From the IMG/VR virus record IMGVR_UViG_3300011979_000363, positions 24,775 through 88,774 of that record: DNA of 64,000 nt; one strand, written 5' to 3'. How positions within the stretch are numbered: the first letter of the stretch is position 1; every line of letters starts with the position of its first letter. The notes under the pieces were generated by a model. It worked only from the letters and a program-made list of their open reading frames with translations. It ran no database searches and was not told where the DNA came from. The position numbers were made by a program, and so were the translations under genes. Source of the stretch: a virus (Duplodnaviria; Caudoviricetes). Of the stretch, positions 1 through 64,000 are shown piece after piece.

Positions 1-38
1 AAACTCTAAAAAGTTAGGCACACTTGAATATTTAACAC

Positions 39-671
39 TTACTTAGCTTTCTTCATGTAGTTCTCGTCCTTGACAACACGGCACCCCATCGCCTTTGCAA
101 GAGCATGTCCCTTGTCGTTCTTCAAGAACCAGCCATAGTTCTCACGGAATGAATGGCTGCCAGTGGTTTCCATGATGTCGTCCTTAATAGCCTTGGTCTC
201 ACCACGAAGAAGTACACACTTCTCACTGTACTGATAGAAGTGGATGTCCATCTTCTTAATGTCAGCCTTCGTAAGACTGGCAATCTTCAGTTGTTTGGTC
301 TCCTTGTGCTCACTCTTTGTAGTCGTTGCTGCCTTCTTCGTAGACTTACGCCCATGCTTAGGCTTCTCAACGATCTCTTCAGCCTCAGCCTCCTCAACCT
401 GCTGGGGCTTTGCGTTGATGCTGATGCTTGTTGTGCCCTCAGTTGTGGGCTTCAACTCCTCAAAGCGTATCTTTGCAGCCGCATTGATCTCTGCAACCAT
501 ACCGCCTGCCATCTGGCGTAATTCTTCCACGGTCTTGAGCTGCTTGAAAGCGTTGTAAAGCTGCTCAGCGTTGAAATACTTGTTCTCGTTGTTGTTCATG
601 TTGTTCGTCTTCATAATAACGTTTGCCCTATTACGTGTCGGGTCTAACTTTGTAAATAAATTAATGATCAA
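39..671 (-). CDS. hypothetical protein with Lys/Thr-rich linker; true start may be downstream of the annotated one
   Basis: 210-aa ORF co-oriented with neighbours; C-terminal YSEK..LLRGETKAIKDD...GWF segment looks like a small phage/plasmid domain. Confidence 0.7.
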   Translation of the reverse strand: MIINLFTKLDPTRNRANVIMKTNNMNNNENKYFNAEQLYNAFKQLKTVEELRQMAGGMVAEINAAAKIRFEELKPTTEGTTSISINAKPQQVEEAEAEEIVEKPKHGRKSTKKAATTTKSEHKETKQLKIASLTKADIKKMDIHFYQYSEKCVLLRGETKAIKDDIMETTGSHSFRENYGWFLKNDKGHALAKAMGCRVVKDENYMKKAK

Positions 672-867
672 GATTTATGGAGTTAATGATAAGAAAATTC
701 ACTCTGTGCCACGCTCTCCAAAATTTACGTGACTGAGGAATATATGAAGGACTGTACCAAACAGCCGCTCCATACACGACTGAAAACAATGTGACTATAA
801 CATTGTCAGTCATCAGTCCAATTACAACAGGCGCTATAATCAGGCAACCAAGGATATATATTTTCAT
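661..867 (-). CDS. small membrane protein
   Basis: 68 aa with a hydrophobic N-terminal half; stop overlaps the start of the next leftward ORF. Confidence 0.6.
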   Translation of the reverse strand: MKIYILGCLIIAPVVIGLMTDNVIVTLFSVVYGAAVWYSPSYIPQSRKFWRAWHRVNFLIINSINLDH

Positions 868-1102
868 TTCTCGTTCATATCAGCCATTGCAACTCTTTGG
901 GCTGCTTTCAATTCGTGTGCAGCCTTGAAAACGTTCTCATGGTAAGCACCTGCAACAATCAGTGCAAGCGCTAAGATTGTAGACTTTTGTCCATTTTGGA
1001 ATTTGCTCTAATTACGTGTCGAGGCTAACTTCTATAAAAAACAATCGTGGACTGCGGCGGTTTCTCTCCGCCTACAAAGATTATTTTAGCAGTCCTTCCT
1101 CC

Positions 1103-1615
1103 TTAATCATCTAAACCCGATTCCATCCCCCAACAAGCATGAAGTAACTCATTGAACTCTGCTCGCACACTCTTGTTCGTGTCAAGAACGTGCTCAAACT
1201 CTGCTGCAATTCCGTTGTCTGAGTCAAAACAATCGCTCCACTCAGCATCCCAATAACAGGATGCTAATGCTTTTAAGCGACAGCCCAAACAATCGTGCTT
1301 ATAATCGTATTCATCGCTCCACACTGAAAGGATATGCGACTCCTTGGGGTACAGCTTAGCAAAATCAGCACGCAACCCCTTAACGCTCATTGCCTCCCAA
1401 AACATAGAGTCAATAACTGCACACTCCTCATCAGTGCAATCATACATCGCCTGAGAGTTAGCACGCTCACGCTTCACTAACTCCACACGCACGGCTTTTC
1501 GTGGATGATTAGAAGCATAAGCATCGGCTGCATAATGCAAGCCTGCTGCGACCATACACACCACTGTTACCACACCCATCATTTGCTTAATCATAAGCTT
1601 GTTGTAATCTTTCAT
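1103..1615 (-). CDS. hypothetical protein with N-terminal signal/TM segment
   Basis: 170-aa ORF; hydrophobic stretch MMGVVTVVCMVAAGL. Confidence 0.7.
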   Translation of the reverse strand: MKDYNKLMIKQMMGVVTVVCMVAAGLHYAADAYASNHPRKAVRVELVKRERANSQAMYDCTDEECAVIDSMFWEAMSVKGLRADFAKLYPKESHILSVWSDEYDYKHDCLGCRLKALASCYWDAEWSDCFDSDNGIAAEFEHVLDTNKSVRAEFNELLHACWGMESGLDD

Positions 1616-1621
1616 GTTATT

Positions 1622-1927
1622 TTAAGCGTTAACGATATTCTTGAAAATCTCTTTAGCCTCGGCTACAATCTTTGCGGTCATATCCATGATTACACGGCTG
1701 CAACTTGGCACTTCACCATAACCGATGCTATAGATAAATGCAACCTCCTCCACAGTCGTGCCGCGCAACAACTCAGAATAAGCATCCTGATACGCGCAGT
1801 CCAAATCTGATATGTAATTGTCAGCGCGACCTCTATTATCTCTGCGCTGCATCATATCGATTATTTTCTGCATCATTTTCTTGTTTGTCATATCTATTCG
1901 CAGCCCCCACACAAGAGCGTGCTGCAC
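1622..1927 (-). CDS. hypothetical protein
   Basis: 101-aa ORF tightly packed in the leftward cluster. Confidence 0.6.
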   Translation of the reverse strand: MQHALVWGLRIDMTNKKMMQKIIDMMQRRDNRGRADNYISDLDCAYQDAYSELLRGTTVEEVAFIYSIGYGEVPSCSRVIMDMTAKIVAEAKEIFKNIVNA

Positions 1928-1943
1928 GTGCTTTAGTCGTTTA

Positions 1944-2309
1944 TTAATAATTCTTGTGATGGCTGTATACGCATGTTAAACGGCTGCCATCAAACCGCCT
2001 AACTGAGACCACCTTGCCCATGCTGGTCTTATCGTGGCCACCACGGGCGCAATGTTTCTTGAAACGTCCGCCTGTGGCGCATGCCTTGACTCTTATATAC
2101 AAGTGCTCAGACTTGCGCTTCTCACGTGCGATCTTACGCTCACGTGAACGGATCGCCCTTGCTGCCTCTTTCGGCGTTCCATACTCTATGTAGAAACGTT
2201 CATCACGGATCCGCTGTATTGCGTGCGCCAGAGCTATTGCCTCCCTTCTTGACTTGCAACCTCCTGCTTGCATAATGTGCGACTTAACCGATAATATGTC
2301 GTAGGACAT
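1944..2309 (-). CDS. basic hypothetical protein
   Basis: 121-aa Arg/Lys-rich ORF with A-rich upstream region. Confidence 0.65.
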   Translation of the reverse strand: MSYDILSVKSHIMQAGGCKSRREAIALAHAIQRIRDERFYIEYGTPKEAARAIRSRERKIAREKRKSEHLYIRVKACATGGRFKKHCARGGHDKTSMGKVVSVRRFDGSRLTCVYSHHKNY

Positions 2310-2377
2310 GGTTAGTGGGTGTGGGGGACACGACCCCCCACTGAGCAGATAACGTCACTCTGCACCCTTAGAAAACC

Positions 2378-3040
2378 TTAGGCAGTCTTTACGTTGAGAT
2401 CGATGGGTGCTGTCACCTTCTTCTCAGAGATCACCCAATTGCCATTTGCAGTCTTGGCAACGTGCACCCAATTGGCGTGGTCATTGTCGCCCATGTTGAT
2501 GTACCCCTCGGCCAGCTTGTTGGCTTCCGATACGCTGTCTGCGACCTCCTTCTTCGTGTCAGCAAAGTACTTGCTATCGTACAGGCCTTGCAGTATAAGG
2601 TCAGCAGTGACCTTCACGTCTGTAGACTTGTCAAAAGTTGGATCGTTGGCGTTCTTCATGGACTTCCACTCCCACACCTTCACGGCTGAGGACTTGGCCT
2701 CCTCCTTGTAGAGAGCGTAGTCTTTTTCCGCTATGCAGACCTTAACGGCTGCCTTCTTGCGGACAAAGTATTCACGCTTGTCCACTGAACCCTCAGACGT
2801 GAAGCCGGCATACCATGCCTTCTTAATGTCGGTAGCCTTCACTACCCCATTCTTCGATGATGGAATGTCGAGAATGTTCCATGCCTCGTGAGCGGTACAT
2901 GTCTGAGCGTTCTTGCCCCTGCCGATGGTAAGGGTTTGACAGTCGTTCAACTGCTTCGTCACCTGCTTCCAAGTGTAGGCCTGAGCCTTCTTTGCACTCA
3001 CTACCTGCTTTGTTGTCTTCTTGTCTTCTGTGTACATCAT
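2378..3040 (-). CDS. hypothetical protein
   Basis: 220-aa ORF with strongly biased codon usage (many AAG/GAC/GCC), AT-rich initiation region. Confidence 0.8.
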   Translation of the reverse strand: MMYTEDKKTTKQVVSAKKAQAYTWKQVTKQLNDCQTLTIGRGKNAQTCTAHEAWNILDIPSSKNGVVKATDIKKAWYAGFTSEGSVDKREYFVRKKAAVKVCIAEKDYALYKEEAKSSAVKVWEWKSMKNANDPTFDKSTDVKVTADLILQGLYDSKYFADTKKEVADSVSEANKLAEGYINMGDNDHANWVHVAKTANGNWVISEKKVTAPIDLNVKTA

Positions 3041-3062
3041 AGTTGTAAAATTTTATGGTTAA

Positions 3063-3603
3063 TATTGTAGCAGGGGGTGGAGTCGAACCACCCCTTGTGC
3101 CATGCAAAGAAGTCCTAAGCTACAACTTGGGCTATTACAAACAATTGTGTTGCTTTAATAGCCGACCGAACGGAGTCTGCGTACCTATAGAGTTAGGGGT
3201 GCCAATCTCCCCAAAGCCCGCTAATATTGGCGTCACATGTCAATACATCACGGCAGACTCTGTCCTGCTATACATACAGATCGTTTCTATTCCTCCTGTG
3301 CTATTGCGGCTACACTGCATCCACGTACAATCATGCCTACGGAGTTCGACTAATTCGGCTTTTCTCTAATAAGATACTCAATTGAACCTCCCCCCGAAAG
3401 GAGAGCACACATTATGATCCAACCTACCTAAACTCGGTCTTTTCACTGTGGTAGCCTTATCCGATAGTGCACTCGGTCTATCAAGGGTTAAAACGCATAC
3501 CTTATACCCTCCTGCGCGCTTTCGCTACAATACTAAATTCTTGTAGCAAGGTATTTCAGTAAATTAAAGAACTCAGTGTCAAATCGTTGTTGTTTCGTTT
3601 TGA
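3063..3603 (-). ncRNA. candidate structured ncRNA or leader with tRNA-like T-arm at its 3' end
   Basis: ~50% GC, no convincing ORF; minus-strand GGTGG-TTCGACT-CCACC hairpin (3074-3094); helices 3130-37/3156-63, 3173-80/3253-60, 3201-06/3226-31; UUCG hairpin 3388-3405; terminal helix 3063-71/3524-32. Confidence 0.55.
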
Positions 3604-3609
3604 CATTAG

Positions 3610-3641
3610 CAGATATAGGACTATTTGTTTGTCCCTACAAA
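3610..3641 (-). promoter_or_regulatory. near-consensus Bacteroidetes sigmaA promoter
   Basis: minus strand TTTG-N20-TATATCTG (one mismatch to TAnnTTTG). Confidence 0.5.
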
Positions 3642-4057
3642 TGCTTTCTGAAAGAAATTTTGGAAGGACTTTTTAGCTATTAAGGTACGTGTGTACATAT
3701 AACTATTGTGTTGCTAATGGAAAAAATGTTTACAGATTTAGTTAAAAAGTGTGAAAAACATGAGGTTTTTACACATAAATTTATACAGATTTTAACAGTT
3801 CGAGGCACCTAAAAATTGTTTAATGTTTTTACTCATGGTAAAAAATCTTTACAACTTATTTTGGGGGTGGTAAAAAGGCTGGGATGTCAGTGTTTATGCG
3901 GTCTGAGCAAAATTTCAAAATTACGTTTCACTAATGTAGGAAGTGAAACAAGGTTTTGCCGAAAATCTATATAAATGTATCGTAATACGCTGAAAATCAA
4001 TGAAAAAAGACAGGAGGGTGGGGCGGCTGGTCGGGAGTCCACACACAAAATTTTTCC

Positions 4058-4393
4058 CATTTTCAAATCCGTTTTTTGAAATCTATACAAACTGGGCATC
4101 TTTTCACCCCTTACTTTTACTCACCCCCATCTCCTATCCACTCTCAAACTTTCCACATACCTTGTTTTTCGCAATATTTGGAACGATTTTTTACCCTCTG
4201 ATAACTTGCCCACAAACGGAATTTGAAGCGAAATTTACCTACTTTCTGAGCTTCTGAGACAATCTTTACATATCCTCTACTCTATCCTAAACATCTTTCA
4301 ATATCCACCAAAAAATTCTCATTTTACCCCCTGCAAACTCTTATATATCCATTTCCCCAAAATTTTTCTGGCTCATTTTCAAATCCGTTTTTT
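4058..4393 (+). repeat. 20-bp direct repeat pair in a long non-coding region
   Basis: CATTTTCAAATCCGTTTTTT at 4058-4077 and 4374-4393. Confidence 0.85.
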
Positions 4394-4689
4394 CAATTTT
4401 CAATACTGGAGTGCTTAGCAATTCTTGTTTTCATTCTTCTACACGCTTCATCTTTGCCCAAACTCTCTAAATTTTTCCATAACTTTGAAGTTTTCCTCTC
4501 AAAAGTTACCTTATGGTTTGAAGAATTTTGAATGATGTCTTTACAAATATACTGAGAAGTTCTCTACATAAGAAGCGTCCGTAAGGACAGGGCGACAGCC
4601 ACAAAACACAAAAATCATGCTCTAAAAACATCTTTTGAACCAGCCAAATAGAAAATTTTTAGTGTTTATTGAAAAAAGTCTCGAAAAAA

Positions 4690-4721
4690 TTTGGAGGATA
4701 TTAATATTCTGAGTAACTTTG
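4690..4721 (+). promoter_or_regulatory. Bacteroidetes sigmaA promoter
   Basis: TTTG (4690-93)-N20-TAACTTTG (4714-21), perfect consensus. Confidence 0.8.
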
Positions 4722-4726
4722 CCGAT

Positions 4727-4862
4727 GTGATGATGGATTGAAGTGCTGCACATGAAATCATACGGATGAATGCTTATTTAATATAAGACATAAATATTTG
4801 CCGAAAGGCGCAAGAAATCCGCAATGGTTGCAGCACATTTACCATTGCGGACGTATTGTTTT
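4727..4862 (+). ncRNA. structured leader or small RNA with possible pseudoknot
   Basis: GCC-GAAA-GGC hairpin (4800-4809); 11-bp stem 4818-28/4841-51 whose loop TGCAGCAC is complementary to GTGCTGCA at 4743-50. Confidence 0.5.
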
Positions 4863-4909
4863 TAAGCGCTTCCACTTCTTTCCTGACTCACTTGACTATT
4901 AAAATATAG

Positions 4910-6205
4910 ATGGCCAAACATGGAGTCATAAATTTGCCTGAGCGTATTCTTATTGATGCATTCAATGAGAGAACTGCTAATAGATTGGGAGCATTAGCAA
5001 TGTCACTTTCAATCAAGGCTAACTTTGTTGACTCCAAAATCCACGACTATGTTGAAAAGCGTTACAGTACTACTTATCAAATCGGTAAGCAGACATTAAA
5101 TCGTTACATAGAGGCTGGAGAGAAGTTTGGTCTACTCGATCTTTCTGAACGCAGACGCTATTATGCTAAAGGTTCTTGTAAATCTCATCAAGATCGCCCC
5201 TGGTATGTTTCCAAAAACGGTAGGGGTACTATGGTTAAGGATTTACTTGCACCATCATTCAAAAAGGTCAGAAAAGAAAAATGTATCAAGCTTTATACCA
5301 TTGATCTGAGAGCTGAAGGTCATGGTGTATGGTTATATGTGAAAACTGATTCATACGATTATAAGGCAAAAGTAGAAGCTGAATCAGGAGTTTGCCAAAG
5401 TATCAAAAACATTATTCAATTGCTGAGAGATGTCTATGTATTGCTTCTCAAACAAAATCATAACGGCTGGTGCGGACAGCATAGCAGGAGTGAGGATTCG
5501 TTGTGCAAGCAATATGTCGGGGAGTCTGAGGATGATTATCCACACGCTCCAGCACCGACTAAAGAATGCAAAAAACTGGCGGTATCGTTAGATGATAGGC
5601 TTTATGTAGGTCACATCAGCAGTTACAATGGCAAAGACAGCGTTGACAAAATTCTGAAATGTCTGGATAGTCCTCTATTCAGTAGAGGTATTCTTGTACG
5701 TACACTGAAAGACATGCATGAGCGTGGCTTAATCCAGTGTGTAATCAACTATCTACTTATCAAAGATTTCTCCAATCTGAAAAAGGCTGAAGGCAAACCT
5801 GTAAGCATAAAGGATTGCCCTTATGACGATCCTATCAAAAAATGCATTTGGGAAAGTTCTCAGTCTTGCTTCAACGACTACATGGCCGTAGCAAATCAAA
5901 GAAGAGAATATCTTAACGTCTATGATGACAAATCAGGACGCTTCTTATTTAATCTTATGGATTCTGGAAGGTGTTGGTTTGGTAGAGGTGAAGACAATGA
6001 AGACTGCTGCTATATTAGATTAGCAAACTCTTATCGTTGTACTTCATATCTGAGAGGTATTGATAGACGTGAGTTTAGAAGAACTTCCAGTAAGACTTCT
6101 ACAACTACATCTACAAAGACTCCCAATAGAGTTATAGATGGCTCAAGAGAGAATCCCCTAACGGGAGTTGTGGCACAGCCTGCTGAGGTCTTTTGTAGAG
6201 CTTAA
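4910..6205 (+). CDS. hypothetical protein, possible wHTH replication initiator
   Basis: 431-aa ORF; N-terminal HTH-like segment (YQIGKQTLNRYIEAGEKFGLL); adjacent to a long non-coding block. Confidence 0.5.
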   Translation: MAKHGVINLPERILIDAFNERTANRLGALAMSLSIKANFVDSKIHDYVEKRYSTTYQIGKQTLNRYIEAGEKFGLLDLSERRRYYAKGSCKSHQDRPWYVSKNGRGTMVKDLLAPSFKKVRKEKCIKLYTIDLRAEGHGVWLYVKTDSYDYKAKVEAESGVCQSIKNIIQLLRDVYVLLLKQNHNGWCGQHSRSEDSLCKQYVGESEDDYPHAPAPTKECKKLAVSLDDRLYVGHISSYNGKDSVDKILKCLDSPLFSRGILVRTLKDMHERGLIQCVINYLLIKDFSNLKKAEGKPVSIKDCPYDDPIKKCIWESSQSCFNDYMAVANQRREYLNVYDDKSGRFLFNLMDSGRCWFGRGEDNEDCCYIRLANSYRCTSYLRGIDRREFRRTSSKTSTTTSTKTPNRVIDGSRENPLTGVVAQPAEVFCRA

Positions 6206-6403
6206 AGTAGGGAGGGTATAAATTGAAACAATATAATAGTGTATAATAGTATTATACTCCTTCCTAATAGATATATAACCCTTTTATAACGTTTATAACA
6301 GTTTAAGGGGGTCTTAGGGGAATAACAAAACTCTCAGCATAAGGCGTAAGCCGTTAAACAAAACAGTTGATGAAGGCAGTGTATATAGATAAAACTTTCA
6401 GTA

Positions 6404-7156
6404 ATGAAAAAGAATTATTTACTCTATGCAAGTGGCTCATGTAATAGCACTTCTCATCAGTATGGCCAAGCAGGATGGTCTTACATTCTTATGGACAACG
6501 AAGGTACAATTATAGATCAGCGTAAAGAATACGTTGATTGGAGTACTGAAAACAAAATGGTATTAAGGGCAATCTATGAGGGTTGTAAAGCAATTAAGGA
6601 TTGGAGTGCTGATGTAACAGTATATTGTAATTCTGACTATGCTGCTGGAGTAATGTCAGGTAAGTATATTGCTCAGGCTAATCTGGACATTATCAACCCC
6701 CATAAACGTGAAAATGGAGAAAGACTTCATATCACTTACAAAGTAGTTAAGAGCACGAACAAGACATTAAAACCAGTTAGAAAAGTTATAGATGCAGCCA
6801 AACATGTCACTTCTAAAACAGCTACTCATCGTAAATCTGCTGACGTTTATACAATTCAAGCTGATGTAACAAGGAACGTTGCAGAGAATACTTACACTGG
6901 TCATTATGCTGTATTCAAAAATCATAAGTTAGCTTACGATAACAAGTTTATAAGTTTCAAGCCTTCAGCTTCTCAGGTTATATGTGAATGTGTTTATGAA
7001 GCCTCTATGCTTGTACCTATTGGTTCTACAATGCAAGTAATTCTATCACATAAGATAGCGAATGAACCAGAACATTATGTAGGCGACAAATACACTGAGA
7101 ATAGTCTTATGACTGTTTATGGTTATAAATATAACATTTCAATAAAATGTGTTTAG
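6404..7156 (+). CDS. RNase HI-fold protein lacking the catalytic acidic residues
   Basis: YASGSC...QAGWSY...STENKMVLRAI...VTVYCNSDY aligns by eye to YTDGSC...GGWG...TTNNRMELTA...V.LYTDSQY. Confidence 0.7.
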   Translation: MKKNYLLYASGSCNSTSHQYGQAGWSYILMDNEGTIIDQRKEYVDWSTENKMVLRAIYEGCKAIKDWSADVTVYCNSDYAAGVMSGKYIAQANLDIINPHKRENGERLHITYKVVKSTNKTLKPVRKVIDAAKHVTSKTATHRKSADVYTIQADVTRNVAENTYTGHYAVFKNHKLAYDNKFISFKPSASQVICECVYEASMLVPIGSTMQVILSHKIANEPEHYVGDKYTENSLMTVYGYKYNISIKCV

Positions 7157-7170
7157 CCGAACAACATAAA

Positions 7171-7206
7171 AAAGCCTGTCAGTTTTCCATCCAACTGACA
7201 GGCTTT
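7171..7206. terminator. bidirectional intrinsic terminator
   Basis: 14-bp stem AAAGCCTGTCAGTT/AACTGACAGGCTTT between convergent genes. Confidence 0.85.
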
Positions 7207-7260
7207 CCTCATATCTAACAAAACTTTATAGAAAACAATTAATCATTCAATCTATAATAG

Positions 7261-7461
7261 TCATTTCTGACTTTTCTTCCACCACCTTTTCTTAGGCTTC
7301 TTTTTCTCAAACAAGAAGCAAGCCTTAGTCGTTGGCATTATGTTCATCGGCATGATGTCGTTATGAGCTATCTTATAACATTGTCCAGCCTTAATTTTTG
7401 CGTTTCCACGTGGCAGCTTAGCCCATATACATTTCTTGCAGAATAATTGATTTTTGGCCAT
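7261..7461 (-). CDS. small Cys-containing basic protein
   Basis: 66 aa, CKKC plus further Cys, basic C-terminus. Confidence 0.6.
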   Translation of the reverse strand: MAKNQLFCKKCIWAKLPRGNAKIKAGQCYKIAHNDIMPMNIMPTTKACFLFEKKKPKKRWWKKSQK

Positions 7462-7486
7462 ATTCTGACGTTATTTGAATGTTTTA

Positions 7487-7927
7487 CTATTCGTGCCTGA
7501 ACACGTCCATCAGCTTCGTCTCTTTCAGAGCAACGGATTCATAGTCGATCGTAGTGCCCTTCATAACCTCATTGATATATGCCAGTGCTTTGTCCATTGA
7601 CTTAGCCTGGATTAAATAAGTCATTGCTGATCGTTTCTCATTACCTTTATCTGTAGTTGTGATGAACTCTAATTTAGCTGCATAATAGCGGTCATCTTCC
7701 TCGTTGTCTGAGAAGAACGCTTCTAAATACTGAGCAATCTTCATCCCAGTGATGTCAAAGTCGCCGGAGATATAGTTTTTCAACTCCTTTGTGATTGTTG
7801 CCTCCGCTTCTGTGAATGATAAGGCATCTACGGCATAGCTTTCTGAGACGTTTTTCATCGCTCCATTCTCAGCTACTTTCTCATACTTAACTGTTACTTC
7901 AAACCATTTTGCTGTTACTGATTTCAT
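7487..7927 (-). CDS. DUF4494-family protein
   Basis: WFEVTVKYEK...ESYAVDALSFTEAEA..I and YLIQAKS...ETKLMDVF, typical of this Bacteroidetes family. Confidence 0.85.
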   Translation of the reverse strand: MKSVTAKWFEVTVKYEKVAENGAMKNVSESYAVDALSFTEAEATITKELKNYISGDFDITGMKIAQYLEAFFSDNEEDDRYYAAKLEFITTTDKGNEKRSAMTYLIQAKSMDKALAYINEVMKGTTIDYESVALKETKLMDVFRHE

Positions 7928-8066
7928 GTTGTTTGTCTTTTAGTTGTTGTTATTAATGTTATTGCTTTTTCTCTGAGCATATAAAGCCAAAATGTTTGTT
8001 ATACCATTTGTTGTCGGCTTGTTTCCCAAGTCTGACATGATGTCTCCTATCAGTCGTGGTTCTCTT

Positions 8067-8333
8067 TCAAACATTTTTCTGTAAGCTTGATAACGGCAGC
8101 CAACTTACTCCCCATACTACTCCTTTTATGTCAGCTTTGATGTAGTCTTTTGGGCAGAAGTTTACCGGGTTGAAATTATGAATCTGAGTGAATCCATGCA
8201 ATACTGTATTTGAATGTTGCTTATGTGCTTCCATGTGCAGCATGATGTTCATTCCTGCTGGCGGATACTTCTCAAATGAATTCCAGTGTGCATTTATCAT
8301 TTCCCTCTTTGTCATCATCTGTGTCGTCTCCAT
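8067..8333 (-). CDS. hypothetical protein
   Basis: 88-aa ORF in the leftward cluster; start uncertain. Confidence 0.55.
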   Translation of the reverse strand: METTQMMTKREMINAHWNSFEKYPPAGMNIMLHMEAHKQHSNTVLHGFTQIHNFNPVNFCPKDYIKADIKGVVWGVSWLPLSSLQKNV

Positions 8334-8736
8334 TGTTTGTTTCAGAAATTAAGATATGTTCTACTGGTAAGTCTTTGTTTGTGTAAAATTCTTCAGCTTC
8401 TTTTTCAGCTTCTTTCAGGAGTTTTCTTATGGCTGTTGAATTATATGGCTTCAATTTGCTTTGAAGCACTTTTGTCATTCCGTATATCAGCTTTTGAATG
8501 TTCCCCTTCGTAATGGCATGAGCCGTTGGGACATGTCCTATATTGTCTAATGGGAAGTCTGATATTCTCCAACCAAAAGCATAAAGCTTGTTTCCAACGT
8601 GAGCTATCAGAATACTTGCTGATGTTATTTCATCCTCACTTCTGAAGTCGATGCTGTCTACAGCTTTATATTCGCCAATCTCATTTGTCTCGTCATTGAT
8701 TGGCTGCATCATTGCGTAATATTGTCTAATTGTCAT
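8272..8736 (-). CDS. hypothetical protein
   Basis: 154-aa ORF, ATGA-type overlap with upstream gene. Confidence 0.7.
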   Translation of the reverse strand: MTIRQYYAMMQPINDETNEIGEYKAVDSIDFRSEDEITSASILIAHVGNKLYAFGWRISDFPLDNIGHVPTAHAITKGNIQKLIYGMTKVLQSKLKPYNSTAIRKLLKEAEKEAEEFYTNKDLPVEHILISETNNGDDTDDDKEGNDKCTLEFI

Positions 8737-9113
8737 AATAATGGGTTCTTGTTTTTTCTATGAGCGATAACAATTGCGTCCTGCTTTATAAAGAAGCGTC
8801 CTTTGTTGCCGAACTTTTTGGCACTTATAAGTTTTCTACGTACATTGTCGAACTTTTCGATTAAGTCTACGAGTATACTATCACTGACATGCCCCAGATG
8901 AAAATATACACATCCGTCTATGTTAGTGCAGTCCTTAACAGTGCGTTCCTTGAAGTAGATCTCAGGCTTCCCGTTTATCATGGTTGGTTGTCCTTTGAAA
9001 TCTTCAAGTGTTGCGTCTAATGCCACGACAGTTATGTCATGATCATCATGGTACGTTTCCCATTCAAAGCAGATATTCTTATCTTTGTTAGTTATATTCT
9101 TCATTTTCCTCAA
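8733..9113 (-). CDS. hypothetical protein
   Basis: 126-aa ORF overlapping both neighbours. Confidence 0.7.
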   Translation of the reverse strand: MRKMKNITNKDKNICFEWETYHDDHDITVVALDATLEDFKGQPTMINGKPEIYFKERTVKDCTNIDGCVYFHLGHVSDSILVDLIEKFDNVRRKLISAKKFGNKGRFFIKQDAIVIAHRKNKNPLL

Positions 9114-9642
9114 TATCGTCTAATGGTAAAATGATGTTGTCATAACAGCGTGCTGTGTCTTTCTTTGTAATACTTGTGATCTTTTTTGTTTTACAAACCT
9201 TTCTAAGTCTTGTGTATATGGCTTTGTTCTCGTCTACAAGGAGTCTGTCAAGTTTTTGAATGTTATTAAACATCAATGCCCTGTTATGCTTCCATCCGTC
9301 TCTTGTGTCAGAGATTACTTCCATTTTCAGAAGCCTTTTGAGTATTATTCTTACCGTACAGCTTGTTATTCCAGCCCTTTGTGCTATCTCATCAACAGTC
9401 AGTTCACATCTGGCTTTTTCCATTGTGTCCTGAATTATCACAGAGATTACTTTAAGTTCGCCTGGAGTGAGGTAAAACAATAAGATAGTCGGAATAACTG
9501 TTACATCTCCAGTAAACGCTGTTTCCAGTACAGGATCTTCTACAACCTTATATTTGATTTTAGGGACTGAAATTGTGCGTTGTACGTTACGTGGGTTTAC
9601 CGTAACTTTAATCTTTGGTGGTTTGTCTTTTCTATTCCTCAT
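9088..9642 (-). CDS. winged-HTH DNA-binding protein
   Basis: LTPGELKVISVI...LTVDEIAQRAGITSCTVRIILKRLLKMEVIS. Confidence 0.75.
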   Translation of the reverse strand: MRNRKDKPPKIKVTVNPRNVQRTISVPKIKYKVVEDPVLETAFTGDVTVIPTILLFYLTPGELKVISVIIQDTMEKARCELTVDEIAQRAGITSCTVRIILKRLLKMEVISDTRDGWKHNRALMFNNIQKLDRLLVDENKAIYTRLRKVCKTKKITSITKKDTARCYDNIILPLDDIEENEEYN

Positions 9643-9793
9643 AAGAAGAAGATTATATGTGAACTGCTTTCATCAATTGTAAAAGCGGCTGTATGACAAC
9701 CACGATGCAAAGATAGCTAAAATTTTGGTATCTTTGCGCATTTCAACCAATTATTTTCTTTATATTTGCAGAAATAATTGATTATAGCAGCTT

Positions 9794-10645
9794 ATGAAGA
9801 GACAAGAGCAAGTCGTTAAGTATCTTTCAAAGCATCATTTTGGTGATGCGGATTGGAAAAAGGTTTTAACATGGTGTAGATCCGCTTTTGGGGGTGGTAA
9901 TATTCATAGATCCATTAAGCCAGTTGCTGAGAGCAATTTTCAGACTTTCATGGATTGGCTTGAACATGGTATAGGAATAGGTGATGTCGTTATTGGTAAT
10001 AACTTTACAGGCATTGTAGGAAACATTCAAAACGATGAGTTATGTCTTTCAGCTTATGTAGATGACAATCTATGTATTAAAGAAAAGTCTGTACGTTTGA
10101 GTGATGTAAGATTAGCTGATGCAGATACAAGTCATTCTTTTTTGCAATTGTTACGAGACAATGGCTATGCTTTCTCATTCAGTACATGCAGTTGTATAAA
10201 GATATGGCTTCCTGATGATGGAGACTATGTAGTTGCGAGATATGGCCGTAAGGTAAGATTAGGAATTTTTGCAGGCTTTACAGAAACTGGGTGTGCCTTT
10301 TATGTAACTATAGAATATAACAAATGCAAATTCAGGCAGATGGTAGAAAGTCAGAACATAGAATTTGACAAAGCTACTAAAACTGATAGTGATAAGATTG
10401 ATCGTCTGCTTGCTTCTGTTGGTTTGGTATGGAATGCTGAAAAGAATACTTTTGATAACGTTCTCAGTAAACGTGCTGCTAAGAACCATAGGTATTGGTA
10501 TCTATCAGAAACGTTTACCATAAAAGCAGACTTTGATCTAAGTCGTAAATTAGATGATGCGAGATTTTCATGTGGCAATTATTTCTTAGATAGCCAAGAA
10601 GCCTATAAGTTTGCACAAGAGGTAAAGTTGTTGAGAAACCAATAA
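9794..10645 (+). CDS. hypothetical Bacteroidales phage protein
   Basis: 283-aa ORF; C-terminal RYWYL...D..RF..GNYF...EA motif recalled from Bacteroidales phage proteins. Confidence 0.75.
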   Translation: MKRQEQVVKYLSKHHFGDADWKKVLTWCRSAFGGGNIHRSIKPVAESNFQTFMDWLEHGIGIGDVVIGNNFTGIVGNIQNDELCLSAYVDDNLCIKEKSVRLSDVRLADADTSHSFLQLLRDNGYAFSFSTCSCIKIWLPDDGDYVVARYGRKVRLGIFAGFTETGCAFYVTIEYNKCKFRQMVESQNIEFDKATKTDSDKIDRLLASVGLVWNAEKNTFDNVLSKRAAKNHRYWYLSETFTIKADFDLSRKLDDARFSCGNYFLDSQEAYKFAQEVKLLRNQ

Positions 10646-10649
10646 AGAA

Positions 10650-10671
10650 AGCCCAGCCGTAAAGCTGGGCT
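10650..10671. terminator. hairpin terminator between convergent genes
   Basis: AGCCCAGC-cgtaaa-GCTGGGCT. Confidence 0.75.
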
Positions 10672-10677
10672 AACCTG

Positions 10678-11457
10678 TTATGCCAAGAATTGATTGAAAA
10701 TTTCGTCATTAGAGACAACGATTGGAGACTTCTGGTGATGAGCTTTGTTCCAGTCTATGACTTTCAAGGCTGAGAAGAGATATTGCGTTGTCGGTTGCCT
10801 TGTAAGTTGAACTTTATCATTGAAGCACGACTCGTCATCTTCTTTGGAAGTGTACAAGTCTTTGGAACATTCTTTGCGGAAGATGTTATAGTCACGGCTT
10901 GTTGTCTTCTTGCACCATAGATACCAGATGTACATTGTTACTTCCATGTCTGTCAGCTTATCCCATCCATCGTTTGTATCATCCTCTGCCATTTGAATGA
11001 CTTTTTCCAGATAGATTTTATTCTGGACAAACTTCTCATTTAGCGTTAGTTCGTGGCTTTGTTCAATATTGAGTATGCCTGTTCTTTCGATAATGACATT
11101 ATCATCCTTGACTGGGAAGTTGAACACAGACAACAACGCTTTTCTATCTAATTTTCTTCCATTGCGTATCGAGTAGCCTTGTCCCCAAACGTCTATTTGC
11201 AAGTCGTAGTCGAGTGCGTCACAAAATTGTTCATAGGCATTCTTAAATGTTTTATCATACAAGTCTTTATCAATAGTCCACCCCCATGTCGTTTCAGGGT
11301 CGAACATATTGTCATCATCATCTTCTTCCGGCTCATGCAGCTCGAAGATACAACTGAGCATATAAGCTGCATAAAGCTTATAGGGATTTTTGGCGATGCG
11401 CCTTGGCTCCTTAAACATGTCATGCAGCTCATACTCTTTATATGGTTTATAGTCCAT
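10678..11457 (-). CDS. hypothetical protein
   Basis: 259-aa ORF with an acidic patch. Confidence 0.75.
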   Translation of the reverse strand: MDYKPYKEYELHDMFKEPRRIAKNPYKLYAAYMLSCIFELHEPEEDDDDNMFDPETTWGWTIDKDLYDKTFKNAYEQFCDALDYDLQIDVWGQGYSIRNGRKLDRKALLSVFNFPVKDDNVIIERTGILNIEQSHELTLNEKFVQNKIYLEKVIQMAEDDTNDGWDKLTDMEVTMYIWYLWCKKTTSRDYNIFRKECSKDLYTSKEDDESCFNDKVQLTRQPTTQYLFSALKVIDWNKAHHQKSPIVVSNDEIFNQFLA

Positions 11458-11458
11458 A

Positions 11459-11863
11459 TTAGTCTACTTTAGGTGCTTGTGATCCAAACAGAGGCACAGT
11501 CTTTGCCTTTTCGTTTGGAGCGTTTTTGTTCTCTTTTGGAGTGCTGCCTCCATCATTTGCTTTATTCCGAATCTCTTCCATCGCATTGTAGAACATGTTA
11601 ATCAAGACTTCTGATAATTTGTCGTTTGTATTCAACAATGCATTATAGGTAATATTGACAAGCATAGTCTGGAGGTCGTTGCCCATATCCGCATTCTCAG
11701 TATCGTAAAGATGTTCATAGAGAGCACACGCAACTTTCCCCATGTCGCCACTCGTTACTATAGTTGTCTCTCCGCTATCGTCAACGCCTACGATCAGCAT
11801 GTCTGTACGCACCTTGTTGTTTACTTTATTAATGAATCCTTTAATGTCCTTTTCGTTTATCAT
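11459..11863 (-). CDS. hypothetical protein
   Basis: 134-aa ORF tightly coupled to neighbours. Confidence 0.75.
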   Translation of the reverse strand: MINEKDIKGFINKVNNKVRTDMLIVGVDDSGETTIVTSGDMGKVACALYEHLYDTENADMGNDLQTMLVNITYNALLNTNDKLSEVLINMFYNAMEEIRNKANDGGSTPKENKNAPNEKAKTVPLFGSQAPKVD

Positions 11864-12246
11864 CGCTGTATAAGATTAATGTTAATGATTTCTTTGATTG
11901 TTGATAGTAAAAGTTTGATGTGCCTGTTAGCCTTGTATACTCTGGCCTGCTCAGCTTGCGGAAGGTTACTTTCCTTACTTTTGATTTTGTTGTAAGTGCG
12001 GAAGAACTCTTGCCAATATTCAAGTTGCTTATAGCACACCATCAGTTGTTCAGACTGGGTGTCGAACGGATCACCTCTGAAACGATTCTGAGACACCCAG
12101 CCCCATTTCAGTTTATTGAGGTCACAAGTGAGGAACCCTTCCACTTCTTTCTTGTTTCCCTCTATCTCATGTCCAAGCCTTGCTTCCGCTTCTGTCTTAA
12201 GCATAGGCTCAGCTTCAATCACATTTTGTACCAAATATTTCTTCAT
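11860..12246 (-). CDS. hypothetical protein (KKY....IEAEPM N-terminus)
   Basis: 128-aa ORF; N-terminal pattern common in gut-phage small proteins. Confidence 0.7.
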   Translation of the reverse strand: MKKYLVQNVIEAEPMLKTEAEARLGHEIEGNKKEVEGFLTCDLNKLKWGWVSQNRFRGDPFDTQSEQLMVCYKQLEYWQEFFRTYNKIKSKESNLPQAEQARVYKANRHIKLLLSTIKEIININLIQR

Positions 12247-12478
12247 TTGTAATTATTTTTGTTTCATGTTTTAGGAACAGTAGAGCATTGTTGTAGTTGT
12301 CAAACCAAGCGTCTACTTGTTTCATTCTTCCATCACCATTGTCTTGTAGCATCATCATAGGGACATAATACCCTATCCAGCTTTTCTTCAATGGCATGTA
12401 GCCGTTAATCTTTCTGTCACTGGTGTACGTTGGAACAATTTTGTACTTCTCAGTGAACCATTGCGTTAGTTTACCCAT
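12215..12478 (-). CDS. hypothetical protein
   Basis: 87-aa ORF in operon order. Confidence 0.6.
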   Translation of the reverse strand: MGKLTQWFTEKYKIVPTYTSDRKINGYMPLKKSWIGYYVPMMMLQDNGDGRMKQVDAWFDNYNNALLFLKHETKIITNEEIFGTKCD

Positions 12479-12489
12479 CGTAGTTAATG

Positions 12490-13146
12490 TTAAGGGTGTA
12501 AACTGCGTTCATCATTTATGTCGTTGACACTTGTATAAGCGTCAAAGTCTTTTATATCCTTTGTTGGAATGAATGCCGGACAATGCTCATCTCCTAAGCG
12601 CCATCTGAATGGAACTACAGGTTGTGGGTCATAGAACTCATTGCGATAGTTGTAACGATAGCAGTTATATCTGTCAAAGCACCGTTTGACGTTGCATCTG
12701 TGTTTAGATCGTTCCAGACTTTCCCACGTATGCTTGTTTGTAAACCATGCAGTTGGTTTAAGTTCTTCTTGATATTTTGGCGGTATCTGGGCAATAAGCC
12801 ACATGTCGTTTGTCCTATAACATTCTCCATTTTTTCTGAGTATATAATGTGTTTCTTTACTGCCCAGCCATTGTCCCGCTTTCAATGTTTTCGGATCAGT
12901 ATAAGGATATACCTGATAGTACAGGTCTCCTATTATCTCAGCGTTTTTTGGCGGAGCAAGCAAGAACAGCTTCCAGTACGCACATTCCCAGCATATCTTT
13001 TCTTTCCACATCAATCGACTGACTTCAAAGTTTTCAATGTCTCGATTGAAGTAGAATACAGATTTTCCACATTCTTTACATTTGTATTTTTGTTTAAGAA
13101 TGTATTCTGGGACATGATAGTCTGGTCTTTCCGTTCCTACGATCAT
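12490..13146 (-). CDS. Cys-rich, probable Zn-binding protein
   Basis: CKEC, CWEC and C..KRCFDRYNC clusters. Confidence 0.75.
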   Translation of the reverse strand: MIVGTERPDYHVPEYILKQKYKCKECGKSVFYFNRDIENFEVSRLMWKEKICWECAYWKLFLLAPPKNAEIIGDLYYQVYPYTDPKTLKAGQWLGSKETHYILRKNGECYRTNDMWLIAQIPPKYQEELKPTAWFTNKHTWESLERSKHRCNVKRCFDRYNCYRYNYRNEFYDPQPVVPFRWRLGDEHCPAFIPTKDIKDFDAYTSVNDINDERSLHP

Positions 13147-13733
13147 ACGTCTATAGAATTAAACACCTTATATATGTTATCATCCGTGATCCCAATATAG
13201 ATCATTGTAGTCTGGAGATTTGCGTGTCTAAAGATACGGTTCAACTCCATCAGAGCCTCAGTACTTCTGTTTCTTTTTTCATAGACGTATCTTCCAAAAG
13301 TCTTACGAAATGTGTGCGTGCTGAAATGTTCTATATTCAGTTTATATTTCTTTTTCCATATCTTCATAAGCCGATTGATATACTGGATAGACACAGGTTT
13401 GCCTTTCACCTTTTCAGACTCAAAAACATAAGTGCTAAGGTTTGGCCTATGTTCTAACTGGTACATCTTATCTATATGTTCCATTGTTTTTTCACCGATT
13501 GGAATGCCTTTTGTCTTTTGAGTTTTCTTTTCCGTAACAATGACACTTCTTTTGTCCAGAATGTCTCCCCATTTCAGTTTGCGTACATCGGAAGACCGCA
13601 GACCGAGACAGAATGACATTATACAATAGAATGCCCACTTGTATTGTTTGTCAGCAGCCAAACATTCTACAAGTCTTTTGAACTCGTTGTAATCGAGATA
13701 ATCTGCCGTTGTCAATGTTCCTTTCAAGCTCAT
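13143..13733 (-). CDS. small tyrosine recombinase (catalytic domain only)
   Basis: GLRSSDV (Arg), EKKTQK (Lys), HTFRKTF (HxxR), FRHAN...TMIYI (His/Tyr); start set at MSLKG because the longer start lies inside the promoter. Confidence 0.9.
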   Translation of the reverse strand: MSLKGTLTTADYLDYNEFKRLVECLAADKQYKWAFYCIMSFCLGLRSSDVRKLKWGDILDKRSVIVTEKKTQKTKGIPIGEKTMEHIDKMYQLEHRPNLSTYVFESEKVKGKPVSIQYINRLMKIWKKKYKLNIEHFSTHTFRKTFGRYVYEKRNRSTEALMELNRIFRHANLQTTMIYIGITDDNIYKVFNSIDV

Positions 13734-13760
13734 AGTGATATGTTTTGTTTGTTTCGGTTG

Positions 13761-13792
13761 CAAAGTTAAGAAGAAGGCTTGATAGCGACAAA
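13761..13792 (-). promoter_or_regulatory. Bacteroidetes sigmaA promoter for the recombinase operon
   Basis: minus strand TTTG-N20-TAACTTTG followed by CAACCGAAAC, the same leader start as at 56001. Confidence 0.85.
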
Positions 13793-13888
13793 TATTTTGC
13801 CGTGTTTTTTAGTTAAACGATGTTAAGAACATTGTAAGGCTATGGTATTCAATGGTTTGTAGTTTCACTTATTTGTTGTACATTTATT

Positions 13889-13917
13889 AAAAAACGCACG
13901 AGATTTCTCCCGTGCGT
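13889..13917 (-). terminator. intrinsic terminator after dUTPase
   Basis: minus strand ACGCACGGGA-GAAA-TCTCGTGCGT followed by a T-tract. Confidence 0.85.
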
Positions 13918-13937
13918 GCGCGTGTACATTATATATG

Positions 13938-14390
13938 TCACTCTTTTCCAGTGTGTCCAAAGCCACCATCTCCTCGTTCTGTATTGGAGAGGCCAGACAT
14001 ATTTTCCACTTCTACCCATTTAGCGTGTGAGACTGGCATGAACACAATCTGAGCTACCCGATCGCCTGGATTTATTGTGAAGTTGACATTGGAAAGATTG
14101 ATCAGGCAAGCCCCAATATCACCACGATAGCCATTGTCTACCGTTCCAACACCATTTACCACCATTATTCCATTCTTGGAAGAAAGTCCACTTCGTGACC
14201 TTACTTGTACTTCATACCCCTCTGGAAGTTCTACATGTATCCCAGATGGTATCAGTTTTCGTTCCATTGGGTGCAAGACTACTGGAGCTGGGATGTCAGC
14301 TCTTAGATCCATTCCAGAATCGCCTTCCGTTTTGTAATTTGGAAGTTGTTGTCCACCTGCATTAAAAACCTTTACTTTGATAATGTCCAT
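13938..14390 (-). CDS. dut: trimeric dUTPase
   Basis: motifs SGMDL, RSGL, GTVDNGYRG, DRVAQ, RGDGGFGHTG. Confidence 0.97.
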   Translation of the reverse strand: MDIIKVKVFNAGGQQLPNYKTEGDSGMDLRADIPAPVVLHPMERKLIPSGIHVELPEGYEVQVRSRSGLSSKNGIMVVNGVGTVDNGYRGDIGACLINLSNVNFTINPGDRVAQIVFMPVSHAKWVEVENMSGLSNTERGDGGFGHTGKE

Positions 14391-14410
14391 AATTGTTTTG
14401 TTTGATTAAA

Positions 14411-14749
14411 TTACTTATTTGAGTTTGTTTTGTATTCGCTTCTTTTAATCTTTATTCTTTTTGTGACTTTCACTGTCTTTGTCACGTAGATCACTGAATC
14501 AGGATTTCCTACTTGCTTGTCAAAATCTATCAGAGAAAGCACTCCGACATCATCCTGATCGAGTACATAATCTTCTGGGATAATCCTCCAATAAGCGTTA
14601 TTGGCTACATGACATCTTCCATTCAGACATTTTATTATTGATTGACGTAATGTCTTTGTGGCTTTAGCCGCTCCGAATATTGATGGAAAAATACCCACAA
14701 GTTTTAGGTCTTTCCCAAACATTGCGACTGGTTTACTTGGTAATGGCAT
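14411..14749 (-). CDS. NUMOD1-like HTH protein
   Basis: KPVAMF...LVGIFPSIFGAAKAT...SIIKCLNG; start moved to MPLPSKP to avoid a long overlap. Confidence 0.6.
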   Translation of the reverse strand: MPLPSKPVAMFGKDLKLVGIFPSIFGAAKATKTLRQSIIKCLNGRCHVANNAYWRIIPEDYVLDQDDVGVLSLIDFDKQVGNPDSVIYVTKTVKVTKRIKIKRSEYKTNSNK

Positions 14750-15200
14750 GGCTTCTATCTTTAATAATTTCTTGTAAGATCTCAGTTGGGATTCTTTCTG
14801 ATGCCAGTGAGCACACAAAGCTGTCAGAGAGTACAAAACCATTTGCCATCAGTTCACCGATAACCCCATTGAAGTATGCTGCTATTATTGGCGTTGCAAA
14901 AGACAGAAAAAGGAATGTAAGCTCGTGATGCATTAGAATGTGTCCATCCTTGTTTATATAAAAAAGCGTAGACGGATCGAGTTCATCCGCTTCTATAAAA
15001 GCCTGAATGTATCTCTTATTCATGCGCTGGAATACTTTATAGTCCAGCTCTTCCAGTTCGTTTTCCAAATAGTAATTGGTTGAATCGAACACTTCCAGTT
15101 CTGTGCCCGGAATGACACCGTACTTTAGTGTTGGAAATTCGCTAACCATTATTTTGTCACATTTGACTAACTTGTCGATTTTGTTCGTTTTATAATCCAT
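14733..15200 (-). CDS. hypothetical protein, possibly KilA-N/antirepressor-like
   Basis: 155-aa ORF; weak pattern resemblance only. Confidence 0.6.
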   Translation of the reverse strand: MDYKTNKIDKLVKCDKIMVSEFPTLKYGVIPGTELEVFDSTNYYLENELEELDYKVFQRMNKRYIQAFIEADELDPSTLFYINKDGHILMHHELTFLFLSFATPIIAAYFNGVIGELMANGFVLSDSFVCSLASERIPTEILQEIIKDRSHAITK

Positions 15201-15383
15201 TGTCTTTGTTCTTTTGCGTTTGTGTACTAATAGTCATTGCGCATTAAAAAAGTTAGACACCATCTTATTTTTCTTCGTTATTTTATGCACTTTAACTTTT
15301 CAGCAATTGTCTCATCTATATAATAATGAGTATAAATAAGTAAAAATAGTGTACAATTATTGATTACGATAATGTCGTAAAAT

Positions 15384-15396
15384 ACTATTAATTAGA
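15384..15396 (+). promoter_or_regulatory. ACTATT upstream motif (putative phage late promoter) before portal
   Basis: ACTATTAATTAGA, 31 nt before the ATG; similar copies precede many structural genes. Confidence 0.5.
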
Positions 15397-15414
15397 AAAG
15401 TATTTATAAACATT

Positions 15415-16752
15415 ATGCGTAAAAGAACTGAAAGCAACTCACATGGCAACTTTTTTAGTGATGATGCACTTATTGCATATTATAACATTGTAAAAAAGAC
15501 CATACAAGACTATACTGATGAGCTGATGCGCCGTTGCAGATATAAGAGCACCGTTAGCCAGACTGGGGACGGCACTATTATGGATGATCGCTCCAAACTT
15601 ATTGATTTGTATGATTCTTGTTATATTCAGAATGCAAGGCTTCAAAGTTGTTGTGAGACTTTGAATTCGCAGTTGACTGGTGAGCGCTATTCACTTGGTA
15701 GGATTAATGCTGATGGCAAGTTTGAACGTGATGAGGAAGAAAGTAAGAAGGCACAAGGGTTAGAGTTTGAAAAGCTTATTCAAGCTGCTATAGATGCAAA
15801 ACTCTTTGGTTATTCTCTTGTTGAGATTCTTCCAGACGTTTCTCCTGACACTGGACTCCTCAGAGAAGTAAATATTATCGAGCGTAGAAATGTCTTAGCC
15901 GACCAGAATCGTGTTGTACAACGACAAGGCATTTGGTCTCCAGGCTGGGATTTAGATGATGTTCAATTCAAGCATAACTATATTCTCATCAATACTGGTG
16001 GTTTTGGTTTGTTTGCTGCCACTACCCCATTGATTCTTGCTCAGAAGTTCGTCTTAGCCAATTGGGTTAACTTTGCCCACACCTATGGCCAACCCATCAT
16101 TCAAGGTAAGACTGTTGCTGAGGATGATGTAACCAGAAAGCGTTTGGCTTCTCAGATAGCTCGTGCTGCTACCAATAAAGTTATTGTCACTGGCAAGGAT
16201 GATGATATTGACATCAAGGCCTTCACCATGTCAAACTCTGAGAAAATATATGACAGTTTGATTGCATACGTCAACAAAGAGGTTTCCAACCTTGTGTTAG
16301 GTTCTGAAAGTATGGCCGGCGCTACTCAAAGTTATGTTGGTTCTACCAAGGCACATGAAGACATTTTCAGAGCAAGGGTTAAGAATTACCGCAAGTATAT
16401 TGAGAATGTTATGAATGAGAAAATCCTTCCAGTATTGAAATATTGGGGGTATCTCAGTCCCGATGTCGTTTTCAAGTACAACAACAAAGTAGACATGTCT
16501 AATGAGGACAAGATAAAAATCTTTGATGTTCTCACTGACAAGTATGAAGTTGATCCAGAGATCATTGATATGGAATGGGGTATTCATGTAGGCAAGCAGA
16601 TGAACCTTATGCAATATTCTTATGATGATAATGCTGATGGATTAGATGGCTCTGACAATGATCACCATATCATGTCCGATGAAGAGTATGAAAAACGATT
16701 CGGTCATCCCCGTGGTGTCAAAAACAAGATAAATTTTCTGTTGGGGAGGTAG
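15415..16752 (+). CDS. portal protein (DUF935 / Mu gp29-like)
   Basis: 445 aa, first gene of the head module; NWVNFAHTYGQP, VSNLVLG..M, STKAHEDIF, IENVMNEKILP patterns. Confidence 0.85.
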   Translation: MRKRTESNSHGNFFSDDALIAYYNIVKKTIQDYTDELMRRCRYKSTVSQTGDGTIMDDRSKLIDLYDSCYIQNARLQSCCETLNSQLTGERYSLGRINADGKFERDEEESKKAQGLEFEKLIQAAIDAKLFGYSLVEILPDVSPDTGLLREVNIIERRNVLADQNRVVQRQGIWSPGWDLDDVQFKHNYILINTGGFGLFAATTPLILAQKFVLANWVNFAHTYGQPIIQGKTVAEDDVTRKRLASQIARAATNKVIVTGKDDDIDIKAFTMSNSEKIYDSLIAYVNKEVSNLVLGSESMAGATQSYVGSTKAHEDIFRARVKNYRKYIENVMNEKILPVLKYWGYLSPDVVFKYNNKVDMSNEDKIKIFDVLTDKYEVDPEIIDMEWGIHVGKQMNLMQYSYDDNADGLDGSDNDHHIMSDEEYEKRFGHPRGVKNKINFLLGR

Positions 16753-16774
16753 TTCGTGGCGGCTACCTCTCCAA
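16731..16774 (+). other. predicted -1 ribosomal frameshift signal (portal to MuF)
   Basis: in-frame heptamer A AAT TTT (16731-37) followed by a 12-bp stem 16741-52/16763-74; the -1 frame is open into the MuF ORF. Confidence 0.65.
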
Positions 16775-16802
16775 ACAAATCATTGCCAGCGCCAAGGCTG
16801 AG

Positions 16803-17681
16803 ATGAGTGATGATGAGAAGACAAGACATCAGCAGGAGTATAACCAGCTGCTTGCCTTGTTTATAAATATCTTGAAAAATATTGAAAGCGATGACCGTGA
16901 TGACATTATATATGCTTTGATGGAACTTCGTGCTGATATTGCTATCCAGTATGGCTGTGATGGGTTTGGCATGGATGAAGAAGAAGCCTTACAATTGCTA
17001 AGAGAAACCAATGAGGATATTCTTTCTCCAGAGCAAAATGAAAAACGTAAGCGCATTATTGCGATGGTGGAAAACCTTATAGCTTTTGCTGTATGTGAGG
17101 AATACCATGTAGTAAAAGATACTTACAAAATTTATAAAAAACATAAGAAAGAAGATTCTGATTATGACATTGACTATAATGATCCAGATGATATAGACGA
17201 GTATACAGACATTAATGCTCTGTACAATGACCAGTATTCCAGTGTAGAAAATGCTGACATCATGTATGCTATGGGTATTGCTGCATGGTGGCTTGGGATG
17301 GATAAAAACGATCTGATTACTTATTGGACTATGAATGACGCAAAAGTTCGTCCTTGGCACATGGCACTTCAAGGCTATACCGCTCCAAGAGATGAATTTC
17401 CATCATGGATGATACCGCCTATCGAATGGAATTGTCGTTGCTTCTTACTTCCTGCTGAGAATGTCGATCCTTCACAGGTATGGGATAAAGCAGACTTTAA
17501 GCGTGTCGTTGGTAAAGTTCCCACTAAGCCTAAGCAGATAGATGATACTTTTTCTGAGAGTGTCGCCAAATGTGGACGGATCTTTGGGGAAACCCACAAC
17601 TATTTCAAAGTAGATAAGTCTGACAAAGATTTTCTTGATGATTGTGTTCAACGTATAAAAGCCAAGTATTATGCTTCGTAA
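16803..17681 (+). CDS. head morphogenesis protein, MuF / SPP1 gp7 family
   Basis: WTMNDAKVRPWH..LQG....PP.EWNCRC signature. Confidence 0.9.
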   Translation: MSDDEKTRHQQEYNQLLALFINILKNIESDDRDDIIYALMELRADIAIQYGCDGFGMDEEEALQLLRETNEDILSPEQNEKRKRIIAMVENLIAFAVCEEYHVVKDTYKIYKKHKKEDSDYDIDYNDPDDIDEYTDINALYNDQYSSVENADIMYAMGIAAWWLGMDKNDLITYWTMNDAKVRPWHMALQGYTAPRDEFPSWMIPPIEWNCRCFLLPAENVDPSQVWDKADFKRVVGKVPTKPKQIDDTFSESVAKCGRIFGETHNYFKVDKSDKDFLDDCVQRIKAKYYAS

Positions 17682-18654
17682 AGGAAAAGTCATCAGTAAT
17701 GAAGCCAAGCTTACCACTTACGAAAAAAGTCTTTTTAACTATCATGTAAGAGGTAATTGGAATGCTAAGAGTGGCACTTATACACCTAAGGTTAGTGAGC
17801 GCAACATCTATCAAGGATCGAGCGTGAAACTTGCCAAGATGTATAGGCCTATGAGTCTTTTCCGAACAACAGTCAGAGACCGACAGACTGGTGTGGTCAC
17901 TAACTTGAAGACAAAAGTAACCACAAAAAGCGGACTTACACTTAAAATAAACAGAGTAAGCGGTACTGGCTACAATATGAAAGGCCGTGTTTCTCTCAAT
18001 GAATCATTCAGGGGTATGAGAGGAACAACAAGAGTTAATACTGGCTATAGAACAGAGATAAAAACAAGTAATAACTGGATAGCCACTCCTTCTAATGGTC
18101 AGCCAGTAAAATTAAAGCCACAAAGTGTTCAGATTGGCACTCAGAAGATAGATGGGAAACTCAATACTGTATTCGTAAAAGACCCATTAAGTACGATTGC
18201 CATGCAGCTTAAGATAGCAGCCTACAATTTACAGAAATCTATTGATTACTGGAAGAATGCTTTAGCTTATAGAGCCTTGAACATATTCCAGTCTTCATTT
18301 GATATGGGACGTTTCAACAGTGATGGCAGTAAGCCTTGGAAGAAGAACGCAAAATCGACTATTGCTAAACGAATATACAAAAACACATGGCCAGGTGCCG
18401 GAGGTCTGATGCTTGAGACTGGTTATCTAAGAGACACCCTAAAAGTAAAAGACGGAGCTGGGTTAAAACCTGCGGTTGTGTCTTCTACAGCCAGATATGC
18501 AGGCATTCACAACAACCCTGACGGTCTTACGTATGCCAATGGGACTCCAGTGACCCAGCGTCAGTTCATGGGACATTCATCGAACATTAATTTGTTCATT
18601 CTTCAATATCAGACGCAGTATCTTTTTGATTCTGTGTTCCTCGCACAAGTTTAA
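17671..18654 (+). CDS. virion morphogenesis protein (Mu gpG-like) with basic N-terminal extension
   Basis: C-terminal PW......T...L.ETG.LR..L...YA.IHN...VTQRQFMG. Confidence 0.7.
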   Translation: MLRKGKVISNEAKLTTYEKSLFNYHVRGNWNAKSGTYTPKVSERNIYQGSSVKLAKMYRPMSLFRTTVRDRQTGVVTNLKTKVTTKSGLTLKINRVSGTGYNMKGRVSLNESFRGMRGTTRVNTGYRTEIKTSNNWIATPSNGQPVKLKPQSVQIGTQKIDGKLNTVFVKDPLSTIAMQLKIAAYNLQKSIDYWKNALAYRALNIFQSSFDMGRFNSDGSKPWKKNAKSTIAKRIYKNTWPGAGGLMLETGYLRDTLKVKDGAGLKPAVVSSTARYAGIHNNPDGLTYANGTPVTQRQFMGHSSNINLFILQYQTQYLFDSVFLAQV

Positions 18655-18665
18655 TATTTTGGATT

Positions 18666-19454
18666 ATGATTATAGATAAGAAAAACGGACAAGTCGTCAG
18701 CGACAATAAACGCAATACAGAACCGCATGCTGATGTAAATGATACATCTATCGAGGTTCCTGAGCAGATAGAGGAAAATGGCGCTATTGCTGTTATCCAT
18801 GCTTTTATTGACATGCTCAAAATGGTGACATGGCAATATGGTGTTGAGAACAGTCCTAAAATTTTCAAGACAGTACAACGAGATGATGGGCAGTATGAGC
18901 GTATCATACGCCGTAATGTCGGCAATATGGAAGAGGGAATCGCCTTTCCAGCTGCCTTTGTACATCTTATTAATGTACATTGGAATGTAACTGCTCAAAG
19001 ATTTAATGAGGGCATGGCTGATGTCAGAATACGCTTTATCCTTAACCAGCTTGCTCCACATGATCCAGACCATGATACGGATGTCGAATATGTAGCTGAG
19101 AGAGTGCATCAAACCATTACAGAGCAGAAATATAACTATCCATGTCTTAATGAGCGTTGTGTTCTTCAATATGTCGATCCAATGGAAAGCTTTGATTATA
19201 GTCTGCAACCCTGTTGGATGACTTATAATATTAAGTTTACCACCACAAATATCTGGATAACAAGGAACAAAGTTAATCGTAGAATTGTCATTGCTCCATT
19301 CACCAACCATGCCGACCAAGACCAGACTGATCCTAAAAATAACTTGTTCGGTCATAATAATCTTAGCCATCAAGAAGACACCTATGACGTTCATACAGAC
19401 TATACCAATTACATTCCCAAGCAAAACACTGGGGAAGATGATGAAAATAAATGA
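18666..19454 (+). CDS. probable head-tail joining or tail-completion protein
   Basis: position in head module; IAFPAAFV motif. Confidence 0.5.
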   Translation: MIIDKKNGQVVSDNKRNTEPHADVNDTSIEVPEQIEENGAIAVIHAFIDMLKMVTWQYGVENSPKIFKTVQRDDGQYERIIRRNVGNMEEGIAFPAAFVHLINVHWNVTAQRFNEGMADVRIRFILNQLAPHDPDHDTDVEYVAERVHQTITEQKYNYPCLNERCVLQYVDPMESFDYSLQPCWMTYNIKFTTTNIWITRNKVNRRIVIAPFTNHADQDQTDPKNNLFGHNNLSHQEDTYDVHTDYTNYIPKQNTGEDDENK

Positions 19455-19522
19455 CATTAATTGTTAATTTATTAATTTTCAACCAGTTACATCAAATACT
19501 AAAATTGTAAAAAATATTTTTG

Positions 19523-19535
19523 ACTATTAATTATA
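19523..19535 (+). promoter_or_regulatory. ACTATT upstream motif before protease/capsid
   Basis: ACTATTAATTATA, 25 nt before the ATG. Confidence 0.55.
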
Positions 19536-19547
19536 AAAAGACACAAA

Positions 19548-20819
19548 ATGGACAAGAAGCTCAAGTACATTAAAGGAGCGGTAGAAGCTGGAAAACCTGC
19601 TGACATCTATTTTTACACAGACGTAGATGGATGGAACGCTGACAATTTTATCTATGACTTCAATTATCTCATAAAGAGTAATGTTTCTAAGATAAACATT
19701 CATATCAATTCTTGCGGTGGTAGTATCGTAGACGGTATCAGTGTCTTCAGTAGGATTCTTGATTGCAAGATTCCGACAGCTTGCTATGATGATGGATTAG
19801 CTGCATCTATGGGGTCTATTATCTGGGCTGCTGGCAGTGAGGTGTATATGAAAGACTATGCTCTCCTTATGATCCATAATCCTTTTTATGATACCACAGA
19901 TCCTGATAACAAATACAATCAGATGACGGAGGCTTTCAAGCAGCAGCTTAGTATCATTTATCAGAAACGTTTCAACATGGATGAGGATCAAGTTAAGGCG
20001 TTGATGGATGGCGAGGGTGATAATGATATGACGTTTCTTACCGCCTCTCAGGCTGTAGAGAGAGGTTTTATCAGTCAAAGCCATGTTATTGAGACTCCGC
20101 AGGCTATCCGTGACAAAGTAGCTGCTGTCGTAAAGGACGGTTTTGACTTGGCTAAAATCCGCAATGTAATGAACAGCATTGCTATAATCCCAACAACAGA
20201 CACCCCAGTTGGGGGACAAGTAGACAAAGTTGAGAATAAACAAGATAATAAACACTTAATTCAGAATCAAATGAACGAGAACGAAATCACAGTATTTGCA
20301 GCTCTTCTTGGTATCAAGAATGCAAATGTAGAGAATGTTTCGGCAAAGATTACTGATCTTAAAGCGAAAGCAGAGATGGTTGATAAGCTGAAAAATTCTC
20401 TCGACTCTATGACAAAAGAGCGTGACACTCTTAAGACAGAGCTTGCTGGCAGTAAGGCTTCAGTGGCCAATCTTACCGCAGATCTTAAGACCGCCAATGA
20501 CAAACTGAAAGATTATCAGGATGCAGAGGCTAAGGCACAAGAGCAGCGTATTGATGCGCTTGTTGACAATGCCATTGCTCTTTGCAAGATTGATAAAGCA
20601 GATCGTGAGACATGGCGTGAGCAGGCCAAGAATAATTTTGACCTGACCAAGAAAGTACTTGATTCTATCCCAGGTCGTAAGGAGCTGAGCAAGGAGATCG
20701 CCCATGACGATAATGAGAAAGCTAAGGACGCTCTTAAGACTGAGGAGGAGAAGATGGAAGAGAAAGTCAACAAGGTTGTCGGCAACAAATTCAAATTCCA
20801 CACATTCGACGAGCTGTAA
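19548..20819 (+). CDS. ClpP-like prohead protease fused to a coiled-coil scaffold
   Basis: HINSCGGSI.DG, GLAASMGS (Ser), LMIHNP (His); C-terminal helical region. Confidence 0.92.
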   Translation: MDKKLKYIKGAVEAGKPADIYFYTDVDGWNADNFIYDFNYLIKSNVSKINIHINSCGGSIVDGISVFSRILDCKIPTACYDDGLAASMGSIIWAAGSEVYMKDYALLMIHNPFYDTTDPDNKYNQMTEAFKQQLSIIYQKRFNMDEDQVKALMDGEGDNDMTFLTASQAVERGFISQSHVIETPQAIRDKVAAVVKDGFDLAKIRNVMNSIAIIPTTDTPVGGQVDKVENKQDNKHLIQNQMNENEITVFAALLGIKNANVENVSAKITDLKAKAEMVDKLKNSLDSMTKERDTLKTELAGSKASVANLTADLKTANDKLKDYQDAEAKAQEQRIDALVDNAIALCKIDKADRETWREQAKNNFDLTKKVLDSIPGRKELSKEIAHDDNEKAKDALKTEEEKMEEKVNKVVGNKFKFHTFDEL

Positions 20820-20857
20820 TAATACAATATTAATTGACAAATTAAACAATTTACAAT

Positions 20858-21907
20858 ATGGCATCATTTAGTTTTGGAGCTGGTCAGACCAATTACACTG
20901 GTGAGGTTCTTGAGGATCTTCTGACCTACATTTCAGAGGAGAATGAGACCTATCAGAACGGTCTTATTCATATTAAGCCGGGTATTCAGAAAAAGTACAC
21001 ACTTCCTCAGATCGGGCTTTCCAACATCATTCAGGATCATAAGGCCACTCCCGATTCAAGTCAGGGCGAGTATAAGTTTGCTGAGCGTTATCTGGAGCCT
21101 AACGACTTCATGGTCTATATCGAGTTCAATCCTCGCGACTTTGAAAAGTATTATCGTCCATTCCAGCCTACTGGAAATCTCGTGTTCCGTGAGCTGAATC
21201 CTATGGTTCAGGCTACTATGATTCGTCTGCTTCTTGAAGAGAAGAGTGAGTATATCAACCATGCAATCTGGTGTTCTGCACTTCCTGCTGATAAGGGCAA
21301 GACGACTGCTGCCGATGGCGCTAAGGACGTTGTTCTCGGTGCTAATGTTACCGCCGGCCCGATGAAGTACTTCAACGGCGCTCTTGAGCGTATGCTTATC
21401 AACGCCTCAGCTGCTGCCGACACGGAGGATGCTAAGAGTGGTAAGGTCATTATGGCTGGTTCAGGTGCATTTGCTGATGGTAAGGCTGTTGAGACAGAGC
21501 TGTATGCTATGTGGAAGGCTATGCCGCCTAAGGTTCGCAATAAGGCTGGTCTTGTGATTCTTATGGATTACTCCACATGGGATAAGTATGACGCATACCT
21601 TTCTGACAAGACTTATAAGTATAGCGACAACCGTGCTGAGAACGAGCACATGTTCCGTGGTAAGAAGATTATCCCGATGACTGCATTTCCTGAGAACACT
21701 ATCCTTATGGGTGCATTCACTACGGGTCGTGATTCTAACCTTTGGATGGGTGTTGACTATGCTAACGATGAGGACGTGCTTGTTGTTGATAAGCTTCAGG
21801 CCAACAGTGAGCTTTACTTCTTCAAGCTCTTGCTTAAGATGGACGTCAACATCGTGAAGCCTTCTGAGATCGTTGCGCACATTCCGTTTACTTACACGAA
21901 TGCTTAA
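20858..21907 (+). CDS. major capsid protein
   Basis: 349 aa directly after the protease, highly biased codons, followed by a strong hairpin. Confidence 0.8.
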   Translation: MASFSFGAGQTNYTGEVLEDLLTYISEENETYQNGLIHIKPGIQKKYTLPQIGLSNIIQDHKATPDSSQGEYKFAERYLEPNDFMVYIEFNPRDFEKYYRPFQPTGNLVFRELNPMVQATMIRLLLEEKSEYINHAIWCSALPADKGKTTAADGAKDVVLGANVTAGPMKYFNGALERMLINASAAADTEDAKSGKVIMAGSGAFADGKAVETELYAMWKAMPPKVRNKAGLVILMDYSTWDKYDAYLSDKTYKYSDNRAENEHMFRGKKIIPMTAFPENTILMGAFTTGRDSNLWMGVDYANDEDVLVVDKLQANSELYFFKLLLKMDVNIVKPSEIVAHIPFTYTNA

Positions 21908-21913
21908 TCATAT

Positions 21914-21940
21914 TAGAGTAGGGGTTTATTCCCTACTCTA
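21914..21940 (+). terminator. hairpin after capsid gene
   Basis: TAGAGTAGGG-gtttatt-CCCTACTCTA. Confidence 0.7.
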
Positions 21941-21955
21941 CTAAAATCAAAAAAT

Positions 21956-22249
21956 ATGGCAAGGACAAAAACAAATGTCGCTCAGCAAGCCACCAAAGAT
22001 GAAGCTGGTTCTAAAAATTCTCAGACAACTGAAACGGTAACTGAACAGAAGGAAACAAAGAAAGAAAAAGTCGTTTTGGTAGATGAGATTCAGCATTCAG
22101 AAAATCCGTCGTTGGTTGACAAGCTGATGCGTCTTTACCCTCAGTATAAAAAGATTTGGGTCACTCCAAATGGCTTTGTACATCCGGAGGGGGTGCCCGA
22201 ATACCTTACCAAAGGTGCGACACTATACGAAAACAAATATTATAAATAA
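21956..22249 (+). CDS. small virion-associated protein
   Basis: 97-aa ORF between capsid and sheath genes. Confidence 0.7.
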   Translation: MARTKTNVAQQATKDEAGSKNSQTTETVTEQKETKKEKVVLVDEIQHSENPSLVDKLMRLYPQYKKIWVTPNGFVHPEGVPEYLTKGATLYENKYYK

Positions 22250-22264
22250 TAAAACTCCATACAA

Positions 22265-23641
22265 ATGGCTAAAACAAGATTGGGTGGTGTTTTTACCACC
22301 GACATAGACGGAGGCATTCAGAGTACTTCTCTTATCAGTACTGAGAACGTTTGTGGTCTTATTTTTGACACTAAGATTGTAGGTGGATTTGCCAAAGCTT
22401 TTGCTGATGGCAGTACGGCCGCTAAGAACTTTGCCAATGGTAATGTCGTGGAGCTTAATACTGTTAAGGACGTTGATGCTGCTGGCATTGATGATAAGGT
22501 AATGGCTGGTCTTCCGCTTTACCACCTTAACATGTTCTTTAAGCTTACGGGCGGTGATGTGCGCCTTTTCGTTGCATTCATGGATTCTACAACGGACACT
22601 CAGTTTGAAGCAATTGAAAAGATGCAGCTTGCGGCTAACGGCATTATCTATCAGATTGGTGTCTGGACTGGTGAGCCTATCGCTACTCTCGATGAGGGAT
22701 CCAAGGCACTTAAAGTTGCTGATGACAGTCTTATTTCAAAGCTTGAATCTCAGGCAGAGGTTCTTGGTGGTAAGATTGGCGTAACCAACTATGAGGGCAA
22801 TGCTCCAGTCAATATTCTCCTGAATGCACCTATTGCTAATCAGGCTGTTATTGACTATAAGGCTCTTCCAGATATTAGCAATCTGAATGCGCCTAAGGTC
22901 TCTGTACTTATTGGTCAGGCTGCTACAGATACGGTACATGCCCTTCAGTTGGCTGTCAATAATGTAGCAGACACTGGTGGATACGCTATTGTCGGTAATA
23001 TCGGGGCTGCTCTTGCATGTCTCTCTATCGCTCCGGCTAATGAGAGCATTGCCCATGTTGCAAGCTTCAACCTTTCGGCCGCTATGACAGAGGCAGAGCT
23101 TGGTTTTGGCAACCTTACTCAGAATGAAAAGAAGTGGGCTGACGGCGTGAGCTTCAACAATATCAAGACGATTGGTTATCTTAAGCGTAATCAGTATCTC
23201 CATCAGAAGGGTTACATTTTCCTGACCAACTACGATGGCTTGGAGAACAGCATTTTCTTCTCTTCTGATCAGACCCTTACTGATGGTGACTATCGTACCA
23301 TTGCCCGTTGCCGAGTGATGCATAAGAGCCGTCGAGTGGTTCGTCAGGCACTGTTGCCTTATGTAAACAATGATGTTGAGGTAGATACCACTACTGGTTA
23401 TATCTCTGCCTCTGCCATCACTGCTTACCGCAATGTTGTTTATGACGCACTCGACACCAATATGGTAGAGCCTGGCACGACTAAACCTCAGATCAGTGGC
23501 CGTGTTTGTGAGATTGATCCTGCCCAGAAGATTTTGGAGAATGATGAGTTCCATATCAGCTACTCACTCGTTCCTCGTGGTCTCACGTCCGCAATCTTTG
23601 TCACGGAGGGCTTCACGTCCACGATTGCCTCTCAGTCATAA
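22265..23641 (+). CDS. contractile tail sheath protein 1 (DUF2586-like)
   Basis: 458 aa preceding the tube gene; KGYIFL..Y.G..NSIFFS.D and RVMHKSRRVVRQALLP. Confidence 0.8.
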   Translation: MAKTRLGGVFTTDIDGGIQSTSLISTENVCGLIFDTKIVGGFAKAFADGSTAAKNFANGNVVELNTVKDVDAAGIDDKVMAGLPLYHLNMFFKLTGGDVRLFVAFMDSTTDTQFEAIEKMQLAANGIIYQIGVWTGEPIATLDEGSKALKVADDSLISKLESQAEVLGGKIGVTNYEGNAPVNILLNAPIANQAVIDYKALPDISNLNAPKVSVLIGQAATDTVHALQLAVNNVADTGGYAIVGNIGAALACLSIAPANESIAHVASFNLSAAMTEAELGFGNLTQNEKKWADGVSFNNIKTIGYLKRNQYLHQKGYIFLTNYDGLENSIFFSSDQTLTDGDYRTIARCRVMHKSRRVVRQALLPYVNNDVEVDTTTGYISASAITAYRNVVYDALDTNMVEPGTTKPQISGRVCEIDPAQKILENDEFHISYSLVPRGLTSAIFVTEGFTSTIASQS

Positions 23642-23669
23642 ACATGTTTAATCAATAAAGAACAATAAT

Positions 23670-24167
23670 ATGGCGACAAAAATTAATAATGTCGATTATA
23701 GTTGGTCTATGATTCAGTTGCAGACCAACCTTGCCGGCGAGAGTGAGTCTGCACCTTTGTTCGTAGATTGTACTGCTATTTCTTGGAATGCCAACCGTAA
23801 GGTTGACAAGATCTATGGTCTCGGCGGTCAGCAACGCAAGCGTGGTTTCGGTAATGTGACCTATGAGGCAAGTATTACGCTTCCTTATGGTACACAGGTC
23901 ATGCTCCGTGATAAGTCGAGCAACGGAACACTTCTTGGCTTGGGCGAGTTTAACCTTATCGTCAGCTGGGTTAATGACCTTGCTCAGGATGTAACCAAAG
24001 AGACTGTTACTTTGGCTGGATGCTTGCTGACAAAGGATGGTATGAATGCCAAGCAGGATGATACGTCACTTCCTCAGGAGTTTGACCTCAACCCGTTCCG
24101 TATTTATACACCGAAATCTCAGGCTCTTTCTGCGAACCAGTGGAGCTTCGAGCTTTTCTCTCATTAA
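23670..24167 (+). CDS. tail tube protein
   Basis: YSWSMI, IYGLGGQ...RGFGN..YEASITL; position after sheath. Confidence 0.8.
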   Translation: MATKINNVDYSWSMIQLQTNLAGESESAPLFVDCTAISWNANRKVDKIYGLGGQQRKRGFGNVTYEASITLPYGTQVMLRDKSSNGTLLGLGEFNLIVSWVNDLAQDVTKETVTLAGCLLTKDGMNAKQDDTSLPQEFDLNPFRIYTPKSQALSANQWSFELFSH

Positions 24168-24216
24168 GCAACGATTTGTTGTTTGTCTCGATCATACTTT
24201 TTTGATAAGTTTGAGG

Positions 24217-24245
24217 GGTACTTCCTATATGGGAGTACCTTTTTT
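24217..24245 (+). terminator. intrinsic terminator
   Basis: GGTACTTCC-tatat-GGGAGTACC-TTTTTT. Confidence 0.85.
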
Positions 24246-24313
24246 CGTGAATGTACTATTATATTAAAGAACAATATAATACTTCATAACAAACAACAAA
24301 TAGAATTATTACA

Positions 24314-24814
24314 ATGGAACAAGTTTTGAATCCGACAAACGGCGTACAGCCAGAGCAGAACGCAAGTAAGCCTACGACTGGCGGTATAAATTTCTCAAAC
24401 CTCTCAGAAGCTGATAATGCTTCTAAGACACTCGCTAATGACAATGCAGAAATTCAGTCAGATGGTGTTGAGCTTTCTGATGATGTCCGTGCTGCTATTT
24501 CTCAGAAGATTGCTTCTCTTAAGGCTGAGAAGAAAGTCAAGCGAGTGTTCGTTATCGTAGTGCAGGGCGATACTGAGGTAGGTGAGCTTCCTTATTACAT
24601 TGGCTATTTCCGTCGTCCCAATCTTATGGAGTTCTCTCAGTACATGAGCTTTATCCAGAAGGACGCAGTGCAGGCCAATCAGATGTTGGCTACTCAGATT
24701 TTCCTTGATGGCAATCGTGAGCTTGTTGACGATCAGGATATTTTCTTGTACGGCACTATGCAGCAGCTTGGCCACGTCATTGATACACGTAATACGGAGC
24801 TGGTAAAAAAATAG
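24314..24814 (+). CDS. tail assembly chaperone (G-like)
   Basis: 166 aa after the tube gene; ends GTA AAA AAA TAG. Confidence 0.75.
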   Translation: MEQVLNPTNGVQPEQNASKPTTGGINFSNLSEADNASKTLANDNAEIQSDGVELSDDVRAAISQKIASLKAEKKVKRVFVIVVQGDTEVGELPYYIGYFRRPNLMEFSQYMSFIQKDAVQANQMLATQIFLDGNRELVDDQDIFLYGTMQQLGHVIDTRNTELVKK

Positions 24815-25014
24815 AGCGTTGTCATGTCGGTAAAGAGGATTATTACAGACAACGCTTAGCGCTTACCGCTTACTATTATCCTTGGTTAGACTGGAAGAAT
24901 GGCGACATTTCAGATGATGAATTTGTCTTTTGGAGTGAAAACGCCTACTGGGTACACTCCCAGATGCTGATGGTTCAGCAAGCGAACAGTCTAAGTCTGT
25001 TAGGCGGTAAATAA
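24805..25014 (+). CDS. -1 frameshift extension of the chaperone (GT-like)
   Basis: A AAA AAA slippery run 24805-11; -1 frame reads IERCHVGKEDYYRQRLALTAYYYPWLDW...GGK to TAA at 25012-14. Confidence 0.8.
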   Translation, partial: KKIERCHVGKEDYYRQRLALTAYYYPWLDWKNGDISDDEFVFWSENAYWVHSQMLMVQQANSLSLLGGK

Positions 25015-25026
25015 GCATGCTTATAG

Positions 25027-25063
25027 GGGATTGTATGGGAAACCATGCAATCCCTTATTTTTT
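25027..25063 (+). terminator. intrinsic terminator
   Basis: GGGATTGTATGG-GAAA-CCATGCAATCCC followed by a T-rich tract. Confidence 0.85.
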
Positions 25064-25089
25064 ACTATTATAAATAAAAAGTCAAAAAT

Positions 25090-26379
25090 ATGTCACAAGT
25101 AGGATTAGGTTACATTACCACTAATACTTTCAGTCCACAAAACGTCAACTTCCTGCTCCCAATGGATGAGAGCGTATGTGGTATGTTGTTCGATTTATCG
25201 GGATTCAACAAACCATTTGAAGATTATTATGCTGTCAGACAATTCTTTGGCAATGGTGAGACACAATGCGTTCACAACATGGAAGAAGCTGAGAATTGTG
25301 GTTTGTGGAAGAATGATTTTATGAATGGTGTTCCTTATTATCATGTCAAAGCATTCTATGATTATGTAGGCAAAGACACGCCACTATACATTAAGTTTGC
25401 AGACTGTAGTAAGAATTTCGATGCCATTGAAGAAATGCAGTCGCAGGCCAATGGCAAAATGTTCCAGATTGGCGTATGGACAGCCCAACCATTATGGACT
25501 ATAGTTAATGGAAAGGCCATGGTATTTTCTGATCTATGCTCCAATGTTGAGATAGCCGCAGAGCTGTTAACTGGCAAGATTGGAGGGCAGCAAGCAAGCA
25601 GCACTCATATTTCTCCAGCCAGTGTTTTACTTTGCCCCAATACTTACTTCAAAAATGCAGGGCTGACATTGTTCAATGTTCCAAACGGCTTAACACTCAA
25701 TATGCCAAAGCTGTCAGTATGCTTAGTGCAAGATGGTACGGATGAGGTACACACTATGCAATTGAAGAATCCAAACCATGCTCCAGTAGGCTGTTTAGGC
25801 ATTCTTATGGCTTGTTGTTGCTTGGCTTATGCTGAGGAAAGCATTGGCTACGTTGCTAAGTTCAACCTCAATAAGAATGACCAGTTTGATAAAGCTGAGG
25901 TATGGTTCGGTGAGGGGGCTATCAGTGTTAAGAGCATGAATTATGCTAAGAACTATGCTGCGAGCAAAGGTTATATCGTGCCCACTGAATATAACGGGAA
26001 AGAAGCAGAAGTGTTTTTTGCCGGCGACCCTACATTCAGTAAAGGAGACTATTATAGTCTTTCCAATAATCGTATTATGCATAAGGTAAGAAGAGCTGTT
26101 CAAAGCGCCTTGTTACCATATATTAATGGTAATTTAGAGATTGATCCATCTACAGGAATGCTTTCAGCAACCTCCAACACTATTCTTACACAAGCTGTCA
26201 TATCTATGCTTGATACGGCTATGGTGAATGTAGATCATCAATCCCAGTTGGCTGGCAGATCCGTATCGTTTGGGAATAGTTATGATATTTTGAACACTGA
26301 TGAGATAAGTATGACTCTCAGCGTTCAGCCAGTCAATTATAGTAATGTGATCAATGAGAAAGATAGCATAAACTTCTAA
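25090..26379 (+). CDS. second sheath-like paralogue (DUF2586-like)
   Basis: colinear motifs shared with 22265-23641: CGMLFD, F.AIE.MQ..ANG...QIGVWT..P, KGYI...Y.G, R.MHK.RR.V..ALLPY.N. Confidence 0.8.
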   Translation: MSQVGLGYITTNTFSPQNVNFLLPMDESVCGMLFDLSGFNKPFEDYYAVRQFFGNGETQCVHNMEEAENCGLWKNDFMNGVPYYHVKAFYDYVGKDTPLYIKFADCSKNFDAIEEMQSQANGKMFQIGVWTAQPLWTIVNGKAMVFSDLCSNVEIAAELLTGKIGGQQASSTHISPASVLLCPNTYFKNAGLTLFNVPNGLTLNMPKLSVCLVQDGTDEVHTMQLKNPNHAPVGCLGILMACCCLAYAEESIGYVAKFNLNKNDQFDKAEVWFGEGAISVKSMNYAKNYAASKGYIVPTEYNGKEAEVFFAGDPTFSKGDYYSLSNNRIMHKVRRAVQSALLPYINGNLEIDPSTGMLSATSNTILTQAVISMLDTAMVNVDHQSQLAGRSVSFGNSYDILNTDEISMTLSVQPVNYSNVINEKDSINF

Positions 26380-26400
26380 TATCAATATTAAAAATACATT

Positions 26401-29400
26401 ATGGCAGATACCAAAATTTACAGGGTAGAGTATCAGATTGCGGCTAATGATGCAGCTTCTGCTGTCTTTGAGAAGATGGCGAGGGCAGCTAAAAATTCAG
26501 TTGCACCAATTAACAGCATGCTTACTGGAATAGGAAATTTCAGTCAGCAAGTTGCAAAGATTAATGAGAATGATAGTCTTAAGAATTTGATGGCTCTTAA
26601 ACCTCAGTTTAATGAAACTGAGTGGAAGAAGTCATTGGACAGTCTTATCACTATCGCAAGAAATAAGGCAACAGAGCTTAAAGGAACATTCTCCAAGCCT
26701 CTTCAAGACCTTATCCCCAAAGAAGGTGGTTCAAAAGCTTTTAACGACCTTAAGAAGCAATATGATGATCTTACTAAGAGCTTTAATGAGTTTAAGAAAG
26801 CTGCTTCGAAGCCTGTTTTAGGTACTACTACATCAGGCATTGCCAGTCAGGTTAAGACAGAGACAGATGCTCTTAAGAAGTTAGAGCAGGAACAAGAATC
26901 GCTTATAGCTAAGAGAGAGGACATCAATAAGCGATATGCCAATGCTAAAGCAGAATATGCAAAAGCAGTAGGTGCATTTAACAGCAAGGCTGGGAAACTG
27001 TCTCCGCAATTTGGTCTTGTATCTAAAGACCCGACTCTTTATAGCGCACAAACAAAGGGCGATTGGGAGCCACTTTTCCAAAACGCTACTAAGGCAAAGG
27101 AAGAGTTCACATCCTTGCTCAAACAGAAAAAAGAGGTTGATGAAGCTATTGAAAAGGCTAACAAAAATCTTATCAACGCCAGAAAAGAAGCTGAAAGTGG
27201 GGGTGGTAAATCTTCACCAGCCATTGCAGCTTCAACGGGGAAATCTGCCGCTAAAACAGTTGAAGCTACCACCTCAGTAGAAGAAATTAATAAGCGCACT
27301 GCCGCTCTCAATAATTTATTAGAGACAGTAAACAAGCTGAAAAGTCAGTTCAAATTTACGGCTGATATTAATACGGCTCCAGCTATAGCAAAGATTAACG
27401 ACTTGCTGCATCTGGTTCGTGATAATGCCGTGACCATTCCTATCACTTTTGGAGGTACTGGTATCAATCCCCGAAAGGCTATTGATGAGGCTACTGGGAA
27501 AATTTCTGAGGAAGGAAGAAGAGCTGCCGACGAAGCCAACAGTATTATTAATCAAGGTAAAAACAGAAGTAAGAAGCAGGTCAAATCCAGTGAGCCTACT
27601 CTGATTCAACGTATTCAGGATCAAATTGCTGAGGTCCAAAAGACAATGCCTACTATTCCGCTTAAATTCTCTGTGAGCGATGGTGGATCATTGCAGACGA
27701 AAGTCAATGAGATCGTCAAGTCCATTAAGCCTGCTCCAATCAAAGTAGATGTCATTCCAGTCAACGCTACTAAGAGCGCTGAGGGACTTAAGAATGTTCC
27801 TAAGAAGACTAAGGGCGGTGAAAGTTTAGGTAAGATAACCAAGAACATATCTGAGGAATATTCCAGACTTCAAAAATACGCTAATGAGAAGCCGATCATC
27901 GTTCGTAGTATTTTCAATGGTTCACAAGCTCAGTTTGACTTAAGCGTTCTCATTCATCGCTTACAGAAATATGCAAATGAACTGCCAGTCATTGCTCGTA
28001 GCGTGTTCAATGGAAGTGAGGCTAAGTTTAATCTGAGTCTCACCTTACATGAGCTGCAACGATATGCTGAGAGTTATCCAGTTGTTATATCTACAAAGCT
28101 GGCTAATCCAAAGACAGACATCAATAAACTATTGTCAAATAAGCAGAAGTATGATGTTCCTGTTAATGTCAAACTTAAGGCTATTGGAATTTCTAAAGCA
28201 AGTATTAACAAGCTTATTCCAAAGGATAAAAAATATGACATTCCAGTCAACGTTAAGTTTAACTCGACAACTGCCGCTAAGCGTTTTAATACTCTTATTA
28301 AGAATATCAAGGGCAAAGCTGCAATTGAAGTCAAGCTTAAGGTTAATACAAATGGCATAGCCAAAAAAGTAAGGGATTCTATAAAGAATATCAAGACTGA
28401 GATACCACTTAAACTTACTTCTAAAGGAGCTTCATCCAGTCTTAATAAAGTATTATTAAGACTTCAAGAAATAGCCAACAAAAAGCCTATTGTCATAAAG
28501 ACAGAGCTTAATTCAGGTAAAGCTATAGAAGGTCTTACCACCACTATTGAGCGGTTGCAGCGTGCCGTTAACAACCTCAATAAAAATGCTGCTTTACAGA
28601 CCCAGAACAGAATGGCTAAGATGGCGGCTTCAGAAGAGCCTGCCGTTGTTACACCAGTACAGAGACGGGTCAATGAGTTTGTTGCTGGGGGTGGTAGTAA
28701 GATATATGGCAAAGGATCCAATGCCGACTATTATACCAGACTTCGTGCTTGGGCTTATCCGTTCACTGGTAATACATCATTTGGCGCGACGACTCCTGCA
28801 GCCCTTAGCATGATGAAAGACATGGGTAGCATGATGGCCGTTGGTAGTTTCATGGGCGCTATTGGCAGTGGCCTGCATCAGGCTATTGACTATCAGAACA
28901 CCATGAAGACAGTCCAAGCCATTTTGCAGACCTCAGATGACCATTACAATATCGGTGCATTCAACAATATGCAACGTATTGTAAGAAATGTCGGTAAGGA
29001 AACTAAGTTCACTGCTCCTCAGGTTGCTGGTGCTGCACGCTTTATGGCTATGGCTGGATTGAACACAAGGGATATTTCCAATGCTATCCGTCCAGTTGCC
29101 GATGTAGCCTTGATCGGTGACACAGACCTTGCTACTACTGCTGACAAGCTTACCAATGTGATGACTACGTTTGGTTTGAAGTCCAGTCAGATGCGTACTA
29201 TTGCCGATATTATGACCTCTACGTTCACAAGGTCAAATACCGACATGATGATGCTTGCTGAGAGTGCCAAATACGCTGGTGGTATCGCTCACTTGTATGG
29301 TGGCAAGGACTTTATGAAGACCTTCTCAGACACAATGGCCATGTTTGGTGTGCTTGGTAACTCAGGTATTCAAGCATCGTCAGCTGGTACAACCATTCGT

Positions 29401-32400
29401 ATGATGTATCAGAACTTGATGCAGCCCAACAAGAACCAGCGTGAAACATTGCAGAAGTACGGTATCTATACTCGTGACAAGAATGGTCAGCCATTGCAGA
29501 TGGTAGATATTCTTAAAGAGTTGGCAGCTAAGGTTCCCCGTGATCAGATGGCTGATGCAGTTGGTAAGATGTTCCGTATCACTGCCCAGCCTGGTGCAGC
29601 AGCATTGGCTACCCATATCTATGACCTTGTTGGTAATCCTGCTACTGGTAAAAAAGGTCTGATAGAAGCTAACCGAGAGGCTATGGGTACTGATGTGTCA
29701 GGACATATTGCCGACCAGAAGAAGATGACCCTTTCCGGCCTTATGTATCAAGTTCAGTCAGCTTTTGGAGAGGGAATTTTACAAGCTGTTGAAGGTAGGC
29801 AAAAACAGTGGGCAGACTTACTGAAACGGCTTACTAAGTTCATTTCCAGTCCACAAACTATAGAGGGATTAAGTAAGATTGTAGACTTGGTGGAATATTT
29901 GGGTAAGACCATGCTTGGCTTTGTCAAGATTTGGGTTAAGGGATATACCATGTTTCCGAACTTTATCAATAGCTTGTTAAAAGCCCAAATGATCTTTACC
30001 CAGATAGGTTATCTCTTTACTCCTTTCGTGCAGATGGTAGGAACGCTCAGAACGCTACTTACCATGATACCCGGTGTAAAAAGAATAGGAGGCGGAGCTG
30101 GAGTAAGTTCTCTACTTGGTGTAGGAGCATTATCAACTGGTGGGGCTATTGCATATTCAAATAATGGCGGTCGTTATACAGAAGGAGAACGAGCTATGTT
30201 TGCCATGATGGGGGCACAAGCAACTACTCCTACTGCTGAACTTTTGGCTGCAAAAGATAAGAAATGGCGTTATGAAGTGGCACGTGACCGTTTGAGAAAT
30301 TCGGTTATGTATCATGGTGAGCGTACTGCCGTCTCTCCATTATGGTATGCTCCTATGGCTCAGTTTGGCATAAACAAAGATGAAAATCCTGCTGAGTGGA
30401 AGAAGAGTTATGTAGATAGTAGACAATGGATGAAGGAACGCAGCATGTTTGCAGCTACCAATATAGAAGCACGTCAAGCTGCTGCACGGAGAGCACAAGA
30501 AAGTGTTGAGCGTCAACAAAGCATTATCAATGCTGAGCGTGCTAAGATGGCGGAGATGCAAAGTAAACGTTTTGCTTTGATGCGTTCTATGAGACGACCT
30601 GCTCAGCTTGCCAATGTTGAATTGATGGCCAGATATGCTAATATGGCTGGAGACACAGCATTGGTAGCATCTGTCATGCCTGATTTCAAGAGTAAAGCAC
30701 TTAGAGATTCCAGTTTCGCTAAGCGATTAGTGATGAGCGGAAATAAGAATTTCGCTAAGATTGGCTGGAGTGCTGCATTCAAAGGAAGTCTTGAAAGAGG
30801 TTTCAATGCTGGCTCTGTTGGTTTTATCAATGGGATTAAACGGATGTTTACGTCCGCCGGTTCACTGATTAAGAATTTTGCATTTACTCTACTCAGAGGG
30901 TTGTCTACCGCTATTGGTTTCCTTGTCAGTCCAATAGGATTAGCCACTACTGCATTGGTTGGCCTTACTGCCGCAGGCGTTTATTTCTACAATAAAGTCA
31001 AGAAATGGAAAGAGCAAACCATTAATAACGCCAATGACTACGGAAAGACAATAATCAATAATGCCAGAAAGCAGAAGCAACACCTTGACAACATCACTGG
31101 AAGGAATAATCTGCCTAATTTCCAAGGTGGTTCAATTGATGATAATGGTAGCACAATCGCTGGAGGAAGTTCTCGCAAAGCAAAGTTAGTAGCCATTAAA
31201 GACATTAATTGGGAAAAAGCTAATAAGGCTCAGACTCAAGTTGATAAAATTTTCCAAAACAATATATTCGGCTTTAGCAATGGCTTGGAGAAATATCGCA
31301 ATATGAAGCCAAAATCTACATATAACAGTGTAGACGATCTTTCATCCAGAGGCGGTGCATTTACATTATGGTATCATTTGTTTGGCGGTGAAAAAGATGT
31401 GCGTGAGAAAGAAAACACTGATGCTGCCGCTAATCGTGAGCGTAATAATCTTATTGTTAAAGGTGCTAATGCTCCTGAGACTATTAAAGCCCAAAATGAG
31501 ATCATAGCTCTCCGTAAGAAATATATTGCTGGACAAATTAATTATGCTTCTTTCCAGAAAAAAGCTGAGAAGATCATCAATTCAGCTATTAACACGAAAG
31601 GCGCATTAAATGCAGACAATTATTCGTTTGGTGAGATTAGACGGTCAAATCCTAAGCGTTTCATCCAGTATCAAAAGAGTGCATTGAATGTACTTCAAGC
31701 TGAACTGAAGGGAGATGCAGGAACATTGAGTGGCTATTATGACGCTCAAGCAGCACTTCGTAAGGGTATTCCAGCGTTTACGAGTAAATGGACAAGTGCT
31801 ATCAGGCGTTTGCTTGGTGGTATGACATTTGAACTTCAGACTGCCACGAAAACTGTCCATATAACTATGAACACACTGCCTAATGGTAAGTTTGATTTTA
31901 ACAACATTCTCGCTCAGATACGTCAGAAAGTTGCTGGCTTCAAGGGTACTATTGTTAATTTTGCGAAGATGGTTGCTAATGTATATAGCTACCTTGCGAG
32001 CAATGGCTTTATTGGTAAGTATTATAAAGACGCACGTAAGTATGTTTATGACCAAATCAAAAACAGGTCTATTTCTTATGGGGAAGCTGCTGCTTATTTT
32101 GATAAAAATATAGGAAAAGGCAATGGAAGAGCTACATGGAATGGAATGAATCGCCATCAATATGCAACTTATGTGTCTTCTGGAAAAAATAACAAGGCTG
32201 CTAAGGAGCGTGTGAGGATTCGTAAAAACACTGCTGATGCAGCTGTTGATCCGATTGTAGCAAATTTGAAGAGGCAACAAGCGCAAGCAAAAGCTTTAGC
32301 GTCATCAGCTAACAATGCTGTAACACCTAAAGGTGGTAGCGGTAAAGGTGGTAAAGCGACTGGCAATGGAGGCACTGGCGGAACTGGTGGTGGCTCTGGA

Positions 32401-32661
32401 ACAGGCGGAGGCTCTGGTGCTGGAAATGGTAACAATCAGAAAGATTATGCTTCTACTTATGACAGAGGTGCTGCACGTCCTACGCAGGTCAATATTACTA
32501 TAGATAGTCTTTGCAGATTTGATCGTACTATGATTGCTAAGAATGCTGATGAGAAAGAGATAATAGAAATGATAGAAAACAAACTTGGAGAGGCAATCTC
32601 TATGTTGGCTTCATCAGCCTTGAATACAGCTGGGACGGTAATTCAACAAGGATTGAACTAA
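26401..32661 (+). CDS. tail tape measure protein
   Basis: 2086 aa; TP901-like core (TKFTAPQVAGAARFMAMAGL...TLF/MFGVLGNSGIQASSAGT); Gly-rich linker near the C-terminus. Confidence 0.92.
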   Translation: MADTKIYRVEYQIAANDAASAVFEKMARAAKNSVAPINSMLTGIGNFSQQVAKINENDSLKNLMALKPQFNETEWKKSLDSLITIARNKATELKGTFSKPLQDLIPKEGGSKAFNDLKKQYDDLTKSFNEFKKAASKPVLGTTTSGIASQVKTETDALKKLEQEQESLIAKREDINKRYANAKAEYAKAVGAFNSKAGKLSPQFGLVSKDPTLYSAQTKGDWEPLFQNATKAKEEFTSLLKQKKEVDEAIEKANKNLINARKEAESGGGKSSPAIAASTGKSAAKTVEATTSVEEINKRTAALNNLLETVNKLKSQFKFTADINTAPAIAKINDLLHLVRDNAVTIPITFGGTGINPRKAIDEATGKISEEGRRAADEANSIINQGKNRSKKQVKSSEPTLIQRIQDQIAEVQKTMPTIPLKFSVSDGGSLQTKVNEIVKSIKPAPIKVDVIPVNATKSAEGLKNVPKKTKGGESLGKITKNISEEYSRLQKYANEKPIIVRSIFNGSQAQFDLSVLIHRLQKYANELPVIARSVFNGSEAKFNLSLTLHELQRYAESYPVVISTKLANPKTDINKLLSNKQKYDVPVNVKLKAIGISKASINKLIPKDKKYDIPVNVKFNSTTAAKRFNTLIKNIKGKAAIEVKLKVNTNGIAKKVRDSIKNIKTEIPLKLTSKGASSSLNKVLLRLQEIANKKPIVIKTELNSGKAIEGLTTTIERLQRAVNNLNKNAALQTQNRMAKMAASEEPAVVTPVQRRVNEFVAGGGSKIYGKGSNADYYTRLRAWAYPFTGNTSFGATTPAALSMMKDMGSMMAVGSFMGAIGSGLHQAIDYQNTMKTVQAILQTSDDHYNIGAFNNMQRIVRNVGKETKFTAPQVAGAARFMAMAGLNTRDISNAIRPVADVALIGDTDLATTADKLTNVMTTFGLKSSQMRTIADIMTSTFTRSNTDMMMLAESAKYAGGIAHLYGGKDFMKTFSDTMAMFGVLGNSGIQASSAGTTIRMMYQNLMQPNKNQRETLQKYGIYTRDKNGQPLQMVDILKELAAKVPRDQMADAVGKMFRITAQPGAAALATHIYDLVGNPATGKKGLIEANREAMGTDVSGHIADQKKMTLSGLMYQVQSAFGEGILQAVEGRQKQWADLLKRLTKFISSPQTIEGLSKIVDLVEYLGKTMLGFVKIWVKGYTMFPNFINSLLKAQMIFTQIGYLFTPFVQMVGTLRTLLTMIPGVKRIGGGAGVSSLLGVGALSTGGAIAYSNNGGRYTEGERAMFAMMGAQATTPTAELLAAKDKKWRYEVARDRLRNSVMYHGERTAVSPLWYAPMAQFGINKDENPAEWKKSYVDSRQWMKERSMFAATNIEARQAAARRAQESVERQQSIINAERAKMAEMQSKRFALMRSMRRPAQLANVELMARYANMAGDTALVASVMPDFKSKALRDSSFAKRLVMSGNKNFAKIGWSAAFKGSLERGFNAGSVGFINGIKRMFTSAGSLIKNFAFTLLRGLSTAIGFLVSPIGLATTALVGLTAAGVYFYNKVKKWKEQTINNANDYGKTIINNARKQKQHLDNITGRNNLPNFQGGSIDDNGSTIAGGSSRKAKLVAIKDINWEKANKAQTQVDKIFQNNIFGFSNGLEKYRNMKPKSTYNSVDDLSSRGGAFTLWYHLFGGEKDVREKENTDAAANRERNNLIVKGANAPETIKAQNEIIALRKKYIAGQINYASFQKKAEKIINSAINTKGALNADNYSFGEIRRSNPKRFIQYQKSALNVLQAELKGDAGTLSGYYDAQAALRKGIPAFTSKWTSAIRRLLGGMTFELQTATKTVHITMNTLPNGKFDFNNILAQIRQKVAGFKGTIVNFAKMVANVYSYLASNGFIGKYYKDARKYVYDQIKNRSISYGEAAAYFDKNIGKGNGRATWNGMNRHQYATYVSSGKNNKAAKERVRIRKNTADAAVDPIVANLKRQQAQAKALASSANNAVTPKGGSGKGGKATGNGGTGGTGGGSGTGGGSGAGNGNNQKDYASTYDRGAARPTQVNITIDSLCRFDRTMIAKNADEKEIIEMIENKLGEAISMLASSALNTAGTVIQQGLN

Positions 32662-32682
32662 AGGAACTTTTCTTTATTGATT

Positions 32683-32708
32683 GGGGATGGTAAAAATATT
32701 ACCACCCC
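32683..32708. terminator. hairpin between tape measure gene and antisense insert
   Basis: GGGGATGGTAA-aaata-TTACCACCCC between convergent stop codons. Confidence 0.65.
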
Positions 32709-32718
32709 CTATATAGTT

Positions 32719-33390
32719 TTAGATTTCACCCATCCAAACAGTTGGTCTGCCTTGTCCTTGTTGATTTTGATAATCGCATAAAGCTTTCAAAAATTCAGTC
32801 CATTCATTGCCGGTGAATTCAGTGATACCATTTTGCTTCACGTATGACATAAACAACTTAATATCTTTCATCTCTCCTGCAATGTCATCATCAGACATAA
32901 TATTTGTATTGAATCCAGATTTATTAAGTATTTTCACAGTCTCTGCCGGAAGTTTTATAAGTCCACGGCTACTATAGATAACGGCTTTTGTATCTGATGT
33001 AGTCTTAACGACTACCGTAAAAGTCACTGGATGGCTTATTAACTTTCCGTTGATTTTAACCAGATTGCTGGCACTGACAAGGCATGTATCTACTTTTGGC
33101 GATTTATATGTCAACTTAACTTTGGTTATTGTCATGTTACCCATCGTATCGTAATCTGAGACTGTTTCAATATTACCACCACGGAAGAAATAGTCGGGAT
33201 AATATATCTCAGCACTGTCATTGTAATTGATAGAATATTTGATAAAATTCTGGACGCACTCTTTGGATAAGTATATGGGGTCTGAATTTTTCACTGCATT
33301 ATAAACAAAATAAACAATTATGAACAAAGATACAGTAATTGTAATGGCACCATAAATATACCATGCTACTTTTGATTTTTTCTTTTCCAT
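32719..33390 (-). CDS. membrane-anchored hypothetical protein (moron-like)
   Basis: basic N-terminus plus one TM helix (VAWYIYGAITITVSLFIIVYFVY), then a soluble domain. Confidence 0.8.
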   Translation of the reverse strand: MEKKKSKVAWYIYGAITITVSLFIIVYFVYNAVKNSDPIYLSKECVQNFIKYSINYNDSAEIYYPDYFFRGGNIETVSDYDTMGNMTITKVKLTYKSPKVDTCLVSASNLVKINGKLISHPVTFTVVVKTTSDTKAVIYSSRGLIKLPAETVKILNKSGFNTNIMSDDDIAGEMKDIKLFMSYVKQNGITEFTGNEWTEFLKALCDYQNQQGQGRPTVWMGEI

Positions 33391-33406
33391 TGTGATGATG
33401 ATTAAT

Positions 33407-33505
33407 TTAGATAATGTTGATTATAGATGCTATAGATTTTATAGATGCTATAGTTTTCATAGATGCCATAGATCTTATAGATGCTATAGATTTTATAGCT
33501 GCCAT
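33407..33505 (-). CDS. candidate 32-aa repeat micropeptide
   Basis: MAAIKSIASIRSMASMKTIASIKSIASIINII; ATG 5 nt after the upstream stop, preceded by AAAAACT. Confidence 0.45.
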   Translation of the reverse strand: MAAIKSIASIRSMASMKTIASIKSIASIINII

Positions 33506-33511
33506 AGTTTT
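33422..33511. repeat. tandem repeat, 5 x 18 bp (10 x 9 bp)
   Basis: units such as TATAGATGCTATAGATTT starting at 33422, 33440, 33458, 33476, 33494. Confidence 0.9.
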
Positions 33512-33909
33512 TAATAACGTTTTGGCTGTCCGCCCATTGGTGTATAGATTATTCTTATGAAGTCATTATAAGGAACGGGATGTCCTGTTGATTTATAATG
33601 AGGGGTATGTCCTTTTGATTTAGGAGATGTATGTATGTCGTTTTTGTTGACATGGTTGTTGCCGAAGGCATGTATTGCCTCTTTCCGCCTTTTCATACAT
33701 TCCTTATGCGTAATCTCGATCCAAGTATCAATTGGAAGTTGACTTACTTTTTTGATCTTGTATTTGTGTCTACGAGCAAGTAACAATAACCATTTATAGC
33801 CTCTTTTGAAGGAGATTATACGTTTAATCTCCTCGGACATTTGCTGAGGAGTCAGTTTTTTGTCATTGTTCTTTGATGACATCTGCTTATTATGATAAGG
33901 CTTCGACAA
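33511..33909 (-). CDS. highly basic hypothetical protein
   Basis: 132 aa, Lys/Arg/His-rich, ends IRIIYTPMGGQPKRY. Confidence 0.7.
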   Translation of the reverse strand: MSKPYHNKQMSSKNNDKKLTPQQMSEEIKRIISFKRGYKWLLLLARRHKYKIKKVSQLPIDTWIEITHKECMKRRKEAIHAFGNNHVNKNDIHTSPKSKGHTPHYKSTGHPVPYNDFIRIIYTPMGGQPKRY

Positions 33910-34084
33910 AACGCTTAAATTTTGATTGTTTTCTATTTTTGGTATAGTTATTCATCTGAGAAGTTTCAAGCGAAATTTGCTACACTTCTGACTTAACTGA
34001 GGAATGTTTCATCTTCATTGTATAGACTTTTGTTAATGTATTCAGTATTGTTGTCTTATGTATGTTAGAGAACATCTAATTATG

Positions 34085-34860
34085 TCTTGACAGAAAGCTG
34101 GGGAAAGATAGGAACTTCCAGGCGATGCTTTCTGAGCCAATTAGCCCTACCCAGGTGTTATCCTGAGTAGGTTAAGCTCTTTGGGCATAATCTCCATAGA
34201 AGACTTCCCCGCGATACTGCCCATCAACCATGTGACAGGCCTGCTTCCAGTATGATCGCTACGATCATCGACTCTGTTTGTCAAACTCACCAGAGTTAGT
34301 GAGGCATCGGAAAGTTGATTCCGCCAGACCACCTGCCTCACCTCACGCCAAGCTGTATCGCTTTGAGTGGCGTGAGCCATTAGCTGCTCATGTCTGGATC
34401 CCCTAAGCTCTCGGACGTAGTTGAGTGTCTTATGTGCTCATTACCGGCAACTACCTTAAAGCGCATTTCTGCGGTTGTGGGTGTCCTGCGTTGCGTGTCG
34501 TAGCCTTGGCTTCTACACCTTATCTGGCTCGTACACTTGTTAAGATCCGTAATCCCACCAGGATTTTTCGTCCATGACTGCTTTACCTATTTGTCAACGT
34601 CGTTGCTTTTTCCGGGTGCTTATTATGCACCAAAGAATATGATCCATGACTTTCAGCTTTACAATGATTCGCCCAACCCAAGCAGTCGTAATGCTCATCA
34701 AGGACTTTTCATAAGGGGAAAAATAAAAACCACATTCAGCGCTGACAAGTTCCCTCTCAATTGTCGGCTGTCCTGAATGCGGTTTCTCTATATGTTTGTG
34801 CCTTTCGGCGAAGAGAATTCAGAATGGACACTCCGAGAGGGATACGTTGTGCCATCATGT
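34085..34860 (-). ncRNA. candidate large structured ncRNA (~775 nt)
   Basis: about 50% GC versus about 28% in sampled flanking lines; no credible ORF; at least ten helices; perfect sigmaA promoter immediately upstream on the minus strand. Confidence 0.7.
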
Positions 34861-34864
34861 GCTA

Positions 34865-34896
34865 CAAAGTTACACATTTATCTGTTATGTTCCAAA
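34865..34896 (-). promoter_or_regulatory. Bacteroidetes sigmaA promoter driving the antisense insert
   Basis: minus strand TTTG (34896-93)-N20-TAACTTTG (34872-65). Confidence 0.85.
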
Positions 34897-34950
34897 TTTT
34901 TATGCCATGTTTTAGTTCTAATTAACATTTTTGTATTTTTCACTTGGAAG

Positions 34951-34962
34951 ACTATTATATTA
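34951..34962 (+). promoter_or_regulatory. ACTATT upstream motif restarting the baseplate operon
   Basis: ACTATTATATTA, 25 nt before the ATG at 34976. Confidence 0.55.
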
Positions 34963-34975
34963 AAAAGAAAAGTAT

Positions 34976-36016
34976 ATGAGTCTGATTTTCACAAGAGCAG
35001 CTGGAATCGGTATCGGAACTGCTATTGGAGCAGGTGTTGGTACACTTGAAAGTAAGCTGGGGGGCGCGAGCAGTGGAGATGTAAAATTTTATTACATGTC
35101 CAGTGCTGGTGGTAAAGTTATTAATGTCATAGCAAGAAAAGCTGCTCAGATAGCTGCCGGTATTGCTAAAGATGAAGTGGACAGTCTTATCCATAAAGGA
35201 GCTGATGCCTTACGTAAGTTGATTGGCGGTAACAAATCGAAGAATGGTGTCCGTGGAGCAACTTGGGCTGAATCTGCTGCTGAAAAGGCAAGAGAAGAGC
35301 AGAGCAAGTATGGTCAGCTGCATGATGTCAGTGCCTACGACGATTATGGAAATGTGTGCTATGAATCAGTTATGTTAGCCATTCCTATAACACCAGCTAT
35401 CAGTCACAGTGCTTTGACTTATTGTGGAGATGCTTTGCCCGACGGTACGAATGGGAAAAGAACTGTTACAAATAATTGGCTTGTGTGGTATGATACCGTT
35501 GGCTTGGTCAATGTATCATCGGATAAGAATGTCGTGTTGACTCAAGTAGCTGGACGAGACTACAGTCGTAAAGAATTGGTCAGTAATGGTGATGTCAAAT
35601 TTTCTGTTACTGGGCATATTACCTCTTCCCTACCCGATTGTTATCCTAATGAGGAAGTTCAGAAGTTTCGTGAGATCATGCGTTATCGTGGTATTGTAGA
35701 AGTAAACAATGTCATTTTTGACCAATGGGGCATTAAATATGTTGTCATTACTGGTTTCAACATGCCTACTCAGGAAGGCAGTAAATCCGTGCAAGACTAT
35801 TCGTTTGAGTGTGTAGGCATCCAGCCGGATGAAGAGGCTAATGTCACAGAAGATGCTATTCAGGTGCATGACCTCGATCGCAGTGTGGCTTCTCCCAGTA
35901 AGAAAGGCGGTTGGGTTGACATGCTTAAGAACACTGCCATTGGTGCTGTCAGTTCTATGGAAGATATGGCCACGCAGGGCACGGCTTTGGCTACTGGAAT
36001 GTTGAATAAGTTATAA
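34976..36016 (+). CDS. tail tube initiator / baseplate protein (DUF6046-like)
   Basis: SVSSDKNVVLTQVAGRDYSRKELVSNGD..FSVTG.I....D.YP.EEVQ pattern; first tail gene after the tape measure. Confidence 0.65.
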   Translation: MSLIFTRAAGIGIGTAIGAGVGTLESKLGGASSGDVKFYYMSSAGGKVINVIARKAAQIAAGIAKDEVDSLIHKGADALRKLIGGNKSKNGVRGATWAESAAEKAREEQSKYGQLHDVSAYDDYGNVCYESVMLAIPITPAISHSALTYCGDALPDGTNGKRTVTNNWLVWYDTVGLVNVSSDKNVVLTQVAGRDYSRKELVSNGDVKFSVTGHITSSLPDCYPNEEVQKFREIMRYRGIVEVNNVIFDQWGIKYVVITGFNMPTQEGSKSVQDYSFECVGIQPDEEANVTEDAIQVHDLDRSVASPSKKGGWVDMLKNTAIGAVSSMEDMATQGTALATGMLNKL

Positions 36017-36024
36017 TCTTAGCT

Positions 36025-37710
36025 ATGGAAGGAAGTGTACATGATAAGCGTCCCACGATCGTGTTGCAGCCTTATAATGCTACGGCAGCCAATTATAAAT
36101 ATCATAGTCCCTCTGATGATAAGTTGGCTATATTGGTATGTCGTATCAGAACGTGGCATGCTACCGCGCCCAATTGGTTCACTCCTCACGATTCAGATGA
36201 TTCGTGTATGACCATTCGTGAGTGTGAGAGCATTGAAATCACCAATTCTTATAAGGAGTTGATCAGTAAGGCTGTTGTCAAGTTTCCACGTGGCACTGTT
36301 GTTTCCAGACGTTCCCCGAACGGTACGTTAAAAGACAACGCAAAGATTGACAACAAGGCCGTGTCAGGCACGATTAAAGACACTACGCATGGTGGCGATA
36401 CGCTGACCTATTATCAGCAGGATGAAGGCAATCTTACTGAGCGGTCAGCAAAGAATGAATATCAGGCTGTCAAACAAATGGTCTCTTTGGATGGTTCAAG
36501 AGAGCAGACTGGATTGAGGAAGATGAATGCCACTCAGGATGAGAAATATCTTCTTGCTCCAGATGATTTTACTACTGAGAACCGTATAGAGATATATTGC
36601 GGTTATGCTTATTCTGATGAAGAGTTTAAGAAGATGATGAAAGACGAGAAGAACGTCCCAGACAATATGGAGATGGTCTTTACGGGGTTCATCACCAAGT
36701 GCTCCGTTTCCACTCCTTTGGAAGTTGAATGTGAGAATATGGCACACGTGTTTACTACCATTAACGTCCCAGACATCACAGAGAAAGGCAAGACTTCTTT
36801 GAGAGATTTTCTCGATCCTAAGGGAAAATACAGACTTCTTCAAGGTACTGGAATTGGTTTGAAGCTTGGTAATTCCAACTTTGATATAGAGGTCAGTGGC
36901 TTTCATATTAGCAGTCAGTTGACCATAGCTGATGTCTTTGCTCAGTGGCAGCAAAGTGCCATTATGTGTATGATGACCAATGAGGAAGATGGCACGTCTA
37001 TGCTGAAAGTCGGGAAGAACTTCTATGTTGATGGCGGCGCTGGTGATTTGCCAGTTGGTAAGAAAAACTACATCACTTATTCCGATAGAAAAAGCTATGT
37101 GGTCATTCAGTTTGACTGGGATGTCGCTGAGGATAAATTGGAACTAAAAAACACTGATAAAAAATACTTAGCTATCAAGGCACAAGGAAGAGATTCAAAA
37201 TCCTTAAAGCCATTTGGTTTCACGCTCAGACGTGTCGATGGTAAAGGAGACGGCTTTGAGGTATCGAGTGATGAAGGAACGAGTTGGCAGGTTGTCAATG
37301 AGAAGAAGATTGCTCCTAAGGCACGCAGAAAAAAGAAAGATGGCACATTAGGGAAACGACCTCAGGGGTATCGTACCGTCAATCTGAACAGAGTAAGGAC
37401 TAATGATTATAATATCATTCCTTATATCAAGTCTCAGCCTTGTACGAGGGATCAGCTTATTGCAGAAGCCAAACAATATTGGCGGAATTATGTTCCCAAT
37501 GGTGTATCTGGATCACTGGTCATTTTTGGAGATTTACCAGTTCAACCAGCCGATATTGTTGCCTTGATCGACCCACGTCAACCCATCAAGAATGGTTGGT
37601 ATATGGTTCAGGATGTGAATGTTACTTTTGGTACGAATGGGTTTCGTAAAGAATTGAAGATACCTTATAAAGTAGCCGATTTTAAGAAGATTCCCATGAT
37701 TATATTATAA
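36025..37710 (+). CDS. baseplate hub (late control D / Mu gp44-like)
   Basis: ESIEI.NSY.EL...AVVKFP, IEIYCGY, VFTGFIT, GSLVIFG.....PADIV.L.D......GWYMV..V...FGTNGFRKE. Confidence 0.8.
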   Translation: MEGSVHDKRPTIVLQPYNATAANYKYHSPSDDKLAILVCRIRTWHATAPNWFTPHDSDDSCMTIRECESIEITNSYKELISKAVVKFPRGTVVSRRSPNGTLKDNAKIDNKAVSGTIKDTTHGGDTLTYYQQDEGNLTERSAKNEYQAVKQMVSLDGSREQTGLRKMNATQDEKYLLAPDDFTTENRIEIYCGYAYSDEEFKKMMKDEKNVPDNMEMVFTGFITKCSVSTPLEVECENMAHVFTTINVPDITEKGKTSLRDFLDPKGKYRLLQGTGIGLKLGNSNFDIEVSGFHISSQLTIADVFAQWQQSAIMCMMTNEEDGTSMLKVGKNFYVDGGAGDLPVGKKNYITYSDRKSYVVIQFDWDVAEDKLELKNTDKKYLAIKAQGRDSKSLKPFGFTLRRVDGKGDGFEVSSDEGTSWQVVNEKKIAPKARRKKKDGTLGKRPQGYRTVNLNRVRTNDYNIIPYIKSQPCTRDQLIAEAKQYWRNYVPNGVSGSLVIFGDLPVQPADIVALIDPRQPIKNGWYMVQDVNVTFGTNGFRKELKIPYKVADFKKIPMIIL

Positions 37711-37721
37711 TTTATACAGAA

Positions 37722-38513
37722 ATGAGTTTACGAGGAAAGATAAATAATGCCGCCCCAGATTTTTATAAGGCTATCCAGCAAAGGGCTTTGTCTGGCAAGT
37801 TGGACAGAGATGGTGGTGCTTTAGGCACGAGGAAGATTTATGGTTATGTATGCAGGGTGCATGATTTTGATGATGAAGATGATGAGTTGAAGGGCACTGT
37901 AGACGTTCAGGAGTATGATTATATAAAGGACGATGAAGATGATTATATAGACGGTGCTGGGCATCATATTGGCGTTCTTTGTTCGGCTATTAATAACAAT
38001 TCTGATGGTGTGTGGATGATGCCTACATTGTTTTCAGATGTTGTTATCACTCAGAACCCTAAAGATAAAAGAGAATACGTGTTGATGTATTCACATGTGG
38101 ACGCTGTTCAGTTTAAGAGCCATAAGACCGTTAAGATAGGTGTAGAGGAGACAGAAGAGCCGCAAGAAGATAAGGAAGTTCCTGATTTGGAAAAGACAGA
38201 ACTCTCTGCATCTGTTGATATTGATAAAGGAACTATTCTTGATACTATTAAGACAAAGAATGGCACTGTCACTATAAAGAAAACTATTGATGGCGTTGAT
38301 ATTGCCGCTCAGCAAGGAACCACTATCCATATAGGCTCAGATGGTAATATTAATGTCTATGCCCAAAAGACAATTACTATCAAAGGTGGCAATGTCGTAA
38401 AACAAGGCACCTGTAAACCTGATGGCAAAGGAGTTTTCTGCGGTATTCCAGTGTGCCCGTTTACAGGTGCAATACATGGAGGAAGTACTATTAATGGAAT
38501 AGGAGATAAATAA
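37722..38513 (+). CDS. baseplate spike (gpV-like)
   Basis: OB-fold-like N-terminus (GTVDVQ...P.LFSDVVI), beta-rich middle, C-terminal CPFTGAIH. Confidence 0.7.
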   Translation: MSLRGKINNAAPDFYKAIQQRALSGKLDRDGGALGTRKIYGYVCRVHDFDDEDDELKGTVDVQEYDYIKDDEDDYIDGAGHHIGVLCSAINNNSDGVWMMPTLFSDVVITQNPKDKREYVLMYSHVDAVQFKSHKTVKIGVEETEEPQEDKEVPDLEKTELSASVDIDKGTILDTIKTKNGTVTIKKTIDGVDIAAQQGTTIHIGSDGNINVYAQKTITIKGGNVVKQGTCKPDGKGVFCGIPVCPFTGAIHGGSTINGIGDK

Positions 38514-38542
38514 TAATTATAATTTCATTTAATATAAGCGAT

Positions 38543-38839
38543 ATGAGAAAGATTTATGGTTTAGTAAAAAAGATTAATTGCTGGTTAGCATCGTTTGGCG
38601 TAGACAGATATTTGCATCTGTTGGCAGGCTTGATTATCAGTTTCTTTGTGGCATTATTCATGCTGAAAGTAGGCCATGAGACTGTTGATTCAAGTTTGGT
38701 TTTTGGTATGATGATAACAGTTATTGTCGGTGCCTTAAAAGAAGTTTTTGATCAGGCTTATGATGCATCCTCTGATGGTATTGACTGGTTGTTTACCTGC
38801 ATTGGAGGCGTTATCGGCCTTGTACTTTGGCTTTTGTAA
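38543..38839 (+). CDS. small membrane protein (VanZ/YfiM-like)
   Basis: DRYLHLLAGLII...GALKEVFD...D..D...T.IGG with hydrophobic helices. Confidence 0.65.
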   Translation: MRKIYGLVKKINCWLASFGVDRYLHLLAGLIISFFVALFMLKVGHETVDSSLVFGMMITVIVGALKEVFDQAYDASSDGIDWLFTCIGGVIGLVLWLL

Positions 38840-38842
38840 TCC

Positions 38843-39430
38843 ATGAGTGCTCAGAGTTTTGCCCAGCAAATATGCTCTGAAATAAAAGGAGCTGTAGGGG
38901 GTAAGGATAGTGGTGGCAATTATAACAGCAGTACTCCTCAATTGTGTCAGGCTGCTATTGCAAAAGCCATTACCAATTACTTAATTTCCCATGTGACGGT
39001 ACATGCTGCTTATAATGGCATGACCACTTCCACTCCCCCAGCTCCCGATATTGTTCCTGACGAACATTTTAAGATCGTGGGAGTTTGTGCTCCAACCTCT
39101 ACTCCTCAGAATTTTGCCGCATGGATTAAGGATTTGGAAAGCAAGATTGTTGCTGGGTTTGTTATTACACCCCCCGGAACTAATGCAGTGACCACTACCC
39201 CATTCAAGCCCTTTATGACTGGAGGATTGACTATCTCTCAGCAAGCGCTTAAATCAGCGCATGAAGGGAATATGAAAGACCCGATGGAAAAGACATGGAC
39301 AAAAGTCTGTCAGAGTATTTTAGATTGGATTAATCAGCAAAAAGCGAAAAATGTAAGTGCTGCCGGACTTCCAGCTTCAAGACCCGGTTCTGTTGGAACT
39401 GTTACCCTTACGACATTGGAAGTGTCATAA
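38843..39430 (+). CDS. hypothetical baseplate-region protein
   Basis: 195-aa ORF in operon. Confidence 0.75.
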   Translation: MSAQSFAQQICSEIKGAVGGKDSGGNYNSSTPQLCQAAIAKAITNYLISHVTVHAAYNGMTTSTPPAPDIVPDEHFKIVGVCAPTSTPQNFAAWIKDLESKIVAGFVITPPGTNAVTTTPFKPFMTGGLTISQQALKSAHEGNMKDPMEKTWTKVCQSILDWINQQKAKNVSAAGLPASRPGSVGTVTLTTLEVS

Positions 39431-39471
39431 CTAAAAATCTTTTGTCATATACTATTTATTAGAAACAAAAT

Positions 39472-40977
39472 ATGGCAAAAGATATACTTGTAAACACTAA
39501 TAGTGGAGATTTTATTCCTAAAAGCTGGGATAAAAAAGTTGAGTATTATGATACAGTTTGGGGAAAGCTGTTCGATACTGATACAGACGATATTCTTTAT
39601 TTGAACATTATCATACCTTATCGAAAAGCCAGTCAGGTAAGTTATGATGCTAATGGAGAATATTCATGTAAGATACATGTTGATTATTACGGAGAAGCCA
39701 AGTCATTTTTTGTCCGTCTTGTTTCCAGAAGCAGTGTCATTGGGGAATATATAGACCTTCATTTATCCAACCAGAAATGTCCGAACAGCTGTGAATGTAA
39801 ATACAGGCAGACATTTATGGATATGCCTAAGCCGATATACGCCTCTCAGCTTCAAATAATCAATATTAATGGCTACTATCAGGTTCAATTCAAACGTTAT
39901 AAAGGCGGTAACATTGAGCGGTCTTTTATCTATCAAGCTGATGACATAGATTTTGAGATTGGCAATGGAGACAACCAATCCGCTCAGTTACTTGCCAGAT
40001 GTGCCCCTGGCAAATACTATCGTTATCCCACATCTGGTGTAGATCTTACCAAATATATTGGCTCTGTTGTAGAACATTCAGACTTGAAAGAAAAACTTTC
40101 TGATGAGTTTGACAGAGATAACAAGAACATTTCAGAAGCCTCTTTTGACAATGAGAATGGTAATTTAGAAATATTGTTTACCAGTGCTAATGAAGCTGAT
40201 GATAAAAACTTAGATGATGTCAGTAAACTTGATGTAGAACTTTTACGAGTTGCTGATGATGATTATATAAGGTCATTGTATAAGGCTGCACAAGGATTGC
40301 TTACAGACAATGAAGGGTTCAGAAGTGATGTACTTGATTGGTCGGGAATGATTGTCGGCATGTGGGATGTTGGTGGAGAATGCCAATTGGATAAATTACC
40401 TTATTCTTTCCCCATGACTTATAACCGTATACGATTTTCTGGATTAGAAAAAGATTTGAATATGGGGTATGAAGTGGGTGTATGGAGTGATATTAAGCCG
40501 GGTGTGCTTTATGCCGTTGATTATGTCGGGGTGATGCCAGAAATGCATTTAGATTCTGGTAATCATGAGAACATAAAGTATAGTTATTTTTATCACGATC
40601 CACTTTTCATGGTTCAGACCTCAGATGGTAGAAAATATGTCGATGAAGATTATCGAATTATTACCCGTAGTGGAGTTGATAAGATAGATTGTAAAAATTA
40701 TTACAATAACCCAAATCGTAAGTTATTTATGGCGTTGGAACCATGTACAGCGTATTGTTATATCGGTACAAATACGAGTGATGGAAATACATCTGAAAGT
40801 GGCGGTGGACTGAGAACCGTTTCAGATAAGCGAGGAAATTATGCCAGTGTTTTGGCATTGGCTGTCCATCCTAAGACTGGGAAAATGTATGGTATTATTA
40901 CTTATGATTCTGATATTGAAGAAGTGATGATAGAAAAAGACACCAACAGACTATTAGTTATAAAACAAAGTAAATAA
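39472..40977 (+). CDS. baseplate protein with a gp25-like (sheath initiator) segment
   Basis: IGNGDNQSAQLLARCAPGKYYRYPTSGVDL..YI pattern; preceded by ACTATT motif at 39451. Confidence 0.55.
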   Translation: MAKDILVNTNSGDFIPKSWDKKVEYYDTVWGKLFDTDTDDILYLNIIIPYRKASQVSYDANGEYSCKIHVDYYGEAKSFFVRLVSRSSVIGEYIDLHLSNQKCPNSCECKYRQTFMDMPKPIYASQLQIININGYYQVQFKRYKGGNIERSFIYQADDIDFEIGNGDNQSAQLLARCAPGKYYRYPTSGVDLTKYIGSVVEHSDLKEKLSDEFDRDNKNISEASFDNENGNLEILFTSANEADDKNLDDVSKLDVELLRVADDDYIRSLYKAAQGLLTDNEGFRSDVLDWSGMIVGMWDVGGECQLDKLPYSFPMTYNRIRFSGLEKDLNMGYEVGVWSDIKPGVLYAVDYVGVMPEMHLDSGNHENIKYSYFYHDPLFMVQTSDGRKYVDEDYRIITRSGVDKIDCKNYYNNPNRKLFMALEPCTAYCYIGTNTSDGNTSESGGGLRTVSDKRGNYASVLALAVHPKTGKMYGIITYDSDIEEVMIEKDTNRLLVIKQSK

Positions 40978-40980
40978 ATA

Positions 40981-41757
40981 ATGGCAAACTCACAAATAGT
41001 TTCTATAGGCAGTGTTGCTAAATTCAGAGGCACTTATGATGACTTGAGCGTTTATTATTATCTGAATGTTGTTACGCTAAAAGGGAGCGTTTTTCAGGCT
41101 TCTGGTGACAATTTTAAGGGTCAGCCACCACTTACTGTTGCTGATGACGGAACGGTATCATTGGCTAATACGAATGTATGGAATTGCGTAGTAGACAACA
41201 CAGCCATCTATAATGCGGCTTTGCCTAAGGTGGCCTTGACAGATCAAGTAACCGCTTTACAGACAGAGCTTGCCAATGTCAAGACTTCAGTCTCTACTGA
41301 GGTGAGTGACAGAGTTGCGGCCGTTAAGGGCGTTACTGACATGATAGGTGCGTCAGATGGTATTGCAGCCTTGAAAGGTGGAAAGCTATCAGCAGAAGTC
41401 TTGCCAAATGATGTGTTTGATGTTATTCCGCTTACGGAGTTGACTGATGTTGAGAAAACTACAGCTCCTTTTGTTGCTGGTGATTATTATTATTGCGTTG
41501 GTACTAAGAAGCTCTATCTGTCTACTAAGGGAGCTGATGATAAGTTATCGTGGACTGAGCAGGAGTTGTCTAAGGATAAACTTTATATTGATCGTTCAGG
41601 TCGTGGAATATACATATACAAAGAGAACAACGGACTGATAAAAGTCGTCCCTCAAAATGTTCCTAAGATGGCCATTGTATCACAAGACGAGTATGACGCT
41701 CTTGTTGCAGCTGATAATATAGATTCTGATACCTATTATAATATTCTTGAGGAATGA
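40981..41757 (+). CDS. tail fibre-associated protein
   Basis: N-terminal FRGTY.....YYYLNVV...GSVF module; C-terminal SQDEYDAL......DTYY.I.EE motif typical of phage fibre genes. Confidence 0.6.
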   Translation: MANSQIVSIGSVAKFRGTYDDLSVYYYLNVVTLKGSVFQASGDNFKGQPPLTVADDGTVSLANTNVWNCVVDNTAIYNAALPKVALTDQVTALQTELANVKTSVSTEVSDRVAAVKGVTDMIGASDGIAALKGGKLSAEVLPNDVFDVIPLTELTDVEKTTAPFVAGDYYYCVGTKKLYLSTKGADDKLSWTEQELSKDKLYIDRSGRGIYIYKENNGLIKVVPQNVPKMAIVSQDEYDALVAADNIDSDTYYNILEE

Positions 41758-41927
41758 TAGTAAGAGGAACTTTATCCGTATCAGCACGCTACTATGGAGC
41801 AAAAGCTGTGAGTGCTGTGTATTATGGGACTAAACTTGTATGGGAAGCTATTTCCTCATGTTTTGGAAGCGGTTACTGGATAGGTGAGAAGCCGTGGAAA
41901 AGTGAGGACGCTTGGTTGAGTAAATAA
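41754..41927 (+). CDS. 57-aa protein missing from the ORF track
   Basis: ATGA overlap with previous stop; MIVRG...AVYYGTKLVWEAISSCFGSGYWIGEKPW. Confidence 0.7.
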   Translation: MIVRGTLSVSARYYGAKAVSAVYYGTKLVWEAISSCFGSGYWIGEKPWKSEDAWLSK

Positions 41928-41941
41928 ATAAGAATAACAAT

Positions 41942-44900
41942 ATGGCAAAGAAAATCACTTCAGATACACTTATCAATCCGTCTCAGAGTTGGAGCGGAAA
42001 AGTTCACGATGGTTATGCAGCATCTTCCGATGCGTTGCCGTTCAGTGGTGATCAAGTTGAGACATTTATCAAAAATCAGATCAAAGGTAAAAATGGATAT
42101 GTAGTCATTGAGAATGGTTATATCCTTTGTTTCCCAGATGAAGAGACTTATCAGGCGTTTATCACTCCTGACAATGAACTCTATCAGGATGAGCAGAAAT
42201 GCCTTATTTGTCCTAAGGCACAACTCCCTACAACTGGTGGTGAGACTAAGAGTGACGCTCTTGCTATCTATGGCATTGACGCTACTCAGTATTATACCAA
42301 AGGAGCATCAACAATTACCCTTAAATTCAAGGTAAGGAACATTGTAGACGGTGAAACAAATACGGATATAAATGTTTTGATTACTGATGCTAATGGTGTT
42401 TCTTTATATAACAGATTGCGTCCGGCAGCTGATAGTGACGGTTATTATACGGCGGTGATTCCTGGAAGCAGTTTGAAGAATATCGAGAACACTTCCGATA
42501 TTATCACTCTTACTGTTACGAGATCTGGAGAGGAACGAGAAGTGTCACGTAATATCACTATCCGATGCGTTGATCTCAGTTTATCTCTTGATAAGGACTT
42601 TAACCTTGGCATTATCAATCCGTCGAGCATTAATTATGTTCCTATATTCACGTTGCCACAAGGTGTTACTGCCCTTAAGTTGTGTATTGACCTCTATGCA
42701 CCGTCCAATGAGCTGTTCAAACATTTTGAGACTGCCAATTTAGTTACCAATAACCTTGCCAGTGTTGCACTTGACTGGAGCAATATGCCCATGTCGGGTG
42801 TCTATATGGCTAAGGCATATTTGGATATGGGTAATGGCATGGTACAAAGTAATGTAGTGAAATCGAGACTTATGGGCGTGCTTGATGCTCAGAAAGACGG
42901 CACTACTCTTGTTGCCATTGAGCCTATCGGGACAGCTACACTTTATGAGAATATAGTTCCACGTATTTATGTCTATAACGCTGGGCAGGAGACGGCGCAT
43001 GTTCGTATCTCACTGAATAATGGTAATAAGACAGAGCTGAGTATTCCTACTGGGAGAATTTATATTGACTATACTGCTACTGTTGAAGATTCCAATAATA
43101 CTTTACGCGTGGAAGTCATTGACAGCAATAGCAATGTGGTTGCTGTTGGTGAAGATACATTTACCGCTACCGGTGATTTCAACTGGAAGACCATTGCAGG
43201 CTATAGATATAACCTTGTAGCGAAGAGCCGCTCTAACTCAGAACTTCCAACACCTGCTCATTGGGGATATGTCAACTCTCTTACGGATGGAAAATGGAAA
43301 GGCAGCACTCAGGAACTTACTAAATTCACCAATGTAAAGTTCAATGATTATGGTAGTGGATGGACTACTAACTCCTTACACCTTGTTGGGGGTGGTAAAG
43401 CAGCGATTAACTATCCAATATTCTATGATACTACGGCTTATAGCGAACGTAATAATGGTGGTGGTGTGTTGGCCAAGGGCAGAACACTGAGAATACGTTT
43501 CAAGACTAACAATGTCGTTGACAATTCCAAACATCTTATTGAATGCTGGGATGGTAAGGTCGGATTTTGGGTCACTGCCGATACCATTTATGTTAAGATG
43601 GGTGAAGGCGGTGAGATTACTACAGACCCTTGGAATGGCGATCAGGCAACTCAGAACAACCGTCATTTTGATGCCAACACCCCAATAGATTTAGCCATTA
43701 CCATCCAGCCATACTATAACGCCTCTTTCCAAGAGACTGGACATTTTGCGACTATGTATGTCAATGGTCAGTTTGCAGGTGAGGCCAAGTTGACAAATAC
43801 TTCACTTACTCAGTCGAGTGCCATGCCAATTACTCTTAATTCTGAGGGCGCAGATTTGGATGTTTATGAGATTACCGCTTATGAGAGCTGTCTTTCTTCA
43901 TTCCAGATCCTGCAAAATTTTGTCATGGGTTTGGGCAGTCTTGCTGACATGAAGACAGAGTTCCAAAAGAATCAGTGTTATACTGGTGATGGAACCGTGA
44001 ACTTCAATGAGACTTTCAAATATTGTCTGTGGCTTTCCCAGCGTGCAGGAGATACAGTTGACGGCACACTGAACATCCTTGTAAACACCTATACCTTTCC
44101 GCCAGAAGAGACATCAACAGACACTATTGCCCCTGGTCAGCAGGAGCTTGAACTGTTCTTCTTCAAGAATGGTAAGGTGGACACGGACAGATCCATTAAG
44201 TATGTAGGCAAAAATAATAAAGATCTGCGTGTCAGAATACAAGGAACATCTACCGCTTTTGAATACAGAAAGAACATGCGATATGATGTTAAGGGAACTG
44301 TCCAAGTATATCGCTGGAGTGAGGAAGCTTATAAAGCGGCTGGTTCACTCAATCCTTCTGACGGTTGGGTATACAAAGAGGATAGGACAAAGCTTAATCT
44401 TTATATCCGTGGCAACAAGACCACTGAGAACGCTTGTAAGATTCTCACTACCAAGACGAATTATAATGAATCCACGTCTACGAGAAACCTGCCTATGGCC
44501 AAGTGGAGTGAGGACGCTATGCGATACCTTTCTCAGCATGGTTATCCAGACATTCTTACACCGCCACAAAAGGCTGACAGTAAGATCAGACAGTGTATTG
44601 ACGGTATTCCAGCCGTTCAGTTTACCCATAATGTAGGCAGTAGCGATTATCAGTTCAGTGGAAAGATAGACCTTATCACTGATAAGAAGAATGCTTCCGT
44701 GTTCGGTTTTTCTGATGGTGGTCACGATTATTCAGCAGAGTTCCGTAACGGGAATACTGATATTTGTGATTTCCGTTGTCCAGATCTTACTAAGGCTGGT
44801 AAATACCTTGATGGAACGTTTGCCGATACGAAGAAAGGTTATGACTGTTTTGAATATCGTTGGCCAGACCTTGATACTGGAGACGTGTATTATGGTGACG

Positions 44901-46480
44901 GCTATATTGGTAAAGACAGTGCTTTGCAGAGACTGTTTGACTTTGTGTTCAATTGTCATCCTGACTTTATCGGTTATAAGTCAAAGAATGGTCAGCTTAG
45001 TTCCACGAATGCTACACTCACCATTAAGGGCGTTTCAGGTTATCCTGACAACAAGGATAATCGTTTGAAGAAGTTCAAGGAAGAACTGAAATATTATGTC
45101 AATGTTGATTCTTTCACCTTTAACGCCTTTGCTTCACGTGTGCACCTATGGACAGACCAGAGAGGTAAGAACCAGTTCTATACCCATTTTGACGGAGATG
45201 AGGTTGTGGCTGATTTTGATGATGACATAAATGTCAAGGGAACTAAGTATGAGGTATTGAGGTTGCTTCCTTACGATATTGATACCTCAGAGCGTGGCGA
45301 CAATGCTTCACGTCTGCGTTATGACTTTACTCGTCTGTATGGCGATGCTGATGTTTATAATGATACTGTTTCTGTTGTCACGGCGGCTAAAGAGTGGCTT
45401 GCCAGTCAGGATGTCGTTGAGGATAAGGACAAGTTTATTAATGAACGTATCTTAAACAAGCATAGTGCTTTGTATGAACTTCTTGATGCTACGATGCAGG
45501 AGACTTATGCTGATATGTTTGCTCAGCTTTCAAAGGGCGGTCTGCTTGGTGAGGAGTCAATCAGAAAATACGCCTTTACGAATGAAGTTGACTGCTATAA
45601 CTCAGTTATTTATAATGCTGATACTGCTTATAAATATATGGCTTCCGGCACCTATGCAGACCAACAGAAAGCGCATGGCTCAGCTAAAGAAGACTTGCTT
45701 TGGTGGGCTAAAGGACGTATGTATTTTATGGGCGGTGAGAATGGTGCTGGCGACTTTACAAGCTCTACACTTGATGGCGTAATGTGTATGGATAGTGTTC
45801 TTGATGACTGGAACAGAGCCAATCGAATTTCAAATGACACCATCACCATCTCCATTAAGTCGCAATACAGAAACTATATTGACGCAAGTTTTGGTACTGG
45901 TGGCTCAGCACAAAGAGCGTATGCAGAAGATCCTACTAAGTATTATAACGTGAAGTTGAACACTACAGGTATCAGCAATGAGGATAGTGGTCGTTTCCAT
46001 CTTTATGGCCAGCGATACTACGCTGACATTGCAGATTTCTCCCATCTCTATATCCAGTCAATTACTAACTGGGGCGGTTGTACTGCTCTGAGAATGTTGA
46101 AGTTTGGTGATAAGGATGAACGTTATAAGAACCCAGTGTTGCAGAGTATCAAGCAAAAGGGAGATACTTTTGGAGCTGAGGTAGTGGATTTGCGTAACTG
46201 TACGGCATATGCTGACAGTGATTTCAGGGCTTTTCCATCTATGAAGGAGTTGTATCTTACAGGTTGTTCTGCACTTCTTGAAATGCAACTTCCAGCTACG
46301 AATAACTTGGAGAAGTTGTATGCCCCGAAGAACCTTACTAAGATTGAGCTTAATGGGCTTGATAAGCTGACAGAATTTGACGTTGAGGGTATCGGCAATG
46401 CGGAGGCTATATCTGTTAAAGGGTGTCCTGATGTGGTTGTGGAAAGCGTGATAAATAGACTGACTGACTATTATAAGTAA
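41942..46480 (+). CDS. giant tail-region protein: beta-rich/LamG-like region, CotH-like kinase domain, C-terminal LRR
   Basis: 1512 aa; DQRGKNQF and LLPYDIDTSERGDN resemble CotH motifs; LRMLKFG, MKELYLTGC..L, LEKLYAP, LTKIELNG repeats. Confidence 0.65.
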   Translation: MAKKITSDTLINPSQSWSGKVHDGYAASSDALPFSGDQVETFIKNQIKGKNGYVVIENGYILCFPDEETYQAFITPDNELYQDEQKCLICPKAQLPTTGGETKSDALAIYGIDATQYYTKGASTITLKFKVRNIVDGETNTDINVLITDANGVSLYNRLRPAADSDGYYTAVIPGSSLKNIENTSDIITLTVTRSGEEREVSRNITIRCVDLSLSLDKDFNLGIINPSSINYVPIFTLPQGVTALKLCIDLYAPSNELFKHFETANLVTNNLASVALDWSNMPMSGVYMAKAYLDMGNGMVQSNVVKSRLMGVLDAQKDGTTLVAIEPIGTATLYENIVPRIYVYNAGQETAHVRISLNNGNKTELSIPTGRIYIDYTATVEDSNNTLRVEVIDSNSNVVAVGEDTFTATGDFNWKTIAGYRYNLVAKSRSNSELPTPAHWGYVNSLTDGKWKGSTQELTKFTNVKFNDYGSGWTTNSLHLVGGGKAAINYPIFYDTTAYSERNNGGGVLAKGRTLRIRFKTNNVVDNSKHLIECWDGKVGFWVTADTIYVKMGEGGEITTDPWNGDQATQNNRHFDANTPIDLAITIQPYYNASFQETGHFATMYVNGQFAGEAKLTNTSLTQSSAMPITLNSEGADLDVYEITAYESCLSSFQILQNFVMGLGSLADMKTEFQKNQCYTGDGTVNFNETFKYCLWLSQRAGDTVDGTLNILVNTYTFPPEETSTDTIAPGQQELELFFFKNGKVDTDRSIKYVGKNNKDLRVRIQGTSTAFEYRKNMRYDVKGTVQVYRWSEEAYKAAGSLNPSDGWVYKEDRTKLNLYIRGNKTTENACKILTTKTNYNESTSTRNLPMAKWSEDAMRYLSQHGYPDILTPPQKADSKIRQCIDGIPAVQFTHNVGSSDYQFSGKIDLITDKKNASVFGFSDGGHDYSAEFRNGNTDICDFRCPDLTKAGKYLDGTFADTKKGYDCFEYRWPDLDTGDVYYGDGYIGKDSALQRLFDFVFNCHPDFIGYKSKNGQLSSTNATLTIKGVSGYPDNKDNRLKKFKEELKYYVNVDSFTFNAFASRVHLWTDQRGKNQFYTHFDGDEVVADFDDDINVKGTKYEVLRLLPYDIDTSERGDNASRLRYDFTRLYGDADVYNDTVSVVTAAKEWLASQDVVEDKDKFINERILNKHSALYELLDATMQETYADMFAQLSKGGLLGEESIRKYAFTNEVDCYNSVIYNADTAYKYMASGTYADQQKAHGSAKEDLLWWAKGRMYFMGGENGAGDFTSSTLDGVMCMDSVLDDWNRANRISNDTITISIKSQYRNYIDASFGTGGSAQRAYAEDPTKYYNVKLNTTGISNEDSGRFHLYGQRYYADIADFSHLYIQSITNWGGCTALRMLKFGDKDERYKNPVLQSIKQKGDTFGAEVVDLRNCTAYADSDFRAFPSMKELYLTGCSALLEMQLPATNNLEKLYAPKNLTKIELNGLDKLTEFDVEGIGNAEAISVKGCPDVVVESVINRLTDYYK

Positions 46481-46485
46481 CTCTT

Positions 46486-46508
46486 GGGCGGCTGCTCAGC
46501 AGCCGCTT
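46486..46508 (+). terminator. GC-rich hairpin before the DGR target gene
   Basis: GCGGCTGC-tca-GCAGCCGC. Confidence 0.55.
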
Positions 46509-46567
46509 ACAGAACGGGAGACCGGATAAGAAATGGAAAGTGGAAAATGGAGATATAAATAAGAGAT

Positions 46568-48217
46568 ATGGGAAAATTAAAGAAATTGGAGTTAGAGATT
46601 GGTACTGTCAGTAAGCGCAAGGTTATTACTCAAACGCAGGTAGATACACTTCTTCATGTCTATAATGATACGGCACTGGAGAAGCATATCAGTGGTTATG
46701 TCAGCAAGGATGAGCTTACGGCACGAGAATATTATAATCTTACTCAGTTAGGATTGAATGTGACGTGTGCAAAGAAGAACGCTACAGATTGGTCGGTTTC
46801 TGCTGACAAGAAGTTACTAAAAGCTGGCGAACATGCGAATATCACAGTAGGTGGTCAAGGCACCAATGAAGAGGTGACGATGACCATTGACAATATCAAG
46901 GTTAACTTTGGTAAGATTACCGCTGACGAACTCAAGTCTTATATCGAGCTAAATGGTTCTCAGTTGACGTTTAAGACTGGACTGAGCGTGACGGATATAA
47001 TGGCTGAAATAACCGTTAAGGTCGTTCCACGGTGGGATAAGGACGAGATTAAGACTATTGTCGTCAATGCAGGTGTTGTCTCATCTTTGCGGACAGTATG
47101 GATTAATCCAGCAGGCAATAGTGCTGCCTTACAGTCAGAAGGTAGTCTTGATTTGTTGGAAGACTATATCAGCAGAAGCAAACCATATGTTTTGACGGCA
47201 GACGGAAAGAAGATGGCAGAGATTAAGTCAGCTACTTTCAGTGGAGACTATAATGGTGGTACTGGTGTCATTACATTCAAGGACGGAACACAGAAAACGG
47301 TAGAAGAGTTGAACGCTGCTGGATGCAATTTTATGGTTTATCGTCCTGAGATGCATATCTTTAGCGGTACTGATGAGAATGGCAAGGAGATATTGCAGAA
47401 CTTTGGTATTTATCCTATCAAGGATGGCAAGACGTTCAATGCCCGTTTTATCGGTATGTTCCATGCTTATAATCAAGACGGAGTACTTAAGTCGCAGCCT
47501 AACAGGGTGCCTACCCAAAGTCAGACTATAGCACAACTCCAATCACAGGCAAAGATGGGTGCGGTGGATTATGGCTTGTGGAACTATAATGACTGGTGTA
47601 AGGAGAACGCATTACATTTGAGTTATTTTGCCAATACAAATTATGAGAATAATATTGGTGTTGGAAGAATAAATGACTGGAACAATGTATGCGACATAAG
47701 AACTGGTTGGACACTTCCTATGCTTGGTGTCACTCCTTATGGTACCTACCCTACTGTTAATAGAAATGGCGGAAAAGTGAACTGTTTGAATTTCTTCGGC
47801 TTGGAAGGTGTCGGAGAACAGGTATGGGATTTTGTTATTGGTTTCCGCCATGATGAGACTACTTGTTATGTGTGGGATGACAACAACTGGAAAGAAGATC
47901 ATGCAGGAGACCGGACGTTCAAGTTAGCTGTCACAAGTGTTAATCAAAACTATATCGGCACGATCATAGCCGGAGCAGACTTTGACATGCTTCCACGTAG
48001 CGTTAATGCATCAAGTTCTACTGGTTATTGTGATGGACACTGGGTATTCACCTCAGGACGTCTGTTGCTCGTCGGCGGCGCGGCGGTTCACGGTTCGATC
48101 TGCGGTCTTTCGGCCTCGCGTGCGGTTGACGGTTTCGGTAACTCGGTTGCGTCTGGCGGCGCTCGCCTGGCTTTCTACGGTCGGCCGGTCGAGGTGGATG
48201 GGGCTAATTTAATCTAA
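46568..48217 (+). CDS. DGR target protein, probable receptor-binding protein with C-terminal CLec fold
   Basis: 549 aa; FFGLEGVGEQVWDFVIG and terminal LLVGG.....GARLAF; carries the VR at its 3' end. Confidence 0.9.
   Translation: MGKLKKLELEIGTVSKRKVITQTQVDTLLHVYNDTALEKHISGYVSKDELTAREYYNLTQLGLNVTCAKKNATDWSVSADKKLLKAGEHANITVGGQGTNEEVTMTIDNIKVNFGKITADELKSYIELNGSQLTFKTGLSVTDIMAEITVKVVPRWDKDEIKTIVVNAGVVSSLRTVWINPAGNSAALQSEGSLDLLEDYISRSKPYVLTADGKKMAEIKSATFSGDYNGGTGVITFKDGTQKTVEELNAAGCNFMVYRPEMHIFSGTDENGKEILQNFGIYPIKDGKTFNARFIGMFHAYNQDGVLKSQPNRVPTQSQTIAQLQSQAKMGAVDYGLWNYNDWCKENALHLSYFANTNYENNIGVGRINDWNNVCDIRTGWTLPMLGVTPYGTYPTVNRNGGKVNCLNFFGLEGVGEQVWDFVIGFRHDETTCYVWDDNNWKEDHAGDRTFKLAVTSVNQNYIGTIIAGADFDMLPRSVNASSSTGYCDGHWVFTSGRLLLVGGAAVHGSICGLSASRAVDGFGNSVASGGARLAFYGRPVEVDGANLI
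48060..48174 (+). repeat. DGR variable repeat (VR) including IMH
   Basis: 115-nt ungapped match to 48285-48399 with 18 mismatches, all opposite a TR adenine. Confidence 0.97.
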
Positions 48218-48284
48218 TAATAATTAATAAAATAAATAGTATGACACTTTCTTAATTTATATAAAAACAAGGTACAATGAGTGA

Positions 48285-48399
48285 GTCTGTTGCACGTCGG
48301 CAGCACGGCGAATAACGGTTCGATCTGCGGTCTTTCGGCCTCGAATGCGAATGACGGTTTCGGTAACTCGAATGCGAATAACGGCGCTCGCCTAACTTT
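48285..48399 (+). repeat. DGR template repeat (TR)
   Basis: 23 adenines, 8 in-frame AAY codons; lies between target and RT. Confidence 0.97.
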
Positions 48400-48550
48400 T
48401 TCTCATAGTAAAAATATTGAAGATACATTCCACTCATTGATACCGCGCAATTGGGAGATAGCATCAATCATGCGAAACATGACTGCAACCCTTTATAGGG
48501 GCGTATAAGTAGGTGTAAAAACTGAAAGTAAGTAGCGTAGAGAGAAAGCC

Positions 48551-49867
48551 ATGATAAGAGGAAAACATAGAAATGTTAAGATCGAGCAGGTTTATGACAT
48601 GCAAAATCTAAAGCTTGCTGAAAAGGAAGCAAGACGTGGCAAGGGGAATAAATATGGTGTTAGGAAATTTGATAAAGATAAGGAAGGCAATTTATTAAAG
48701 ATACAAGAAATGCTGATAAACAGAACATATCATACATCCACTCCAAGAACGGACGAACAGTATTGTCCGTGCGGTAAGGTTCGTATGATCACTAAACTCC
48801 CTTATTATCCTGATCATATCATTCATCATGCTTTGATGCGTGTCATCATGCCATCTATGACCAAGAGTTATTATGCTGACAGTTTTGCGAGCATTAAAGG
48901 CAGAGGTATAGAGCTTGCACGCAGACGAGTAAGACGCTTTATCGACTTGCATAAAGGAGAAGATATAGTGTTTGCTAAACTCGATTTTACCAAGTTTTAT
49001 CAAAATATACGGCAAGATAAAGTCTATGGAAAGCTATGCGAGATGTACCATGATGATGGTATAAGGTGGTTGTTAAAAGAAGTTGTCACTACTTTGGATG
49101 ATGGACTTGGTATAGGTCTCTATCCTATACAACCGATTGCCAATTTCTATTTGAACGAGTTGGATAGAAAAGTAGGATTGATGTTTGGTAAGGAGGTACA
49201 CTTATTCAGATATTGTGATGACATTGTGTTAATGGGGTTCAATACAAAGACGGTATGGAAAGCCGTAGATATGATACGCACTTACGCCTCTGACGTATTA
49301 GAGCAACCATTCCACACGAATATCAACGTAGAACATCTGACGGACAGTGTTGGATTGAGCTTTGTTGGTTATAAGTTTTATAAAAACTATACTCTTATCA
49401 GAAAAAGGATAAAGATAAGATTTAAGAAGAAAGTCGCAAAGATAGACGATGATACAATGAAACGTGCTACATTGGCGAGTTATAAAGGCTGGCTGATGCA
49501 TAGTGACGGAAGAAATTTATGGAAAAAGGTAACAGGTATGAAAAGTTTTTCAGAGTTAAACATTAGGCGTGCCACCAAAGGCAAGAATGGACAGGTATTC
49601 TTTGACGTTCCGACTGTCAGTTGTGGATTTATTGTTGGACGAACTATTTTTGTTAAAGACTTCCAGACAAATGTCACCACCAAAAATGGCGGAGGTAGAT
49701 ATGTTGTACTGATTGAGGAAGGTGGCAGAGATTGTAAGTTTCTGACCAATAATCCACGATTGAAAGACGTATTGGATCAGTGTCGGGAGCAGAATGCATT
49801 CCCCTTTGAAGCAACGCTTAAGAGCAGGAGTTTAGGTGGCAATAAAATCGACTATTATTTTGAGTGA
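48551..49867 (+). CDS. DGR reverse transcriptase with ~110-aa C-terminal extension
   Basis: HIIHHAL, SFASIKGRG, KLDFTKFYQNI, GLGIGLY..Q..ANFYL, FRYCDDIV, SFVGY. Confidence 0.97.
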   Translation: MIRGKHRNVKIEQVYDMQNLKLAEKEARRGKGNKYGVRKFDKDKEGNLLKIQEMLINRTYHTSTPRTDEQYCPCGKVRMITKLPYYPDHIIHHALMRVIMPSMTKSYYADSFASIKGRGIELARRRVRRFIDLHKGEDIVFAKLDFTKFYQNIRQDKVYGKLCEMYHDDGIRWLLKEVVTTLDDGLGIGLYPIQPIANFYLNELDRKVGLMFGKEVHLFRYCDDIVLMGFNTKTVWKAVDMIRTYASDVLEQPFHTNINVEHLTDSVGLSFVGYKFYKNYTLIRKRIKIRFKKKVAKIDDDTMKRATLASYKGWLMHSDGRNLWKKVTGMKSFSELNIRRATKGKNGQVFFDVPTVSCGFIVGRTIFVKDFQTNVTTKNGGGRYVVLIEEGGRDCKFLTNNPRLKDVLDQCREQNAFPFEATLKSRSLGGNKIDYYFE

Positions 49868-49868
49868 T

Positions 49869-50552
49869 ATGGAGACAGAAAGTAACGTTAAGCCTTCGCT
49901 CATAGAGCGGTATGATGATTTTGTTCGTATCAATTACGATGTGAAAGAAGAGACAAGAGGCAATGGGGGTGAAGCTATTGTCATATACAAGTACAGGATG
50001 CTTGAAATGGATAAGCTTCCAACAGACGTGGACGAACTTGCAAATATACTTTATTGTGGTTGTCATCCAGTGGCTGAGCAAGTACATATCATTGCATCGG
50101 GCGTACAAAATAAGATCTTCAAATTAGACAAGTGTCGTAGGACATGTATCAGAACAGCTAAGAAAATACTTGATATACCATATACACTTGATGAGCTTAA
50201 AGATGATAAGATTGCCGAAATTACGGCTTATGATGCCAGTGATGCGGTTAACAGCTTTGTGTATAATGGAGTAAGCATGTGGCTGGATAAGGAGACGCGT
50301 GTTGGATTGTCTTTGCGGTTCAGAAGTGAACAAGCGGCTGGAGCTACACAGACAACGCTGTGGTCAGGCACGCAGTCGTTTACGTTGAATATTGATGATG
50401 GCCTAAAGTTGTTGGCTGCGGTAGAGGTCTATGCAAGTGCTGCTTATGATGTGACGGCTAAGCATAAGGCTAACGTGTTGGCATTGACAGACGCTCAGGC
50501 GGTAGAGGAGTATGATTATAAGACGGGGTACCCAAAGAAGCTGAGCTTGTGA
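49869..50552 (+). CDS. DUF4376-like tail fibre assembly protein
   Basis: KIAEI.AYD.S.AVNSF..NG..MWLDK.TR.GL...Y...YP.KL; start set at MET just after the RT stop. Confidence 0.8.
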   Translation: METESNVKPSLIERYDDFVRINYDVKEETRGNGGEAIVIYKYRMLEMDKLPTDVDELANILYCGCHPVAEQVHIIASGVQNKIFKLDKCRRTCIRTAKKILDIPYTLDELKDDKIAEITAYDASDAVNSFVYNGVSMWLDKETRVGLSLRFRSEQAAGATQTTLWSGTQSFTLNIDDGLKLLAAVEVYASAAYDVTAKHKANVLALTDAQAVEEYDYKTGYPKKLSL

Positions 50553-50610
50553 TTAAAACCAGCCCTAAAGGGCTGGGCACAGAACAGGAGCATTGATTAA
50601 CTAAGGGAAG

Positions 50611-50919
50611 ATGGTAGAGATGTTGAAGGTTAAAGATTTGAGAGGGCGTTTGTGGCATGAAGGGAGCAATGGATTGGGGGTTGGCCCGATGTGGCTGAGG
50701 AAGCTACTACCTTATCGTCAGCTTTTTGATAAAGCCGCAAGAGAACATGACAGACGCTATGACACACAAGGGGATGGTACGCTGAGAAAGGTTTATGATG
50801 TAGGATTTCTTATCAGTTGTCTTTGTGCGTGTCGTACTACATGGCAATGTGTTGTGGCTTGGATATATTTTATCCTTTGCAGAATGTTTGGTTGGTTGTT
50901 TTTCAGATATGACAGATAG
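50611..50919 (+). CDS. small protein with phospholipase A2-like HD..Y motif
   Basis: GSNGLGVGP...FDKAAREHDRRYD. Confidence 0.55.
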   Translation: MVEMLKVKDLRGRLWHEGSNGLGVGPMWLRKLLPYRQLFDKAAREHDRRYDTQGDGTLRKVYDVGFLISCLCACRTTWQCVVAWIYFILCRMFGWLFFRYDR

Positions 50920-51214
50920 TAAACGAGATTCAAGGTCTTACAAGGCAAGACATAAGCGGTGGTACAATAGAGCTTACCAACGCTTTCAGGCTAAGACCCC
51001 TAAGGTGGCGAGACGCATAAGAAACATCTCAGCTTTCATCTCAGGAGTTTCTTTAGCCGTTATGACCGCTTTGTTGTCAGCTCAGGCAACTATTCCAGAT
51101 TGGTTCAGTAAGGTCTATCCTTATCTGATAGGTTTGCCAGCCGCTATTGCTTTTGTCTTTCAGTTTGCTGAGGATAAAGATGACGATAAATCCATAAAAG
51201 ACAAAGAACGATGA
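50909..51214 (+). CDS. putative holin
   Basis: basic N-terminus, two hydrophobic helices, charged C-terminal tail. Confidence 0.6.
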   Translation: MTDSKRDSRSYKARHKRWYNRAYQRFQAKTPKVARRIRNISAFISGVSLAVMTALLSAQATIPDWFSKVYPYLIGLPAAIAFVFQFAEDKDDDKSIKDKER

Positions 51215-52215
51215 AACAATATATAGTTAAGTCAGGACAGAATATTTTTGATGTCTCTTTGACGTTGTTTGGCAGTCTGGAAGGCATTTCAGACTTGATG
51301 GTTAACAATGAGTCCCTTACGTTAGGAACGAAGTTAGAAACTGGGCAAGTGTTGAACTATGATGAGGACTTCGTTATAGATAAAGACTTGGTAGACTGGT
51401 TTAATGAAAAGCGTATTACTATTAAAAACGGAAACGGAGATGGAAGTTCTGAATTGACAGACATTAAAAGCGTTGTTGTAAATGCTGTTGCCACGTTAAA
51501 CAAGAATGTAGCAGACCTTTATAAAGCTGGGAAAATTTTTATAGATTATAGTGGCCCGTATATCAGTAAGCCGAGACCACGGGATGATACATGGGGCGAT
51601 GAGGACGGGTCAGAAAACAAGCCTAAGTCAGAAGAGTCGTGGATTATCGATGCTACCGACGACAGTTTCAGATTTTATTCCAGTTATGGCATAGAAGAAA
51701 ATTGGCCGAACGTGACAGACTTGGAGCAACGTCTGCAAGCTGTATTAGGGGGGGATTTTAAGTTCTCTGGTTTTGTCAATACTGGACTGTACTATACTTT
51801 GCGAAATCTTTTTGACGCTGGGATTATATTGCTTCCTTCAGATACTTTCGACTTGAGCGATTTTTATTCAAGGCTTCAGACACCTAAGATATTTATCAGA
51901 CAGGATGGTAGTGCATCTTCTATCCGCTTCTCCCCCATTGCCAATCAGATTGTCTTTATTGACTGGGGGGATGGTGGAAATATAGAGTATTATCATTATT
52001 ACTCTAATACTCAAATAGCTACCCATGTTTATAATGATGCAGGAACACATTTAATCAAGATGTATGGTTGTAATACCTTTTATGATTTGGATTTTATAGA
52101 TGTCAATGGCGTTTATCAGCCTTTGGAAAACATATATATTGGCTATCACTTCAATACTCCTTATGCAAGCAATAAAAACATGAATAGACTATTTATAAAA
52201 AAAGAAATAAAATAA
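51211..52215 (+). CDS. baseplate protein with LysM/gpX-like N-terminus and PKD-like C-terminus
   Basis: YIVKSGQNIFDVSLTLFGSLEGI..L; IDWGDG...H.Y. Confidence 0.75.
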   Translation: MKQYIVKSGQNIFDVSLTLFGSLEGISDLMVNNESLTLGTKLETGQVLNYDEDFVIDKDLVDWFNEKRITIKNGNGDGSSELTDIKSVVVNAVATLNKNVADLYKAGKIFIDYSGPYISKPRPRDDTWGDEDGSENKPKSEESWIIDATDDSFRFYSSYGIEENWPNVTDLEQRLQAVLGGDFKFSGFVNTGLYYTLRNLFDAGIILLPSDTFDLSDFYSRLQTPKIFIRQDGSASSIRFSPIANQIVFIDWGDGGNIEYYHYYSNTQIATHVYNDAGTHLIKMYGCNTFYDLDFIDVNGVYQPLENIYIGYHFNTPYASNKNMNRLFIKKEIK

Positions 52216-52219
52216 AAAC

Positions 52220-53164
52220 ATGAGCAGAAGTATAAGTCAGATATATGCTGAGGCAGTAGTCAAGAGGAATGACTACCTTCAGCTTACATCGTTGAACAGT
52301 GGCAGGTCAGAAGCAAAGATGAGTGTAATCAATGTTCTGACTTATATTATGGCAGTGCTTATTTATAGTTATGAATCCTTGTTGGATGTCTTTCAGGTTC
52401 AAATATCAAATATCATCAGTAAGCGTATCAATGGCACTGCGAGATATTATGCTGAGGTAGCCTTGTATTTCCAGTACAACCCCGACAGCAAGACTATGGA
52501 TGATATGGTATTTGACGAGACGACGTTTCAGTTCAAATTCAAGACTGTGGACACGACACGAAGGATCGTTTCAAAGTCAGCTTTCGAGGAAGATCAGAAG
52601 AATGGTACGGTAATAAAGATTTGCAAGAACAACAGTAACACTGACAATTCTGATGGCGGTGCCAAATACATGCCGTTAAGCGATTATGAAATGTTGGCGT
52701 TCAATAACTACATGGATGAGATTAAGTTCTTGGGTGCTAAATTATCCTATCGTAGCGTTCTTGGAGATTTGATGACTGTTAAGGCCACCATTGTCTATGA
52801 CGATCTTTATATTGATGCTGAGCAGGCGTTTGAGAACGTGAAAGCGGCGCTTGTTGCCTATGAGCAGAACTTGGATTTCAATGGTTTAGTTTATTATCAG
52901 AGTGTCATTGACGCTATCCAAGGAGCTGCCCATATTGTGACAGTCTCAGGTATTGACTCTACTTCATCAGACGGTAAATATGCTAAGGTGATGCTTCAGT
53001 CGTATGATACAGACAAAAAGGCTTATGGCGATCCGTCAGAAGTTGTTGAGCGCCGTACCCCTTATAGCGGTTATTTGACATTTGTTGATGAGACAAACAG
53101 CAACCAGTCTACTTTATCGGCTGGGGATAATTTAGTGTTTAAGGCAAAATCAACGTTATCATAA
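52220..53164 (+). CDS. baseplate wedge protein (J-like)
   Basis: MSRSI.QIY, GTARYYAE.AL.FQY, Y...L.FNG......VIDAIQ. Confidence 0.75.
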   Translation: MSRSISQIYAEAVVKRNDYLQLTSLNSGRSEAKMSVINVLTYIMAVLIYSYESLLDVFQVQISNIISKRINGTARYYAEVALYFQYNPDSKTMDDMVFDETTFQFKFKTVDTTRRIVSKSAFEEDQKNGTVIKICKNNSNTDNSDGGAKYMPLSDYEMLAFNNYMDEIKFLGAKLSYRSVLGDLMTVKATIVYDDLYIDAEQAFENVKAALVAYEQNLDFNGLVYYQSVIDAIQGAAHIVTVSGIDSTSSDGKYAKVMLQSYDTDKKAYGDPSEVVERRTPYSGYLTFVDETNSNQSTLSAGDNLVFKAKSTLS

Positions 53165-53736
53165 TGGCAATCAATACTGATAAATATAAAGTAAGTAGCA
53201 ATGTGCTGGTAAGAATATTGACACCTTTTTTCTTGAAAGGAGTTAAGGTATTGAAATTCTTGTCCGGCATTGCTTATCCCTTGGATGAGCTTAACATTGC
53301 TTTCAGGAACTGGGTGGCTGAAAAGATTGTGGATGCTGTCACCACTTTCCAGCCCATCGTATTGGAGTGGTCATTGAATATACGTTTTAGGAAATACTTT
53401 AAGAATAAAGGTGACAGCTTTGAAATCATCCCCTATACTTATAATCATTATCTGACTATCTATGAGGATCAGAATGAGTTTAACAGTTTAGAGACCCCAG
53501 CAATTTTTTGGTGTCCAGAAGATGAGACGGAGAAGAATGATAAGATAACTGATGACAATACCCTTATCATTATGGATCAGCGAGAGGTAAAGAGAGAAAG
53601 CGACAGTTTTGTCGTTATAGCACCCCCTATTAATAGCCTTATAGCTGATAAGGATTATCGCATGAAGGTTAAGCAAGTGATTAAGTATTATAGAGTTTAC
53701 CAAGTCGAATACAATATATTTTATAGAAAACAATAA
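53164..53736 (+). CDS. baseplate wedge protein (I-like)
   Basis: follows the J-like gene with overlap; Q...LEW.LN.RF, F.V..P patterns. Confidence 0.6.
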   Translation: MAINTDKYKVSSNVLVRILTPFFLKGVKVLKFLSGIAYPLDELNIAFRNWVAEKIVDAVTTFQPIVLEWSLNIRFRKYFKNKGDSFEIIPYTYNHYLTIYEDQNEFNSLETPAIFWCPEDETEKNDKITDDNTLIIMDQREVKRESDSFVVIAPPINSLIADKDYRMKVKQVIKYYRVYQVEYNIFYRKQ

Positions 53737-53745
53737 TAGCAAAAT

Positions 53746-55224
53746 ATGAAAGAGTATCAATCAGAGTTAGGCGGAAGGCACTTGTACAGTTCTGACATTA
53801 AGAATTTGCAAGAATTAGCATCTGTATTCACACAGATGTTCAAGGACGCGAATGTTAATTTTGTGTTATCAGGTTGTAAGGCTATGGGCACAAATCAAAG
53901 TACCAGTAAGAAGTCATATTCAGAAGGTTATGCTTATATAGATGGCAAAGTCTGTCATGTAGAGGGCGCTGAAAATGTCTCTGCTACCAACCTTAAGATC
54001 GTACTTAAACAAAAAAATGGCGGTAATATACCTTATGTAGACGGTTCTTACCACCCCCAGTATGTAGAGTATTATGGTGAATATTCAAACGATGCAAGTG
54101 TAGATTCTGGATATATAGCCGCTTATTCTTACAATGGGGAAGTGTATTTTCCAGATTTAAGAGCATTCTTCAAGAAGTATTCAGTTCTTAAAGACTTAAA
54201 TGGAATAGACGGTTATTCTCCTCTTCAAGAAATCTCAAGTGATCTTAAAATATATGGTATTCTGAATGCTATTGCCCTTCAATCTCAGCAAGGATTGTCT
54301 TTGGATAATGGAGATTATAATATTAATGTAACGGATAATTATGTTAGTTTTGAGTGGAAGAATGGACTTTCATTTAGAATTGATTCGTCTAATCCAGCTA
54401 AACTATATTTCAAATATAAAGGTAGTGATGATTGGGTAGAGTTCGGCTCAATTATTCCGACCAATGGCATTATTCCTTATCTTAAGAATTTCCAGGCAGA
54501 TGATTTATATGTCAAGAATTTATATGTAAACGGCGGTGATGTCCCTGGGACTATTCCTTTAGGCGGTGTTATTTCTTATGCCGGGCGGCTTGACAGAATT
54601 CCTATTGGCTTTGCCTTATGCGATGGCAGAAAAGTGAATTGCTTGACCACTGAAAATGGGCATGTTGTAGCAAATAAAGATTTATTACCAATTTTTGATA
54701 TTATGGGCGGTGTAGAGACCTCAGAATCTACTAAAGACCCGAAGACTGGCGAAATTGTCGTCAGCAATTGGACTAAATATTTTATGATGCCAGACTTGCG
54801 TGGACGATTCATCGTAGGCTATGACCGTAACAAAGCAGATTATTCCTCTATAGGAAATACTGGTGGCGAGGCATTCCATACGCTTAATGTTAAGGAGATG
54901 CCACAGCATAAGCATGCTTATAATAAGGATGATTTGGGAATTGTAAGCTCTTTGAACAACAATTATAGTTTAGATGTCACATTAAATACTGTATCAAACA
55001 CTGCGGCATCTTCCTCAGCATCAGAAGATGATGATTTAGGGTTGGAGATTATGCATCCTAAAAGGGGAGATGTCGGATTACCACGTCTTGTTGGTACAGT
55101 TACAACAAGCGACGCAGATGTCCCATCAACAAAAGCTGCGGCCACTGATAATACAGGTGCCGGGCAGCCTCATGAGAACAGACCGCCTTACTATACACTT
55201 GCATATATAATGAGAATCATTTAA
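53746..55224 (+). CDS. tail fibre protein with tail-collar domain
   Basis: PLGGVI.YAG....IP.GFALCDG, PDLRGRFIVG, TGGE..HTL...EMP.H.H, HENRPPYY.LAYIMR. Confidence 0.85.
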   Translation: MKEYQSELGGRHLYSSDIKNLQELASVFTQMFKDANVNFVLSGCKAMGTNQSTSKKSYSEGYAYIDGKVCHVEGAENVSATNLKIVLKQKNGGNIPYVDGSYHPQYVEYYGEYSNDASVDSGYIAAYSYNGEVYFPDLRAFFKKYSVLKDLNGIDGYSPLQEISSDLKIYGILNAIALQSQQGLSLDNGDYNINVTDNYVSFEWKNGLSFRIDSSNPAKLYFKYKGSDDWVEFGSIIPTNGIIPYLKNFQADDLYVKNLYVNGGDVPGTIPLGGVISYAGRLDRIPIGFALCDGRKVNCLTTENGHVVANKDLLPIFDIMGGVETSESTKDPKTGEIVVSNWTKYFMMPDLRGRFIVGYDRNKADYSSIGNTGGEAFHTLNVKEMPQHKHAYNKDDLGIVSSLNNNYSLDVTLNTVSNTAASSSASEDDDLGLEIMHPKRGDVGLPRLVGTVTTSDADVPSTKAAATDNTGAGQPHENRPPYYTLAYIMRII

Positions 55225-55235
55225 TATTTAAGGAT

Positions 55236-55502
55236 ATGAAAATACACAATTACGGAAACGATTATGTACATCATTTTAAGATGACGGAACTTCAAAAGAA
55301 AAAGGTAAATGATGAACATCAGGTTAAGTCCGAGAGAGACACGAATGTTAAACCCTCAGGATTACGGAGTCCAAACGAAAAAGGACAAGTGGAAGATAAA
55401 ACTGAGCAAACTTCCAAAGTACAAACAACTCCAGATCCTAAAGAAGCCAAAACGGAAGAAAAGTCCGTCAAGGCAGAAAAAGGCAAGGCCAGTAAGAAGT
55501 AA
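55236..55502 (+). CDS. low-complexity charged protein
   Basis: 88-aa ORF with good initiation context; overlaps the next ORF. Confidence 0.55.
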   Translation: MKIHNYGNDYVHHFKMTELQKKKVNDEHQVKSERDTNVKPSGLRSPNEKGQVEDKTEQTSKVQTTPDPKEAKTEEKSVKAEKGKASKK

Positions 55503-55773
55503 GTTTGAAGCTACTCCATTAGGCGATTTCTTACTACGATATTGTCCGACTGAGTATTCGATGATAAAGAGTATAGCGGCAGATAAACATCGTATTACTG
55601 CTGACCTTGTAGACAGTGTTGTCAACGCTACTCAGAATCCAATGGCCGAATCACTCGCATACAGAAGAGCACTTGGTGATTATAGAAAATATCGTACAAG
55701 GACACCAAATGCAGGAATGATTGACATACAAGACGAGACTGAGCTTATTGAGAAGAAGCTTGGCATTGATTGA
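55309..55773 (+). CDS. hypothetical protein, start uncertain
   Basis: C-terminal ~95 aa look globular; 5' part overlaps the previous ORF in another frame. Confidence 0.55.
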   Translation: MMNIRLSPRETRMLNPQDYGVQTKKDKWKIKLSKLPKYKQLQILKKPKRKKSPSRQKKARPVRSKFEATPLGDFLLRYCPTEYSMIKSIAADKHRITADLVDSVVNATQNPMAESLAYRRALGDYRKYRTRTPNAGMIDIQDETELIEKKLGID

Positions 55774-55785
55774 GACAGATGATGG

Positions 55786-55815
55786 AAAGCGAGGCTGGTG
55801 ATAGCTTCGCTTTTT
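55786..55815 (+). terminator. intrinsic terminator ending the structural operon
   Basis: AAAGCGAGGCT-ggtgat-AGCTTCGCTTT-TT. Confidence 0.85.
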
Positions 55816-55968
55816 ATAATATGTACGCGAGAAGAGAGGACAAAGAAAGACTTTCTCAGTTATTAGCCGAAGCGAAAACTACAACAATATGTGTACATTA
55901 TAAATATTTGTATACCAAATAGTTAACGTGATATTATGCTTTCTTAACACAAAATATTCATTAAAAAG

Positions 55969-56000
55969 TTTGTGTGCTATTCGATTATTTCCTAAATTTG
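55969..56000 (+). promoter_or_regulatory. Bacteroidetes sigmaA promoter for the recombination/replication operon
   Basis: TTTG-N20-TAAATTTG followed by CAACCGAAAC. Confidence 0.85.
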
Positions 56001-56051
56001 CAACCGAAACGAACAACAAATAAAACAATGCACATGGAAAAAACTTAGCGT

Positions 56052-56585
56052 ATGATCAAGGGAAAAGGAAAGATGCGCAAGATGTGTGGCAAGCTCTTTG
56101 ATGAGGAGCTTCGAGAAAAATGCGCAAAACTTCCTGACAATCGTGATTATTTGTTTCTTATCGTCGATGATAAGAAGAACAGGATGTTGCCCTACACACA
56201 ATATCTTCATAGTGTGGTATATAAGTATCTGTCAAGTGTATTGCCGGATCACCCAGATACCATTGCTCTTTACAAGTTCTTTGAGCAGAAATTTGCTAAG
56301 GTAAGGACTTGCACTATTAACGGCAAACGGTTTGAATACCGTGAGCTGAAATCAGAAAAAACAGTTGATGTCAATAGCTTTATTGAGAGAGTTATTGAGT
56401 ATGCCCGTAAAGAATGGGGTATTGAAATTCCTACACGAGAAGCTTTCAGTGAGCCTGAGATGAGGGAATTTTATAGTGAAGCCTACCAGAATCAAGAGGT
56501 AGAGTGGAACAGTGTGATCTCTTCGCTTAAGAAAAAAGATACTAAGAACTATGAGCGAAGAAATTCTGAAAAAGAGTCTTTATGA
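56052..56585 (+). CDS. NinB/Orf-like recombination accessory protein
   Basis: YLHSVVY...L...F......S.......FIERVIEYARKEWGIEIP pattern. Confidence 0.55.
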   Translation: MIKGKGKMRKMCGKLFDEELREKCAKLPDNRDYLFLIVDDKKNRMLPYTQYLHSVVYKYLSSVLPDHPDTIALYKFFEQKFAKVRTCTINGKRFEYRELKSEKTVDVNSFIERVIEYARKEWGIEIPTREAFSEPEMREFYSEAYQNQEVEWNSVISSLKKKDTKNYERRNSEKESL

Positions 56586-58074
56586 CCAGTTCCTCCAGTC
56601 TCAAATGACCTTTGAAGAGGCTGAGGAAAAATCCAAAAAAGAGGCCGGCCGGCCTAAAGTTGAACGATTCCGCATCGGCGAAGATGGTGAATACCCATTG
56701 CGTATTCTTCCTCTTGCTCCTACTTTTGATGATGAGGGGCATATTTTGCCTATGGATCGTAAGGGGTACGAATATCCTTTGCGTCAGTTCTTCTTAACCA
56801 TCAATCTCCCTGAGAAGAAAGGAAAGAAGAGCAAGCCTATGCGCATTCCAGTGGTTCACACGAACGACAAAGATTTTGGCCCAGGCTATTCCGTTGACCT
56901 TATTGATACCTATGTACGTATCGCTAAGGAGATGTACGGTGATGATGAGGAGCTTATGAAAGCCATGACTGATAGCGCCTTTAAGAATCCAAGCAGTCTT
57001 AAATGGCAATATCAGCACGCAATTTTTGTATTGGACATCAGTTCGGATAAGGAGCGCGCTAAAGGTCCTCAGTTGTGGCAGTGCACCCAGACCAATTACA
57101 AAGCTATTGATGATGCTAAGATACGTTTGTGGAGAGAGCTTAAGGAAGATGATCCTAAGGCTACTGACCCTATCGCTGGTATCAATAATAGTTATGGCGT
57201 TAAGATTGTCCGTGGAAACACCAATGGCAAGGTAGACTACACAGTAGAGATTGGCCGTAAGTTTGTTGACCTTACCGAGGCAGAAATCAAGAAGCTTATC
57301 GACATGCCACGTCTTCCAGAAATTATTTATCGCTTTACACGCTATCATTTGGAAGCTGAGGTAGAGTTCTTGAAGCAGTATGACGAGCTGCACGACATTG
57401 ACGTGACTGAGCAGTCAGATTTCAAGGACGCTGTTGAAACGCTTAAGGGAGAACTCCCAGCCGATGATACCAGTCATTTCGATTTGTCTACAGCCAGTTC
57501 AGATAAAGGTTCTAAGAGTTCTGCTGAGGTCACTGTTGATAGTCTTTGGGCTGATTTTGATGCTTTGTCAGATCAGGGTGTTGATGAAAAGTCAGATGAG
57601 TATCAAGACCTTCGTGAGCGTATTCGTCAGTTCGCTGAAGACCATGATCTTGATGTACGTCTTTCTCATTCTAAGAGTAATAAGCAGCTTCTTGAAGAGA
57701 TTGAGGAAGCTTATGAAGAGAAGGCACACCAGTCAAAGAAGTCGGATGTTGAGAAAGACGCTGACAAAGAAGAAGACAAGCCAGAGAAAGATACTGACGA
57801 AACTTCTAAGCGTAAGCATACTCGTGATGATGACGATGAAGAGCCAGAAGAGCCTGTTCGTAGACGTCGCCCCCGTCCGTCAGTAGATGATGACGAAGAG
57901 GAGAAAGAAGCTGAGGAAGAGACTCCTAAGCGTAAACATACTCGTGATGACGAGGATGATGATAAGGATGACGACAAAGATAATGACAAGGATGATGACG
58001 ATAAGTCACAGTCTGAGGAAGAGTCTGAATCTGAGGAAGAGAGTCGTCCAATTCACAGACGCAGAAGACGGTAA
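56551..58074 (+). CDS. ssDNA-binding protein (T4 gp32-like) with a very long charged tail
   Basis: LRILPLAP, GYGVKIVRG-like segment, ~150-aa Asp/Glu-rich C-terminus; next to recombination genes. Confidence 0.7.
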   Translation: MSEEILKKSLYDQFLQSQMTFEEAEEKSKKEAGRPKVERFRIGEDGEYPLRILPLAPTFDDEGHILPMDRKGYEYPLRQFFLTINLPEKKGKKSKPMRIPVVHTNDKDFGPGYSVDLIDTYVRIAKEMYGDDEELMKAMTDSAFKNPSSLKWQYQHAIFVLDISSDKERAKGPQLWQCTQTNYKAIDDAKIRLWRELKEDDPKATDPIAGINNSYGVKIVRGNTNGKVDYTVEIGRKFVDLTEAEIKKLIDMPRLPEIIYRFTRYHLEAEVEFLKQYDELHDIDVTEQSDFKDAVETLKGELPADDTSHFDLSTASSDKGSKSSAEVTVDSLWADFDALSDQGVDEKSDEYQDLRERIRQFAEDHDLDVRLSHSKSNKQLLEEIEEAYEEKAHQSKKSDVEKDADKEEDKPEKDTDETSKRKHTRDDDDEEPEEPVRRRRPRPSVDDDEEEKEAEEETPKRKHTRDDEDDDKDDDKDNDKDDDDKSQSEEESESEEESRPIHRRRRR

Positions 58075-58189
58075 ATCGTAGTTTTTAGTACATGTGATAG
58101 GCTCAGGGGAGTTGTTTGTTTCAGTTGCCTTCCCTGAGCCGTTTTAGCTAATAGAATATATCTTACAATTTACAAATAAGACTACGATT

Positions 58190-59212
58190 ATGAGAATACT
58201 TTTAGTAAACGATCTGCATGCCAACAAAGACAATCTCGTTGAGTTTGAAAAGAACTGGGATGAGATGCTTGATGTATGTAATAAGTTCCATGTTGATGAG
58301 ATTCATATTGGTGGTGACTTGTTTGATTCACCTTCAGTACAATATCTTTCAGTAATGGACGTACTGGCTAAATGCTTTGATAAGGTACATATAAAAAACA
58401 TTCCTATCATCGCTTCTCCAGGAAACCATGATTGTCCAGATAGAAAGTCAACGAATAGCTGGCTTAACTGCTTCAAACATGATTGTCATATCGTCAGAGA
58501 GCCTGAGATATTTGAGTTAGGTGATGAAGGCTTATACCTTGCTCAGTTTCCTTATTATCTTGAAGCAACCGATTTTCCAGTAATATTCAAGTCGTTTGAG
58601 GAAAAGCTTAGTAAGACTGACATAGAGTCACAAAACGTTATTCTTTACTTGCATGAAGGTATACATGGTGCTTTAGGTGACTTTGATATTCCTAATGAAG
58701 TGCCACAAAACTTGTTTGACGGTTATAGAGCTGTTCTTTGTGCCCATTATCATAATCGGACTCATATTAAGAACACTTGCATTCATTACATTGGCGCAAG
58801 CAGAGCACATAGCTTTGGAGAGGATGAGAATAAAGGCTATACCTTACTTGATAGCAAGGATGGCGAGTTTACTTTCATCAAAAACGAGGTCAACCTCCGA
58901 TATGTCACTGAGAGGTTAGAGCTTGCTGATGTTAAGAACTGGAAGAATACTTATGATGATCGCTATAAGATTCGTCTTATCATCCATTGTCAGAGTGAAA
59001 AGGTAGAAACCGTTGATAAGCAAGCTTTGATTGATAAAGGTGCTAATAAGATTGAGTTTGACACTGAGAAAATTCAAGCTATAAAAGCCGAACAAAGTAG
59101 TATTGAAGAGAAGTTCGATACCAAAGACCTTCAGCAAGAATACAAGTTATTTTGTCAAGAAAAAGATATTGACAATCGTATGGGTATAGACTATCTCAGT
59201 AAAATTGATTAG
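58190..59212 (+). CDS. SbcD/Mre11-like metallophosphoesterase nuclease (gp47-like)
   Basis: DLH, GGDLFD, GNHD, LHEG, AHYH motifs. Confidence 0.92.
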   Translation: MRILLVNDLHANKDNLVEFEKNWDEMLDVCNKFHVDEIHIGGDLFDSPSVQYLSVMDVLAKCFDKVHIKNIPIIASPGNHDCPDRKSTNSWLNCFKHDCHIVREPEIFELGDEGLYLAQFPYYLEATDFPVIFKSFEEKLSKTDIESQNVILYLHEGIHGALGDFDIPNEVPQNLFDGYRAVLCAHYHNRTHIKNTCIHYIGASRAHSFGEDENKGYTLLDSKDGEFTFIKNEVNLRYVTERLELADVKNWKNTYDDRYKIRLIIHCQSEKVETVDKQALIDKGANKIEFDTEKIQAIKAEQSSIEEKFDTKDLQQEYKLFCQEKDIDNRMGIDYLSKID

Positions 59213-59224
59213 TACAGTGTACTT

Positions 59225-59237
59225 ACTATTATAAATA
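59225..59237 (+). promoter_or_regulatory. ACTATT upstream motif containing TATAAATA
   Basis: ACTATTATAAATA, identical to 25064-25076. Confidence 0.55.
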
Positions 59238-59242
59238 AAGCT

Positions 59243-61612
59243 ATGTGGGGAATTAATCATATAGAATTTGAGAATTTTATCTCATTCAAGGAAGCACAAG
59301 TAGACATTCCTCAGAACATCTGTACGCTTATCTATGGTGTCAATATGGATAATGCCAAGCAGAAGAATAACGGTACTGGTAAATCTTCTTTGATTGAAGC
59401 TATTGCCTTTGGCCTTACTGGAGAACCTTTGCGTGGCGTGGATAAAGCTGAGGAAATTATCAATGATCACGCTGACAGTGCATCAGTATATGTAGAACTA
59501 AGTAATGATTATGATAAGACTACGCTTACCATCCAGCGTACTATTTATCGTAAGCAACCTCAGCAGATTGAATGCCATAAGTATGACGAGCAGCATCATG
59601 AGATAGAGAAAGAGCTTACTGTGCAACCTTCAGTGCTGGAATACAACAAGTTTATCCTTAACGAGATTGGCCTTACTAAGGATGATATATACAATAACTA
59701 TATTCTCAGTAACCAACGTTACAAGAGCTTCTTTGATGCAAGTGATAAGCAGAAGAAAGCTATGATTAATCGTTTCAGTGGTGCTGATGCGGTTGACTTA
59801 GCTATTGAAGCACTACAGAATGATAAGAAGCCAGTAGAAGACAAACTGAATAAAGCTAAAGAAGCTAAGATTGCTGTTGATTCTAAGATTGAGGTTATTG
59901 AGCAGCAGATAGCTGATGTTGATAACAAGAAAGAAGAATATGCTCAGGAGAGAGAACAGCGTATTCAGTCTTTGCAGGATAAAATAGCTGAGCAGCGAGA
60001 GCAAGAGCGTAACAATAAAGAGCAGATTAAGAAAGCTAACGAGCGTTTGGATAAGATTGACGAGGTTGGTGGTTCTATAGAAGACTTTCAGAATACTAAT
60101 CTCAGTTTGGATGATACCTATCATCAGGTTAAAGACTTGATGGATAAGTACCAGTTGTCAGCTATTAAAGACTATGTGTCTATGACTTCTGAGATAAAGC
60201 TGAACATCAAAACGTTTGACGAACATAAGTCAGATTGCGAGAAGTTGATAATTGGTATTAAAGAAAGACTTACTAAGGCTCAGTCGGCATTGACCGATGC
60301 ACGAGAGTCTTATGATAAGATGAAATCTGAGAATGACCGTAAGGATGAAGACGCTAAGTATGACTTGAAAGACATTCAGAAAGATATTGACGACACTCAG
60401 AAAGAGATTGACGAGAATGTTACTAAGGTCAAAGAGCTGAAAGATAAGTCAGACGATTGCGATAAAGAGATTCGTTCACTCAGAAACATGCTTCATGGTG
60501 CTATTGTATGTCCTAAGTGTAAGCATGAATTCTTTTTGAATGAGAATATTAGCGTAGACGAAGCTAAGAAAGACCTTAAGAAGCTGGAACTTATTCAGCA
60601 GGCTAACAGTGACGACTTAGCATTGGCATTGGATAAGAGTTCTAAGCTTGAATCAAAGAAGAGGTCGTTTGAGAAAGAAAAAGACGATACCAATAAAGAG
60701 ATTGACGATCGTGCTAATAAATTACGCCAGTTGCATTACGATGTCAACGATGCAAACTCTGTAGTGTCAAAGGTATCTGATGAGCTTGCTGAACATCAGC
60801 AGCATATTAAGCGTTTGGAAACTCAGATTGAAGGTGAGCAAGAACGTATCAAAGGTATGCGTAACAACATGCTTCAGGAGGCTTTGGATATTATTGATAA
60901 CACCATTGATAAAGGTGAGCGATATGTCAAGAATCTGAAAGAGAGCAATACTGGCATTGAAGCAGCTATTGAAGCTTTGGAGAAATCCATTGAGACGGTC
61001 AGAAACAGCAACCAGAGCGATTTAATTAAGTCGCTGGATAAGACGTTAGGCGAGTTAAAAACAAGCCAATCTGACGCTGATAAAAAGCTTTCTGAGGTAC
61101 AAAAGGAATTTGACAAGTATACGGTTCAAGAAAACCATTTTGTAGAGTTCCGTTCTTACCTTGCAAACAAGAAAGTAGAAGCTATCTCAGGTGTTACCAA
61201 CTACTTCTTAAAACTGATTGGTTCAGACTTAAGGGTTGAAATGCTGGGGTTCAAACGGCTTAAGAATGGCTCTATACGAGATAAGATCACTGTGAACTTG
61301 CTGAGAAATGGTGAGAATTGTGGAAGCTTTGGTAAGTACTCAGCCGGGGAGCGTGCAAGGGTTAACCTTGCAAGTATCTTAGGACTTCAAAAGCTTACTA
61401 ACGATTCTGCTGATCCTGGTAAGGGCTTAGGCTTAGTTATCTTAGATGAGATACTGGAAGCAAGTGATACAACGGGTATAGAAGCTTCTTGCAAAGCTCT
61501 TAATCGACTGGGTGTAACATCGCTTGTCGTTACACAGAACCCCATTGCCGGTGATGGTATCAACACTATGGAAGTCGTGAAAGAAAACGGAATATCAACA
61601 ATTAATCAATAA
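59243..61612 (+). CDS. SbcC/Rad50-like ATPase (gp46-like)
   Basis: Walker A NGTGKSS, coiled coil with CPKC zinc hook, signature YSAGE, Walker B VILDE. Confidence 0.95.
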   Translation: MWGINHIEFENFISFKEAQVDIPQNICTLIYGVNMDNAKQKNNGTGKSSLIEAIAFGLTGEPLRGVDKAEEIINDHADSASVYVELSNDYDKTTLTIQRTIYRKQPQQIECHKYDEQHHEIEKELTVQPSVLEYNKFILNEIGLTKDDIYNNYILSNQRYKSFFDASDKQKKAMINRFSGADAVDLAIEALQNDKKPVEDKLNKAKEAKIAVDSKIEVIEQQIADVDNKKEEYAQEREQRIQSLQDKIAEQREQERNNKEQIKKANERLDKIDEVGGSIEDFQNTNLSLDDTYHQVKDLMDKYQLSAIKDYVSMTSEIKLNIKTFDEHKSDCEKLIIGIKERLTKAQSALTDARESYDKMKSENDRKDEDAKYDLKDIQKDIDDTQKEIDENVTKVKELKDKSDDCDKEIRSLRNMLHGAIVCPKCKHEFFLNENISVDEAKKDLKKLELIQQANSDDLALALDKSSKLESKKRSFEKEKDDTNKEIDDRANKLRQLHYDVNDANSVVSKVSDELAEHQQHIKRLETQIEGEQERIKGMRNNMLQEALDIIDNTIDKGERYVKNLKESNTGIEAAIEALEKSIETVRNSNQSDLIKSLDKTLGELKTSQSDADKKLSEVQKEFDKYTVQENHFVEFRSYLANKKVEAISGVTNYFLKLIGSDLRVEMLGFKRLKNGSIRDKITVNLLRNGENCGSFGKYSAGERARVNLASILGLQKLTNDSADPGKGLGLVILDEILEASDTTGIEASCKALNRLGVTSLVVTQNPIAGDGINTMEVVKENGISTINQ

Positions 61613-61613
61613 T

Positions 61614-62126
61614 ATGCGACAAAGGATTACAGATGAATTTTTAGAGAGTCTAAGAAAGTCGAATGTACTCTCTTTGGATATAGCTGAGCATACTGGCTAT
61701 TATTCTACTCATGGTTATGGTACATGGTATTTTCCATCAACTGACAAAGCGGCTAAGAAGTATGGCGAGGATTATGAACAGCATAAGGCTTTCCATGACA
61801 CGGTGAAGAATTTTATCGTTCAGCATGACATTAAAGTAGTGGCTGCTGAGGATGTAAATGTAGGCACTCGTTTTATGGCACTTAAGAAGCTCTCAGAGTT
61901 TAGGGGTGTGCTTTTTGAAGTCTGTGCTGAGTTGAATGTTCCTATTGTTTTCTTCAACGTAACCAACATCAAGAAGTGGGCGACTGGAGACGGACGTGCA
62001 GACAAGAAGAAGATGATGGAATATGCTGTCAGACGCTGGAAGATTGATCCAGAGAATGACGACAACGTTGGCGATGCGTGTCACATTTTCATGTACTTTA
62101 TTCATCGATATGATATAACTAAATAA
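61614..62126 (+). CDS. RuvC-like Holliday junction resolvase
   Basis: SLDIAEHTGY, AAEDV, IKKWATGDGRADKKKMM, DDNVGDA. Confidence 0.88.
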   Translation: MRQRITDEFLESLRKSNVLSLDIAEHTGYYSTHGYGTWYFPSTDKAAKKYGEDYEQHKAFHDTVKNFIVQHDIKVVAAEDVNVGTRFMALKKLSEFRGVLFEVCAELNVPIVFFNVTNIKKWATGDGRADKKKMMEYAVRRWKIDPENDDNVGDACHIFMYFIHRYDITK

Positions 62127-62133
62127 TTGAGAT

Positions 62134-62481
62134 ATGGGATCAAACAACAAATATGTTAAGCATGGTGTAAATGACATCAGAAAATATTGCAGCCAACTTG
62201 TTAAAGACTTCTTCTTGTTTTGTGATGGTCGTCCTAAACAAATAAAGACAATGGTATGGATGGACGATATAAAACAGCCTATGCCTCCAAAGAAGGAGCA
62301 GATGGCAAAGATGCTGAAACGTTTACAGGTCATCTGGAAGAAATTCTGTAGAGATGCCATATTGCCACGCACTACTGAGAACTTGTTTATAACAATGATG
62401 AAAGCAGAATGGAACAGAAAGAGCAAAGAGCAAAAGGCACATCAGCTGAAAATTCAAAAGATGGAGGATCCTCAGCCATAA
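62134..62481 (+). CDS. hypothetical protein
   Basis: 115-aa ORF in operon order. Confidence 0.65.
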   Translation: MGSNNKYVKHGVNDIRKYCSQLVKDFFLFCDGRPKQIKTMVWMDDIKQPMPPKKEQMAKMLKRLQVIWKKFCRDAILPRTTENLFITMMKAEWNRKSKEQKAHQLKIQKMEDPQP

Positions 62482-63101
62482 GCCTACGTGAGCGTGAACG
62501 ACTTTTCAATATGTATGTGTCGCCGTATCTTGAAGAAGTCAGGACACTGGCGGCATTTTACACAGACAAATACCAGGATGCAGAAGATAACTACATTCTG
62601 GTATTACAAAAGCTGTTTGATAACTACATTCTGGTATTACAAAAGCTGTTTTCCTATATCCACACATATAATCCAGATAAGTCGATACATACATGGCTTC
62701 ATATCGTCACTAAGCGAGAATGTTTCCGTGCCAATAAAAAGTTGGCTACCAGACAACCCATCAACTCAGACATAGAAGAGTGTTCCAATGAAGCCATATA
62801 CCAACATGGTACAAGTAATGTAGTAGACGCAAGTTTTGGGACTCTCTTGGACAATATATCTGATGAGGTATATTCTTGTCTATTGAAGATTGAACCACGT
62901 AAGCTGTCAGCTTTTCTGCTGTATGCTCAGGGTGCGAGTATCAGAGAAATTACAGCCATTGAATATGAAGCTGGCCACTTAGAACAAAAAAATGAATCAT
63001 TAATCAAAAGTCGTATATACTGGACACAGATCCAGTTGCAATTATTATTAAAGGAACATGGAATTACAAAATCAAGCCATACGGATAAAGGACGCTATTA
63101 A
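62409..63101 (+). CDS. ECF-type sigma-70 factor
   Basis: region 2 (DAED.Y...L..LFSYIHTYNPDKSIHTWLHIVTKR) and region 4 (FLLYAQGASIREI). Confidence 0.8.
   Translation: MEQKEQRAKGTSAENSKDGGSSAISLRERERLFNMYVSPYLEEVRTLAAFYTDKYQDAEDNYILVLQKLFDNYILVLQKLFSYIHTYNPDKSIHTWLHIVTKRECFRANKKLATRQPINSDIEECSNEAIYQHGTSNVVDASFGTLLDNISDEVYSCLLKIEPRKLSAFLLYAQGASIREITAIEYEAGHLEQKNESLIKSRIYWTQIQLQLLLKEHGITKSSHTDKGRY
62586..62651 (+). repeat. perfect 33-bp tandem duplication inside the sigma gene
   Basis: GATAACTACATTCTGGTATTACAAAAGCTGTTT at 62586-618 and 62619-651. Confidence 0.95.
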
Positions 63102-63687
63102 TGTGGTGATTGACGCACTGCTTAATAAGTCGTTCAGATTTGACGATAGTGGTCAGACCTTGGCCATGATCAAATGCAGTATTCCTTATATGCAAAAGAA
63201 GCTATGGCCACAAGGCGTTTCCAGTGAGCGTATTGTTGACTATATCGTTTATCAGCTTTACAGACGACGGACTCAGACAATGTTCCGCTTTACTACACGG
63301 GATCTGTTCAGTGATCATGCCATACAAAAGTATTATGACCAGTTTATAGGCAAGAACGCACGTGTAGGCATGAACTATTACATAGACCTGTGGTTGAAAG
63401 ATGGTGGTCTCAGCAGGAAGAAACTGACAGAGATTATTGATGGTGGCAGGCCAGATCCCTTACAGAAATATGTTTATATGGAAAGCGAGGAAACGACAAA
63501 GACACGATTTTACAACACTGATAATGGTTATTATCTTTGCCAGCAAGCCACAACTGGTTATGCTCCCCTATCAAGAGCATGTCAGGGGTGTGATTTCCGT
63601 AAACGTTGCTATGACGTTACAGAGAAGAAATATCCAGAACTTATGAAATTACGCATTAAAAACTACGAGGAAAATGGCAAGAAGTAA
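63058..63687 (+). CDS. hypothetical protein with C-terminal Cys cluster
   Basis: 209 aa; CQQ...S..CQGC....C. Confidence 0.75.
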   Translation: MELQNQAIRIKDAINVVIDALLNKSFRFDDSGQTLAMIKCSIPYMQKKLWPQGVSSERIVDYIVYQLYRRRTQTMFRFTTRDLFSDHAIQKYYDQFIGKNARVGMNYYIDLWLKDGGLSRKKLTEIIDGGRPDPLQKYVYMESEETTKTRFYNTDNGYYLCQQATTGYAPLSRACQGCDFRKRCYDVTEKKYPELMKLRIKNYEENGKK

Positions 63688-64000
63688 GAACGAAAACGTA
63701 CTGACAGAAAGTTTTCTGTTAGAACTTTACAATGCTGCTATCACTGACAACTATATATGTGGTATTGTGGCTACGCACATGAGAGACGAATATCTCCCAG
63801 ACCAACAGTTCCAGCAACTTAATGCTCTGTTGAAGCAATATTATCAAAACTATAAGAGCGCCCCCCAATATGGCATTGTCACTCAAATGTCCAGCAAATC
63901 AAGAGCTGTTTCTGAGTTGCTTGATGAGATAAATGAGGTTCATCCGACAAATCGTGTGATTTTGTCATTATGCAAATTGAAAAGTCTTAACTTAAAATAG
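63674..64000 (+). pseudogene. N-terminal fragment of a DnaB / T4 gp41-like helicase, stops after 108 aa
   Basis: V..HM..EYLP...FQ.L...LK.YY..Y...P pattern and position after sigma; no P-loop before the stop. Confidence 0.5.

Follow-up and report, generated by a model that had tools for sequence, protein, structure and literature searches.

Among the structural genes of tailed phages, recoding modules are known for the tail chaperone and for some capsid genes. In 2004 Xu, Hendrix and Duda reportedly described the −1 frameshift of the tail assembly chaperone genes G/GT in lambda and in most long-tailed phages. A strong 3′ hairpin is not known to play a large part at the lambda site. In retroviral and totiviral Gag-Pol, a minority of the copies of the structural protein, set by the shift frequency, carries a C-terminal passenger, which in this way enters the particle and can later be released by the particle protease. 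The SPP1 portal gp6 and its MuF-family partner gp7 are separate polypeptides in a non-covalent complex, and a few copies of the MuF-family protein are brought into the procapsid via the portal. Portal and MuF also occur as single-ORF fusions in Microbacterium phages of subclusters EA3, EA5 and EA8 and of cluster EB, according to passages of PMC7302621. A literature search found no paper describing a portal–MuF frameshift, and the terms 'portal' and 'MuF' do not occur within 300,000 characters of a 2016 frameshifting review (PMC5009743).

Here we analysed a stretch of 64,000 nt of DNA from a gut Bacteroidales phage (hereafter, the window) and found that, judging from sequence comparison, programmed −1 ribosomal frameshifting very probably takes place where the portal gene ends, joining portal to MuF. 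Like lambda G/GT, this would be a conserved −1 shift in a phage structural module with two overlapping ORFs, predicted to give a short and a C-terminally extended product in a fixed ratio, and it is recognizable from the conservation of position and frame rather than of sequence. Unlike lambda G/GT, it involves portal and MuF rather than the tail chaperone genes, the part added would be an entire virion protein that folds by itself, and the signal includes a covarying hairpin. With Gag-Pol it shares its logic and a signal composed of a heptamer and a downstream structure, whereas Gag-Pol belongs to eukaryotic viruses and its passenger is an enzyme polyprotein. The anchor here would be the 12-mer portal and not a shell protein, so that only about 1–3 MuF copies per particle could be loaded.

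The dnaX (tau/gamma) and IS3/IS911 OrfAB sites have the same X_XXY_YYZ heptamer, short spacer and 3′ stem-loop or pseudoknot (passages of PMC4066793), and the IS3 shift likewise fuses two ORFs. By comparison, the heptamer is A_AAU_UUU here but A_AAA_AAG there, no Shine-Dalgarno-like stimulator is evident upstream, the host belongs to the Bacteroidales, and the portal–MuF shift would extend the product, whereas dnaX shifting truncates it. As in SPP1, a few MuF copies are proposed to enter via the portal, but the link would be covalent and made by translation. The single-ORF fusions have the same two domains in the same order and at similar length: the relatives P0121–P0124 are 783–790 aa long, with PF06074 followed by PF04233, against 755 aa predicted here. 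Since such genes exist, a covalent portal–MuF protein is viable. Every portal subunit in those phages carries MuF, unless they are also recoded. The window does not belong to this group, as its portal is closed by a TAG and the MuF ORF is shifted by −1; with a stop and a frame change separating the two parts, both plain portal and fusion would result. A search for related loci with the fused protein P0121 found none.

A predicted −1 frameshift signal at the portal 3′ end

The portal gene matches Portal_Mu along the whole domain (148.5 bits against a curated cut-off of 23.9; profile positions 2–335 of 336), which places its product in this family. At E ≤ 1e-10 it has 1,307 homologues, and among the 120 of them listed most are 440–450 aa long (range 390–487). 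The gene ends ...AAG ATA AAT TTT CTG TTG GGG AGG TAG, and the in-frame A AAT TTT that a sequence-only reading of this DNA had pointed out was confirmed at its position in this end (Table 1). Reassignment or readthrough of the TAG was considered and rejected, as the 0 frame past it meets a TGA at 16804–16806 and the portals of relatives use all three stop codons (TAA 46, TAG 25, TGA 11).

Table 1 Positions in the window of the portal, MuF and head protease genes and of the predicted recoding elements
Feature	Position	Strand	Basis
Portal gene, 0 frame, 445 aa	15415..16752	+	ORF; Portal_Mu PF06074, E 4e-43
Predicted trans-frame product, 755 aa	15415..17681	+	Inferred from its parts
A_AAT_TTT heptamer in the portal frame, Asn440-Phe441 and last base of Ile439	16731..16737	+	
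22 codons in the −1 frame alone (SVGEVVRGGYLSKQIIASAKAE), linker and first predicted MuF helix, no start codon	16737..16802	+	
Heptamer-to-stem spacer, 5 nt in the family register	16738..16742	+	Ungapped alignment A2
3′ hairpin, predicted stimulatory	16739..16777	+	RNA fold, z −3.73; covariation in relatives
Portal stop codon TAG	16750..16752	+	Within the 5′ arm of the hairpin
MuF ORF from ATG, 292 aa, −1 relative to portal	16803..17681	+	PF04233
Head maturation protease, ClpP-like, with C-terminal scaffold-like part	19548..20819	+	PF00574; PHROG

In the window, stop codons are absent from the −1 frame between 16692 and the end of MuF (−58 to +929, counted from the portal stop), and after the slip this frame reads SVGEVVRGGYLSKQIIASAKAE-MSDDEK, in agreement with the sequence-only reading. 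ATG, GTG and TTG are all absent from the open stretch between 16692 and the ATG at 16803, and a MuF start inside the portal gene was rejected on this ground. A ribosome that slipped at the heptamer would join portal residues 1–441 (15415–16737) to the −1 frame, re-reading base 16737 and continuing to 17678. Both ORFs and their lengths agree with the fusion of about 755 aa (441 + 314) that had been predicted beside the 445-aa portal. The window thus holds the elements of a canonical −1 signal: an X_XXY_YYZ heptamer in the 0 frame, a 3′ structure with covariation a few nucleotides past it, and a downstream ORF in the −1 frame that overlaps the first and is open from the slip site.

In E. coli tests, heptamers of the class H_HH.U_UU.Y were among the most efficient, and U_UU.U ranked as the third-best tetramer, according to passages of PMC4066793. 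The window heptamer, A_AA.U_UU.U, belongs to this class, the efficiencies of which were measured in E. coli and not in Bacteroidales. AAATTTT occurs 33 times in the 64,000-nt window against 31.5 expected, that is, at chance frequency, and an open spacer of 22 codons in one window is unremarkable by itself. Since the heptamer alone, in a single window, amounts to no more than chance, its significance rests on comparison with relatives.

The MuF ORF scored 31.9 bits against Phage_Mu_F (PF04233; cut-off 29.6) over profile positions 67–111 of 112 only, and is well conserved, with 23 invariant columns across 69 sequences. Its predicted structure (pLDDT 91, pTM 0.89) had as its best BFVD match a 'phage head morphogenesis domain' protein (E 9.5e-8, about 300 columns), and the top five matches all carried this description (E 9.5e-8 to 2.2e-5, TM 0.52–0.67), which points to a MuF-like fold for the model. 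A Foldseek search of the model against the PDB gave zero matches at E ≤ 0.001. The AlphaFold model places a helix at residues 13–21, in the stretch before the ATG, with block pLDDT values of 79 (residues 11–20) and 94 (residues 21–30). The stretch before ATG 16803 is therefore predicted to be part of the MuF fold. ATG 16803 itself is conserved as Met in the closest subclade of the window, so that free MuF may also be made in this lineage and, strictly, the window phage needs no shift to make MuF.

Conservation of the predicted slip site and of the open −1 frame

Relatives were collected with portal queries; a single portal found one related locus, and the portal alignment A1 found more. A blastn search of the region against a phage collection returned two short, weak matches only. 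In all, 156 sources were examined (L001–L155 and the window), mostly Bacteroidales prophages, with portal identities of 50–80%. The portal 3′ end is missing from two of these. Among the remaining 154 sources, 132 combine an in-frame T_TTT near the portal end, a hairpin and an open −1 MuF frame, and 22 are not coupled in this way. The conservation of heptamer, stem and open −1 frame in related portal/MuF pairs that had been proposed as a check is thus found in most of the sources, although the loci are related by descent, and counts over them are not counts of independent events. The −1 frame runs for at least 250 codons in 127 of the coupled sources; it is cut by the locus end in four and has 155 codons in one. 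The usual form of the site is NNA_AAT_TTT, with the hairpin 4–5 nt downstream.

Asn-Phe is invariant in the portal alignment. Across 57 distinct coupled junctions, its site is encoded as AAT TTT in 49, with TCT TTT in seven and GAT TTT in one, and the codon before AAT TTT ends in A in 48 of 49 cases, by way of ATA, GTA, GCA or ACA. Elsewhere in the same portals, TTT makes up 362 of 778 Phe codons (47%), AAT 812 of 1,655 Asn codons (49%) and A-ending codons 20–25%, against 49/49 AAT for Asn and 57/57 TTT for Phe at the slip site, counts that come from sites picked by their T_TTT. By this comparison, the bases of the slip site are conserved more strictly than the encoded residues call for, at positions where a change would be synonymous. 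The larger set of 82 scored distinct junctions has AAATTTT in 75 and NTCTTTT in seven. TCT_TTT (seven distinct junctions) and GAT_TTT (one) are not canonical tandem-slip heptamers; mechanism or efficiency may differ there, because only tRNA-Phe can re-pair.

Each of the 47 distinct sequences in the ungapped alignment A2 contains the T run, which in relatives is T4 or T5, and an assembly error in the run was rejected on this ground. Contigs of four DNA runs, one of which may be the source of the window, were compared with it and showed no indel across 16651–17200, and indels solely at 16624–16650.

In 57 distinct junctions, the 1,555 codons of the −1 frame from the portal stop up to the conserved helix of MuF include no stop, whereas over the same spacer there are 65 stops in 1,612 codons of the 0 frame and 165 in 1,612 of the +1 frame. 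The linker differs in length among relatives by whole codons only. The frame is thus obligatorily open.

Uncoupled relatives provide natural controls. In nine loci, an ATG for MuF lies at or adjoining the portal stop, and MuF is in the +1 or 0 frame. The codons at the site are AAT TTC, AAC TTC, AAC TTT or AAC TAT in these loci; where Asn-Phe is retained, AAC or TTC is used in eight of eight, and the ninth has Asn-Tyr (AAC TAT). Their −1 frame is closed, and no hairpin was found in the nine (dG 0 to −10.4, z +0.65 to +2.29). One locus, L151, is uncoupled yet retains AAT TTT. Ten distinct portals without a downstream MuF stop short of the Asn-Phe tail. The portal of MuF-less relatives is followed by a 193-aa ORF that resembles only weakly (E 0.011) the C-terminal region of the gene after MuF in the window, and tblastn with the window MuF found nothing in the MuF-less loci. 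In the portal tree, uncoupled forms are nested within coupled clades. Homologues with no heptamer, or with a −1 frame interrupted by stops, were named in the sequence-only reading as evidence against a shift. Such homologues do exist, but they are exactly those that have gained an ATG of their own or lost MuF, and so do not count against it in the sense intended.

A covarying hairpin downstream of the predicted slip site

Folding of 16725–16810 paired 16739–16754 with 16761–16777 (16 pairs, one bulge; MFE −31.9 kcal/mol), and only 1 of 200 shuffles folded as well. The 12-bp stem 16741–16752/16763–16774 noticed earlier, in which the portal stop is buried, is contained in this fold. The conserved core comprises 11 bp (16743–16753 with 16762–16772) around an 8-nt loop (16754–16761). 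In the window the core is extended by the U-A pairs 16741–16742/16773–16774 and then, past the bulge, by 16739–16740/16776–16777, giving a hairpin of 13–16 bp that can reach into the spacer and leave as little as 1–3 nt of it. Folds of the individual sequences start most often 5 nt after the TTT (range 0–6; 57 distinct relatives). A small 0-frame ORF, from GTG 16756 to TGA 16806 and with GGAGG ahead of it, also lies inside the hairpin.

The hairpin folds in all 57 distinct junctions, with dG between −11.5 and −27.8 kcal/mol. Relative to windows within the same portal gene, its mean z is −2.62 over 83 distinct junctions, and the weakest cases (L061, L075, L080 and L125; z −0.33 to −0.84) are barely above background. 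The stem covaries: 81.8% of the alignment cells were paired, against 64.7% in shuffled and 43–53% in slid controls, and the covariation score was 0.58 against 0.30 shuffled, with none of 500 shuffles as high. A second, independent set gave 84.7% paired cells, with double changes at 9 of 11 pairs, and a score of 0.62 against 0.31, in an alignment fitted to the model. When both strands of 73 independent genome loci (415 kb) were searched with a covariance model derived from the viral loci, it gave 37 matches, every one at the portal 3′ end and on the + strand; at E ≤ 0.01 it missed 16 of the 53 coupled genome loci.

Alternative explanations

A first alternative is a pair of ordinary genes, in which translation of MuF depends solely on a start of its own, at ATG 16803 in the window and at GTG, TTG or rarer starts in relatives; the heptamer would then be a conserved portal Asn-Phe, and the hairpin an element of mRNA stability or processing. 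We consider this very unlikely. The retained ATG of the window and its closest subclade fits such an arrangement, and start sites are hard to exclude because Bacteroidales are not known to need a Shine-Dalgarno sequence. In a tally limited to the 82 distinct coupled junctions with a locatable helix motif (16 further junctions were unscored), the stretch from slip site to helix contains an ATG in 41 and only GTG or TTG in another 18. However, the remaining 23 have no canonical start ahead of the conserved helix, and where a start exists its position is not conserved. In 13 of 82 sources the −1 frame opens only 25 nt upstream of the portal stop, and being closed until just before the slip site it makes an upstream MuF start impossible there. 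Also against independent initiation are the placing of MuF always in the −1 frame behind a spacer with zero stops, the region before the ATG that is predicted to be folded, the lack of the hairpin in uncoupled relatives, and the loss of the synonymous AAT TTT and its preceding A exactly where MuF has an adjacent ATG.

Ribosomes could instead terminate at the portal stop, be held there by the hairpin and restart on MuF, as the tight linkage of the two genes and a stop inside the conserved hairpin, 15–24 nt past the first base of the TTT codon in relatives, might suggest. Reinitiation requires a start near the stop, however, and in the window no start overlaps the stop or lies within a few bases of it, the ATG being 50 nt downstream; in many relatives the first start codon is 100–480 nt away or absent. 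As the conserved T_TTT, the A before AAT and the stop-free −1 frame would also go unexplained, we regard this route as very improbable. Slippage of RNA polymerase on the invariant T run, adding one U, would give the same fusion protein from an edited mRNA. Known sites of transcriptional slippage need runs of about 7 or more, whereas the run here is short (A3 T4 in the window), and the conserved A three bases upstream of it and a hairpin at the distance of the ribosome entrance are features of tandem tRNA slippage; polymerase slippage therefore seems to us as improbable as reinitiation. A last alternative, suggested by the single-ORF fusions of distant relatives, is that deletion of one base divided an ancestral portal–MuF ORF, leaving the −1 frame as a functionless relic. 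Such a relic would not stay stop-free over 1,555 codons at 50–80% portal identity, nor would its indels remain whole codons, its slip-site bases hold at synonymous positions or its hairpin covary, and MuF itself is well conserved, which makes decay extremely unlikely.

Proposed mechanism and significance

In the programmed −1 frameshift that we favour, most ribosomes would translate A AAU UUU as part of the portal, open the hairpin and terminate at UAG 16750, yielding the 445-aa portal. In a minority of ribosomes the hairpin 4–5 nt downstream, proposed to sit at the mRNA entrance, would cause a pause while tRNA-Asn and tRNA-Phe occupy AAU UUU, and a slip of one base back to AAA UUU would follow. 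These ribosomes would read on in the −1 frame through the 22 linker codons and the whole MuF ORF, yielding the 755-aa portal–MuF protein. Fused subunits would then co-assemble with plain portal subunits. A few MuF domains, their number determined by how often the shift occurs, would come to lie on the C-terminal side of the portal, which faces the capsid interior, and might either remain attached there or be released by the head protease. Shifting itself, its frequency, co-assembly and any processing are inferred. The protease gene of the window (CLP_protease, PF00574, E 1.8e-19; PHROG head maturation protease, E 9e-42) may encode a candidate for cutting MuF off the portal.

More tentatively, the portal–MuF shift could be an ancient and widely distributed recoding module, the third in the structural genes of tailed phages, a reading that, taken jointly with its companion claims, we lean slightly against. 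The portal would then act as a Gag-like anchor, with the shift frequency setting the MuF load per capsid; in many Bacteroidales phages the shift would be the only route to MuF; in other lineages enzymes or toxins fused to MuF would be loaded likewise; and the head protease would free MuF for ejection with the DNA.

If real, the shift adds a conserved recoding event at a junction outside the frameshifting literature that was searched, and would explain how the portal vertex could receive a small, constant number of copies of a minor head protein. The signal is also carried by the cultured Bacteroides phage BS-TP1, inducible from Bacteroides salyersiae (hairpin z −1.59 against shuffles). This phage would offer a testable system for −1 frameshifting in Bacteroidales, in which translation initiation differs from that of E. 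coli. A real shift would further correct a systematic error in the annotation of MuF, which gene callers truncate in those relatives that lack a start codon: in BS-TP1 the homologue, listed under the name Mu protein F like domain protein, is annotated to begin 45 codons past the slip site and so leaves an apparent 'gap' of 113 nt.

Architecture of the portal–MuF junction

The portal gene of the window ends ...AAG ATA AAT TTT CTG TTG GGG AGG TAG. An A_AAT_TTT heptamer lies close to its 3′ end, the stop codon falls within a predicted hairpin, and the −1 frame stays open into MuF, the minor head protein gene after the portal. Past the slip site the −1 frame reads SVGEVVRGGYLSKQIIASAKAE and then MSDDEK..., without an ATG, GTG or TTG upstream of the MuF ATG, and the predicted trans-frame product has 441 + 314 = 755 aa. 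The sequence-only reading had proposed that a −1 frameshift fuses the two proteins, and every detail that it described in the window sequence (heptamer, stem, stop in the stem, open −1 frame and fusion length) was accurate. The fold has a minimum free energy of −31.9 kcal/mol (z −3.73), with 1 of 200 shuffles as good. Considered alone, the window signal is statistically unremarkable; AAATTTT occurs 33 times versus 31.5 expected, and a 22-codon open spacer is commonplace by itself.

Features of the portal–MuF junction in the window
Feature	Position	Strand	Description
Portal gene, 445 aa	15415–16752	+	ORF; Mu-type portal PF06074, E 4e-43, whole profile matched
Open −1 frame	16692 to 17681	+	Stop-free, runs through MuF
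Heptamer A_AAT_TTT	16731–37	+	In portal frame
Hairpin	16739–16754 paired with 16761–16777	+	RNA fold of 16725–16810
Portal stop TAG	16750–52	+	Within 5′ arm of hairpin
MuF ORF	from ATG 16803	+	Phage_Mu_F profile, 31.9 bits, barely above the curated cut-off of 29.6

Within the frameshift hairpin, GGAGG (16745–49) lies 6 nt upstream of a portal-frame GTG (16756), which starts a 16-codon ORF whose TGA (16804–06) overlaps the MuF ATG as ATGA. This ORF may be due to chance, or it could couple some translation to the MuF ATG. A second, smaller hairpin is predicted in the window (16780–16806) and in locus L001 (4353–4380), immediately upstream of the MuF ATG and extending across it. L001 is a relative whose portal is 67% identical to that of the window; as modelled, this smaller hairpin would occlude the start codon.

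Conservation of the signal among relatives

The window portal has 1,307 homologues at E ≤ 1e-10. Most of the 120 that were listed have about 445 aa (range 390–487), and an alignment of 34 homologues shows no variation at Asn440 and Phe441. With this alignment, viral contig loci were found, of which the best 80 of 398 confirmed were taken, and 73 further loci came from species-representative genomes. The latter are nearly all Bacteroidales (Bacteroides, Phocaeicola, Alistipes, Prevotella, Segatella, Muribaculaceae, Dysgonomonas, Butyricimonas and others); a few come from metagenome bins with a Firmicutes-type label, probably a result of mis-binning. A tblastn search of a phage collection yielded one cultured relative, Bacteroides phage BS-TP1 (PQ571274.1, 111.7 kb, host B. 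salyersiae), with the gene order of the window around its portal. In total, 156 sources were examined (loci L001–L155 and the window; L001 and L038 are one contig), two of which miss the portal 3′ end.

The sequence-only reading had named conservation of the open −1 frame, heptamer and stem in related portal/MuF pairs as one check, and the relatives bear it out for each element. An in-frame T_TTT in the last portal codons together with a −1 frame open through MuF was found in 132 of the 156 sources (coupled), and 22 were uncoupled. Among the coupled sources the open frame spans at least 250 codons in 127, reaches the locus end in 4 and has 155 codons in L046. Stops were counted from the portal stop to the conserved MuF N-terminal helix in 57 distinct junctions (viral loci and window): the −1 frame has none in 1,555 codons, the portal frame 65 in 1,612 and the +1 frame 165 in 1,612. 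The linker varies among clades in length and sequence, its length changing in the alignment by whole codons only. In related phage contigs from other gut metagenomes, an acidic stretch near the portal C terminus (window 16624–16650) is the sole site of insertions, and the inserted bases total whole codons, contig by contig.

The Phe codon at the site is TTT in 57/57 distinct junctions, a constancy that partly reflects the use of T_TTT to find the site. It is preceded by AAT in 49, TCT in 7 and GAT in 1, and the codon before AAT ends in A in 48 of 49, through ATA, GTA, GCA and ACA, which encode four amino acids. Elsewhere in these genes, TTT makes up 362 of 778 Phe codons and AAT 812 of 1,655 Asn codons, and codons ending in A account for 20–25% in the four amino acids concerned. 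The first −1-frame codon past the slip varies (Ser, Tyr, Phe or Leu), so the MuF-frame protein does not hold the last T of the heptamer either. In the E. coli tests reported in PMC4066793, H_HH.U_UU.Y heptamers, including A_AA.U_UU.U, were among the most efficient classes, and U_UU.U was the third most shift-prone tetramer with a downstream pseudoknot present; the latter result bears on the TCT_TTT subgroup, as only tRNA-Phe could re-pair there.

A hairpin of about 8–14 bp folds in all 57 distinct junctions (ΔG −11.5 to −27.8 kcal/mol), starting most often 5 nt past the TTT (range 0–6). Against 55-nt windows within the same portal gene, 83 distinct coupled junctions gave a mean z of −2.62 (median ΔG −18.4), the weakest lying at about −0.4 to −0.75 (L125, L080, L061 and L075). 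Stem sequences differ between clades, and RNAalifold, applied to 47 sequences aligned without gaps, found double changes in 7 of 9 pairs. For a named 11-bp helix, 81.8% of cells were paired, versus 64.7% when shuffled and 43–53% when slid, with 98 double-change cells versus 40 expected and a covariation score of 0.58 versus 0.30, a value that none of 500 shuffles reached. A covariance model built from viral-set junctions was run on both strands of the 73 genome loci outside its building set (415 kb) and returned 37 matches at E ≤ 0.01, every one at a portal 3′ end on the + strand; it missed 16 of 53 coupled loci and matched 0 of 18 uncoupled ones. The genome-loci alignment, which was fitted to the model and so favours structure, had 84.7% of cells paired and double changes in 9 of 11 pairs. 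At the level of sequence comparison, these data establish a signal under purifying selection.

Start codons of MuF

The Met of MSDDEK is not conserved, being Ile in L002 and Leu in L009 and L010, and entire clades have no Met at this position. The first ATG past the site comes after 131–173 nt in seven loci (L023, L027, L028, L032, L033, L035 and L037), 239 nt in L040–L045, 356 nt in L049–L056, 380 nt in L058 and 479 nt in L063 and L066; in all of these the conserved helix (EYxxLLALF-like) and preceding residues are encoded upstream of that ATG. A pattern search placed the helix motif in 82 of the 98 distinct coupled junctions (the other 16 were unscored): upstream of the motif, an ATG is present in 41, just GTG or TTG in 18, and none of these three codons in 23. 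In another count, made by source, 13 of 82 sources have a −1 frame that opens just 25 nt upstream of the portal stop, only one to three codons ahead of the slip site, which makes a MuF start inside the portal gene impossible there. As far as start codons can be read from sequence, many relatives have no other route to full-length MuF.

The BS-TP1 junction (ACT AAA AAT TTT CTT CGG GAG AGG GGG CAG TAG) has a −1 frame that continues without a stop for 303 codons, from the slip site as far as the annotated end of MuF. MuF is annotated there from an internal ATG 45 codons past the slip site, with the −1 frame open across those 45, and 113 nt after the portal stop are unannotated (L155 = PQ571274.1, 4245–4379). 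Its 10-bp hairpin starts 4 nt past the heptamer (ΔG −19.3, z −1.59).

Uncoupled relatives as natural controls

The 22 uncoupled sources are of two kinds. In one (L100, L104, L109–L112, L121, L144, L145 and the long-branch L151), MuF lies in the +1 or 0 frame and has its own ATG, at the portal stop or no more than about 10 nt away from it. These portals keep Asn-Phe (Asn-Tyr in L121), encoded by AAT TTC, AAC TTC, AAC TTT or AAC TAT; the −1 frame closes within about 20–300 nt, and of the nine (out of ten) that were folded, none shows a hairpin (ΔG 0 to −10.4, z +0.65 to +2.29). L151 is the sole exception, keeping AAT TTT with a closed −1 frame. In the second kind MuF is absent (no tblastn match in 10 distinct loci), the portal stops short of the Asn-Phe tail (...GVKQTDTNP* or ...MRENR*), and the next gene adjoins. 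MuF and the tail are lost in L070, L071, L077, L081, L089, L090, L093–L098 and L153, mostly Alistipes, Butyricimonas and Rikenellaceae prophages, where a 193-aa gene adjoins the portal.

On a FastTree phylogeny of 117 distinct portal cores (excluding the last 25 residues, rows under 380 aa and duplicate cores), both kinds nest inside coupled clades, with at least five state changes, three of them forced by well-supported branches; gain and loss are formally indistinguishable on this unrooted tree.

Mechanism and predicted product

The best explanation, and a very probable one, is a classical tandem-slippage −1 frameshift. The tRNA-Asn would shift from AAU to AAA and the tRNA-Phe from UUU to UUU, with the hairpin, positioned at the mRNA entrance, as stimulator. 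We infer that frameshifting occurs, at a rate that would yield plain portal and a minority of portal–MuF. Plain and fused subunits would co-assemble, MuF would sit in the capsid interior, by the portal crown, and a protease may release it; a ClpP-like head maturation protease is encoded 1.9 kb downstream.

The conserved ATG in the window's own subclade may give free MuF too. Production of MuF from independent initiation only is very unlikely. Termination–reinitiation at the portal stop and transcriptional slippage are both still less probable, and a relic of a split fusion is the least credible. Each of the four leaves at least two of these observations unexplained: slip-site bases kept at synonymous positions, a spacer free of stops, the lack of MuF start codons, and the correlated loss of the signal among uncoupled relatives.

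The main texts of openly accessible articles were searched, and none was found to describe frameshifting at the portal–MuF junction. In the sections covered, the PRFect paper (PMC10885494) has MuF only as a VIP2-toxin fusion, a 2025 preprint (10.1101/2025.10.02.679949) does not contain 'portal', a 2016 review (PMC5009743) contains none of 'portal', 'MuF' and 'head morphogenesis', and the BS-TP1 paper (PMC12694917) has neither 'frameshift' nor mass spectrometry; the Hardycor1 paper, in the part covered, has portal and muf as separate genes. Single-gene portal–MuF fusions are described for Microbacterium phages in the covered part of PMC7302621. Both the mechanism and the fused architecture are already known; their combination at the portal–MuF junction appears undescribed in print.

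Among the longer homologues, four single-ORF proteins of 783–790 aa carry PF06074, two of them also with a recorded PF04233 match. One, P0121, is collinear with the window portal (35% identity, E 1e-65) and with the C-terminal half of window MuF (27%, E 2e-13). An AlphaFold model of the window −1-frame product, made with 68 relatives, has pLDDT 91 and pTM 0.89, with only residues 1–9 disordered and a helix (13–21) upstream of Met23. Compared with predicted viral structures, it is most similar to head morphogenesis (MuF) proteins (E 9.5e-8, about 300 columns); solved structures gave no match at E ≤ 0.001. The model also matches BFVD entry A0A6J5N077 (rank 43), an 817-aa 'portal protein' of an uncultured phage that is probably another single-ORF portal–MuF fusion.

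No tRNA genes were detected across the 64-kb window. Downstream, two DUF2586 proteins are encoded at 22265–23641 and 25090–26379, followed by a 2,086-aa ORF with a PhageMin_Tail domain (26401–32661), presumably the tape measure.

Follow-up and report, generated by a model that had tools for sequence, protein, structure and literature searches.

A prophage of gut Bacteroidales carries, backwards in its tail module, a unit of ~2.2 kb that opens with a large, intricately folded RNA. This RNA, which we call type A, occupies positions 34095–34860 on the minus strand of the window (the whole 64,000-nucleotide stretch of DNA analysed here) and accounts for ~770 nt at the 5′ end of the transcript. Comparison with relatives confirmed it as a real, conserved, many-helix non-coding RNA from an uncatalogued family. 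The explanation that we favour, in which we place about even confidence, is that the unit is an accessory 'moron'-style transcription unit kept in reverse orientation by a subclade of Bacteroidales tailed prophages, and that the RNA is its functional non-coding module, acting with co-encoded lysine- and arginine-rich proteins.

Locus and transcription unit

The cassette fills the gap between the end of the tape-measure gene (32661) and the start of the gene for a DUF6046 baseplate-hub protein (34976), and all credible features between these genes are on the minus strand, in agreement with an earlier note on this DNA that had described a 2.2-kb reverse-strand unit between tape measure and baseplate. 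In all nine examined lineages whose hub protein shows 51% identity or more, the slot between tape measure and hub holds an RNA of type A or of a second type (B, see below). Most relatives with a hub identity of 46% or less have the two genes ~110–150 nt (about 120) apart, and the insert is missing there. An entire phage subclade has the cassette as a fixed feature; it is no oddity of one phage.

The host promoter that had been proposed upstream of the unit is present, and it is of the Bacteroides type (34865–34896, minus strand): a −33 element TTTG (34896–34893) is separated by a 20-nt spacer from the −7 element TAACTTTG (34872–34865). The consensus behind this assignment we take to be that of the Bacteroides promoter literature. 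In the window, 8 copies of the pattern are found where 1.29 would be expected, and one of them is in the cassette; its position is conserved, with the −7 element kept in 7 of 7 aligned relatives and the −33 element in most. From the promoter sequence, transcription would start near 34858. The closing hairpin of the earlier note is also present, at 32683–32708, as a stem of 10–11 bp between the two convergent stop codons of the tape-measure gene and the gene for a 223-amino-acid protein, and its sequence and placement suggest that it is likely to stop transcription in both directions. A terminator scan did not call it because the minus strand has no U-run after the hairpin. The same scan found no terminator-like site on the minus strand of the AT-rich spacer (33910–34094) that separates the RNA from the first open reading frame (ORF); among relatives, this spacer is ~110 to 300 nt long, and in one of them (L004) another gene is inserted there.

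Morons, such as those of lambda and HK97-like phages, are promoter–gene–terminator units lying between neighbouring conserved late genes. The cassette likewise has its own host-type promoter and a closing hairpin, lies in opposite orientation between conserved late genes, has variable cargo that includes lipoproteins and is missing from most of the more distant relatives. It differs from morons in that its first 'gene' is a structured RNA of 0.65–0.95 kb and in that it is fixed across the subclade, not sporadic.

A conserved many-helix RNA

The conserved core of the type A RNA (34095–34745, minus strand; ~650 nt) was delineated with nhmmer homologues, RNAalifold, pair counts, and held-out and column-shuffle tests. 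It contains at least 19 helices, among them a long-range helix (34680–87/34576–83), and invariant blocks that include CCUUGAUGAGC, GGCGAAUCAUUGUAA, CAUGGNCGAANAAUCC, GGAUUACGGAUCUU and CGCARGACACC. At the 5′ side of the core lies a lineage-variable hairpin region (34746–34860, minus strand), alignable only among close relatives, in which folding predicts a 12-bp stem (34728–39/34773–84) and a GAAA-capped stem (34800–09).

Iterated nhmmer searches recovered type A relatives in six further phage lineages, at 51–98% identity. In this set, which comprises only ~8 distinct sequences from one phage subclade so that the pair statistics reflect few independent events, the 102 consensus pairs in 19 helices are paired in 95% of cases, compared with 37–41% when partners are slid, and 49 pairs have changed on both sides, compared with 5–10 in the slid controls. 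None of 500 shuffles matched the observed pairing values. In a sequence unused in building the structure (L116), 84% of pairs are kept (controls, 36–50%) and there are 17 double changes (controls, 0–2). Column shuffles gave 21 double-change pairs (maximum 31) versus 57 observed. The collection of homologues that had been recommended yielded relatives whose pairs covary well above controls.

The RNA is on the minus strand, as one-sided exchanges of G–U with A–U or G–C in several helices, which are compatible with that strand alone, and the conserved Bacteroides-type promoter both indicate. The minimum-energy z-score is −3.7 for the minus strand and −1.5 for the plus strand. Together, pair covariation, G–U exchanges and the conserved promoter bear out the large, complex minus-strand RNA that had been read from a single sequence. 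Five of its ten proposed helices were recovered with compensatory changes (34573–82/34680–89, 34615–31, 34417–23/34448–54, 34342–50/34368–76 and 34146–71). Another, at 34286–303, overlaps the 3′ arm (34299–34305) of a consensus helix whose partner is 34335–34341 and which has six compensatory pairs; the remaining four (34252–68, 34091–98/34127–34, 34728–39/34773–84 and the GAAA cap) fall in lineage-variable parts. The contrast in G+C content proposed earlier (50 versus 28%) is real, although milder, at 0.42–0.54 in 34100–34800 versus 0.25–0.385 in 33200–34100. When 12-mers of the RNA were compared with other transcripts of the window, four scattered complementary matches were found, none of them in conserved blocks.

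Could the helices be fortuitous, and the region what remains of a decayed protein gene or of a mobile ribozyme or intron? We regard this as very improbable and close to refuted. Small ORFs do exist, the longest in 34085–34860 being 77–79 amino acids, and a pair of blocks (UGAUGAG...CGAAA; UUGAUGAG) superficially resembles a hammerhead core. However, the compensatory changes are far above all three controls and the held-out test was passed; the RNA is intergenic and has a promoter of its own. None of the ORFs exceeds 79 amino acids or has a Pfam or other family hit, consistent with the earlier view that the first ~775 nt contain no credible ORF, and the insertions and deletions among type A relatives are not multiples of three, which speaks against a coding region. 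A hammerhead core consists of CUGANGA and GAAA, with stems I–III around the cleavage site. The hammerhead reading fails here: U stands at the invariant C3, the would-be loop of stem III covaries with a distal strand (helix 6), and no Rfam intron or ribozyme matched even at E values of up to 10.

Searches for known families and homologues

No Rfam family reached its gathering score in the window or in seven relatives, and none matched at E values of up to 10 in 32600–35000; this applies to the covariance models of GOLLD, ROOL and OLE alike. Type A is therefore uncatalogued with respect to the families against which a check had been advised (GOLLD, ROOL, OLE, HEARO, introns and RNase P). HEARO and IscB or TnpB guide RNAs were rejected, with no Rfam match and no IscB, TnpB or HNH ORF or Pfam hit in any cassette, as were group I and group II introns, for which there was no match at E values of up to 10 and from which the RNA differs by its own promoter and its intergenic position on the opposite strand. 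Neither covariance models nor ARAGORN gave a match to RNase P RNA, tmRNA or tRNA, and ARAGORN found no tRNA or tmRNA genes.

Homologues were absent from GenBank phages, by DNA or protein, and from IMG/VR, by motif pattern or protein motif as well as in single-protein scans. The motif pattern matched twice in JGI metagenomes, both times without support from nhmmer. DNA searches of 401 Bacteroidales species genomes gave short, weak matches only, and a 111-position covariance model found nothing in 151 Bacteroidales species genomes. A full-text literature search found no account of the type A RNA, and a check of the first 200 supplementary files of PMC8040213 for two of its invariant motifs was negative.

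An unrelated RNA exchanged in place

Sister phages carry a second structured RNA, type B, of ~950 nt, which is unrelated to type A and replaces it between the same promoter and the same protein genes. Around unrelated centres, the flanks of L108 (type A) and of L007 (type B) are 85–89% identical, and L106 and L013 repeat the pattern at the 5′ flank (promoter and leader; 86% identity). The 5′ hairpin region is common to type A and type B cassettes in sister phages, at 86–89% identity. A covariance model of the type A subdomain had no hit in type B, L027 or L101/L102, and a core common to these forms is therefore not shown.

This exchange bears on a simpler interpretation. A single promoter serves the cassette, and no terminator separates the RNA from the ORFs; the RNA could therefore be a plain 5′ leader, an unusually long structured untranslated region. 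Acting in cis, it would govern how much of the cargo transcript is made, when, or how long it lasts, whether through protection of the 5′ end, through a polymerase made resistant to termination as it moves against the late operon, or through detection of a signal. A cassette in another Bacteroidales prophage, with a promoter, ~650 nt of ORF-poor structured sequence and a membrane-protein gene, has the layout that such a leader would have. Yet known leaders fall far short of ~650–950 nt with 19 or more helices and invariant junction blocks. The distance from RNA to first ORF varies, as does the identity of that gene; in L004 a different gene follows an RNA that is 98% identical. Two unrelated RNAs have been exchanged at a place where the 5′ hairpin region and the genes are retained. 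In addition, the RNA core is conserved more strongly than the flanking proteins. We judge a cis-acting leader to be possible, although on the unlikely side.

A family of basic proteins with a common tail

The first ORF after the type A RNA (33511–33909, minus strand) encodes a basic protein (pI 10.2) of 132 amino acids from a TTG start, or 123 from the ATG at 33882 that gene callers chose. It is modelled as a three-helix N-terminal domain followed by a disordered tail, rich in lysine, arginine and histidine, that ends in ...IIYTPMGGQPKRY. Every type A or type B cassette examined encodes one or two lysine- and arginine-rich proteins ending in ...S-I-P-M-G-G-x-N-K-R-Y. This C-terminal motif is common to 11 proteins in 8 cassettes, with variation in synonymous codons that extends to use of all four proline codons. 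These 'PMGG-tail' proteins are a new family, present in only 19 clusters among 1.84 billion representatives. The 132-amino-acid protein had no match in Pfam, PHROGs, NCBIfam or PDB sequences. Structure searches gave ESM Atlas scores of at most 0.79, no Foldseek match at E values of up to 0.001 and a best VIA-align Z of 5.0, generic for a helical model; an RNA-binding signature was not found in the fold. The accessory protein Avd of diversity-generating retroelements (DGRs) was considered and rejected, with no Pfam or NCBIfam hit and a model of three helices plus a disordered tail where Avd is a four-helix bundle.

The earlier note had cast the basic protein as a natural partner of the RNA. The gene co-occurrence that it asked to see is there, with a PMGG-tail protein in every RNA-bearing cassette examined, but the case for specific recognition is weakened because one protein subfamily (L108_111 and L007_112, 85% identical) follows either of the two unrelated RNAs. 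Protein subfamily does not track RNA type, as would be expected if types A and B were self-assembling analogues of ROOL and GOLLD and the basic proteins mere neighbouring cargo; types A (~650–770 nt) and B (~950 nt) also resemble ROOL and GOLLD in size and in occurring in phages. We nevertheless consider such RNA-only machines improbable: at least one PMGG-tail protein is kept in every cassette examined as other cargo turns over, and there are no tRNA genes nearby, unlike the situation at many ROOL and GOLLD loci.

For an RNA that acts with its co-encoded proteins, the analysis establishes a promoter motif, a conserved structure and the strand that carries it, the co-occurring protein family, the exchange with the unrelated type B and the lack of the insert in more distant relatives. 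Transcription and its timing, RNA–protein binding, any liberation of the RNA from the mRNA and a biological role are inferred. A single Bacteroides-type promoter would start the transcript, the first ~770 nt of which would be the type A RNA, ordered as the lineage-variable 5′ hairpin region and then the ~650-nt core, which has 19 helices or more and invariant sequences at its junctions. The RNA might either be cut out of the cassette transcript or be active as its 5′ part. It would act jointly with the lysine- and arginine-rich proteins, the disordered tails of which (strand-P-M-G-G-x-N-K-R-Y) may become ordered on nucleic acid, and the remaining cassette genes, for lipoproteins and membrane proteins, would be swappable cargo. 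Phage–phage or phage–host conflict, with expression in the lysogen, would be the likely arena.

Relation to other large RNAs

To our knowledge, few RNAs as large and complex as this have been described from bacteria or phages: rRNAs, RNase P RNA, group I and group II introns, OLE, GOLLD, ROOL, raiA and HEARO. Each newly found class of large RNA has led to new biochemistry. The OLE ribonucleoprotein of Bacillota contains OLE RNA with OapA, OapB, OapC and bS21. Like OLE, type A is a large conserved RNA beside genes for dedicated small proteins; unlike OLE, which is a chromosomal stress locus, it belongs to a phage accessory unit, has no match to the OLE model, is accompanied by unrelated proteins and lacks a conserved OapA-like membrane anchor. 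Proposed OLE partners include small basic proteins (PMC12054373).

ROOL (659 nt) and GOLLD (>800 nt) are mutually unrelated RNAs with a common context, and both form cages, as seen by cryo-EM (PMC12286853). Types A and B are likewise phage-borne, promoter-driven RNAs of ~650–950 nt with many covarying helices, two unrelated RNAs in one genomic context. They differ in their Bacteroidales hosts, in the absence of tRNA neighbours and of any sequence or structure match to either model, and in having constant basic-protein companion genes and a fixed position on the opposite strand of the tail module. We propose tentatively, as a rather unlikely case, that types A and B, with L027 perhaps supplying a third form, can stand in for one another and belong to a new functional class of large phage RNAs in gut Bacteroidales. 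They would form particles with PMGG-tail proteins or by themselves and work in trans in the lysogen, for instance to provide superinfection immunity or counter-defence. If so, this would be the first ornate phage RNA with a dedicated, linked protein partner and alternative 'alleles' at one locus.

The system offers more experimental handles than ROOL or GOLLD (a defined promoter, a compact cassette, a constant companion family with a sharply conserved C-terminal peptide and a natural exchange of two unrelated RNAs between cassettes that are almost the same elsewhere), which open RNA function to tests by deletion, module exchange and pull-down in lysogens of Bacteroides. It also points to a conserved accessory slot within the tail module of a gut phage lineage, a source from which exclusion or defence cargo could be mined.

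Cargo genes and repeats

The last gene of the cassette (32719–33390, minus strand) encodes the 223-amino-acid protein, which has one N-terminal transmembrane helix and no family match. It is lineage-specific cargo: the other RNA cassettes compared have no counterpart, and L004, in which the RNA is 98% identical, lacks it. The suggestion that it anchors a ribonucleoprotein, by analogy with OLE, is not supported, given this lack of conservation with the RNA.

Nor is the repeat 'micropeptide' of the earlier note supported. The 18-bp tandem array of 5.2 copies at 33421–33513 (minus strand) arose by amplification of the first codons of a lipoprotein gene (signal peptide MKTIASI...), of which it is a vestige. 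Relatives have this gene intact, and 24 bases of the array, ATGAAAACTATAGCATCTATAATC, are identical to its start in L014. A type III toxin–antitoxin system of the ToxIN kind was rejected, with the array being a lipoprotein start and the downstream gene encoding a membrane protein without a family hit. A second tandem repeat, of 27 bp in 2.1 copies, lies within the basic-protein gene (33566–33622, minus strand), and one extra unit in L004 gives a 9-amino-acid insertion in the protein.

A structured RNA between two tail genes

The window comes from an IMG/VR provirus record of 88.8 kb. The tape-measure gene (plus strand, 2,086 aa) ends at 32661 and the next plus-strand gene, encoding the DUF6046 baseplate hub protein, lies at 34976–36016; all credible features between them are on the minus strand. 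Genomes of Bacteroides, Porphyromonadaceae, Muribaculaceae and Prevotella encode relatives of the hub protein, so the host is a member of the Bacteroidales. The minus-strand cassette begins with a promoter at 34896–34865 (TTTG, 20 nt, TAACTTTG), which we take to match the −33/−7 consensus of Bacteroides promoters. As the earlier note had claimed, a promoter is present here, and it is conserved: the −7 element is kept in 7/7 aligned relatives, most of which also retain the −33 element at a spacing of 20 nt. The sequence likewise contains the proposed closing hairpin (32683–32708), between two convergent stop codons. Across the window, TTTG-N19–21-TAnnTTTG has 8 exact matches (1.3 expected), one of them in the cassette; together with the other seven (622, 4690, 5367 (minus), 10423, 13761 (minus), 24182 and 55969), it provides a candidate map of the host-type promoters of the prophage.

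The first ~775 nt of the cassette were said to lack a credible ORF and to be richer in G+C than the flanks. Both statements hold, the latter in direction: no ORF exceeds 79 aa, none matches a family, and G+C is above that of the flanks. On the minus strand the stretch folds better than shuffled sequences (z = −3.7, compared with −1.5 on the plus strand). Using contigs that encode hub proteins 51–100% identical to that of the window, followed by iterated nhmmer searches, we recovered this RNA (type A) from relatives L004 (98% identical), L006, L110, L116, L014, L106/L107 and L108/L109, down to ~51% identity. RNAalifold applied to seven sequences gave 102 pairs in 19 helices, and comparison defines a conserved core at 34095–34745 (minus strand), preceded by ~115 nt of hairpins that differ between lineages.

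Among these few independent sequences from a single phage subclade, standard pairs form in 95% of cells, compared with 37–41% after sliding the 3′ partner 1–3 columns; double-sided changes occur in 49 pairs compared with 5–10, and none of 500 shuffles reached the observed values. Because the structure came from the same sequences used in these counts, we added two further controls. Column-shuffled, refolded alignments yielded 21 double-change pairs (maximum 31) compared with 57 observed. In L116, which was held out of structure derivation, 84% of testable pairs formed (36–50% when slid), with 17 double changes relative to the window (0–2 when slid). Covariation among homologues far exceeds all controls and shows that the stretch is a structured RNA; a decayed gene, an alternative that the note had named, and chance structure are practically excluded. 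Of ten helices proposed previously, five were recovered with compensatory support, another partly coincides with an arm of a supported helix, and the rest fall in variable parts. In several helices, one-sided exchanges of G-U for A-U or G-C are tolerable only on the minus strand of the window, in agreement with the proposed orientation and that of the promoter.

A linked protein family and an exchanged RNA

All-against-all comparison of cassette proteins showed that one or two strongly basic proteins (pI 9.9–10.5; Lys + Arg 17–28%) are encoded in every cassette that carries an RNA, which bears out the co-occurrence suggested for the 132-aa protein of the window (33511–33909, minus strand). Their sole shared part is C-terminal: a hydrophobic strand, S-[IV]-P-[MF]-G-G-[QM]-N-K-[RH]-[YH] and the stop codon. 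This peptide is preserved through synonymous codons, including all four for proline and four for serine, so selection acts at the protein level. A search of 1.84 billion representatives with a profile of this PMGG-tail family retrieved just 19 clusters, and the peptide ends nearly all retrieved members. The family is unmatched in Pfam, NCBIfam, PHROGs and PDB sequences, and the 132-aa protein has no Avd-like or other significant Pfam match. AlphaFold predicts for it a confident three-helix domain (residues 21–84) and a disordered tail; no informative fold match was found for the model. A 27-bp tandem repeat lies within its gene (33566–33622); L004 has one additional unit (9 aa), so tail length varies by repeat copy number.

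In relatives L007–L009 and L013, cassette design and protein family are unchanged, but type A is replaced by an unrelated ~950-nt ORF-poor block (type B) that they share at 72% identity. Type B (L007:3762–4684; L013:3680–4645; both minus strand) occupies the exact place of type A, with homologous promoter and 5′ hairpins on one side and basic-protein genes on the other. L007 and L108 are 85–89% identical in the promoter/5′ hairpin region and the basic-protein gene, and L013 and L106 are 86% identical at the 5′ flank (promoter and leader); in both comparisons the centres are unrelated. Structure is conserved beyond the shuffled level in type B as well: for two sequences only, 42 double-change pairs were counted compared with 19.7 after column shuffling (maximum 31), and the consensus energy is far below that of column shuffles. 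When type B was searched with a covariance model built from the type A subdomain of highest conservation, nothing was found. L108_111 and L007_112 are near-identical proteins encoded after different RNAs, so specificity of the proteins for the variable cores is excluded.

Either RNA is present in this slot in 9/9 lineages examined with hub proteins at least 51% identical. In most of 80 IMG/VR relatives with an identity of no more than 46%, the tail genes are ~110–150 nt apart; in some, the slot holds only a reverse lipoprotein gene or other small genes. The cassette is thus an insertion that has become fixed in a single subclade; searches beyond this subclade did not find the RNA among GenBank phages, IMG/VR, JGI metagenomes, or 401 and 151 Bacteroidales species genomes.

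The novelty claimed for the RNA withstood Infernal searches of Rfam 15: no family matched the window or the relatives at the gathering score, and at E values up to 10 region 32600–35000 gave nothing worth considering and the type B region no match. No tRNA or tmRNA genes were found in the window. A hammerhead-like block pair fails at the invariant C3 and by covariation, and an intron was rejected because the RNA sits between genes, behind a promoter of its own. We found no catalogued family or published paper matching type A. It belongs to a known kind, the large ornate phage-borne RNAs of unknown function, from which it differs in host group (Bacteroidales), linked protein family and its two exchangeable forms.

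Possible functions

The data establish a complex RNA, conserved behind a promoter motif, that is swapped as a module and linked genetically to a family of small basic proteins. A functional non-coding RNA would act with the PMGG-tail proteins in a conflict role expressed in the lysogen, a reading to which we give even odds. The main rival, a giant cis-acting leader, is distinctly less probable. It would account for the single promoter of the unit and for the lack of a terminator between RNA and ORFs (within the unit, a terminator scan of the minus strand found no terminator-like site), and similar promoter–leader–cargo designs exist in other Bacteroidales prophages. The action of a non-coding RNA with proteins is favoured because junction sequences are more conserved than neighbouring proteins, because the RNA is independent of which gene comes next and at what distance, and because the protein family persists while other cargo turns over. 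An RNA-only assembly, by analogy with ROOL and GOLLD (context in PMC12286853), seems improbable.

Cargo and other units

No equivalent of the 223-aa transmembrane protein, earlier considered a possible anchor of an RNA–protein complex, was seen in the other cassettes compared, and the protein is absent from L004, the RNA of which is 98% identical; this comparison makes it cargo rather than a core partner. Nor does the supposed repeat micropeptide stand: the last units of its 18-bp array match, base for base, the first 24 nt of the intact lipoprotein gene of L014 (signal peptide MKTIASI...), which identifies the array as the start of a lipoprotein gene, amplified and then ended by a stop codon. 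The most frequent cargo at the tape-measure end is this lipoprotein-like family (~190–200 aa, signal peptide plus Cys; L014:2167–2730, L106:1080–1646, L013:2456–3022, L015:4279–4884 and L016:4269–4877, all minus strand), which in L015 and L016 supplies the sole reverse gene of the slot. The family has no Pfam match and is likely to be an exclusion-type moron.

In a more distant relative, the slot contains a ~960-nt ORF-free stretch (L027:4043–5000, minus strand; fold z = −3.8), and this may represent a third type of RNA cassette. The next gene encodes a 253-aa protein with a C-terminal half that is RNase HI-like as judged by eye; no PMGG-tail protein is encoded. Prophage-bearing contigs of two Bacteroidales MAGs (L101:1150–1870, minus strand, and L102) carry a unit comprising a Bacteroides-type promoter, a U-run hairpin, ~600 nt of ORF-poor, G+C-rich sequence and a small membrane-protein gene. 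It matches type A weakly over only ~50 nt, and in a compared contig (G001) a unit of this type lies ~19 kb from the hub gene.
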